Below are positions 1 through 64,000 of a stretch of 64,000 bases of DNA, in pieces; position 1 is the first letter of the stretch; every line of letters begins with the position of its first letter. The stretch comes from Laetmonice hystrix (Eukaryota), in contig OZ249444.1 in the NCBI GenBank assembly GCA_965235115.1, positions 17,236,001-17,300,000 on the forward strand, in the 5' to 3' direction. The translations under genes and the position numbers were made by a program. Below the pieces are notes generated by a model. That model was given only the letters and a program-made list of their open reading frames with translations, had not been told where the DNA came from and made no database searches.

Positions 1-137
1 TGGCTTCAGAGAGGGTCAGACAGAAAAACAAGTACCAACCATTATTTAAGACATTAAAGGAAATTGAAAGGACCATCTGTGATTTGACGAGACATCAGAT
101 TTTCTTCCTCATTTTTGATACCCCTTTGACCATCTTA

Positions 138-484
138 GGGTAGGTTCACATCTGGCTTAATTCTTATTCTAAGCGATTGCGATGGCGGACGCGTTTTGCG
201 ACCGAATATGCTCACATCAGGCCTATAACGTCACTGTAACCCCGCTATCAACAGGGTCAGACATGGACCGGAAGAGAAGAATATACGCGGCAGCGGCAGC
301 GGCAGCGGCAGCGGCAGCGGTGGCGAAAGTTTGGAAATTTCCCAATGCTTCGCGTTAAGAACGCGGTCATCGCAAACGCCTAAGACTAGTCTGAACACTC
401 TAATGATTCAAGGTAGAAGGCAATCGACCGCAAACGCGTCCGCCTAAGAATAAGAATAAGAATAAGCCAGGTGTGAACCGGTCC
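138..484. mobile_element. PIF/Harbinger-type (Tourist-like) MITE, 347 bp
   Basis: Left end GGGTAGGTTCACATCTGGCTTA; reverse complement of right end GGACCGGTTCACACCTGGCTTA. Inner IR match GGCGGACGCGTTT. TTA on both flanks (135-137, 485-487). Internal (GCGGCA)n at about 287-320. A TTA/TAA TSD is typical of PIF/Harbinger. Confidence 0.8.
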
Positions 485-624
485 TTACAGTAAGAGAGTA
501 CTAAATAGGGATATCGTTTTATTTTTGTATCAATTATTTAAGTGCGGGTGGGTGAACACCGAAGAACATATCAGAATGGTTGATTTGATATTATAAGTCT
601 CCTGTACGTAATGAGGTCGCATAC

Positions 625-981
625 ATCGTACGAATTGGTGCTGCCGGCGCCGACTGCGTCGAGCGACGCGTAAGTAGTGCCGTTGCCAAGGGAGCGAGGT
701 CGTATGTCTGGAGACTGGACGGAAGAAGTCGTCCCCGAGGACTTCCGTTCCACGTCCTCTCCAGCGAACCACAGCGCCTCCTGGATGGCTGACATCTGTG
801 GAGTCGTCTGGTATCGCTGAAAGAACCGCCCGCGACGACGCACCAGAAGTCGCGCCGCCTTCGACATTTGCTCGCCTTTGTCTGCGGCACCGGCCGCGAC
901 TTGCTCGCCAGGTGGCAGCTCGGGAGGCTGCGGTTCTGCTGCCTCCCGAGCCAGCATCGGTTTTACTGCATTCATCTCCAT
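625..981 (-). CDS. Probable first coding exon of an unidentified gene continuing off the left edge
   Basis: GC-rich ORF from ATG 981 (MEMNAVKPML...TNSYD). A candidate phase-0 donor GAT|GTATGC lies at 625/624, after which composition turns AT-rich. No recognisable domain. Confidence 0.5.
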
Positions 982-3025
982 TTGATTAGCTTTGTCCTGA
1001 AATTCAACACATTAACTAAGAAACCTGCATCGAATCCCATCCTATTCCTATGAATTTTGTACTTTCTAGAATATCTTTTCGCAAAAAGTCTATATAATAA
1101 GTTCTGTTTTTCAAGCACTCAGGTTCTTTTCAATATTATTATTAAAAGCGAACTACAATAGACAATACAGGTTATGGAAAAATATCACAAAAATAGTTGG
1201 ATAACAATTTTAATATGACTTCCTAAGAAGAAATGAAGATTATTTGTGACTAATTGCTTCGAAGTTTCTTGGTCAGTATATACTTTTTAAAGTGGTGGAA
1301 AAGGTGCATGCAAACGATGTCCCTGAAAGTTAATGTATAGCCGCATGCTGACGTCCTTCATGCCAGGATATACACAGGCAAATGTCGTTTTGCTAAAGGA
1401 TTAACGTTCACTTTGCAAATGCCGTGATATAGGCCGTGATATAGGCCATGGTTCTCTGTGAAATTTTAAAAAAAGACATCAAATAATGCAATCTCGGGAC
1501 ATCTTGTGTGGAAATATGAGGGTTTCCTTTGGTTAAACTAATGCATTTTACACCCCTTTTTTTTACCAAAATGTCCTTAATATAGTAATTTTTTAAGGTG
1601 GGGGGGGGGGTTCCGGAATACTTGGAAACCTCCCTGGATACGCCACTGGGCAGGTGTGCGCGTGCTGTCGTCTCGATCGACGACCGGCCGGCCGTGATAT
1701 AGTTTCTGTGGGAGGTTATTGTAATGATCATACTGAATCATTTCCGTTCGTCATTGAGGACTCTATAACCCTGATGAAACTGATAACACCAAATTCCCAT
1801 TCCCCTTTTCCGGTCACCTTCCCTGCAGCGTTTCTGAAATGTTTGACAATATACTGGAAATCATGCCGAAAGTGGAGGCGGCGTCCCGGTACAGATATGC
1901 TCCTTGTCATACTGTATAGTAGTAGGCCTACAACTCCTGCTAATGGTGTAGATAGACCAACAAGACTCCCGGATAAGATCGCTAATGTATACCGGATATA
2001 AACGCATACATGTAGGCCTACATGTGTGAAAGCACAACCTATCCCTCTCAGGATTGCTGGTGGTGAGTGTTTAAACACTCGCCTTCCGTTTTTATTTTGG
2101 AACCTTACCTCGGAGTTCTGTTGATATTACCTTTCTGAGGAGCCCTTAAATAAAGTGGTCCGAGACACGGCGAGCTATAGTTTGTCCATGGTCCAATTCC
2201 AGCGGGAGTGTCGACGTGTCTCTGGCAGTAATTGGTTAAGTCAGCCAGGGAGGGGGGTCTGTTAACCAAGGGATGGGGAGGGGGGCTTGACGGGGTCATT
2301 GGATCTGTGACACAGCAGCATACCGCCGACGGAAGTCACTACATGAGTGAGTGCATTCCGAGACTATACTATAGTGTCAGGGGCATCTAGTGGGGGGGGG
2401 GGGGGGGCTTTTTTGGTCAGGAAATAGCGGGTTTTTTTTCCTTCTAAATTTAAAAAAATTCTGGGGAGGACTCCAGACCCCCATGGATGATATTGGTAGG
2501 CTAGGCCTAAATGCTCTGACAGGTCATGGGCATCCGGTTTCTAAGTTCTTTGGAAATGTCGGTATATGGTATACCCTATGTCTATTGTGCGAGTGTGTAA
2601 ACAGACGACAGAATATATATTATAACGCTGACCCCCTCATATCCACCCGAACCATCCCTTTTATTCCCACTCCCCTGCCCCCCCCCCCCCCCCCCGACAT
2701 GTCTCCCACACCATGTGAACCGAAACCATAAACCTTTTGATTCGGTTTCATACGAAAGGTCGGCTAGACATTACATGTAGTATAGGCCTACCCTTAATCC
2801 TCTCAGCTAATATATAGTGACATGATTTCTCTTTCTAAAATATTACATTATATTGTGTCAATCTGACGAAAAAGTTTTGTTCTGTCTATCATAGTTAAGA
2901 GGGTTAGGGGTTCTTAAAGAGGGCGAGACGATAGGTCTCTTAAAACCTGCATGATATACGAACTATCAGATCCACGTGTGACCTCGCACGAGTTACAAGC
3001 CAAGGTGTGACTATCCGGAAAGGGT

Positions 3026-3063
3026 TGGCCACCAGGGGGCGGGTAACGACATCGATGACGTCA
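3026..3063 (+). promoter_or_regulatory. Near-consensus CTCF motif plus full CRE in the divergent intergenic region
   Basis: TGGCCACCAGGGGGCGGG (3026-3043) versus CTCF consensus TGGCCACCAGGGGGCGCTA; TGACGTCA at 3056-3063. Sequence match only. Confidence 0.55.
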
Positions 3064-4281
3064 CGACAGCGGTCTCTATATCTCAGACAGTCGTCAGACA
3101 GAGAAGAATTTCTCTAGGCCTAACCCCACTGAGAGTGAATAGCGGCAGAGTCGAATTCAACGTAAGCGTGGAAATCACAACGGTAGGTTTGAAATTAAGG
3201 GGACGCAGGCCTATAGCCTACTGTTGTCTACCATTAGGCCTATGTTGATCGCGATTTGGCCGGATTTGGGTACCTATTTTAGGCCTAACTTTCAGTTTTA
3301 GAGGATGATCTCGCCATACTTCAAGTCGCCATGGATTTCGACAGCCAGTAGGCTATCCATCGGGGTAACCCAGGCCCTAACGCTAGCCCATCACACCTTA
3401 CAAGGCATGGAATGCCGGTTTCTACAGTGGATTAACAATATCCTGAACTGTGTTACTGGTAACCTGTGTTCTGTCCGGTGACCGACGAGAAACTCATGAT
3501 TACAATATTATCAGTGAAGCAGAACACCCGTTGCTTTGTTTAATTGCGGCATTCGGTCGGAACCTCGGGTTAAGGTTCTACTGCTTGGAGGGGTTGTGTG
3601 TCTGCGGGACACGCTTGAGCTGTCAGAATTAGATTAACAAAGTAGGGTCTATACTTGGCATCCAGAAGACTGCTATTTGAACGAGTTGAAAAATTATATA
3701 GGTCTATCTAGATGATCTATACATGTTATAGGCCTTCACATCAATAAACAACCTTATTAGTGGTGCCAGATATGATCATGTCACAACTGGATTATAAACA
3801 CTAATTAAACCTACAGGAAAAGTTCAAACTATCAATATAAGGGTGTTCAGCATGAACAAGCTTGTTCCTACCTACAATCCTGTGATGGTCTGATCTTTAA
3901 TAAAGAAATAACCAACTGAAATGTAGCTAGACGTTCTCCCCCTGGCTTCGTCTGCTTGTCTGCCCTACTAAAATTTGTCTTGTCCACGAATTGTAATGTG
4001 GCCGCCAGGCGGAATGAACCACGCAGATTCCCGGCCAGAGGGCCGCTATTCAAGTACCGCCGCGATTCCCCTTTTACCAGAAACTTGCCCATGATGGGAC
4101 AGATTCATTGACGATTTCAGAGAGGGTTGCAAACGATAGCCGCACACAAACTCTGTTATTTCTTAACATGCCCCTATAAGGGTGTGAAGAGAGAGAAAAA
4201 GCTGTCACCGGTAAGAGTACACAGTCAGTAGTGCAGTCGTAGTGAGTGAGTGAGTGTCCGATGAAGCCAGTGACGGCGTAA

Positions 4282-4397
4282 CGCGTGTGAAAATAGCGAA
4301 TGACCCAGACGGTATTTTTAAAAGTCGCCTTAGACACCGTTCCACTTATCGGCGCGACTTTAGACACTTCACATGGTGTTACTGGTGTTCAAAGGTA
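4282..4397 (+). repeat. Interspersed repeat fragment, copy A (copy B at 38726-38841, inverted)
   Basis: 116 bp aligning to the reverse complement of 38726-38841 at roughly 85-90% identity by eye. Confidence 0.85.
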
Positions 4398-4566
4398 CGT
4401 TAGTAAGGAACTTTGCCTGCCTCTTTAACCCATACAGATAAGTCTCCTTATAGGCCTAAATCTCCTCGATTAATGAGCTGGTGGGTAAGTATGACATGAC
4501 GTAAATGCAGTGTGAAAGGTTCATTATAATAACTACACAATTGGTCGTCTTGTGTCTGGTCTACAG

Positions 4567-7356
4567 ATGTCATCCGACATGAAGATTTATTTTTGTGGAA
4601 GTATCCGCGGAGGACGCGAGGATGCCGCTATATATCTCAAGATTGTCAACCATCTCAAGACGTACGGTCACGTGCTCAATGAGATTGTGGCCGACCAGAC
4701 GCTGACGAAAGAAGGTAGGCCCCTTATATAGTTGTATTTTTCTTTTGAAATGCACGGGCATCAGGGGTAACCCAATTACTTTGACAATGTCCCTAAAGAG
4801 AAAAGTTGTATAGTCCTCTACAGGAATCGAAGTAAGTAAACACCTTTAGGGACTGTTGGCACCACCATTATTAAAGGGGTTATAACCTGGTGCTATGAGC
4901 AGAAGCGCAGAATGGAAATTATATCCCACCAAAGCTATCGTAAAATCGCTTGTAGCCCCTACCTTCACAATGATCAGTAGGCTTTCAATGCATAGGCCTA
5001 ATCAGGATAAATCTATAGTTATTGGTATAGGCCTATATGCCTACTTTGCAAGAGAGTTGGTTAACGTTTGTTGGCATCATTCGCAGTGTAGGCCTATGGA
5101 TCTACGTTTTGCGGACTGTGGTAACTAACCGACCAGCCATGTTGCAGACCGTATGCCGCCAGATGGCGAGGTTGGCGTCCATGATCGTGACATGCTCTGG
5201 TTCCACCAATCAGACGGTAAGAAAATGCCTCGCTGTTGAAACCCCTATTTTTATTCCTTGTCATTTCTTCAAACTTACACCCACCCCTTTCCCTATTAAA
5301 ATAACGCATGATTTGAGGCGGGTTTTTTTATTTAAGTATTTAGCCCTATATACAAAGATAAATTGTCGTTTCAGTGTTGGTGGCCGAGGTGACGCAGCCG
5401 TCGCTAGGGGTCGGCTATGAGCTTGGACGCGCCTTCGAAAACAACAAACTGTCGCTCGTCCTGTTTCAGGTGGATAACGCCAGGGGGCAGAGTAAGTATG
5501 GGCATTACTGCATTCGGCCAACCTCGGGACAGATCTGCCTGGCCCTCGCACGGTCGTCGCCATGTTGGATCTTCTTTTATCATGTGACACGTGGTCAAAA
5601 TGGCAACGGCCGACACACTGACAAATTATAAGGTGAAAGACAAGCAGTGTCTGGCTTGTTTAAAAGCAGATCTCCGCTTGATACCTCTGACAAGTAGATT
5701 AGACATCAAAGAATCTATTCAGGTCTCTATAGATACTTTTTTTAGATGTTGACATTCCTATTGGCATTGTTTATCGTCAGACGGAAGTCAACGTCCGTCC
5801 CACGGACGCGTTGTCTCACTCGGAATTCCCTTGGGCATATGACGTCATTTCTTATGTTGATGCAAGCTGCATGGTAAAGTCGTATGATTTCATAAATACT
5901 GCAAAACTGAATGTGTCGCGGCTGCTAAGAACGAACGAGACTGCAAATCCTCGGATAAACAATCCCGCGTTAGGCCGAAATACTGATGATCTATGAACTA
6001 GCCTACTTTGCGCACGCGAGTTGTGATGTGCCCAAACCCGTGGAATCTACGTCATATCATTGCGGCTTGCGAGGTCCGAGACCACAACTAGCGAAGGGAC
6101 CGGAAGTTGGGCTGAGGTGTTCCGAATGGCCCATGCATGATCCTGCCCCCGGGGGTTACTAGTGTACCAGGTTTGATGTAGGCTACCCCTCCCCCCCAGG
6201 CCCGTACCGGGGGGGGGGGGGGGTCCATGGGGTTTCCGACCCCACCCCACCCCCCTTTCCCATGCTGTAAAACCATTTCCGTCAGAATTTTGATCTCCTG
6301 ATGTCAGGAGCGTTTTTTGGCCTTTCAAAATGAACAATTTTCCGGGGAAGGACTCCCGGACCCTCGCGACACATGAACGCCTTTTTGCACGCCCCCCCCC
6401 CTGCAACATTTAAAACTGACAAATGGCAAAATGACCCTAAGTAACCCTAACGTCAGGTTTATGTATAAGGTTATGGTTAGTTTCAAATGACGCTCTTGAA
6501 AGCATTGCGTGTGGACTGACCATGGAATGAAAATGTAGTAGGCTATACGTCAAGGCATACATGTATTCGTGTTTTTAACTTTCTCGTCTATTATATAAGT
6601 TCTGCCAAGATCTAAAGGTAGGCCTACAATTCGCAAATGTGTTTGCCCTCCCCCCGATCTAGGAAGGCCTAATTTCAAGAGCCCCTCGACCTTTTTAGGC
6701 CGCCACCAAAGGTGGGTGGGGGAAGCCCCCTCCGTCCCCCGGCAGCCGCGGCCATGGAGACTGGGCCCTATCCATTTTGTGCAGCAAGGGGAAATCCCTT
6801 ACTCCTGATCTGCAATGCTCCAGTTCTCGTCCGAAACGAAAGATACTGACCTGAATGTAGATGTTACTATAACTTCCTGTTCTAAGCTTTCAAGGTGACC
6901 TTGGATGTATAACAGGTTACTCAAAATCTTGAGTGTGCATGGGTTCAACTAAAACGGCAATGAAACTGCCATAGCTTGTTGACTGCGTATAGAGGCCCTA
7001 CATGGCCCTTTTGAGAGAAAGAGCGAGTTTTCTTGGTCTTCTGTGCTCTTTCTATCAGCCCTTATGTAAAAACCGAACATTGTTGGAATCGACTGTATGC
7101 AGTATAGACCTATTCTTGGTAGCCAATGAAAAAAATATCAATTAATAATCGAATACAACTCGTACAGATTAAGGGTTTACAGTTACTCGATATCCATTGT
7201 GGTGATATATAGGCCTATCCTTGTTTTACAGAATTATCGGCGATGATTCGCGGGGCTCCGTCTAACGCTGGAAAGTTCCATGTCTACGACTACACAGAAA
7301 ATAATGTCCTGCAAATAATCGACAGTTTCATGAATAATATAAAGCGAAAACAGTAA
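4567..7356 (+). CDS. DNPH1: 2'-deoxynucleoside 5'-phosphate N-hydrolase 1 (Rcl), 152 aa
   Basis: Exons 4567-4714, 5148-5216, 5375-5491, 7232-7356 (459 nt; all GT-AG, all phase 1). Motifs KIYFCGSIRGGRED, HDRDMLW, AEVTQPSLGVGYELGRA and LSAMIRG match DNPH1. An alternative ATG lies at 4579. Confidence 0.95.
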
Positions 7357-7527
7357 TTAGCCGTATAGTTGTATTTGCCTGTAACCTTTACCATATAGCA
7401 TCTTGAGGTCATATAATATTATGGAAGGTTAGCTACATGGGGTTCCCTGTCAGAGTTCCGGAGAGATGTCAGACTAATGAATATCTTATATAGCAGAAAA
7501 TAATGTTACGTTCAGTTCTATACTACT

Positions 7528-7568
7528 AATAAATAAAATAAATACGTTCATACATCAAAAAGTTTATT
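7528..7568. terminator. Back-to-back polyadenylation signals between convergent DNPH1 and TNF-ligand genes
   Basis: AATAAA on + at 7528, 7532 and 7537; AATAAA on - at 7563-7568. Use is inferred, not shown. Confidence 0.45.
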
Positions 7569-8051
7569 CATTGCCTTGATAACCCTTCCTCCATCTATTC
7601 CCTGGGCATGACAGTATACATATTATGTAAGGAAGAAGAACCAGCTATTCCTATATAACATAATGAATTAATCATTGCAATTGACTCTTGAATACTGTTT
7701 TGGGAAACATAAAAATTACATATTATGATATGATTATTATTTGATAAGTATACATCGCTGACCATCGGTATTGTAATATTATGAACTAAGTAATGTACTA
7801 TAGCATATAGTTGTGTAATGCCTGATTTATTTCCGGATAATGTTTTTCGTTCTCTATCGGAAACACTTATATGTATTTAAGTAACGTTATCCGGGACTGA
7901 TCAGATAATTGGACACATTTGCCTCTATATTTTGCTAAGAACTGCTATTGGCATGGTGCAATATCTTCATTTGTGACCTTTAAATGTGACAGACATATAT
8001 TATGTAATAATATTGTCTCTTGTGTAATATATGAACGCCACATGTTTTACA

Positions 8052-8470
8052 TACTGATGGGTAAGGAACATAATATCTCTTATGTAAAATACAAACGCAC
8101 ACAAAAAAAAACACGCATTACAAACTGATGGGCATGGAATGAATGGAATATCTCTTGTGCAGAAACGCACACACGCATTACAAACTGATGGGCATGGAAT
8201 GAATGGAATATCTCTTGTGTAGAAACGCACACACGCATTACAAACTGATGGTAGGAATGAATGGAATATCTCTTGTGTACAAACGCACACACGCATTACA
8301 AACTGATGGTAGGAATGAATGGAATATCTCTTGTGTAAAATACAAACACACACACGTATTGCGGACTGATGGGCAAGGAATGAATGGAATACCTAGCTTG
8401 TGTAAAATACAAACGCACACACGCATTACAAACTGATGGGCATGGAATGAATGGAATATCTCTTGTGTAA
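8052..8470. repeat. Tandem array, ~55-60 bp unit, about 7 copies
   Basis: Unit approximately AAACGCACACACGCATTACAAACTGATGGGCATGGAATGAATGGAATATCTCTTGTGT, starting about 140 bp beyond the TNF-ligand stop codon. Confidence 0.9.
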
Positions 8471-8610
8471 GATATAGGACTGCACACACGTCGATGGAAA
8501 ATAATCATAACGAAGATATGCTTTTCATGAGTTCACGCAGATACACGAACAAGTTTTGGTGAAAATACTAATGAAAAAATGAATACATAATCACATTGGA
8601 CATGATATTG

Positions 8611-10854
8611 TCAGACGTGAATGAGGCCCAGGTGGTTGGCGCCTGGCAGGCGGCGGTAAACATTCGAAGCGTTGGTGACATTGATGAAGACCCTTTCTCC
8701 CTTTCGCAGCCTGACCAGTCCGTTAACAGAGACTGGCACGAACTTGTCTTGACTGCAGTCTCGGCCAGCGCAGTCCAGCGACACAACGGTAAACATGAGT
8801 TCTTTACGAACTTCATGATGTGAACTGTTAACGAGAAAAAGGAATATTTAGCAGGCCTACTCTGTCTTCAATCTGTTATTGATTTTAATTGATGACGTCA
8901 TTGCGGTTTCGTAGTTTTTGCGACTTGAATAAGGCGTAAAGTCATTTCATTTGTCCTCTTTCATTGCTCTCAAGATTAAAATACATGAAGCCATATCAAA
9001 AACACATCAGTTTGAAAAGATACATGCGCAAATAATCGCCCCTCCGAAAAATAAAAGCTTATAGAATCAGTATACGGACCTCTGAATGTACAGTTTCCAC
9101 CGATTTGTAGCGTCAGTTCGAATCTGATACAGCAAAAGCTGAAAAGAAAAAGTTTCCATTTAGCATCGATATTTCTAAAGGTTAGAATTTATTAAAGCGT
9201 AACGTTGACGATACCATATAATCGTTAGATAAACAAAAACGTTTAAACTTAACGTATCTAGAGAAAGCTAGCTCAACTGATCCTACTACTACTGCGACAA
9301 CCCACCTGGCAATAAAGGAAGTACATTCCAGCCTGCTGAACCTCTATTTCATGATTTGATTTATGAAACTTAAAATTGAGGCTATCGATACTCCTATGCC
9401 AGTATGACAGCCTCTCTCCTCCCTCTGTCAAAGAAAACAGCAGCGAAAGGATGACCAACGATCAAAGAAAAGAATCCACTATCGAATTAGGCCTAAATAA
9501 AATGAAATGAGTGAATGAATGCAATAATTAATAGCGTTTGAATAAATCAAAAGCAGTGTATCTATGAGCAGGTCGATGTATAGGCCTGTACTTGCAGACA
9601 AACAACCGGCGACTTTCAGGTTAGGGGCGGACCATTTGTTCGTAGGGGCTATCATCTGTTCACCAAACATATAGGGAAAATAGTTTGGTCATGAAACTAC
9701 ATAAAAAATAGTTTGTTCCATATAAATGTAAAAGATAATACATGTACAATAGTATAGTCCAAATAGAAACAAATATAGTTTGATTAATGGTAATAGTGGG
9801 AAAAAGATTGCATTGGCCTGGGGGGGGGATAAAGTGTGCTACGGAAGAGTGTGCTATCTTTGATAGCCCCCTCCCCCCTGGTATCAGATGGTCCGCCCCG
9901 TACTCCATCCGCCAAACAGGTTAGAAGAACGGTAGGTCTGGATCTGTAGGTCTATTATACTTGCCATCACTAGGCCCACCTTGTGTTGTGGGTTCCACAA
10001 TAAGGCTGATTTCCACTGCTGCCCGCGTACCGTTTAGTACCATACCCATCTCTAGAAGATAGCAGGGGTATGAATTCAAACCCATCATCACCAACGGAGA
10101 CATATAGCTATGTTTAAAACATACTAACCTAATGTCAATCAAATATATTATGTTATTCAATGTCACCAAAAATCAAAAGTGATCTTAGTTGTCTTTCCTT
10201 AATTACACAACTGCCCCAATGTCATTCTGCTTACCTCTTGGTGCAAGCTCGTCCATTCGAGCCTTTATTACCTGAAAAGGCATCAGAATATCTTTGAATT
10301 CAATCGTTGATGAGAGTCTATAGGGCGAATTTACGGGAAGCAACGGTCGTGGAAATTTCTATACCACCATGTGAAGACTTCGAAGCTCTCTTGACCTATG
10401 TTATGCCATTCTCGTCCCCCCCCCTTTCAGTTATTTTAGATAGAAAGAAGGTATTAAATAGCATTGAATTGTTTGCCTCGGTTAAACAAAAGAATGTGTG
10501 TCTACAAGGTGTTAACCTGCCTACCTCATCCAACATCTCCTGGACCGAGTCTTTCGTACAACAGACTCTGTTCTCCGAGTCTCCCGACTTGAGCTCAGAG
10601 CACGGCACGCAGAACGCCCTGGCCTGGTCTCCTGAAGTCATCCTGAACACGGGCGTCGTGAAGTACAAGAACGCCACCACCAGCAGGAATATGGCTGTGA
10701 GAACGAACACTGTCTGGAGGAGGAAGCATGTCCTGAGACGGCGCAGGCGGGCGTGATAGTCCCACAGGTGTTGGGGTTTTAACATGACGTGGTGACACGG
10801 CAGGGCGGTGATCAGCGTCTCCCGACTGGTTCCAATGGGACTAGATGGCCACAT
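8611..10854 (-). CDS. TNF-superfamily ligand (type II membrane protein with C-terminal TNF homology domain), 276-281 aa
   Basis: Exons (minus) 10854-10525, 10271-10235, 10051-9965 (or -9980), 9424-9306, 9138-9080, 8824-8611; phases 0,1,1,0,2 join in frame. Features: basic stretch then TM helix (CFLLQTVFVLTAIFLLVVAFLYF), Cys-rich stalk, and THD motifs EIEVQQAGMYFLYCQV and VSVNGLVRLRKGERVFINV...NHLGLIHV*. Confidence 0.88.
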
Positions 10855-13182
10855 AGCGTCTTTCTGTCCGGTCTCTCAGAGGGTGTGAGTTAGGGTGGCA
10901 GGCTGGAGTCTGGTTGGTAGGCCTACGGGTTGAAGAGGCTATTGTTCTGGCAGCGATCAGACCGGTTCTGGTTGTGTGCTATACAGCAGAGTATAGCATG
11001 CTCTACTTATATAGAAAGTGACGGTCTGTCCTAACTTCCTTGTTTAACTGTTCCACGCGTAAAATTCCCATGACATTTGTACAACATAACATGAGCAAAA
11101 ACTGCCGAACTTTCCCCCCTCCCTCGCTTTGCGTAACTCCTTAATTAATGCGAGGACTTGACAGTATGCATGAGGGCTAAAACCTCGATTTCTTTTTAAG
11201 GATCCACATTATAACGTAACTTTAGTGAAAGGGTGTATTCAAAATGGATTCGACGATTTTTCACATTACCCTCTATGACTACTGGGATGGTTTAGCTACT
11301 TAATCATTTTCAAAAGTATAGAAAATGTAGAACACTGGACTTTCCAATGGTATACGAGATCTGTACATGATAAACATGACGTAATCTTTCCAGCAGGATG
11401 AAAAGGGTCAGAATTTGGTGTCATTTCCCCCTTTCTTTCTTTTCTCACAGAGATTTCTGATTAGATCATGTAGGATCCCCTTTGGTCAGATACCCTCTTG
11501 CCCCCCCCCCCCCCCGCCATATCTTAAAAATGGACCCGCCTCTATTGTGTGTGGTGTGGGGGTTGGGGTGGTGGTGGTGGGTGGTTTTACATTATGTCGA
11601 CATCTCAGGCCATCTTCTCGTCGGAAACAACAATGTCTGACTACTGCTGATCGGTAGGCCTATATGTACACAGAGTGAAGCGTCAATAATAGATACCGCC
11701 GGAAATTAATATGTAGACTACAAACATCCTATAGATTTAGATCTTCCTTACATGGAAATGGTGGCAGAGGCCATGACAGCAAGTGGCTTGCCCAGCAGGA
11801 CTCATTAGTTTGTTCATATGTTTGAATATATTAACGATAGGGAGCAGATACTGAGTCAGGCTGACCTCTCATACTGTTTGTTCACGGCTTATTCCTGTCA
11901 GATAACAGCTCACGAGGGGTTGAGGCGCAAACAGCTCATCATTAAATATTGTCTGATAAATAACGTAAGCATCCAGATATGACGTATTGCGATCCCGCCA
12001 TCCCGTTCCCTTGGAGCCGCAAGTAGCTAGCTTAGCCGGCCCTCACCTGCTTCAAATTTACTTTACTTAATAACGGCCTTGAATATTCCTATCAGATTAT
12101 TCTTGGGAAAGAAATATCCGTGAAACTCGAGGGGGGAAATTTTAAACGCATTTTATTTTACGATGTACGAATATTACGTTATTGTCAAGTGACGTTACTA
12201 ATGCTAATTCCCAGCCTCACACTGCTCCCGCCGGAATAATCACTTCTGACCACACATAACAATAACACATTCATATATTCAAAATATATTTTTTTATTGT
12301 TGAACACAAGTATGTTACACATCTACAGCGTTACTCACACAGACTCGTGAAGTTGTAGATTGCATCAAAGGTTGTGATTACTACTGCGTTACTAATAGTG
12401 TTTCACGTTTGACAGATCATAACGAAGAGCTGCTTGTCGTATTATATATTCTCCAGACTTTGTGGGTTCAGATGGAGGCGACAGGCGAATCTAGCAGTCG
12501 GGTCACTAGGTTAAACTGACAAAGTCGCTCATCCGATTTAAAACGTACGCGTCCTGGACGACTGCATATTTAGGAAGATCACGCCTGAGAATCAATGGCA
12601 TGTCGAACCCGAAAAATACGAGTTTCAGCTTTTGAAATTAGTCAAGTTCACTGAGAGCGACTTTGATCGCCAGCAGACCAATTTTATTTTGTAAGAAATC
12701 TCGGCCAGAAGCATCCTTATCTGTACGGACTTATCCAATTGGTAATGATTTTTGAATGTCATATTTCCGTTAAGGCGACTTTGATTGGGGCGCGAGGGGT
12801 GTGCTTTGGGCTTGATGTCACAATTCTTTTACTGTCCGGCAACCTGGTAGGATACACCTCTACTAAGCTTCATTTACCGTACAAACATTTCACCATATCA
12901 AACAATGCTTTCTGGTTTTATAATAAACGCCTGAAATCCATTTTGTCAGATCATTTTACTTCTGCTGCTTTGTGTTTTCTGTTACAACGCTCATCTCACT
13001 GCAAAAAGGAAGTGTACTTCATGGTTTTATGCTGGCATTATGACGATGATACTAAGTCAATGTGATTACAACTCGGGTAGACATGACAAAGAATTATATA
13101 TCTCCAGTCCCGGTCCTGGGTGGTACAACGGAGACAACAATACAAATCAAAGATGAAGACTGTCCTTCCCACACAGCTTGTG

Positions 13183-16100
13183 TCAGTTTTCTGCATCAGC
13201 AAATTGCTCTGACTCGTCCGCATCCATCCCTTCTGGAAATACACAAAACCATCCAACTTTAACCAAATGTCACTCACATTCTTAGCGTCTATAGCCTCGA
13301 CAAGGTGCCATTGTGTTGTTTAATTGTTTAACTTTAAGCCCCCATCTAGATCTAAAGATCTAATCCCCCCACCCCGCTTGTAAAATTCTGGATCTTTCTG
13401 GAAGTGAGAGGATGGGTGGTACCTTGATTTGTGCTCCCGTTAGTAGGTCTGGGTCCGTCACCAATAAAAATATTCTCCAGGTGTCGCAGCGTGGCTTGGC
13501 CTTGAGGGGTCAATTCCACTTCCCCCTCTGCATCCTCGAAACAGTCGCCGTCTCCTCCCTCTTCATCTGGAATGATCATTCATGACACAGGGCACAAATT
13601 AAGGTCTGCCACCTTCTGAGAAGATTCAATAAGAAAAGACCATGGGATTCGGATTTCAGGACCAAAAAAAAGGTTCATAGGTTAGCCAAAACATTATCAC
13701 AAAATTTGTTCACAAACCATCACAATAAAAATTTGTTTCTTGATAGATCATAATAACATAATATTTAATATAATGACATTCACAGTGCTTCACTAACATA
13801 GCTAATAGAAACATCTTTTCTTTCCAAGTATACAAGGAAGGTGTTTCATGTCCAATTCAGTCCTTACCATCTGACATGGATTCCTGGTCATCTGGATGGA
13901 GAGCCTGGCACTCACACATGGCTGCGTACATGGCTTCCACTGAAAACACAGTCCTCGTGCATTAATACACAGTCATGGCACCTAAAACACACACCTCTCC
14001 AGACAACACACATTGCCCTCCTACCTAACACACCCTCTAACACACTGTCCTAACACATATATCCTAGAAGCAAACACGCAGGCCCACTACAGTTAAACTG
14101 TTCTGCCAAAGAAACACAATATAGAGGTTTGGGAGGTACAGAACTAAGTAGACTGTTGCGTGTCATATCTTTTACAACTACATTCAATCAAACACTTACT
14201 ACCATATGTAAAGTTAAAATTCTTAAAACACATTTTTATGATACTCGGAGACCTTTGCTATAGAATGCTGACACTAATTTCTCCAATTTTTGTGTATCTC
14301 CTTGCGAAATTTGGTGGAAAATATGGATATTTCCCATTGCACTGAAAAAAAAACCCTGAGTGTCTTTTACTGCTTTGTTTTGGTTTTGGGGTCATAAGTA
14401 ACATGAAAACTATGATATTTGTACCTAATTTAGGGTATAAGATGAATAGCTTATCCATGATATGTTGGGCAACAACGAGATGGTTATATGAGAGGTAGAA
14501 GTATTTTTCACTACTTTCGGCAAATGATGGTGTTTAACCTTCCTTTTACCATGTTGTACATAATTATATGATGCAATCTGGACTATTTGGCCTATCTAGA
14601 GCCAAACAATGTGAGGTTTACTTCATAACTCCCCTTCCTCTCCGGCTCACTTTATGGTTATATATTGTGTATATAGGTATCAAACTTTATACGTCAGATT
14701 GTGCAATGCTCATGTTCAGGTGATCAATAAGTGCTGCCACCTGGCTTACATTCTATCCACAACTTTTGATTTTCTCGTGCACATTTACATAGAATGTACA
14801 ATTTTGCAAACAACGATTTTTATCCCATGACTATTAGGCCAAAAAAAAAAATAGATTCGTTTCTTGTCCCCGCGCGCGTCACCTAAAAACCCCCGCGTCA
14901 AGTCTTTTTTTTTCAAATCCGACTGCTTCATATGGTGGGCAGTGTAGCGCTGTGACAGAACGTTGCAACGGTTCTTTGGCGTTGGCGTTTTTCTGTTAGT
15001 CTTGTTGATTTTATGTGAGTTTTACACATTCTAAAACATTGAACATCATTGCATTAGTCTTTTCTTCAAGATTTATGTACCCAACAGCAAAAAAAAAGAA
15101 AGATGAAAAAAAAAAAAAAACCGCGTCACCGCACCAATTTTTTTATATGAAAGGACAAGAAACGAAACTTTTTTTTTTTTTGGCCTTATTATGAAAATGT
15201 GTAAGAAGTAAACCATGTTTATGGCATTGACACTTTAGTCAGGATTAAAGGGATCTGGGATCTGTTTCACAACCATCGTTACCCTGTCGTGCATTAAAAT
15301 CCCCATTGAAAATACATTGGTGTTAAAGATACAAAAAGCTAACAACAAGTTTTCAAATGCACCCCTATCCAATAATCTTTATTAGAATTTTTGTGGGCAC
15401 ATTCATGACTGAGATCGTTCCCCTGATTATTTCTATCCAATGAACTAGCCAGTCTCTCCCAGCCTGCTAGTACAGTTTGATGAACGTGTTCTACTTACAT
15501 GTGTTTGTCTGAGCTGGTGCAAAGCGCACCTCTGTGTATGCAGCACTATCCTCCTCTTCTTCCCCGTCAGGCTGCTGATCTGCTGGCCGGTCTGAAACAA
15601 CACACACCTTTAGGTTAGATTTTTTTTCATATCAAACACAATCCTTGATACATGAACTCGCTCAAAGCCAGGAGAGCTAAATATGCACTGAGTTAACACA
15701 TGAAATAGATAGTTTATTTCAATGTTTATCCACCCATGAAAGTGAAGACAGATATGTCTACTCCTTAATATTTATATGTGTCTACTCCTTACAAATGATA
15801 TGCGTCTACTTACAATTGATATAAATATGTCTACTCCTTACCATTGATATATATGTCTACTCCTTACCATTGATATGTCTACTCCTTACCATTGATGTCT
15901 CCTCCTTACCACTGATATATATGTCTACTCTTTACCACTGATGTCTACTCCTTACGACTGATATGTCTACTCCTTACCACTGATGTCTACTCCTTACCAC
16001 TGATATATATGTCTACTCTTTACCACTGATGTCTACTCCTTACGACTGATATGTCTACTCCTTACCATTGATGTCTACTCCTTACCACTGATATATATGT

Positions 16101-17416
16101 CTACTCTTTACCACTGATGTCTACTCCTTACGACTGATATGTCTACTCCTTACCACTGATGTCTACTCCTTACCATTGATGTCTACTCCTTACCACTGAT
16201 ATATATGTCTACTCCTTACGACTGATATGTCTACTCCTTACCACTGATGTCTACTCCTTACCATTGATGTCTACTCCTTACTATTTATATATGTCTACTC
16301 CTTACCATTGATATGTCTACTGTGATATGTCTACTTCTTAGCACTGATATGTGTCTACTCCTTACTATTGATATGTCTACTCCTTACCATTGATGTCTAC
16401 TCCTTAACATTGATATGTCTACTCCTTACCATTGATTTGTCTACTCTTTACCACTGATATACAGTATGTTGACTCCTTACTATTGATATGTCTACTCCTT
16501 ACCACTGATGTCTACTCCTTACCATTGATATGTCTACTCCTTACCATTGATATGTCTACTCCTTACCATTGATACGTCTACTCCTTACCATTGATATGTC
16601 TACTCGTTACCATTGATATGTCTACCCCTTACCACTGATATAATGTCTACTCCCTACCATCGATTATGCCATCAACCATGAGGTAGAGACATTCCTTTGG
16701 GAAATTGCTGACATCCCTGGACACAGCATGAAGAGAAATTGCAGGATACTCGAGGGAGAAGCCAAATCCACTTTCTCCCCTCCACGACACTCGACTGAAA
16801 TAAAATAAGGTAGTGACAGTCTGTGATTGAAATTGAGAACAGTGGAGGATTGGGGGGGGGGGGGGGGGGTGATAATATAAATAAGATTCTTGCACCTCTC
16901 GGCGAATGAAGTCATTTTTCATTTTTTCTGCTTGACACTTTTAGTTTTTAGTGTGCTGTACCGTGCAAGTCTACACAACGTGCGGCAGTATAATGCACTA
17001 TTTGCATTGCTACACAACTTGCGACAATTTCCTGCTACTGCTGGCCTGCTGCCTCTGCCATGACCCACCCCCCAGCCTATGTCATCAATTTCATGATTGC
17101 CTTTTAGGCTTTGATAATGATGATATTGATAATGACTGATGATAGACAGCCTTCGACTTAATTAGTTAACTTAGTTTATAGATGAAAGCCAGACTTCGTC
17201 TCGAATTTACGTTTAGGGTTTAGAACTGACGAGGTATCTGAGCGGACCAGACCTCGATATCTGTGTATTACCAGGATTAGGTTGAGTTGTCACCCACCTC
17301 TGCGCTATGTATAGCGTACCAACGCCGTACACCGAGCTGCCCACGTGCGCCTCCGTCTGTGCTTGTTGATGTTGAATTCCTTCCTCCGGAGGCGGAAAAG
17401 ACGTCAACACTACCAT
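13183..17416 (-). CDS. CLNS1A: Methylosome subunit pICln (Sm-protein assembly chaperone), ~204 aa; apparent 1-bp frameshift in last exon
   Basis: Exons (minus) 17416-17298, 16794-16658, 15591-15499, 13939-13868, 13566-13423, 13233-13183. Motifs SFPPP, GTLYIA, GFSLEYPAISLHAVSRD, LEAMYAAMCECQALHPD, LTPQGQATLRHLE and EQFADAE match pICln. The total of 616 nt is one base more than a codon multiple. Confidence 0.93.
14837..15185. mobile_element. PIF/Harbinger-type MITE, 349 bp, in CLNS1A intron 3
   Basis: TIR GGCC-A(n)...TTCGTTTCTTGTCC / GGACAAGAAACGAA...T(n)-GGCC; TTA on both flanks (14834-14836, 15186-15188). Confidence 0.8.
15751..16660. repeat. Minisatellite of ~41 units (mostly 20-26 bp) derived from the CLNS1A exon 2 donor site
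   Basis: Plus-strand unit TCTACTCCTTACCA(T/C)TGAT(AT)nG; the last unit is the true exon/intron junction. An 88-bp higher-order repeat (26+20+22+20) occurs three times in the middle. Confidence 0.95.
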
Positions 17417-18619
17417 GATAACGATTGAAATCTATCAATTTCGAGTTCGTTTATAATAAAAGCAGGAAGCACAGACCACTATCAGGATTCTTGTATCTGT
17501 GTTTCAGATCATTTAGCCGCGAAGTGTGTTGTCAAAATCGTCAAACCAATGATTAGGTGGTTATAATGTCATGCTGCCGTTGATAATTTTAAATATAAAC
17601 ATCTTTCAAGATGCTCAGCCTTTATCTGCACTATTGTGTGTCTAACAGAAGTAAATTAGGATATAAAGTCCAATGTGTCGTTGGCTTCTATCGGAGAAAT
17701 TGAGAAACTAACAAAACCATTGTTAAATCTCTACAGCTGGATCTGCATTTTGAGAACGGTGTCATGACCTAAAACTATACGTGAATTTCAGCGAATCATG
17801 CATTCACAACGTCGGCTGTGCGGAACTATTATGGGGGCGTTTTACTCTGCGTAATAATATACATTACTCTTTGTAGACTCAAAAATATACTTTGCTATCT
17901 TTTTTCATTTATGAAGTTCCAATGCATACATAGATAAGTCCTTCTTTTCAATTTTGTGTATGAGTTTGAACTAAAAAAATACACCTTTTGGGGTGCACAT
18001 TTTTCCCGTCATGATCGTGGATGTTTTCATAGTAGGATGTGCTTCGGTCGAGTTGAAGGCGAGGGGAGATAATAACAATTAATATCCCAAAAGTCTCTGT
18101 TTTATTTTGTGAGTGAGGTAACCCTTGGCCAGATTTCAATAACTGAAGAGGTTTTAGGTGAATGCTCCTCTTTCTACGTTTTCTTGCCAGGGGAAATCCT
18201 CAAATCGTTGGATATACTATGGTAGAGGAAGACCGAAGCTTCTGACAGCCGATAGCGTGTACTGTGACTGTGAGGTGGGGGACCGTGTCTGCTATACCTA
18301 TTGCACGCATTGTCATCACCGGCTGGCCTGGTGTGGAGTCTGCGGTCCCGGTCTGTCAGAGCGAGCACATCATTATTGGATCAGATCGCAGCCAGTATTA
18401 GTGACTTGGAGAATCCGACCTTGAAACCGCACATTTGCTTATTGCAAGGAAAGTGAAGTTGAACGGGAAAGTCAATGGAAAAGAAGTTGCATCGGTCTGT
18501 CAGTGTTTATGATTATCATTTGAGGGTTTGTGAGTTTGACTTGTGAGATCCACTCTTTATTCGATACGATAAAGTCACTAATTTGCTAATATAAGGACAG
18601 TAATACATTGTGAGAGAGG

Positions 18620-21600
18620 ATGACCGAAAGAGATCACCTACGTGAATGGTTTGGCTGGGCCTACGAAGGTGTAGACCACACGTTGGCTGGAAATGGCGGC
18701 GAGGAGTGCATCAATTTTATTCCAAGAAATCAGAAAATTATTGAAACTATAATCCTTTCAACCATCTCCCTTCTGGAAATTATCTTTACTTACTCAAGGA
18801 TCACTCTACCTGAGAAAATCGGCCCCCCTGAACGAGCTGGTGATAGGACTGGCAAGAAGATCCTACTCTTTATGCATGCACTTACTTTTGGAATTGAACT
18901 TGGCTTCAAATTATCAACTAAGCAGCTGATATGGATCCTGAACCCATGCCATCTAGTCACCATGATGCAGGTAAAAATTTTGCACTTTTAACAATAAAAG
19001 AATATCTTCAGTTCGTCCATATTATTGATTCTCATGATACACCAGTTGATATTTTACTTTGTAAATCATGTATTTTGATAACAGCATTAACATTATTTCT
19101 TAACATATATTCTTTTATTAGACATTCTTAGATTCTTCATCCTTAGAATCTTCCCAATCCTTGGGAGTAGAAGCCTGCTAATTGTATGGTGTCTTAAGCC
19201 AAGCTAAAATTCAAGTTTGCTGTGTAATTATGTTCCAAACTTACCAAGCCAAAAATTACGTAATGACAGGAAGTATGTTGGATCAGTTTGGCTCTTTTAT
19301 TTGCCAAACTCAGTCAAGTATACATGTGTTAAAAACATAACAATTAAGTAGGAAATATTGATTCATGTAGCCAGGGTACCTAAGTACTGTTAGTTATTTT
19401 GGTCTTATGTAAAATTGGTTGAATACTAAAATCAGCTCCAATTGCTTAATGTTGTCTTAAATTTTTATCAAATAGACCATAAGTTGTGATAAGTTGAATA
19501 GGACAGTGCACACTGCCCATGTTATGATCAAGCCCAAACACTATGTAACCTTTAGCATGTCGGTCAAGCCCTAACACTGAGTTGTTGTAGCAAGGACTTA
19601 ATTCGGTTGGATACCTATTACATAATAACGTAGGCTCATACTTAAAGGCTATCTGATACAATGAGATATGGAGTGATTTAGAGTCTGACACATTGGGCGG
19701 GCGGTAGCTGCCACCATGTGTCGGACTCCCGTGGCACTTGAACCAATCAAGTGTGAATTTTATGTGAATGGTGAATTTGGTGTAAAGGTATTCAGGGATG
19801 ATGGAACTAATTCAAAAATTGATTCAAATGGCAGACACATCATCATGGCTGACATTCCAGGAACCTTGAAAACTTGGCTCTCTGGGTGTGTTCTCTTCTG
19901 GGACTTTGTGTTTGTACTCGTAGCTGGGCCCTGTTTCTTGGTAAAGCTTGAGTCAAAATTTACTGCTAAAGCTTATGAGCCCATCTCAATGCTTATGTTT
20001 TATTTGATGCAGTACATGCCGTGAGGGCAGGTAGCCTGATCTACTCATGAGAGTACTTGAATTTTGTTTTTGAAAAGATGTTGCACTACAGACCCGAAAT
20101 GTTTGTCAACTTTAAAATAACGTTCTTCGTGAAGATATGCAAAGAATTCTCCAGGCTCCAGTTGTTCAAGAATTCTTTCTGGAAGATTTTTAAATACATC
20201 CACTCTTCAATGCCTTGTATATTTACTCTGCAGCCATGATTTTAATCTGTAGTTTGTGGAACATGATCAGGTATCATTGAAAGTGTTAAAATCCTGGGGA
20301 GATGGTTCACATCAGGTGGGTGGGTGGGAATGGTATTGACCAGTTCTGACAGTGAATGAAGCCCCTCTACAGCATCAGGATATGTCAGATGTAGGCCCTC
20401 TGTGGGCGCAGGCATATTGGCACCCTGCACTGAATAATGCACAAAGGCATGCAATTGATCACCACTCTAATTATAGACAGGTGTTTAATGATCAAGGTGG
20501 CAGCTGTGGGAGAAGTACAATGTATAGATGGTTTGAGTTGGGTTTGGGGGGGGGGGGGGCACCTGTTTTAATGCAGCACTTGGTATTTATAACTGGATGA
20601 CAAAATATTAAAACATTAACCATTGCATGCAGAAAGTTACAAGTACAGTGTATGTAAGCAGTTTAAAACTTTCATAAATTATGAACTTGTTCTGGAGTTG
20701 GCCTTGTCCCATTCACAGTTAAACAGTATTTTTTGCACAACTTAATTGGTCCGGTATATAAAATCAAATTTTAAGCTCTCATTCAAATTATATAGTTTGG
20801 CAATGTTACAATGACATTGATTTTATCAAGAGTCCTGGTCTGTTATTTATACAGTAGTTAGAAGGCAACAGATGATATTGATTTCGTATAGATCTCCTGC
20901 TGTGTGGTAACTGACCATCGACAGCTGTGTAGTTCTGCCTGTAGGGGGCCCATGTCCCCAGGCGGTCATGGGGAGGGGGGGGGGGGTCTGCCGATGTTGC
21001 AGGATAATGTTGTCATCAGTTCAGTTCTGTAGCAGGCATCTATAAAATACAGAGATTCGTGAGAAGTACTTTGAAGGGTTACGGTGTAATTTAAGAGCCA
21101 TAAGCGGATTCTCATCAGAATTGACATCATCGATATTTTAGAAGGGTGAGGGGGTGGGTTCTCCACCAGAAGAAATTGCTATCTCCAGGAAATGGTTGAA
21201 TGTGGCCCTGGATGTTCTTTATGATTCCCAACATTGAGTAAACCACATAGATCTTCTTACTAGGTCTTAGTTCTGGATTTAAATTTTTGTATTTTAACCC
21301 AGTTAAGTTTGTCTGCTTACATGATCGTGCACAACCTATATTATATTGTAGTGTGAACAAATTTTACTACAGTCCAGGTGAAAGTGTTGATTGTATAAAT
21401 TAGAGACTGCAGCTAGTTTGTTCAAGATGGTTTAGGGTGGTACCTTTTAAAACCAATCCCAGTAGGTCCCATGACTAAACAAATTTGAAATTTTAATTCT
21501 CTCGCCCTAAATCTGACTGAAATACTGTCGACAGGGCGTAACACCCCTGCAGCACACACTGACTGGGCGAACAGTGGAGCAGAAAACCGGGTCAAATGGT

Positions 21601-24600
21601 TGAGTGGTTACGTATGGTACACCTGAACCCTCCTGTTTGTGGCCGACTGTACTTAAATACCTGCATTGATCCTCAAAAAGTGACAGATGAATGAAGTAAT
21701 GTCCACAATACAGTTTACAGTCACATAATACACAGTACACAGGCGATAAGCACTGATAACGATATGATATCATAATCACTGATATGGTAAGAAATCAGAG
21801 GAGGTAGCGATCAGCTACTAAAGTACAGTACCTAGTAGTACTCGCCAGGGATTGAACCCAATGGCCCTTGTCAGCCCACTGGGCAGTCTATTCTAGTCTT
21901 CATTTGCTACATTGAGGGAGGGGGAGCAAAGGAGTTCTTTTGACTTCATGTATGTACAGCATTTGTGCAACTCAGTAAATTTATCAAATTTGGTACTTTG
22001 GTCTTGAAGTGAGGAATATAATAATTGGACTTTTAAAATTATAAATAATTTTCTATTAAAATAATTCATGGTAGGGAAATTCTGAATATAAAAAAATGAG
22101 TGGATCATGTTAGTTATACAGGTAATCAATGTGTTTATGATGTTTTTTGGTTTTTATCTAGACATATAAACGACAATAATATTATTATTTATGATTTTTT
22201 TTTTTGGAGGGGGGGGGTTGTTGTTGTAGTTTTTTAGTTAGCTCCCTAATCTTGTATTTACCCGAAGTACAGGTACCTTGGGAAAAGTAGAAAAACAGTA
22301 ATAACTGCATTTCCTAGGATTTCAGTGTGAGAAAACCCCCCAGTTAATGGATTAAAGTACCATAGTACTGTAATCTTTTTAACCAGCACCATTCAGAGAT
22401 ACTTGTATATGTAGAGGTTACTGGTACAAGTCGTCAAGTGCATTATCTAAACAAAATCGATTTCATAACTGAAAAACGTCGATGAAAGAGACGTCAGAGT
22501 GCAATTTGTGTATTTCAGGGATGAAAGTTTTCAGGAAATTTCCTGAAATCAGGAAATTTGAAAAAAATCCCCCCCCCCCCCCCCCAAGAAATAACACCCA
22601 AAAAAGGAAATAGGCCTAGATCTATAGGCAAAAGAGGTAGGCCTAAGCCAAGGCTAAGTATTGCCCTGGACTGTGTGGTGGGCAATTAATATCAAATAAA
22701 ACAATATCCCCTTCCAGGACGTTTTTTAACACCATGCAGCTCAATATATCTCTACCTGCCAAAGTTCGTTTATAGATGGGGATATTAGAGTGTCTCAAAC
22801 CCGTCCAGTGTCACGGGTGCCACCGTGCATAGGCCGGTCTGCCGGGGGTGCTGGTCCCTGTAGCTGTGGTGACATCACTCACATAGACCGGCCCGCGTGG
22901 GCTGACTTCTACCGGCACGCGGTGGCGTCTGTCCCGTCTGGCAGGCACGGCCCCGTGTCGCTGTGGTGAGAGCGACTCACCTCAGGTAATGACTTCAGGC
23001 AAAATTGATGGTCAGGCAGCTGCGAAGCCCGTTGATTCAGGCTTGCCATTATGCCATATCCATGCGCGAGTTTTGCCTGAGCGCTCACTTAGTGATAGCA
23101 ACGAGACTATAGACAGACCGGTCTGTCTAGTCCCGGTGATAGTGATTAGGCTGACGAACTACGCACCATCACAATGTCACTCCTCACAGGAAACTGGGTC
23201 AATTTAGTTCTATGAATCTGCCTAGTATATATGTCAGTAAGTTCTCATAATGTGTTCTTGCATATAAATTTGAGGATAGTGGCATTACGTAAGTGGTTTT
23301 CACTGAAGTTTTGGGGTTGTCAGGACTTTTCATTACATTTGTCGATCAGTGCAGGTGTCCTGATAAGACCGGAAGTGACAATTTTCACAACAACATGAGT
23401 GGCACATGGACACACGGGCTGAACCACTCGACTCAGCGAAGCCTGTGTTGCTTGGCTGAGAGCCGCTGAGGGTCGTGACTGCTGAGGGTCAAGACTGATG
23501 GACAGCCTGTGTGGTCAGTCTAACACATGGAAGCTGTTTGACAACGTAATCGGTTGCATTTTGGACGCTAAAAGCCGACTGGATTCCAATGTTGGAGAGA
23601 GACGGCAGAGCCAGGCAGAGGTTGACAGTGACACTGAGTGACAGGCAAGCAACAGCCTTGAACAGGGGCATGGACTGATGAGTGATGGAGTCTATCCAGC
23701 AAATTTGCAGGGGTGGGGGGTTGAGGGGGGGGGGGTGGGGGGTGGGGGGTGGCGACTAAATACTGAGGGCTAGGCCCTATAATATATAATAGCTAGGAGG
23801 CCTTATCGGATCATGATTGTCTGCTGTTCCTAGCCTGACTTTTTTTAAGGGATGGGGGGGGGGTAAGCCTTGGATGTGCGCATGAACAAATATTAATTAT
23901 GGACATTGGCCCCCGCCGCTCCCCCCCGGTCAGAATTTCAGGAAATTTTACAGCTGGCCACTTTCATCCCTGGTATTTGAACCTCAGGGGGCAGCATTAA
24001 CCGTGATTCAGTCATGCAGAAGTCTGAACGTAGTTCTCGGCAGGAATCAGGTCATCAGTTAAAACCACATTTATGTGGTTTGCTGAGGTATAAATCCCAG
24101 AGAATAACACAGTCATAACTCATAAGGTCAACCCAAACTGGCTGTCTTCATGTCATAATGTCACGAATTTACCCGTAATTTCTGTTTCTGATGAACAAAA
24201 GAATCTTTATGTGGGCGATTCCATGAAAATGTGGACATGATCAGTAAAAATTCAAAATGCCCCAATTCATGATTTGTTGATAATTTTCATAAGCTTACAT
24301 TATTGTTCTCAGAAAGTCAAAAGATCTGTGATCAGGTAGTCCTGTATGTATGATTTTTTAACCCTTTCTCTGCTAGTACCTAATTTCGGAAAACAAATGG
24401 TTAATCTGGCATAACTTGCTATATAGGCTGTCTCTCATTGGTATTGATATAGCAACTATCTTCCAACCTGAACTGATAGTTTATAGTAAGGTCTCAATGC
24501 CATCACTTGTATATTGAACTTGGACCTTTTTCACATTTCCGAAATTTGGCTTGAAATTTGCCGAGCCTCAGTGTCCCGTACGACACCCAAATTTTAAATT

Positions 24601-27600
24601 TATTTTATTACCATTTGTCCATAATGATGTACAACAGTGGTAATAAAATTTTTCTGAGTGTTAGTCCAGAGCAACAATATTAACCATATTTCCATAAATT
24701 CTACTTATTGCAAGATGATTAAAAAGCAATTATTTATCCGTCCCGTACGACATTTTGTCCCGTACAACACCTTTGTCCCGTACGACACCACAACAGTTTC
24801 CAGCTGATAAAAGTCTGCAAAGGACTTTGCTGATGTAGCAAGACGGTTACTAAACTAAGCCATGTGGTCTTACATCTGTCACAGAATGAGATTGATAAAA
24901 GAGTTGAAGTTCTGAGTCTGAATCCTTGGGATACTGAGCCAGATGCAATTACAGGCATTTAGAAAATTCATGTTATTCAAATCATGATTTAGAAAGTGGA
25001 ATAACCAGGTTGTGGCTGGATGCTATGGAAACAGCTCCCACAGTTACTCTGGGCTGCTGCTATGTCTGCTTTACCAGATTCCACTTGTTGATAACTACCA
25101 GGGGGGGGGGGATCAGTTCCTTCGCGAAATCATGGAAGTAAAGGATGATGAAATTGAGGTTTCAGTAATGCATGTACATCTGGCAAACATTTTCAATGGC
25201 CAAGCCCTGTCGACAGCATCTATTACAATAGAAAACATTGAAAGAAAAATAAAGCCATCTGAAGCTGCTGGACAGAGGCCAGTTCCTCTTCCCTGATTAT
25301 TACTGGACACTTTAAAAATTGATTATCTTCTCAGTTCCTACAAATTTGGGTATAAAAATCTCCGAAAATAACAAAAAGAGTTGCTGCATTCATATAAATT
25401 GTATGCCTTTTGTGGTAAGATCGGGGCTTGTGTTATACAGGTCTTCAGATCTCAGAAAGCCATACTACCGGTATTGTCATATTTTTACTGCTCTGAACAT
25501 TGTGAGAAATGTTTTAGGATTTCTTGTTGAATAGTTTTGTTATAAGGTCATAGAAGCAGACTGTTCAGTTCCAACGGGTTTACTTTTAGTAAACATCTCG
25601 GGAGAAACCCTCAAAAAGTACTCAAAAAGTAGTGTTTATCAAAAATATCGTTGCCATCTTGTTAAATAGATTTATGAATTTGCATAATTTTTTTGCTGCT
25701 GTGCTAAATTCTTCATAAAATGATAAAATAAAATAAAATAAGTGATTTATTACTTCACTTCACTTCATTTTTATATCTTTCTAGCTAAATTTCATCTTGT
25801 ATCAACATTGTTATTGCCAGGAAGGGAGATTATTTATGTTTTAGGGGTGTGGACAAATACGTCCCGTACGACACTTTTTTAATTGTCCCGTACGACACCA
25901 CACATTTTTGGGCCTGCCTAAACTAAATAAATAGGGAAAAGGAAAAGTGACTATCAGTTAGCTAGAGGACCTATCAGATGATGTTTTAATGTTCATGTAA
26001 AGTTTGTTACTAATACCAATTCACAGACTTTTTCAGATGTGTAATCTAGTATCAAAGGTGGTGTCCGTTTTGTTGTCCCGTACGACACCACACACTTTTT
26101 AAAAATACCAATCTATAAAACAGTTCCCATTCCAGAAGTTGGTGTTCCTGTGTAACTCACCTCTGACCACATCTCTGTAATACATTTAATCCTATATTTC
26201 TTAGGAAATCTAGGCTCCATAAGTAAAAATATCCTACAATTGTCCCGTACGACACCTCATGGAATCGCCCATGTACATATTTGTATGTGTCAGTTCTAGT
26301 GCATTGAGAACATGAAATGAGATGTAGGAACTGTTGTTGTTGAAGCTGTACCTGCTGGCGGCTCCGCCCAACAAGCTGACGATGGCCGTGTTCCGTATCC
26401 ACATGCACTGCCTCAGTGGCGCCACCATTGCCGTCGTATTCCCAGTTGTCAACACCAGACTGGTAAGTAGTCACGCCTGGATGGAGTACGTCAGCTCTTT
26501 CTGTCTCGGATAGTACTGGAATATATCCAGATATTTAGGCCAACTTTGGCCCTTTATCTCTGATGCCACATTAACAAAATAAAACTTGCAATTGCCAAAT
26601 GATTAAAAGTAGTTTTTTTTTAAATCAGACAATTATTTAAAACATATATGTCAGCTGAGATTATTTTCCTATCATCACACCCAAAACATTTCTGCTTTGG
26701 TTTTCAGTTGCCGATGGAAACTGAAATATACTACATACAACATGTACTGATGCTTGTCATCCCATTCTACCTTATGAGGATTGGAGGTGGGTACTCCCAT
26801 ACACTGATTATTATAGTCTCATGAAAGTAGGTCATTAACCATGTTTTCTAATCAAGATATTCTACATTCTTAACATCCCAGTGACTTAGCCCCCCCCCCC
26901 TAAACATGGTTGCTTTACTAATTGCTGTGCATTAGCTAAAAAGATAAGATTTAATTCGTAGTGTTGAGAGGTACATTGTTAATTATGGTAGGTGTGTTTC
27001 AAGATTTTTTCAGTTGGAATTTGTATCTTACATACATTTTGATCATCTACTTACAAATTCTGGTTTCGTCTGAAATATATGTGTATTTACAACAATGTGT
27101 AGATCATATATATTTGAAGACAAAATGCTATCTTGTGTCACATTTATTTGGTTTTAGTTGTACAAAAGCTGTTAGGAAGTTTGTCCAGATTAAACTAGTT
27201 TTAGTCTTAGATTTGTTTTTTTTTAATCTGAATTTGAAGATAAAGGAAAGAGAATGATCCTGTGTTGACCTTTGTGAACTGGTCTCTGGAGCGTGAAAGA
27301 CTCCTACCATGAATGAGACCTTCACGGTTGAACTGGCCCCGACTCTCTGACCTATAGCTCAGCCTAAACTAGTAGTTACCGCATTGATGTGATTAATTGT
27401 GGTACGGGAAAAAAGCTTGTACTGTGAGCATACTTAATGTGGCCTTTCTGGGTAGGGGGTTCCCTTGTAGTTGGAGGCATGCCTACTACTGGGGCATTGA
27501 GTTACATACGTCGTTTGCTCCGTGCTGATGTGATACTGGTATTTGTTACAGGTGTCTACCGAACCGAGGCTCTTTCCGACTTTAACTGGGCGCTGATGGC

Positions 27601-28297
27601 CAAGGGCTTGCTCTATCTCTACCACTGGCTTCCTTTACAGTGGCTTGCCATAGTAAGTCACTAACAGATACCCATACTTCCAGCAGTATAAATGATCTCT
27701 AATGTTATGTACATGCAATGTGTGCTAAAGATTTGAAGGATTGAGAATAGCATTTGATCATTTGAAAGGAGAAGGAAAATATTCTGTGCTGAAGTATTTC
27801 TGGTATTTATTGTCGGGTGTGGTTGATAAGGTTGTGGCCCAGGTCCTGACTTTCCGGGAATTGGAATAGATTGAAAATTAAGTTCCCCACACCAAGTATA
27901 TTAATAATTGAATAGTAAGGTCCTAACTGACCAGGAATGCTACTGCGAGTATCTTGAACCATATTAGATTTTAAATATTTTGCCACTTTTAAAACATGAC
28001 ACTCCCAACCACAATGATTATCATGCTCAGGGGGCGCCCTCGTGCCTTAATTTCGCCCTCTCTCATTTTTCATGTATTCTCTATTTTTAGAACTCGCTGG
28101 TGAACCTGAATAATATGGTGTGTCCGGCCATCTCTGACCCGTTCTATGGCAAGTACTACAGAATGTGTGCTGCAGTTCATCAGACTGCTACGGTTCTTCT
28201 TCACGGCAAACTCTATACATGGGTCGCCAGAAAGTTCTTACCAAAACGGCGGGACCTCATGGTGGAGGAAAGCAACGGCCACGCTAAGCTCCATTGA
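18620..28297 (+). CDS. TMEM164: Transmembrane protein 164 (ether-phospholipid acyltransferase family), 284 aa
   Basis: Exons 18620-18970, 26346-26462, 26708-26786, 27552-27652, 28091-28297 (855 nt, in frame, GT-AG). Motifs [26 protein letters not shown] (putative catalytic Cys codon 18947-18949), [15 protein letters not shown] and [17 protein letters not shown] match TMEM164. Confidence 0.96.
22516..23972. mobile_element. Non-autonomous hAT-like DNA transposon, 1457 bp, with 6-bp TSD
   Basis: Perfect 13-bp TIR CAGGGATGAAAGT / ACTTTCATCCCTG; GTATTT directly on both flanks; TCAGGAAATTT subterminal motifs at both ends; no transposase ORF. Confidence 0.8.
24571..26258. mobile_element. Probable DNA-transposon remnant with 8 co-oriented GTCCCGTACGACAC motifs
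   Basis: Motif or a one-mismatch variant at about 24573, 24740, 24757, 24775, 25861, 25885, 26075 and 26242. Only one candidate terminus is visible (...GACACCTC at 26258). Confidence 0.55.
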
Positions 28298-28753
28298 GTA
28301 TTGCTCCCTCTAGTGGTGAACTGTATAACTAAATCAGATAGAAAGATTGAAGACTTGACGTCACAAAGGGGATTCATGCAGTGTGACGTCATGTTTTTAA
28401 AATTGGCTGAAATGTGATTCTCTTCTACCAGGCTCACATAGTACTAGACAAGTACAGTATGATTACTGACACACACACATGCACACCCCCACGTGCGCTC
28501 ACAGATAGATGTGTATTATGGGGAAGATTTGTATAAATGTACATAATATCAATATGTGTGCATGGGTGTGCATACATATATTGTATTGTTTTATCCCCTT
28601 CAATATTTGATCTCCTACCAGACACATATTGATTGAGAAGCTCATTTTAAGTTGTACAAATGAACAAAAATGTGACATCAGACTAAAAGGTGATGAATGA
28701 TTTGTGTGTTTGGATGGAGACACAACCCAGGGAAGGCCATTCATGATACTTCA

Positions 28754-29120
28754 GACATGGTGACAAGACATGTTGACAGACACGGCGAAGGTGGTGGAGA
28801 CATGGTGACAGACGTGTTGACAGACACGGTGAAGGTGGTGGAGACATGGTGACAGACGTGTTGACAGACACGGTGAAGGTGGTGGAGACATAGTGACAGA
28901 CGTGTTGACAGACATGGTGACAGATGGTGTGAATGTAAAGAATGACAGGTGCCAGTGACAGGCACGGTGACAGATGATGTGACAGGCAAGGAATGGGTGC
29001 AGATAGCAGTGACAGAAGAAACAACATAATGTAGTGACAGGATACTGACAGGGTAGTCCGAGTGACAGGCGAAAGGACAATCACAAAAATAGAAATAGTG
29101 ACAGTCAAAGTGACAGACAC
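28754..29120. repeat. 44-bp tandem repeat (3.5 copies) decaying into a TGACAG-rich tract in the probable TMEM164 3' UTR
   Basis: Units start at 28754, 28799, 28843 and 28887 (GACATGGTGACAGACGTGTTGACAGACACGGTGAAGGTGGTGGA). A candidate AATAAA lies at 29262. Confidence 0.85.
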
Positions 29121-32075
29121 ATGGACAGATAGACACCCCTCCAGTGACTGGTGGTACTAAGGAAGGGTACTTGGCATCGTGATGGGAAGTGCCCACAAGT
29201 ACCAGTACACCTAATAGTAAAGCTCCATGACATTTCCCATTTAATATTTCTGTACTTGTTCAATAAAAGTACAATGAAAGTAGTATTACAATGATTTTAA
29301 AACAATACATACCTACTGCGAGTGGTGTAAATTGTACTGTACTATAGAAAAAATTACATTACCTTCGATGGTGTGAGTACCAAACCATGTGGTGTTGGGT
29401 GGAAGTTTTGGAGCGTGTCTTTAAAACCCTCTGGCGCATTCGTAGCGCTTGTTTATATATAAACGTTGGCGTATATGTTCATCTGGCAGTGGCCGTAAAT
29501 CTGAGAATGGAGACTCTAAAAGTGATGTAATGTAAAAAAGCCAGGTTGTAGAGCTGGATATGTAACCATTTTAATTCGGGCCAAATCGAAAGAGATGGAA
29601 GAGATTCTGTGTTTTCTTAAGTTTGGGGCCACTATGAGATAAAGTTACACACCAACGTGTTCATAAGATAAATGTTTACAATAAAGACGTATGTTGTATG
29701 TTTGGGGTTGACGGATGAATCACTACACATGTATTACAAACCCTCCGTCTTGGAGAGAGACAGGTGTTTGACAGACCTCGCAGTCGGTCTCAGTGCGGCT
29801 CAACCTGAAGGATTTCACATTCAGGGATACCACACAAACTGAAATTCCCGAAGCTTGTACACAGAGAATAATTCACAAAGTAGGAGAGCTGATGAATGAA
29901 ATCTTTTAGTCCAGGATGTAGGAAAGTTTTATCGTCAGGGGAGTACTATGGGACCATACTGAACACAAGTCCGATCATTCTTTGTGTATCTATCTTACCA
30001 CAGTGTTTCTCCTCCCTATATTTGTGTATGCGAGCCCCAAATAACACCGTTTTACACTGTGACTGTAACAAAACATCAAGTATTGCGAAATACCACTTTG
30101 ACATTTCTCGTGTTTCAATGAAACATTGATGGAAAACAGGTATGAGGGAAATTGGGCAGACATAATCTTTGGTGATCCGGTCTAAGTACTGCAGGTTAAC
30201 TGATGGAGCCAGGGAACTGCAAACTTACGTGAGATCTGGGTCTGGGTGCATTGAATCTAGTGACTACTGAGTACTTTAAATCTCCCTCACCAAACAATCA
30301 ATCCGATTTTTGTGTTTTTATTCCCAGAGCATATTTTGTGACGTAAGGGTGTAAGTATTAACTTTGGTATTGACCAATGAAACTCGGTTATTCAGTCGGC
30401 GGTGTTATACCACCGTATATGATATTAGGCTGGAGAAGTCGTGTGACGACTCAAGCCAGTCGTGAGGCCCCAGCCAGTTTGATAACATTTACCCGAGTTA
30501 CCAAGGGCAATGGGTGACATCTGTTGGGGGAGGGGGGGGGGGCAATGTTTCAAGTTCAGGACCGAGGTAAGGTATCTTAACCCTGTAGCAGCGCAGCCCA
30601 AATTTCAGAATCTAGTCACCCAAAGTAGATTTCGTACTGGCTGAGTGAAAAGGTTGGACCTCTACGTTTGATGTTGAACTAGATTATCCGGCCTGAGGGG
30701 CTCCTTCAAGTAATGTCAGTGAATTGTGTAGACATTCTGTCACAACTGATTGGACAGTTTTGCAGTATATCTCAGGCACTTGTGGTATTTGTCATGTTGG
30801 TTAGAACATGTCATTATGACAGGATTAATGAGTAATAAAACGATCCATGTCCTATATATATGTAATAGCAGTGCCTCGGAATATTATACAGCAGGAAATG
30901 TGAGAAAATAATTTATTTCACCGAGGTTAAACATGCACGAAAGAAAAATGAAGTGGAGCTTTAGTTCTAGGTTTTTAATCCATTTGATACCATCAATATT
31001 TTGAGTATTCCATACCACATTAAGTTATAACATTCGTGTTCAGTTCTGAATGTCGAGTAGTTTGATGGAGTTTGTAGAATTGTGCAGACCTCACTTAGTG
31101 GGGTGACAGATGAAGAGATCTCAGGCTTTCTGTACAGTTTGTGGTCAGTACATGTTTTCTAGCCTTCGCAGTATCGCTAAAACGCCATTTTTTGCCTTTT
31201 GATTTAGCTAGAGGTGTTCCATAGATATGTCGGGTGGCTATGTCAGTATATGTCACAATGGTTATGTTTGCCGGCTCAAGTTTTACAGGCATGTGGTTAT
31301 GTTGTCAGAGGCAAGTGTTTAGGGATTAGGAATTTAATCCGTGTTCACCGTGCCCATCCTTTGTTTATGTAAACCAGGTTTACTGTCCTGTATAACAGTC
31401 TGTGTCTGTATGTCCATTTAAAAGTTTAGTAAATCACGATTATAGCAGCCATGATCGTCGACCACAGTATTTTCTGATGTGTTGTCTGTCTGTAAATGTA
31501 GCATTCTCCCATTGAACGATCCTGATTGGCTTGGCACAGTCACCTGGTGGGTTGTGACGTCACGTGAAAGGGGGACGCCCGAGAATAAATTACAATGGTT
31601 TAATTCCGAAGCCTATTAACATCCTAATTGTCCTATGTAAGTTTATTAATACAGTCCGACCTCATTAATCAGTGCTTCTTTAATCCGTATACCTCACACT
31701 TTCTGGTACCGTAACCTCTTCTGCCATTTTCTATTAAATGATTCAGTAATCCGTATGTTTCACAATCCCAAACATTTTAATGGGCACCAAGCTGTTGGAT
31801 AAACAAGGTCTGTATTGTTTGGTCGAGCTTGTGGCTGCAAATAGGAGAAAAATGGAATATAAAATTTGAAATATAAACAAAGCTACTTGTCACAACACTA
31901 CCATAACATTGTTCATAACATTAAGGTGAGATTCTGTGTTTCTCAACTTTGTGATGTATAATTCTTGCCATGGCTTTACGTTGACTGGATTAAGATGGGT
32001 TGGGTTTAGATTGGAGAGGGGTTGAGATGGGTCCAAGGGGTTGAGATGTTAGGGGCGACTCGTACAAACCTTGGT

Positions 32076-32685
32076 CCGCTTGGTGGCAGCACTGTCGCAC
32101 CGGTCCTCACTCTAACAATGTAGCACAAGATTAAATAGGACGACGAAATACCAAGCTTTGTCCGGATGTGTTACGTTTTGTTATGGAAAATTACAGTGTG
32201 TATGAATTCCTGAACTCGTAGAACCTTTAAATGTTACGATATTTCATAATAATTACAGCTACTGGACCCTTGCAGATATTAGACCATCCAAACCAATACT
32301 AATGTGCTACAGCAGGGACCGGTACGACAGTGCTGCCCTCACGTGGATGTGTCTGGAGTGCCCTGTTGCGCATTCGTCTCAAGTCTCCCAATGAACATGA
32401 CAATAGGGGCTTGCTATATGTTTTTGGGTAGCCTATAGCCGAAATAGGGACACCACTATAATGGCTATAATGAGCCCGACAATATCATGGCCTAATGAAT
32501 GGCCTACCATGTTGAGAGCTAGTCATCAGGGATTCAGGGTGTTGGGCGGATGCAACACGACCTAATGGTAAAATGTATAGGCCTGGTAGGCAGTGCCTAC
32601 CAGGTGGCAGCACTTGGAGGGGACAGGACGTTAGCGACACCTGGCGGATCACTAGGTGGGGCCCGCCGTCCGCCAGAGGGTAGTA
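32076..32685 (+). promoter_or_regulatory. Cluster of four co-oriented CTCF-like motifs (candidate insulator)
   Basis: CCGCTTGGTGGCAGCAC 32076-32092; CTACCAGGTGGCAGCAC 32597-32613; TCACTAGGTGGGGCCC 32649-32664; CCGCCAGAGGGTAGTA 32670-32685. Motif resemblance only. Confidence 0.45.
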
Positions 32686-34715
32686 ACGTTCCGCTCAACG
32701 GGTCGCTACTGGAGCGACCAGCAGAGACCCCTATGGGCGCAGTTGGGAATAGTGGGCCATATTGGATCTCAAGTCTCCAACGCACAATTATGAAGTGTAT
32801 CAATTACAGATATATAAAGTTATCCACAGACTCACCAACCAGTAAGAATTAGATCGAAGCCAATCCCATGTTTTCGATTATCTGTTAGGCTAAGTGAACA
32901 ATGAGATAGGAATTAGGGCTCGCTGCCGCTGGGGCGTTCTCTAACGTCGTAAGTTTCGTAAAAATATGATTCATTCCAGGTTCAGCCTTAATCCTTGATG
33001 AAACCCAACGGTAAAGCTAAGCTATCTGAAACATGCAACCTTTCCTTTTTGGCTAAAGAGTTGTTACAGGTTTTAATTCTACATTGTCTGGTGGGCTGAC
33101 ACAGTGACGTCAAGGACCTGTCATTGGTGGCTTCCATGTCACGTGGGAGCATGTATCTAGATGAGTATTGGGGGAAGACGAGTAAAGAATCCAGTAGATT
33201 TAAAGACTCGTGTTCATTTAGTGAACCGTCGAGGAAGACTAACACACGATTCTTCCATTGTCTGTGCCTGTATGCTATGGCAGGGATTGAGTGTGGGACT
33301 AACGCATCGTAATACATCAAATTCAATCATGTAATACTATAAATCCACCCATTCTTCGTCCATACTATATTATAGACTCTATAGTAAACTGCCCAAGTGG
33401 TAGAAAATATCTTTCCTGAGTAAACGGCATGACATGTAAAGTAACTCTTGAAAAGCACTTGCATGCTCTAATTAATGTACGTAGCCTTCCAAGAAGAAAC
33501 TTGACATTATTTAGTTTCACGGTCTTGCAATATGTAAGCCTGTATGTATATCGTGCCTTTACTTGAGGTCATTGTTATGCCCTAATGAATGCACTGCAAT
33601 GACTGAATGTTTTGTGAGATATTTTATCCCAACTTCTGTTGTAGTGTTCTATAAGTAGATCAAATCGTCTGTATCTTATAGGCTACATTTTTACTTGCAT
33701 GCATAACCAGTGTCTTCATAATGAAATAATCCCATCAGACGTCAGTGACAGTGCATGTGTGGCCAACGTGCTATTCTTATTCGCCCATTGCTGTCACTGA
33801 GAGCGGTTCATAAGTTTTAACTACTGGTTCAAACAATAGTTAAACCATAGAAAACGATTGTAGCATGAGGCCGGCACTCAGGCTGTAGAAGAGAGAAGAG
33901 CGTGGACTTTGCTGCAGAAAAATAACACTGCAGGCCCACTTGCCTTCCCCCCCCCCCCCCCTTCAATTGCTCACAGTTGATTTCACAAAGTGTGACATGA
34001 TGTAAAGTATATGCTTGGTGAATAGATGAAGAAAATCATCCATCATGGACAAAAGTACACTCTATCTTACACTGTACTACCATACTATCTTCGACCTGGA
34101 TCTTTGAGATGCCTTGGCGATGTTAGTGTGCTGCCTAGTCCAAACGTTTTGGAGGTTATTCGTGGCTTCCTTATGTGTTACAGAATATACACCAGTGACC
34201 TGGCTCTGTTTTAGTCATTGTGGATGCAACTTGAACAACCTATATGTTACTTATCCCCATTTTCTTAAACCTTCTGATGTTATTGAATGATTTTGGGGAA
34301 TTCAACCTCAAGTACCCTGATGATGATCTTAATGTGCCGAACCTGTGGTAAATCAGAATGTCAAAATAATGAATGGATTTCTGGGCTTCTGTTGTTCAGC
34401 ATCCGATTTTAATAATTATTATGGAATTAAATTTTGGGTACGAGCGAGGGGGAGGGGTGAGCGTAACCAGATATTATTCAGGAGGCAATTATTTTGGTGT
34501 TTCCCCCCTACATCCTTCGGACCGGTACAATCTGTTTTAAATATAGTTATGGCTCAAGTCAATACTTGGCCGATCTGTCAGGCACGTAAGCATATTATTA
34601 AATCGCACGTGTAGTGTTCGGTGCACCCGGACTAGGAAGTAACACTGTGCGTTATATTCAGATAATTCGTGCTTACACTCAGTCTTTACCTGATCGTTAG
34701 TCTGGATTCTAAGGA

Positions 34716-35236
34716 ACTATGTGGGTGGATATCTGATCCTTACTATGTGGGTGGATATCTGATCCTTACTATGTGGGTCGATATCTGATCCTTACTATGT
34801 GGGTCGATATCTGATCCTTACTATGTGGGTCGATATCTGATCCTTACTATGTGGGTCGATATCTGATCCTTACTATGTGGGTCGATATCTGATCCTTACT
34901 ATGTGGGTCGATATCTGATCCTTACTATGTGGGTCGATATCTGATCCTTACTATGTGGGTCGATATCTGATCCTTACTATGTGGGTCGATATCTGATCCT
35001 TACTATGTGGGTCGATATCTGATCCTTACTATGTGGGTCGATATCTGATCCTTACTATGTGGGTCGATATCTGATCCTTACTATGTGGGTCGATATCTGA
35101 TCCTTACTATGTGGGTCGATATCTGATCCTTACTATGTGGGTCGATATCTGATCCTTACTATGTGAGTGGATATCTGATCCTTACTATGTGGGTCGATAT
35201 CTGATCCTTACTATGTGGGTCGATATCTGATCCTTA
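34716..35236. repeat. Highly homogeneous 26-bp minisatellite, ~20 copies
   Basis: Unit TATGTGGGTCGATATCTGATCCTTAC, head to tail with no spacers; only a few C/G or G/A variants. Confidence 0.97.
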
Positions 35237-37511
35237 TCCTTGAATATAAGCAGCCATGCAGGTGGGTTAATATGCAAACATGGGGAAATCTGAGTGATAT
35301 TTTCCGTTCACCGTTAGATCATAACAATGGCACGTTGACTCTAGGGACCACAGATTGTGTGTCGCCCAAAGGCCGGGGAGGGAAGCCACTATAAATATTT
35401 ATAAACGTCTGCAGTTTTTGGTCAAACTTCGCCATATCTTGGAAGATTGTAACTTAGACCCATGTTCACCAACTTGACAAAGACTGTTTTGATGGTGCAT
35501 TCAGTGTATCATATATGAATGAACAGGTTTAGGAATAAAAGATTGCAACTGTTACAGCCTGACTCTCGAGTTATCATTTTGGTATATGATGGTATATTAT
35601 GTAGGTGCTATAGTCAGAATGCTATAGTCAATGAACTCAGCTCCCTGTGAGTTTCAACGCTTACCTGAGTATATATAGGCCCATAGATTTCCAGGAAAAG
35701 TATTTCACCAAAGAACATCCAAAGGAAATTCAAGATCATTCTAGGTATCACCTCAGATCTCGAAATATGAGTTGTTTGTAATTTAGAAACCTATCTTTTT
35801 AGACCAAACGAGGACTTGTTTATGCATTCCTCCAGATAAGCATAGCGTGAACCTTAACCAGAGAATCGATGATCATCAGCATCCCGACATTACCAGTGCA
35901 GGTGATCCGATTTATCCGGTACTGGTGTAGAGTCTTTGAGAAATCTTTATTGATTTGTTGAGCCATACATGTAGACTTGTGACCCTCTTAGAGATTAATT
36001 TAAGAGTGTATTTTTGCGGTTCTTATTTTACCGATGTATAGGCCTACACGTGCTCCTCGCTCAAGCCGCATGAGCAGATCCCACTGTGCATGGCGAAAGG
36101 CCTCCGTCTGGATTATGCTCATCTCATTTATGATGGTGGATTTGATTACTGTAGCCCACCGGGCTCACGTAGAGTTTTGCACCATACGGCAGTTATGGGT
36201 TAAAGGGGCATGCTATAGAACACGTTTTTGAGGATTTCCGGCAATTATCCAACATGACTGTGTACTAGGGATCCAAGTAAATAATCCTACCACAGCATTT
36301 TGTCCCCCGACGTGTTTTCGCTGCGTATGCAGCACAAGTAGGTTCTATACGACCAAACCCATAGATTTCTCCCGATAGCACATCTCCCGCCATAATTTGG
36401 TAGACCAGTGTATTTGCATACTGCGTCACATCCTGCGTGTGCACTCTCTGCATGTGCTCAGTCACGTGCTTCGTTTAGTTGTAAACAATTCAGCAGTTGC
36501 ACTCGATCGTCTGGCATCAGAATGCCACCCAAAAAATATTTTACGAAATCGGCAGAGAAGCGGGCAAGGGAGCTTCATAAACTTTGATTTCTCACGCAAA
36601 ATAAAACTGATAAGTCTGTCTTTGTTTACCAAGCAATTTTAATGAAGGATCTCTTTATGAAAACAGCAAAAGTTCTTTGAAATACCGATTTTTCACGTTT
36701 CCTCATAATATGTCCCTTTAATGCCCATAATGGTTGCGTTATGGGACAGGTCCGGACAAAACAAATCGAAGATTTTGGCGACACCGCTAGACGGCCTCGA
36801 CATGCCGGGCTGGTGCCACTGACAGAAAGACGGCTGTCCAAGGACGCGCTGAGTGGAGTTAGAGTGACATCAATCTGGGACCCCTCGGATTACGAAAGTT
36901 GAGAAGTTAGAACCCCCTACCTGACCAGTTTTTAATTAGTAATTCTACCACGTTAGAAAGTTCTGAGATGTCCACAAAGAGCAGTGAGTAACCCGTGTAA
37001 AGTGCCGTGCTATATGAGACCGCTGTACCAGGGAAGAAACGTTGCCAGATTAAGAACTCTACTGATCTAAATCCGAATCTGAAACCGTCGACCTGGATTT
37101 GTGGCCGCACAAAGGAATCTAGAGGGGATAGATTAAGGTGTATTTATGTCTTAAGCTACAACACTGGCCATAGAGTGCATGTGCCTTAAGAATCACGGGC
37201 GCGAAGAATCAAAAGATTTTGTTTGATCGACAAGCAGGTTTTCCTATTTCCAAGTGCCTATCATAATCTTGGATCACCATGCTATGGGTGGTAGGCCTGT
37301 GAACATTGATCAATAGCAGTATCTGAAATCAATAACTTTTCTACCGTCACTTCTGGCAGTGTTAAGAGAGTAGGTCTACTCAAGGCTGTGTGATTTACGA
37401 TATAGATATCGAAGTATCAGAATGAGTCATGACCAATCATGTGAAAGGACTAGTATACACTGTCAATGGAGACGTTTTTGTCATATGAACCAGACGCTAT
37501 AATTGGATATC

Positions 37512-40500
37512 ATGTCGCGCCAATCAAAACTGGACATCCTGAGAGGGAACTGTACCGAAGATGACCTTCCGGCGCAGCACAGCCGTACCGTCAGAGTATA
37601 TCTTTCCGCAACAAAAGGTAAACTTTCGAACCAGCTGTTATCATTATATAAGTGTACGGAGTATTCTTGTATAGGAGTTGGTAGTTGGTGTAGAAGAGGT
37701 TGATATTAGAAAATTTCAAAACAAATGTCTACATGTCTAAGGTTGAATGGAAATGGGATTGAGCAGGACTGCCTTATTAAGTATTATATTTTGAGTTTTT
37801 GACATTTGCAGACATGAATGTTGAACGAGAGTCAATATTAAGAGATGTTTACCCAAAGATCAAACAACACTGCTGCGGTCGATATGGCATCGACTTTCAG
37901 GTACATCTTTTACCATTGTTTACGAAGTTTGCGATGGAATTTCATATCCGGGTTCTTACTATTGCACATTTATTCTTGTCATGTGAAAGGGCCCTGTACC
38001 TGCCCAGTTGAACTTTTATGGGAAAAAATAATGAGATATACAAGAAGTCTATCGTTTCTGTTCTCATAGTAAAGCGATAAAGATATTGTGTCAACTCTTT
38101 ATAAGTTAAGGCATTCCTGTCAGCCTCCACTATCACTGTTCTAAATAGCCCCTGTACATGTATATCGGGTGGAAAACCGTTGTTTGTTTAGTTTGTGGAT
38201 CTGCACTGGGGCGTGATAGAGTCGATAGGCCACCTGGCGGGGGACCTGGCCGTCATCAAGAGGGAGATCCAACGATGCCGCCAGAGGTCGCTCGGTCCCA
38301 GCTTCCTGGTGAGTCAAATGAACGAACAAATTAGAAAAAAAGAAACAAAGAAAAAGCATACCAAAACAATGCTATAGGCCTAAACCTGATGCTCATGTGG
38401 GCAATCCCCCTTACCCCGGGGCTGGAGCCATATGGTTAGGCCCATATCAACTCGTTCTATTCCACTCCCAGTGTCTGGTTGGTGGGTTGAACGGCCCCCC
38501 AGCCCTCCCGGACCAGATCTCGCCACACCACTACCAAATCCTGCTGGACGAACTGACACGTCGTGATGACAAGATGGCGGCCCTCATGACCACCCTCTAC
38601 GATCTGGACGAGAATAACAAACCTCCTCTGATTTCCCGGAGAAGAGTGCCGTGGGTAAGTTGGTATAGTGGCTATAAGCCTGCAGTTCTTAAACCTACAG
38701 CAAAAGTTCCTCACTAACGTAGGCCTACCTTTGAACACCAGTAACACCATATAAAGTGTCTAAGGTCACACCGATAAGTGGAACACTGTCTACGGCGACT
38801 TTTTAAAAATACCGCCCGGGTCATTCGCTATTTCCCACGCGAGACAGCGGGAGCTATATCTATTAATAGATTGAGATAATGGCCAAATAGGGTAAACAAA
38901 CCGACGAAGCCAGCGGGAGAATGTCTCTACATTTCGGTTGATTATTCCTTTATTAAAGATCAGATAATCACAGAATTGTAGGTAAGAACAACTTTGTTCA
39001 TGCTGAACACCCTTGTAGGCCTATTGATAGTTTGAACTTTTCTATTCCCTTTAATGACCAACTTCAGGTAAAACGATTGGTCACCAATAATCATGTATTA
39101 AACTAAAAGGTTATTTCTTTCTTCGTAGATCAAGTCTGACCAGTGGGAAGGATACCATGAATTTTACCAGCATTTCACTGATGCCGTCATGGCCATGCAG
39201 GAGGCGGGGAAATTTACCCACGATGACGTCACGTCCTTGATGAAATCGGGTTTGTATTGAAAGTTATCTGTGCGAAACTTTGTAAGCTTGTATTACACGA
39301 AGGAAACACAAAGTTTAAAGTGAAAGAAGTGTGTAGTGCTGTAGTGTAATGCGTTATATTCGTTTTATTCTATGACCACCACGCTACCTCATGCTGCGCC
39401 TGTTACTTGTGTAGCATTTGAAACAGAAATCTTTGCGGGGATAGAAGACACCGAAGAGGAAACAAGAAGTAAAACCCTCTGCTTCACTCGGATAATCGAG
39501 ACGACAGGTGCACATCAATATCACCAGCAGTTTGGGTTCTCTGGTGATACAAAGGTTGAAGTCAATGTCAAAGACGCTCAAAGTCGTCTGCTTACGATTC
39601 GTGATCATGACCTTCACAAATGGCTTCCCGCCGCGAACATCAAAGTTATAAAAACCGATTATCAGGTAACTGGGGCCACACTGGACTCACAACAAGAGCA
39701 ACTGCCAGAAGCTTCATTTTCCGAAAAGTCTCAGATAGTGACACAGCCACGACAAGAGGAGTACGTGGATGATTTGTGTAAGAAGGTTCTGAGTCAACTG
39801 AAGCGCCTTGTTGACCGCGCCGCAGCGCCACTAGGAATTGCTCAAAATGGAGTCACTGAGGACGCATGCGCCGAGGTTGTAGAGGTCAGTTAAGTGCTCT
39901 ACGAGTTTAACAAAACGTTTGTGAGTCTGGCTGAATAAATGAATTAGTGGAAGTAGCGTTAGTGGAATGGCTAATTAGGTCAATATCACGTCATCGGCGC
40001 CATACTTTGTTCTACGATAATAGGCCTACTATAAAGTACTTCCGACTGTATACTAAATATAAGATGTCTGGGAGATCCATTTTGCTGACATTATTACGAC
40101 TATACTTCAGTCTTGCTTTAGCTTTAATTTCTTGGTATCTTTTTTAGAAACATGCATTAACACTCCTTTTATGTTCGTGTATGACAATAAATCATCTTTA
40201 TTTTGCCACACAGCACTGGCGAAAGGCATTCTCGTTAAGGGATGCCCTAGTAGACTCCACTGCCATGGATAGCCTGCACAAATACCTAAATGGTAGGGCC
40301 TAAGTAGTTTATTGACAATGTATCAGCTTCCAAAAATCATTATTTCACGTTTAAACTTCAAACTAAAATCCCTTGTTTGTGGTGGTAAGCTTCTGGGATC
40401 CTATAGAGCCAGTTCACTTCATTATCAACTGGATCGGGGCGGACGCCATGATGACAGGTTTCCACTCCACATTCCGTTCCTTGCCCCACCTTGCCCACAG

Positions 40501-43500
40501 TTTGTCTAATGATTAGGCCTGTCTCACTCTACAGGTCCGATCAGAACCCTCTCAGTCCTCCATGGTCGATCACCTCAGACACGAGCGACCATCCTGGCCA
40601 GGTTGGCGACAAGTATGGCGGCACCCCGCGACAAGTCTTCACGAGACCCAGTCGTCGTTATTCGGTTCCTGAGTCTTTCGGACGTCTCAATGACAACGAC
40701 AGATCTTTTGTCGAGTCTAGCGCGGCAGATCTCTTTGGTTTACGGTTTTGCGTGGAAAGAGGGGGGAAATAAACAAAGCACAGCGAAGCGTTTTCTTAAG
40801 TGCATCGAGTTTGCAAAAGGGGGTTCGCCTTTGTTTATAATGATAGATGAGCTGGAGAAATTATCTCCCGATTCGTATGATCTTTCCTGGATACCTGATA
40901 CTCTGCCAGAAAACGTCAAAGTCATCTTTGGCTGCTCAAGCAAGACTCAAATATTTGAGGATCTCTGTGCCAAAACACCGTACATGGACTGCATCATAGA
41001 GATAGAGACTGAAACCTTGGAGAAAACCATTCCGGGTACTCTTGAGGTACTCCGCACCCGTCCTGACTCAGACAGAGCGTTAACAAACTCTCAATATGCT
41101 CATCTACATGCTCTGATCCACCAAGGCGACAGAACTCTTCCAGAGCACATTCTCTACGACATTGCACAGGGCTGGCGTTCGTACGACACCATTTGTATGA
41201 GTATTGATGACAGCGAGGAAGGTCAGATTCTTGCCTGGTTTGAGCACCTTGAGAACATCCATGGCTGCCTTCTGGTCTCTTCGTGCCTCCAGTACATCAC
41301 AGCTGGCAAACATGGTGTCACAGAATGTGAGCTACTTGACCTGCTCTCAATAGATGAAGAACTTCTGAACTCTGGTAAGGCAACTCTTACGTATCGTCTG
41401 ATATCGTTGTAAACTTCTAAACTGCAAATTTAAAAAAAGTGATAAATTTGTCTAATAAATCCTAATAATGGGCATAATATCAGTTGATCAATATGACATC
41501 AGGCTATGTGAGTTTTGCCATTTTTAATAAAATAGTTTGTCGATTCTGTTATTTAGGATTTTAGCGAATTCCTGTTACAATTCACTCTTACTTATAGGTG
41601 TCCTTCTCAAAGTTACACCTGGGCTTCGTCGCCTTCCAGATCTGTTGTGGGCCCGCCTGCGAGCTGACCTTGATCCCTCCCTCTTGACGCGTACTGTTGA
41701 CGATCGTGACGTAGTGTGCTGGGCCCATCAGGTGTTTCCAAAGTGTGTCCTCGCACGATATGTGGATGAGATCAATCCAATATCAAAAATCCACGCTCGA
41801 ATGGCGCAATACTTCAAGATGATTACTCCAACGTGTATCCCCTTGGATGATAGTAAAAGTAAACTGTCACATGATATGAGGTTAGATCCGCAGCCATATA
41901 CTTATGATAACAGGAATTCTGCCTACAGCCAAGTGATGTACAACAAGCGGAAAATATCAGAGTTGCCGCATCAGTTTCTTAACGCAAGACAATATGAGGA
42001 GTTGAAAAAACACATCCTTTTCAGCTATAAATGGTTAAACCACAAACTTCTTGCAACTTCGGTGGGTGCTCTTCTATCGACGTTAGAGGATTTACAAGAA
42101 GATGTCGAATTAAAGACGGATCAAGAGCTCACCGAAGTTCTCAGAGCCATACAAGATAGTGCTTCGCCCCTAGCTGTTCATCCAGGCTCTCTGAGAGCAG
42201 AGCTTACCGGGCGCCTGATGACGTCACTAGGAGACATGCCTCATGTGACGTCACTAATACGTCAGTGTGACGACGACGGTTACAAAGACTGCGTTCTGAC
42301 GCCGCTGACGTCATCGTTCGATGCGGGCGAAGAGGAGATTGTCCAGGTCGTCCAGTGTGACGTGGGCCCGGCTGGCGAGCTTCTGGTTGCATCCGCCTGG
42401 CAGACCGGCGAGCTCGTAGTCTACACTGTCCCAGAGAAAGTCAGCCTTTGGGACGAAAACTCCGGAAAGAAAAAACGGAATTTTGAGTGCAGTCAGTACA
42501 CATACTGCACAGATCTGCGTGTTTCTCAGGACGGTCGGAAGCTTCTGGCCTTCAATAACGGCCAACCAAAATATACCTTTCTCGAAGACTCTCCACTCCT
42601 CGACATCTTTGACATGGAAACGGGTCGTAAACTACATCGAATTTATTTCGGAGAAAGTGGACAGCAACCGAAAAGATTGTTCAGAGTAACAGAATTACAT
42701 GAGAGACACCTGGTGTTTGACACGCCGAACTACGTTGCCGTTTGCATTGATACGGTTCGTTTGTGTGACATCAAGACAGGCAAGGAACTATCAATGGCAC
42801 CTTGGCCTTTCCTCCTCACGCCAGACGAACGATACATCGTGATGGCAGAGCGCGATGGACATAGACTTGTCGTCAGGACCTTTCCTGAACTGAAACGAAA
42901 GAGCAGGTTATCATCACCGAAGAACATCACAGCGATTGTGGCACTAGTGACTGCCACCTCGATGAAGCTGCTGGTAGCAGCAGGTTCCGCTGGAATAATA
43001 TCGATGTACGACTTCGCCAATGTAGAGGGTGGTGCAGAGATGGTAGACCCTGAAAAGAAAGGGGTCTTAATAGAGAAAAAAGGCGATGGTCTAAAAGGCG
43101 GCTGTGGGAAACTGATTTTGTCCCCCGACAATACTCTTGTGTTTGCCATATACATATATTCAATTGGGAAGGCGCTTCATAGGACTAACTTCGTTATGTC
43201 TGCACAATACTTGGAGCATCTTCATATTTATAGAAGCGACCTGTCAGACATCGTGCAGTTTTCACCTGACAGTAAATACATTCTTCATTTGAAGGTAGCC
43301 GTTGGAGAATTTGATGTCATTGACTCAAAGTCGGGAATGAAAAAGGCTACATACGGGCAGGAGCAAAGGATACAACAGATGAGTTTCGGTAAGGATCCCA
43401 ATAAACTCTTCGTTACATCGCGGGAAGGCCTTGTCGCTTTAGACATAGAACTCCTCATTAAGCGAGGTAGACTTCCCGATGTTCCGCCCGAGTGTGACAC

Positions 43501-45094
43501 CGACACTGAGTCGGTTTCGGTGGAACTCAATACCCCGCCAAGGAAACTTCGGACGATTTTGGCAGACGTAGAATGGACAGATGTGATGAGGTTAAATGAT
43601 GTTGAGTCAGTCCCGTTGAACCTTACTCAGTTGGACGAGCAGACTGGTCTGGTGTCTGCCAGCAGAGTCAGTCTAACCCGTGGCGTCCACTTCCCCAATT
43701 CGGATCTCCTACCGTATCTCTGTGACGTCATTCTTACTGCAGACGGGAGTCGTCTGCTGCTCGTGTTTGATCAGCTGCATGTCATGACGGCGCAATCAGG
43801 GAGCAAGGATTGGAAAACAGTGGCAGGGCCTCTGAATGACCACTTCACCCACACAAAGGTCATGGGAGCAAGCATCGGTACGGCACCGGGTCGCCGGGGT
43901 AGCGTCTTTGGCGTGTCTGCCACTGCCATAGACCAGGGTGGAACGTCACTGCGGAAAGGGGAAACGATTTACGGCAACAGTGTGGTCCGTCGAGGGACCA
44001 TGTTTACAGCGGAGGGAGGGGAAACCGTTCAAAGAATTCCCAGTACCATACGGGTATTTAGTGCCACGAACGGAGACTGCGTTCAGAAGATTTCCATCAG
44101 GAATGAAAGGATTGTGACCTGCACAGAACACTTCATCGTCACAGCCACCTTGGGGGGAGACTTCACCAACGTCTACAGCATTTCGTCGGCAACATGCATC
44201 TGTACACTCCAGTGCAGGCCGGTAAATGCAACATTTTCACCGGGTGAAGCGTTTCTTATACTGATACCTGAAAAGAACCCAAGTGAAATTCATATTTATT
44301 CGGGTCCAACGTATCTGGATATGCGAAGATGTCGCCTTGCGCATGGAGACCTAGTTGCCTGGGAGATGATCACGTGCTCCCAGTCTCCAGGCACTGTTCT
44401 TGTCTCCACGTCTGGAGAGGGTCGGTATCGGCTCGGCCGTGACCCTGGGGTCACGTACATCTGGGTTGATTTACCGGATGCGACGGTTACCAACGAATTC
44501 ACGTGTAACTCGGAGCTGGTCCATGTGCTTCCAGATGGTACCCGAGGAGTGGATACGGACTTTGACTTCTATGACCTGACCACCGGCAACGTGTTGTTCA
44601 GAGTTCAAGTGAACGATGACTTGACGCTGATGGAACATGCGTCTTTTGTGACCAATGATGGCAAAATGGTCGTTTTCCTGGACAATAATGTAGGCACGAT
44701 CAATGTTGTAGACATTGAAAAGAAAAAGGTAATCTGCCAATGCTTTTATCATGCATCAAGGCCCAATGTGGATGGTGTTCGTGGTCACCGCGAGGTGGCG
44801 TCACTGCTGCCGATAAATGGCGGCTACCAGATGGCGATAGTGGAGGGGCCCACCGTCAAACAATTTGCAATCCAAACTGCCAGCACCAAGTTGACGGCTA
44901 CGGGTTTCAGTAAGCTATATAAAACAGCATACCGGGATGCCAAATCAAGGGCGGAATATTTCCACGTTGTAAATACAAATGAGACCACACCAATAATTCG
45001 ACTTGCACGGAGGAAAAAAAGAATGTTCCGTACCAAACTGATTCATCCCCTATGTGGCAGAAAGAAAAAATATAGTTTATCGACCCGGGTATAG
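37512..45094 (+). CDS. NWD1/NWD2-family STAND protein: DUF4062-like N-terminus, NACHT-like NTPase with degenerate Walker A, helical region and divergent WD40-like propellers; 1833 aa
   Basis: Exons 37512-37617, 37812-37900, 38192-38308, 38472-38654, 39129-39249, 39415-39884, 40214-40292, 40535-41374, 41598-45094 (5502 nt, in frame). NWD-type motifs RTVRVYLS..GDM.VER, YP.IK..C...YGIDFQFVDLHWGV, PLFIMIDELEKL, LSWIPDTLPENVKVIF, LQYITAGKHGVTECELLDLLSIDE, YNKRKISELP and PGSLRAELTGRL. Confidence 0.9.
38726..38841 (-). repeat. Interspersed repeat fragment, copy B (in NWD intron 4)
   Basis: Its reverse complement aligns with 4282-4397. Confidence 0.85.
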
Positions 45095-45690
45095 ATGTAC
45101 TTCAAAAATACACCACTATTCCAGGGGTGCGTTTCACAACCATCGTTATCCTGTCGAAAATACATTGGTGTACCGATACAAGCTAACGACAGGTTGTGAA
45201 ACGCACCTCAGTATCGTTAACCTCATGGAGACTATAAGCAATCTTCTGAAATCTGGTTAGTATAAAACGTTCCACAAGACATTGCGACAAAACATTTTTT
45301 TAGATTTTAATTCGATCCAGACGGCATGTAGGCCTAGTATCCCAGAGGATGAAGAATTATTGATCAGTAATATCAGTGGATTATAAACTTTCTTACGAAG
45401 TACCAGACAGCGAGTGTCATATGGGTCACTTTTTCTATAAATGTACAATTGCCCTGAATGGGTCGATTAAGTGCCCCTTATAAAGTTAATAAAGAAAGGT
45501 TATTAATCGTACATGTCTGAAACGAATAGCGCATCACATAGGCCTCTTTCATTCCCAGATTTAGCCCCAATCACATCACCCTATGATCTGCCACGACTAT
45601 TTCTTTATGCTAGTTTTCCTCTAGATGGCGCGCCCAACGGGGCCTTGCGAGAGGACAGGTGTGGCAGTAATCCAAGTCCCCCTAAAACGA

Positions 45691-45810
45691 CGGACCTGCA
45701 TGCTATCCTTGAAGTAGCCTATAAGTCCGACGAACCTGCATGCTATCCTTGAAGTAGCCTATAAGTCCGACGGACCTGCATGCTATCCTTGAAATAGCCT
45801 ATAAGTCCGA
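45691..45810. repeat. 40-bp tandem repeat, 3 copies
   Basis: CGGACCTGCATGCTATCCTTGAAGTAGCCTATAAGTCCGA x3; copies 2 and 3 each carry one substitution. Confidence 0.95.
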
Positions 45811-45925
45811 CGCACATGTGCATTCACCCACTCGGCGCTACCTCGACAGATGGCAGATCATGTCTCGGCCGTAACGGTCAGGTCGCCAGTTTTGAAATTA
45901 GTAACACAACAAAACAAACCCATGT

Positions 45926-46277
45926 CATAGGCGTAGGAACCGGGGGGGCAGGGGGGCGTCAGCCCCCCTAATATCAAAAGTGGGGGGGGCTGGAGTGTGT
46001 TTCAGCCCCCCCCCCCCAACATTTGGGTGATTTCTTAATCGAGGTGGGTTTCATGCCGGTTTTCTATGTAGGCCTATCACGCATAAAAATGATGGAATTT
46101 TGTTGATAGATTTGAGAGATTTTTGCTCCGAGATGCTCAGAAAACGCATCTCCGGCATTCCTAAAAAAAATTCTGGGGGAGGGCCCCCAGACCCCCCTCC
46201 AGGGCCCGCTTCGGTGGCCATGGATTATCCCTCCAATCTTCAGCCCCCCCAACCAAAAAGAGCTTCCTACGCCTATG
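45926..46277. mobile_element. MITE, 352 bp, 13-bp TIR, apparent 5-bp TSD
   Basis: CATAGGCGTAGGA / TCCTACGCCTATG; CATGT on both flanks (45921-45925, 46278-46282); internal G/C runs. Confidence 0.8.
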
Positions 46278-46599
46278 CATGTGGTTTCCACAACTGCCAT
46301 CTTGGCCTTTGTCGCTATAAAAAGGGTGTGATATTTCATTATTTTATATTTCATATTTCAGTGTACAGATTGCAAGTGATCGAATTTCGTGTCTTTCCCT
46401 GACTCTTCACATTGCTTGGCTACGATTGGCTAACTGGGCGGACCACTTAACTTTAATGGGTGGGGGGGGGGGGGAGTAGAATGAATTAGTTTGTACAGAT
46501 TTTTCCCCCCACATAATTTCAGAGTCGGAATTTTTTTAGACATTGGAAATGGACCTCTATACACCACTATTCAATGACAGGGACAGCCAATTTGAAATA

Positions 46600-46805
46600 A
46601 TGCAGTGATGCAATACTGCAATTTTTCATAGGCAGTAATATTTCATAGCCTGTACCTATGAAATATTGCAGGCTATGAAATATTGCAGTATTGCGTCACT
46701 GCAATATTTCATAGGCAGCAATATTTCATAGCTACAGGCTATGAAATATTGCAGTGACGCAATGCTGCAATATTTCATAGGCAACAATATTTCATAGTAC
46801 ACCGG
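46600..46805. repeat. Palindromic array of CTATGAAATATTGC modules in both orientations (probable transposon end)
   Basis: About 9 modules ending in ...ATTTCATAGTACACCGG. A related 4-module copy lies at about 48231-48326. Confidence 0.75.
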
Positions 46806-46911
46806 CGGCTGCTTCCCGGGCCGCCGGGCCTTCGACGCCGGGGAGCCGGCGGCTAGCCTTTCCGGGCCGTCGGGCTCTCGACGCCGGGGAGCCGGCGGCT
46901 ATAGCCTTCCC
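46803..46911. repeat. GC-rich ~45-bp tandem repeat, ~2.4 copies
   Basis: CGGCGGCT...TCGACGCCGGGGAGC units start at 46803, 46847 and 46893. Confidence 0.8.
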
Positions 46912-48230
46912 GCTGGCGGAGGTGCCGGAGGGAGGGGGAGGGGGGCAATACTGGCCAGAGAAGGGAAGGGGTGGAGACGTCCGGGTACCGGTAAAGCGGC
47001 CGAGTTCTATAGCCTGCCTGTCATTTTCATTTAATTCATGTCATTTAGGCCTATTTATTCTCCATTCAATGAAATTTCACACAAAAAAACAAGGAATAAG
47101 AAAGGAGCGCTCTTAGCCTACATACATAGACTATCTATGCTTACATATACACACTGGAACTGCACGGAAGGTATATAATATCCAACTAATATGTACAATG
47201 GAAAACCTGTGAGGCCCCTTACAATTCAATATAATTGCAGTTCAAACATTTGGGTACCTTGCTCTACAGTTTATTGTCTTCATCCCCAGACTAGCTAGCT
47301 TTCCCATATGGTTACCCGGCAAGGAGGAGGCAGGACAATAGTTCACTCTGCATGGTCGGTAAGCTGGCTCACTTGTCTCATGACCTAGCCTTGCAGAGAC
47401 TGCCATCTAATTGTGGTAGGACTGTAAGGTTCGCTGGGAACCAGCAAAATCGAACCAGGTGGGTTTCTTAGGCTTTACTGATTTAATTACAAAATTTAGA
47501 GACCTCAAAGGAAACGAATATGATAATTTATGGCCAATATTATGCATTTCTTGGTGACAATAACAATGACAATGATTTATTACTTTGAAGACCCCTCTCG
47601 GGATATGAGAGTATACATAGGCCACGTTTGTATAGGTATGGTTGATTACCGGATATTTTACCTAACAGGGTAGCCCGACCGATTTCTTTTGGAAATAATG
47701 TTTCTCAAAGTTCCCGCCAGCAGGCGTTGCTGCAAAGCTCCACCTGTGGCCTTGCTTGAGCACCCCCCTTGTCTTGAGTACTTGCCTGGAACTTGCCCCT
47801 TCCTCCCCGAGTCTTAATTGGTATAGGCCTAGAAATAAAGGTTCCCCTTTATGATTTTCTCATCACTTCATAAATAATTGTAGGCTATTCTTACAGGTAG
47901 AGTCTAGGCCTATTCCAATTAGGCCTATAGAAGGTGAATTTTTATAAATGATGCAGACGCGAGTCCTGATTGGTGCGAATCCCTGCTAAGGGGGAGGGGG
48001 GGGGGGGGGCATTCTGGACACATTTACATCATATGATTATGAGAAATAGGCCTAAAAATCCAAAATTATTGGTCGGGCGCCTGCCTGACCTGCCCGATCA
48101 CTTGCGCCTACCATGCATGGCCGCGCGGTGACTCACGGAAGGTCGACACATTGAAGAAGACACGTCCTGACCCCACATCCTTGGCATGGTCCGTATGGCA
48201 TGTCAGGTGGCCAACTCGTCTTCCGGTGGA

Positions 48231-48326
48231 CAGGTGTGCTATGAAATATTGCAGTCATGAAATATTGCAGTAATGCGTAAAAATGCTGCAATATTTCATG
48301 ACTGCAATTTTTCATAGCCATTGGCT
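48231..48326. repeat. Short second copy of the TATGAAATATTGC module family
   Basis: CAGGTGTGCTATGAAATATTGCAG...GCAATTTTTCATAGCCATTGG. Confidence 0.7.
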
Positions 48327-49073
48327 GGCCAGGGTTGTTTACGCGACACGCGATCGTTTACGCTGTGTGGCTGTGTGTCGGAAGGATGGTGCACTTCCAG
48401 GCCTCATAAGTCGGAAACTATTAACTGTAGAGAAAAACACTTCGTGTAGTGGTTGTAGGCAAAGACCTGGAGATTCTTCTCCACCAAGTTTCATAAAGAT
48501 ACGGTAGGGTTTGGGAGATATAAAAGGCTTCTCTAAGGTTGGCACGGTACTGAGGTCAAAGGTCATGAAGTGCTAAAAATAGCAAAATCCCGAGAAAATA
48601 TCCACAGTTGTCTTTTCCCCAAATTACTTTCTAGCCCCGGTAGTTTTTGGGCTGATGTCAAGTAAGTGCACAACCACTTCGAAAATGTCGAAGGTCACAC
48701 AGAGGTCATCTGGGGTCACACGAACGTGTCCCCCGGGAAATCTAAATTTGGCACATAGATGACCCTGCTGACCAAATTTGATTCCGCGTTATGGCTTTGG
48801 GCAAAAAATGGCACGTGCCATTATTTTTAGATCAGCCGCCATCTTGAAAGTTCTAAGTCAACCAAAGTGGTTTTCGAACTTGTCCTAGCCCCGGATGAAA
48901 GAAGGCCGACATACCAATTTTGGATCGATTCAGGCTATTATCGTGAGCACAGCACAGGTTGGCACATTCGTGCCACGGAAGAGGTCAAAGGTCAAATGGC
49001 AATATAAGTCGAAACAAAAATTTTTCAGAAGGTTCTGTCGGGGCATTTCAAATTTGATAACTCCCTCTCTAAC

Positions 49074-49331
49074 NNNNNNNNNNNNNNNNNNNNNNNNNNN
49101 NNNNNNNNNNNNNNNNNNNNNNNNNNNNNNNNNNNNNNNNNNNNNNNNNNNNNNNNNNNNNNNNNNNNNNNNNNNNNNNNNNNNNNNNNNNNNNNNNNNN
49201 NNNNNNNNNNNNNNNNNNNNNNNNNNNNNNNNNNNNNNNNNNNNNNNNNNNNNNNNNNNNNNNNNNNNNNNNNNNNNNNNNNNNNNNNNNNNNNNNNNNN
49301 NNNNNNNNNNNNNNNNNNNNNNNNNNNNNNN
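49074..49331. other. Assembly gap (258 N)
   Basis: Run of N in the sequence. Confidence 1.
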
Positions 49332-50153
49332 CAAAACGTCTCCCCCACCTGGGTCGGGGCCCATAAATTTTTGCCTAAAAATTGACGTAGCATTGACGTA
49401 AGAAGTAGAATGCTACTTCTTATACCGATTTGACGTAGGCCCGCCTCCGTCCAAGTGGAGAGCCTCGGTAGGGACTTTTCTTTGGCGTGATGTGGGCCTT
49501 TATTTTAACGCAACATCAATTTTTATTAAAACTTTAATGGGACCACTTGTATGTTCCTCGTGCCACCATGAAACTTCATATATGTTGATGTAACATTATA
49601 AACTACATTAATTCAAAGTTTCGTATATTAATTCTTATTTTAGGAAGTTACGCAGGCAGGCTCCACCTGCGTAGAAATAAGCCCCTTGCGTCAGTTACGT
49701 CGGTTACTTCTATATGACATAAGTGATTATGGGCTATCTAAATTCTGACGTAACATTTATGGGACCCGACCCCTGGGGGGAGACGTAAAAATGAAAGTTG
49801 TGATTTGCTGTGGAAGAATGTGAATGTCTAAATTGTTTTTTAATACTAATTTCGTCATATGATGTGTTCGGCTCTGCTGTATCAATTTTAACTTCTAAAG
49901 AACGTTCGTGATGCAAAAGGGTATAAAATTGAAACGGGACTCTCATTTTTTTTTACAGATAAAAATAGAGTCTTTGTGGTCCCTGACTCTGACTGATATG
50001 CGTACACTGATACCATATAATAGAAGATGTGTCCAGAATTGGCGACTTTATTCAGGATGGGAAGTGAGAAAGCCAGGAATTTGGCCAATTGTACATTTAT
50101 AGAAAAAGTGACCCATATACTAGATCACGCATAGAGAGACACAGAGTTTGTAT

Positions 50154-50607
50154 TCCACGTACGGAGGTTCAGGAGACGTTCCACACGGAGGTTAAGGAGG
50201 CGTTCCACACGGAGGTTCAGGAGGCGTTCCACGTACAAAAGTTAAGGAGGCGTTCCACGTACGGAGGTTCAGGAGGCGTTCCACGTACGGAGGTTCAGGA
50301 GGCGTTCCACGTACGGAGGTTAAGGAGGCGTTCCACATACGGAGGTTCAGGAGTCGTTCCACGTACGGAGGTTCAGGAGGCGTTCCACACGGAGGTTAAG
50401 GAGGCGTTCCACGTACGGAGGTTAAGGAGGCGTTCCACGTACGGAGGTTAAGGAGGCGTTCCACGTACGGAGGTTCAGGAGGCGTTCCACGTACGGAGGT
50501 TCAGGAGGCGTTCCACGTACGGAGGTTCAGGAGGCGTTCCACGTACGGAGGTTAAGGAGGCGTTCCACATACAGAGGTTCAGGAGGCGTTCCACATACGG
50601 AGGAACT
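50154..50607. repeat. 24/26-bp minisatellite, ~18 copies, seeded by the last codons and stop of the EF-hand gene
   Basis: Plus-strand unit TTCCACGTACGGAGGTT(C/A)AGGAGGCG. On the minus strand the first unit is the CDS end CTC CGT ATG TGG AAC GCC TCC TGA. Confidence 0.95.
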
Positions 50608-51500
50608 CGGCGTACTGGAGCCGGCCGTCCCCGTCCACGTCGTACGATCGGATCATGTACTCCACCTCGTCCCCTTCCAGTCCCAAATTCCTCATGGCGA
50701 TCTTCGCCTCCGCCACGTCGATGGAGCCAGTGTGATCCGGGTCGAATTCAGCAAACAGGGCCCTCATCTCAACCGTTCTAAAAGAAACATTATAGTTAGG
50801 CCAGTCAAATCATTAGGCCACTACTTCATCAGCAGCTCGGAGGTCGGATCCAGAATTTCGGATATGGCGACTCAAAAAGTCATCATTACAGCCAATGCCC
50901 TTAAGCAAGTTGTGAGCGGCCACGTGGTCACTATGACGTCACTGCAACCCTCTATACGTAATCAGGTAATGTTTATGTCGCGTATAGATCTAAAACTCGT
51001 ATAGAAGGTTATGAGATGTTCTATATACAATTATTCTGCAAATCTAACACCTACTTTTCTTTGACTCGAAAGTAAAAGTCAATAAATTCATCGTAAGACA
51101 GTTTTCCATCGCGATCTTTGTCACACATGCGCACAAGTCGTTTGCTGGCCCCTTTACTGTACCCGAGGCTGGATTCGAGGACGGCGTGGGCTTCGCGGAG
51201 AGAGATGACGCCCGTCTTTCCGGTGTCGTAGCGCCGGAATGCCTCCTCGACCTCTTTCCGTCTAGCCGATAGGTGGCGTTATATGAAACAGACGATGTGG
51301 GTTAAACTGGCCCGCTAAATACTCCTTTTAGAATATAAATTAAAATGAACTTCATAAAGGTTCCAGAAATCAGAATGGGAAGTTTATTTCGATGCAGATT
51401 GCATTATATTTTGTTATGGATACGATGGTTAATTCCAATCGCGCCCACTAGGGCCTAATGACGGAACTTACGTCGCATCGCCCATTTGTCTGCTTGCCAT
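50579..51500 (-). CDS. Calmodulin-like 4-EF-hand protein, 144 aa
   Basis: Exons (minus) 51500-51472, 51261-51055, 50777-50579; phases 2,2; 435 nt. EF loops DTGKTGVISLRE (degenerate), DKDRDGKLSYDE, DPDHTGSIDVAE and DVDGDGRLQYAE. Too divergent to be true calmodulin. Confidence 0.9.
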
Positions 51501-51562
51501 ATCGATCGTGATTTTCCAGTTATCTATAAATATGAAAACGTCAAGGTCAGCGTAAAAGCAAA

Positions 51563-51703
51563 CACTCTAAAAACAGATTGGTTGAATTAACCAATATTGA
51601 TTGAAATGTGTCCAATCAATCCGAAATGGTTGGACACATTTCAATCAATATTGGTTAATTCAACCAATATCTTGGCAATTTCAACCAATCTGTTTTTAGA
51701 GTG
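51563..51703. mobile_element. 141-bp foldback MITE with CACTC...GAGTG ends (CMC/EnSpm-like)
   Basis: 24-bp TIR CACTCTAAAAACAGATTGGTTGAA / TTCAACCAATCTGTTTTTAGAGTG; AA on both flanks; an internal perfect stem of about 36 bp. The superfamily call is inference. Confidence 0.8.
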
Positions 51704-53084
51704 AAGCTCACATTTATTCCAAGATTGCCATTCAGCTTAAAAATAGGAAACTGCATACAGTGAAAATAACGTAGATACAAAACAAGAAACTCGTCTCAGC
51801 AGTGGATAAAAGAACCCACTAGGTTATTGACCAGTTCTCGTGTTTGTAGAACAGTGTATGACCCTGATAACATGGTTTAATTCACCCATCCCCTCATCGG
51901 GTACACTTTGACGGTTTAATTGGTCATTAATCAGACGAGGGTGGTGTGGCGAAGCAATCCGTCTACAGGAGTGCCCTGCCCAATATACTCTCTGAACTCC
52001 TACACGGCTGACACCCTTGGCTTCTTTATTCGGCCGCCAATAAGGATCCGGCCCTGCTCAGAAACAGCCGTCTCTCACAGGGGGCACAATATGAAATTGA
52101 ATGTGTATTATTATCCTAAAAACGATTTAAAAATACTGATTTACTTTCTGCCTTTCATCATAAGTGTCAGAAAGTAACAAGAAAGATTAGCTGGCACCCG
52201 GTGTATACCATTTACAGATCATTAGTGTCATATATTTGGATCATCTACTTGCAAACTGCCCGAAAAAGACGAGACTGGCACGTGTATATATAGATGCAGC
52301 AGTGACCTCGGAGCCACAGAGTGGACTGTGACATGTTGCCTTCTCTTGATAATTACGTGCTGGATATCCGATGATGGGGGATATTACATTATGTGATGCC
52401 TCCCCACAATCCCCCCTGTGTTGTGTGGCCTACTGCATGTGGATTGCGAACCCACGTCAGCTCTGATTGTTTTTTATTTGTTTTGTAGCATAAAATATCA
52501 TGCAGTATACTCTTCTCTCCTGCCCCATGCCTGTGATTCTGTGCATTCCCCTTTTCTGCCATCTCCCTCTCACTGCACATTTTGTTTCACTCTTCCAACC
52601 TGGCCAACCTTCCTTCTGATATCTCTCTAATTTTGACTATCCTCCAGATTTCGCAGTGACTTTTTGTAGAGAAGCAGGTTAGAAAATTCACCATTAAAAC
52701 TCTTTCAGGCCTCGCAAGTTTTTATTTCACCAGAGCAGTAGTGCAAATTCTCAATGACCTTTCCCATTTGGTAATACATAGACACAGATTATCCACCATA
52801 AGTTGCGGGCCTGATACAGTTTTGTCTGGTATCTTTACCAAACCTGCATTACAATCGTACATGCAGACTGTCACTTCATCGCAGCATTCACATCATGAAG
52901 GAACGATGCGGGTTTGTCCCGACTGAGAGAAAAGTATGCTGTTGACTGATGGTTTATACACGTCATTACACAAAGTCCACATGTACGCAGTATATGTGTA
53001 GGCCTATATCAGCACCACTACAACACAGAATACCCAACAACGAATGCGGAAACTCCAGAACTCCATCCCAACAACAAACTGATA

Positions 53085-53253
53085 CAGTGGCGGATTCCGG
53101 GGGGGGGGGGGCTACCCCTATCTTCCTAACCTAAAATTCTGGGGAGGCCCCCAAAAATTTAGGAAAGGGCCCCAGACCCCCCGAAAATAGGAAGCCGATT
53201 ATCCACTAAAACGTTGCCCCCCCCCCCTTCCTGAAATCCTGGATCCGCCACTG
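53085..53253. mobile_element. 169-bp MITE with CAGTGGCGGAT TIR and TA flanks
   Basis: CAGTGGCGGATTCC...GGATCCGCCACTG with TA on each side. A lone related end (GGATACGCCACTG) lies at 1636-1648. Confidence 0.8.
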
Positions 53254-56200
53254 TATTCAGCATATTTGTTGCAGCGGTCATCTCGCTATGAGGTTAAACT
53301 TGTAGGTATTAGATACTATAGTATAGATACCTACTTAATTCCCAAATCGATGTAGCTCTATCCCTGCCTACGGCTTGCGATGTCTGTGATCCAGCGAGAT
53401 GTATACGTAGGCCTGTGTCATCAGTAGATGTACGTCGAGATGTGGTCTATATGTGGCTGCTGTCAATGTGTGGATCCCAGAACCAATTAACAACCGACCG
53501 GGGTCACCTCGCTGTTATAGTCGACACGCACTCACTTCAGGGTGCAGTTTGTGTGTGTATGGAAAGTCCTCGTGGCACCATATATATATGCCCTATAATA
53601 TAGGCCGGCGGTAAGTCTGGCCCTATAGCGGGCTTTGGGAAGAGTAGGTCTAGGCCTGTGTTTTACTGACACCTCTGTGTTTAAAAAAAAACAACTTTGG
53701 AATAACTGAGACAGGTCAAAAATGTCTACTTCCTTGTGATTTTTTATTCTGAAAATTTAATGAGTAGAAAGGCCCCAAAGGCCACATTGAGCATAAACTG
53801 AAATAAGGGTTTTCCTTTGATATTGGATTTTTTGACATGCTGTTTTGAATTTGACAATACTCGCATAAGTTCTGTCAGATCTTTTAGATATTTTGCAGAC
53901 TTGTTGATGACACCCTAAGGTTATTGTGTGAAAATTTTCAATGAATTCGGCTTATCTATCACTGAGAAAATACTTGTCAAAAAGCGGTTCACTTTTTCTG
54001 GGACACCCGATATATATATATGGTGCTTGCATGGGAGGGGGCTATACCCTAGATGCAAATTATGTGTATAACTTCCAGAAGGGGCTCGGTGGCCCTCAAA
54101 CATTTTCATGTTTAGGCTTAATCGGAAACTAAGGCATCCTTGTGGTAACATTAATTGCCTCCCCTAAATCCCGTAACCAAACAACATTCCACTAGTATTA
54201 GAAATGCATTTTTAATCCAAATATAAATTCTCATTGACATTGTACAATTTATACATCAAACATTTCCACTGAATATCTACAAGGCTATATCTGCCATCGT
54301 GAAGGCCGTTACATAATTATATACGACAGCCATTCTGATGTCGCATACAATACATCTGTTAGATATCCTTCAGGCACCATGAAGTTATCAGCATAATTTC
54401 AGATTGTATCTAAGTTCAGGAATGTGGGGCGCATTTTGAATGCTACAATCACGTTAACAACATAAAGATACTACTATTTACAACAGTAGGAGTACTTTTA
54501 AATTACTATATTTACAACACATTCCAAAGTAGGGACCATTATCCTCGATGGTCTTCACACTTCACATAGGACAAAACTTTCCGCTGTAGATCTGCACCAA
54601 GCTTGTTCAAATTTACTCGTTGCTTGATTACCGAATTAGAAGACACCGTTTTAATACTGTATCGGTTGAGCGGATATAATTACTCGCGATTTCAAACGAA
54701 ATCATATGAAATGGGATAGAGGAATGGTATGAATTATCTACTGTAGTTTCTATACGCGTAGGTCTCCACAGGTCATAAATCTACACGTACACACACCCTG
54801 GCTCTCGCTCGGCCAATACAATAGCACCGATAGGGTATTGGCAGTATCCTTCAAAAATATTTTTCTAAAAAAAATAAATACCCGACTCATTCTGTTCAAT
54901 ATTATACAATAGATCCCCGAAGACGATTAAATAAAACTCGCCTTATCGCCCGAAATCACACAACCGTTATAGAAAGGCGACACGGCAAAGTGCTGGGGCG
55001 TTCTAAGGTCAAAACGATTAATTCACGACTGATCGTGCTCTGCCTATAAATATATAATCTCTTATAAAGCATTTCATCATATCGTATAGACCTGGCATAG
55101 ACAAATAACACAGGAGGTTCGCAATTAAGTGTTGTTCATGGTATACATTGCCTATTAGCAAGTATTCAAGGAGCACAGATGAATAAGATCGCCAATGAAA
55201 TTTTTCATATAATTTATCGTATGTACATCGCCTTTATGATTTGCGTAAGCTGTTGTTCGATTAGAATATACAAAATGTTAGGTTCAATGTTTTGAACAAT
55301 AATGTTCAAAATGTGCTCCGACTATTCCCCACTGGATGTGTGTCGTTGATGTTTGCCGATATACGGACTCGATATCGCTCATCAAACTCTACATCTGGAA
55401 TAAGTAAAGGATTTTTATAAAGACGATCTCTCTCAAATCATACCTCAGTAACACGAAGTTACCTGGTAGGTTTTCATATTAATTCATGTATCGGCACTGG
55501 TATGTTTGCTTTTCCAATCTGTATAGTTGACAGAAGTGATATTAGATAATGTAAGATGGCTCAAATTACATATTGCGAATCATGGAACTCAAACTCATGC
55601 ATATTATTCCATGTGGGAATGAGCATGTAAATATGTGACCTACATCCTCCTCATCCGGGCAACTCACAATGAGTGAATGTATCTGATTTGTAGTTTTTAA
55701 ACATAAATATCTGAAAAATATTGAACACCCTCGAGGGATACTTCTCTGGTGGAGCAAGGCCGTAATCATAACATAAGCACACAGAACGAAAATAAACGGT
55801 TAGTAGCACATTATGTCACCGTACCAACATACCAGCTGGATAACATCATGACGAAATCAAAAACTCAAAGTAAATCCTACATCACGTCACTTTAGCACGT
55901 CACATGTCGCCACGTCACTCTTACATTTAAACCAAATTATCACAAACAGACACCATTCACATTGAGCATTCATTGTTTCATGATCTCGCATCGGCGAAAA
56001 TAATCCAAGCCCAGCCCACCCCCACCCTGTACCTCTGACTTGGTATAGATGGCGGTAGACTACCCTTAACTCCCCATACCCAACCTAAACCCAGCGCTCC
56101 AAGATAATCTCTCGACACCAAACCCTGTACTCTGTTCCCTTCTTGGTGCTTGGTGAAACCACTCCACTGTGGGTCAGGGTAGAAACTCTGTGATCATTTG

Positions 56201-56845
56201 TCTCAGGACCCCATCACAAAGACAACCGACCTCGTCTCCTTGTTGTAGTTGACTAGCTTGGCCGTTTGTCGTAAGGCTCCGCACCACTGTCGCATTTATT
56301 CAAACTCTTGTTTGGGCGAGATGCTGGGACATCCACATAAGCGGATCAAGACTGGAACAATAAGCGTCGCCGGGCCCTCCCACTCAGGGAGGGAGGGGGA
56401 GTATAAGTAACCATGGCGACCTGTTCCAGATTGTCCGATTCACACTGTTCCATTGAGCGTTGTTCACCCAATGTGGCAAGACTTCAGGTGGGCCCGACGA
56501 CATATTAAAGTCGCATCGCCGGCCAATCATAGGCAGTTCGGGCACTTGACATTTGTTTATTTCGTAGGCACTTGAATCGACGTCAACAACTGCCGAGCAG
56601 AGTACAAAATAAAGCATACAATGATCGACTTGACTGCCAATCACGGTGAGAAAGCCAAACTTCTAAGTTCACCGAAAAAAACTTGGAACTCCTTGAGGAC
56701 TTTTTTCTGGCAGTATGAACCAGCAATGTGCAGGAGACCTTTCCTCGGTAATTTGGCAAACAAGTTTGTTTCCCAAAGGACCCGTTTTCCGTTGTAAATA
56801 TAATGAAACTTTTTCATGTGGCTCAGGACTTCGCATCCTAACTTC

Positions 56846-63935
<7,090 letters not shown>

Positions 63936-64000
63936 CTGCAAGCCGGCCGGAGACGCACACATTATCACGCGTCACAAAATATACAAACTAAACATGATCG

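Follow-up and report, generated by a model that had tools for sequence, protein, structure and literature searches.

The 64,000-nucleotide window of Laetmonice hystrix DNA (the whole stretch analysed here) includes, on its plus strand, a predicted gene of nine exons separated by eight introns, all of the GT-AG type, with a coding sequence of 5502 nt (1833 codons) and a single, terminal stop codon. This agrees with the preliminary description of a multi-exon reading frame of about 5.5 kb with the motif of interest in its eighth exon. The model was built by homologue-guided tblastn and by reading of the splice junctions, from which transcription and junctions are deduced. The encoded protein appears to start with a DUF4062/TIR-like domain, followed by a nucleotide-binding domain (NBD) of the NACHT type and a winged helix of the NWD1 type, and to end in predicted beta-propellers. 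Exon 1 (37512-37617) carries the ATG and the first strand of the DUF4062/TIR-like domain (RVYLSATK), ends at a GT donor and can be aligned with the start of full-length NWD homologues. The domain continues in exon 2 (37812-37900; DMNVERESIL...GIDFQ), which has AG and GT sites and was located by tblastn with the homologues P0014, P0016 and P0059 (46-49% identity), all three of which match Pfam DUF4062, and in exon 3 (38192-38308; FVDLHWGV...), which was placed by tblastn and alignment to homologues. Exon 4 (38472-38654), likewise aligned to homologues, contains the end of the DUF4062 core, where the family motif RYGW reads LNGP. Exon 5 (39129-39249) is bounded by AG and GT sites and keeps the frame continuous, and exon 6 (39415-39884) starts with AFETEI, in which a Glu codon (39426-39428) aligns with the catalytic E1008 of TEP1 in a profile alignment to PDB 11gz_A. 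A linker preceding the NBD is encoded by exon 7 (40214-40292; HWRKAF...KYLN-G) and matches an exon of the orthologue described below (LQHWRMV...KYLK). Exon 8 (40535-41374) comprises the NACHT-type NBD and the start of the NWD1-type winged helix, as judged from Pfam HTH_NWD1, homologues and an AlphaFold2 (AF2) model, and exon 9 (41598-45094; 1165 codons to the stop) completes the winged helix and adds a helical linker and the predicted beta-propellers. The short exons 1-6 gave no Pfam match by themselves.

Membership in the NWD family rests on several comparisons. The exon 8 product matches Pfam HTH_NWD1 (PF25469) with an E-value of 1.3e-10 and 41.7-44.2 bits (cut-off 27; the orthologue scores 35.2 bits), and an exhaustive phmmer search with it returned 1878 homologues at E<=0.001, the nearest named of which are annotated as NWD1-like or NWD2 in Octopus, Ptychodera, Branchiostoma and Antedon. 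The canonical homologue P0014 matches Pfam DUF4062, AAA_16, NACHT, HTH_NWD1 and, strongly, WD40, and the window's protein aligns to every one of these domain regions. The Pfam NACHT, AAA_16 and WD40 models have no match in the window's protein, in which only the winged helix rises above threshold, so that this is a strongly diverged NWD; its identity to any canonical NWD is about 30%. Propeller matches in the exon 9 product are weak and below threshold (THOC3, 36 bits), and the orthologue passes the Pfam model Beta-prop_NWD2_C (34.7 versus 33). The AF2 model of the exon 8 product, computed from an alignment of 97 sequences, is confident (pLDDT 88.5), and Foldseek searches with it retrieved ORC/Cdc6 proteins, the wheat resistosome (9h2l) and Avs3 (8dgc) with E-values of 1e-5 to 1e-4. 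The predicted fold is thus that of initiator/STAND P-loop NTPases, with a three-layer alpha/beta domain followed by helical and winged-helix domains. When the NBD profile was compared with PDB sequences, only weak matches to Cdc6, ORC4 and NLRC4 emerged; to our knowledge, no NWD structure has been solved.

The distinctive feature of the NBD lies at its very beginning. Exon 8 opens after the AG at 40533-40534, and positions 40549-40602 (plus strand) translate as LSVLH-GRSPQTRA-TILARLA. The octapeptide GRSPQTRA (40564-40587; residues 399-406 of the model protein), the T, R and A of which occupy 40579-40587, stands where GxxGxGK[ST] is expected. Just as the preliminary description had stated, it falls without gaps on the Walker A motif of NWD homologues in a MAFFT alignment, and its codons escape the mechanical list of open reading frames, in which the frame begins only at TTG 40603, downstream of the P-loop codons. 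G10 is kept, and the substitutions G13P, G15T and K16R remove three of the four conserved residues. In the AF2 model of the exon piece, residues 6-10 form the first strand and Pro13 already belongs to the next helix, as its first residue, so that GRSPQTRA sits exactly at the place expected for a P-loop. The accompanying claims that the family motif RFLG reads RFLS (G46S; 40663-40674) and that the Walker B Asp is retained were likewise borne out. The Walker B region (PLFIMIDELEKL; 40828-40863, plus strand) keeps this Asp at 40846-40848 (D104, at the end of the hydrophobic strand FIMID), a residue shared by 158 of 158 homologues, and the family motif DSLDQL that follows is DELEKL here (D107E, Q108K). 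Other NBD positions kept are R43, Q64, W118, P120, R180, Q186, W213, S215 and G260, and altogether 17 of the 27 columns with at least 80% conservation are preserved. The whole NBD has diverged, and the loss of three of four P-loop residues therefore does not stand out statistically against this background.

The unusual bases are not an error of the assembly. Contigs from three DNA runs, all of one sample, span 40482-40678 and show no difference from the window over the Walker A codons, the nearest differences being at 40517 and 40752; the check in reads proposed at the outset thus upheld the sequence. It had also been foreseen that an alternative exon might supply a canonical GKT. No [GA]-x4-GK[ST] occurs in any of the six frames of 30000-46000, and the plus strand of 37000-45200 contains no GK[ST] in an open context; on the evidence of the sequence, an alternative P-loop exon is therefore excluded. 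Among the 159 NWD homologues aligned with MAFFT, 142 cover the Walker A motif and 133 of these have the canonical [GA]-x4-GK[ST]. The exceptions are the window's protein, its orthologue, the same-genome paralogue L014 (GTADTNKS), P0055 (GKAGAGAT), P0132 (GEPGSGSP) and four further entries that look truncated or mis-modelled. Within the DNA fetched for each locus, 12 of the 18 NWD paralogue loci of the same genome carry a canonical motif, with sequences such as GIEGAGKT, GASGSGKT, GVSGCGKT, GESGHGKT and GASGMGKT.

A counterpart of the gene was found in another species at a locus (L020) that consists of P0001, a C-terminal exon of 1184 amino acids with an open 1184-codon frame, and P0005, an NBD exon directly upstream. 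P0001 is 49-50% identical to the exon 9 product over 99% of its length, and this exon is the best conserved part between the two genes. Searches against the window's genome gave reciprocal best hits (1262 bits versus 87 for the next; 72.6 versus about 32), so the two genes are single-copy reciprocal-best orthologues; the orthology call is based on these hits in place of a tree. FastTree does join the two proteins with a support of 90, yet the join is flagged as one of long branches meeting, and the end branches of the two proteins are 1.12 and 2.76 versus a median of 0.53. The P-loop of the orthologue reads GSDPTLRS, and the splice phase into the NBD exon is identical in the two genes. G13P and K16R are common to both species, so that the P-loop loss predates their split. 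Neither the first 133 residues of exon 8, used as a query, nor a profile of the two C-terminal exons gave further orthologues, the latter recovering P0001 again, so that one orthologue has a readable P-loop; in a third species the counterpart (P0004) is a fragment of 147 amino acids with no long open reading frame nearby. The preliminary description was right in placing the protein in the NWD family, with a degenerate Walker A and an otherwise intact and constrained sequence, but a recent origin as a paralogue of an active NWD was rejected: the gene represents a single-copy old lineage, and its nearest relatives in the same genome, at about 30% identity, are located on different chromosomes from it.

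The comparison of the two orthologues also bears on selection. Synonymous sites are saturated (pS 0.82-0.83), so that the proposed dN/dS test yields no omega, and the G+C contents differ (46% and 39%); the species split is deep. The pN values, 0.33 for the C-terminal exon and 0.48 for the NBD exon, are far from saturation, so that both parts have been under purifying selection, as judged from these two species. The view that the motif does not reflect pseudogene decay is in keeping with these values and with the presence of the same loss in the orthologue, and a long-dead pseudogene is ruled out by them. The constraint is distributed unusually. The orthologues share 32.5% identity in the NBD and 48.5% in the C-terminal part, whereas in 22 control pairs of P-loop-intact NWD proteins (C-terminal identity at least 33%) the NBD is the more conserved of the two regions, with a median lead of 11 points (minimum -1.5). 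The NBD thus evolves faster than the rest of the protein, the reverse of the control pairs, which is the pattern that would be expected if the nucleotide cycle had been abandoned and the domain retained mainly as structure. The octapeptide itself is no better conserved than the NBD overall, with three of eight positions identical between GRSPQTRA and GSDPTLRS. In the orthologue, a helical region after the NBD is replaced by an acidic insert of about 90 residues.

The N-terminal domain has departed from its family as well. DUF4062 is a TIR-like NADase fold, and TEP1 is an active member with the catalytic residue E1008; purified human NWD1 and NWD2 were found to have no NADase activity, and oligomerisation of the NACHT domain is presumed to activate the TIR-like domain of NWD proteins (bioRxiv 10.64898/2026.05.01.722283). 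The N-terminal domain of the window's protein is homologous to that of TEP1. When NWD N-termini are aligned as a profile to 11gz_A, their invariant Glu, in SATEQEI, falls on position 115 of that chain, within SVTEMEV, and this position corresponds to E1008, the offset having been set via R908. The Glu is kept in the window's protein (SAFETEI) and in the orthologue (AFEKEV), and the invariant Thr is changed to Phe in both. In addition to this change, the window's protein differs from the TEP1/DUF4062 family in SSTF to SATK, DLRWG to DLHWG and RYGW to LNGP, and 31 of the 48 near-invariant positions of the domain are kept. An effector-like DUF4062 domain is thus present but atypical, and any NADase activity is quite uncertain, given that none was found for the purified human NWD1 and NWD2 proteins.

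Taken together, these observations favour, with somewhat better than even confidence, the interpretation that the gene encodes a conserved pseudo-NTPase of the NWD family, in which the propellers and the winged helix would provide a scaffold or adaptor function that does not depend on nucleotide. The second and third glycines and the lysine of the Walker A motif were lost in an ancestor of this and at least one further species. Canonical phosphate binding is presumably incompatible with a side chain in place of the glycine that precedes the lysine, together with the loss of the lysine itself; the NBD is therefore most likely no longer an NTP-driven switch and may survive as a structural module. 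Such a protein would no longer cycle between ADP- and ATP-bound states and would act constitutively through its best conserved parts, the propellers and the winged helix. Because the whole protein is divergent, the loss of the P-loop may be one facet of a broader functional change. It is also tempting to speculate, although we regard this more specific proposal as rather doubtful, that the two orthologues represent a lineage-specific NWD clade of annelid-like invertebrates, which abandoned the nucleotide switch at an early date and has been retained for a scaffold role based on its propellers, with the catalytic Glu of DUF4062 still in place.

The main alternative to a nucleotide-free scaffold, though an unlikely one, is that the NBD still binds nucleotide via a non-canonical loop and hydrolyses it poorly, which would make the protein a switch that is slow or locked. 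In many P-loop NTPases some binding survives a Lys-to-Arg mutation of the Walker A motif, and in both orthologues an Arg takes the place of the Lys, the Walker B Asp is kept and so is R43, which is invariant in the exon 8 alignment; these three residues could provide a residual contact with nucleotide or phosphate. On the other hand, the backbone geometry of glycine is normally needed at two of the altered positions: the one directly ahead of the lysine, occupied by Thr in the window's protein and by Leu in its orthologue, and the middle one, where both proteins have Pro. The limited conservation of the octapeptide and the relaxed rate of the NBD also speak against a loop that is maintained for binding. 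The suggestion that the protein is a decoy or dominant-negative partner, which would co-assemble with P-loop-intact NWD paralogues and modulate their oligomerisation, appears less plausible still. At least 12 paralogues with a canonical Walker A in the genome could be such partners, and the reported P-loop-independent immune function of plant helper NLRs is a precedent among NLRs (PMC7747998), but neither a close relative nor a neighbouring gene qualifies as a partner, the most similar paralogues being as distant as described above, and no head-to-head pair occurs within the window. No support emerged for the suggested role of a sensor either.

The remaining alternatives question the gene itself. 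It might be a silent or recently disabled relic in this species, with an open frame that is a leftover and a P-loop loss of no consequence. In line with this, the search for sequencing runs containing the 7.8-kb stretch of the gene gave three runs of one sample, none of which is on record as RNA, and the third species may carry only fragments. Allelic variation within this sample comprises 8 synonymous and 14 non-synonymous differences, and the resulting pN/pS of 0.54 is not significantly below 1, which leaves neutrality compatible with these 22 sites. Against a relic stand the 1833 codons without an internal stop, the eight GT-AG introns, the open 1184-codon exon of the orthologue and the long-term pN well below pS; moreover, the only allelic indel in coding sequence measures 3 bases, versus intronic indels of 10, 5 and 1 bases. 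We therefore regard a relic as very improbable. That the motif is an artefact, by which an assembly error or a wrong gene model conceals a transcript with a canonical P-loop, is scarcely credible: the contigs of the three runs match the window over the motif, no Walker A is encoded in 30000-46000, and the strand, the loop and the following helix lie in one exon and one frame, with the same structure and splice phase in the orthologue.

Little is understood of what NWD1 and NWD2 do, although they count among the most ancient STAND proteins of animals (PMC4852459, PMC8871372). If the more specific proposal of a clade that abandoned nucleotide switching is right, the gene would be a natural experiment, in which an animal NWD-type STAND protein works without an ATPase cycle; it might then regulate NWD/TIR-like signalling, either constitutively or under the control of a partner. 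With a P-loop-dead NWD that is under selection, it could readily be examined which functions of the family depend on the nucleotide cycle, and such a protein would imply that P-loop loss, best documented in plant NLRs, also occurs and persists in animal NWD proteins. In a search of the literature, no description of an NWD protein with a degenerate Walker A came to light. Short of a function or a partner being identified, the finding would have a modest effect on the field.

The window's protein shares its domain order (DUF4062, NBD, winged helix, predicted beta-propellers) with NWD1 and NWD2, from which it differs in its degenerate Walker A, in the unmatched Pfam NACHT, AAA_16 and WD40 models and in its low identity of about 30%. 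[quoted passage not shown] The plant helper NLRs ADR1, ADR1-L2 and NRG1a/b function without the need of an intact P-loop (PMC7747998). These are STAND proteins as well, and their independence of the P-loop offers an analogy only: ADR1 and NRG1 belong to the NB-ARC clade and have mostly intact P-loops that proved dispensable by mutation, whereas the window's protein belongs to the NWD/NACHT clade and has lost its P-loop naturally. The Foldseek matches of the exon 8 model also include Sir3 (3te6) and ORC subunits, with TM values of about 0.3-0.5. The AAA+ domain of Sir3 is a pseudo-ATPase of the ORC/Cdc6 clade that serves as a scaffold without nucleotide binding. Sir3 differs from the window's protein in family, partners and function, and the likeness is one of fold only, the initiator-clade fold being also that predicted for the NBD of the window's protein.

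In its DUF4062 domain, the protein encoded in the window shares with its reciprocal-best orthologue in another species (locus L020) a feature of the TIR-like NADase domain of TEP1: by alignment, a glutamate corresponding to the catalytic residue E1008 is retained in both proteins (window 39417-39428, exon 6; L020 about 2345-2370). The invariant Thr of the NWD-family motif SATEQEI is replaced by Phe in the two orthologues alike, and several further near-invariant DUF4062 residues are altered in the window's protein. In the L020 orthologue, the helical region that follows the NBD has given way to an inserted acidic, low-complexity segment about 90 residues long (L020 9230-9650); the region thus replaced is the site of the conserved R-x-LT-x2-Q and W-x-SY motifs of the family.

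A homologue (P0004; ENA ERZ26222911) comes from a third, closer species and has 52% identity. The record consists only of a 147-aa ORF that starts at approximately residue 130 of exon 8, the NBD exon, and ORF calling yielded no long frame in the 7 kb that lie downstream of it. This short ORF could reflect either a different intron structure or gene decay in the third species.

The genome of L. hystrix contains a second NWD paralogue with a non-canonical Walker A, GTADTNKS, at locus L014 (G000:C3, about 10,584,062-10,584,787, minus strand). In this motif, K-S is retained and two glycines are gone, and the surrounding open frame exceeds 950 aa.

The sequenced sample has two haplotypes, which are separated in the C-terminal exon of the window's gene by a cluster of non-synonymous SNPs (43608-44154) and by an in-frame CAT insertion at 43817; this stretch may correspond to a variable inter-propeller loop. 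The stop codon is closely followed by a short repeat of very high copy number (45121-45156), at which the summed contig depth is about 2900-4600, as against about 50 elsewhere, and at which many contigs stop or continue with dissimilar sequence.
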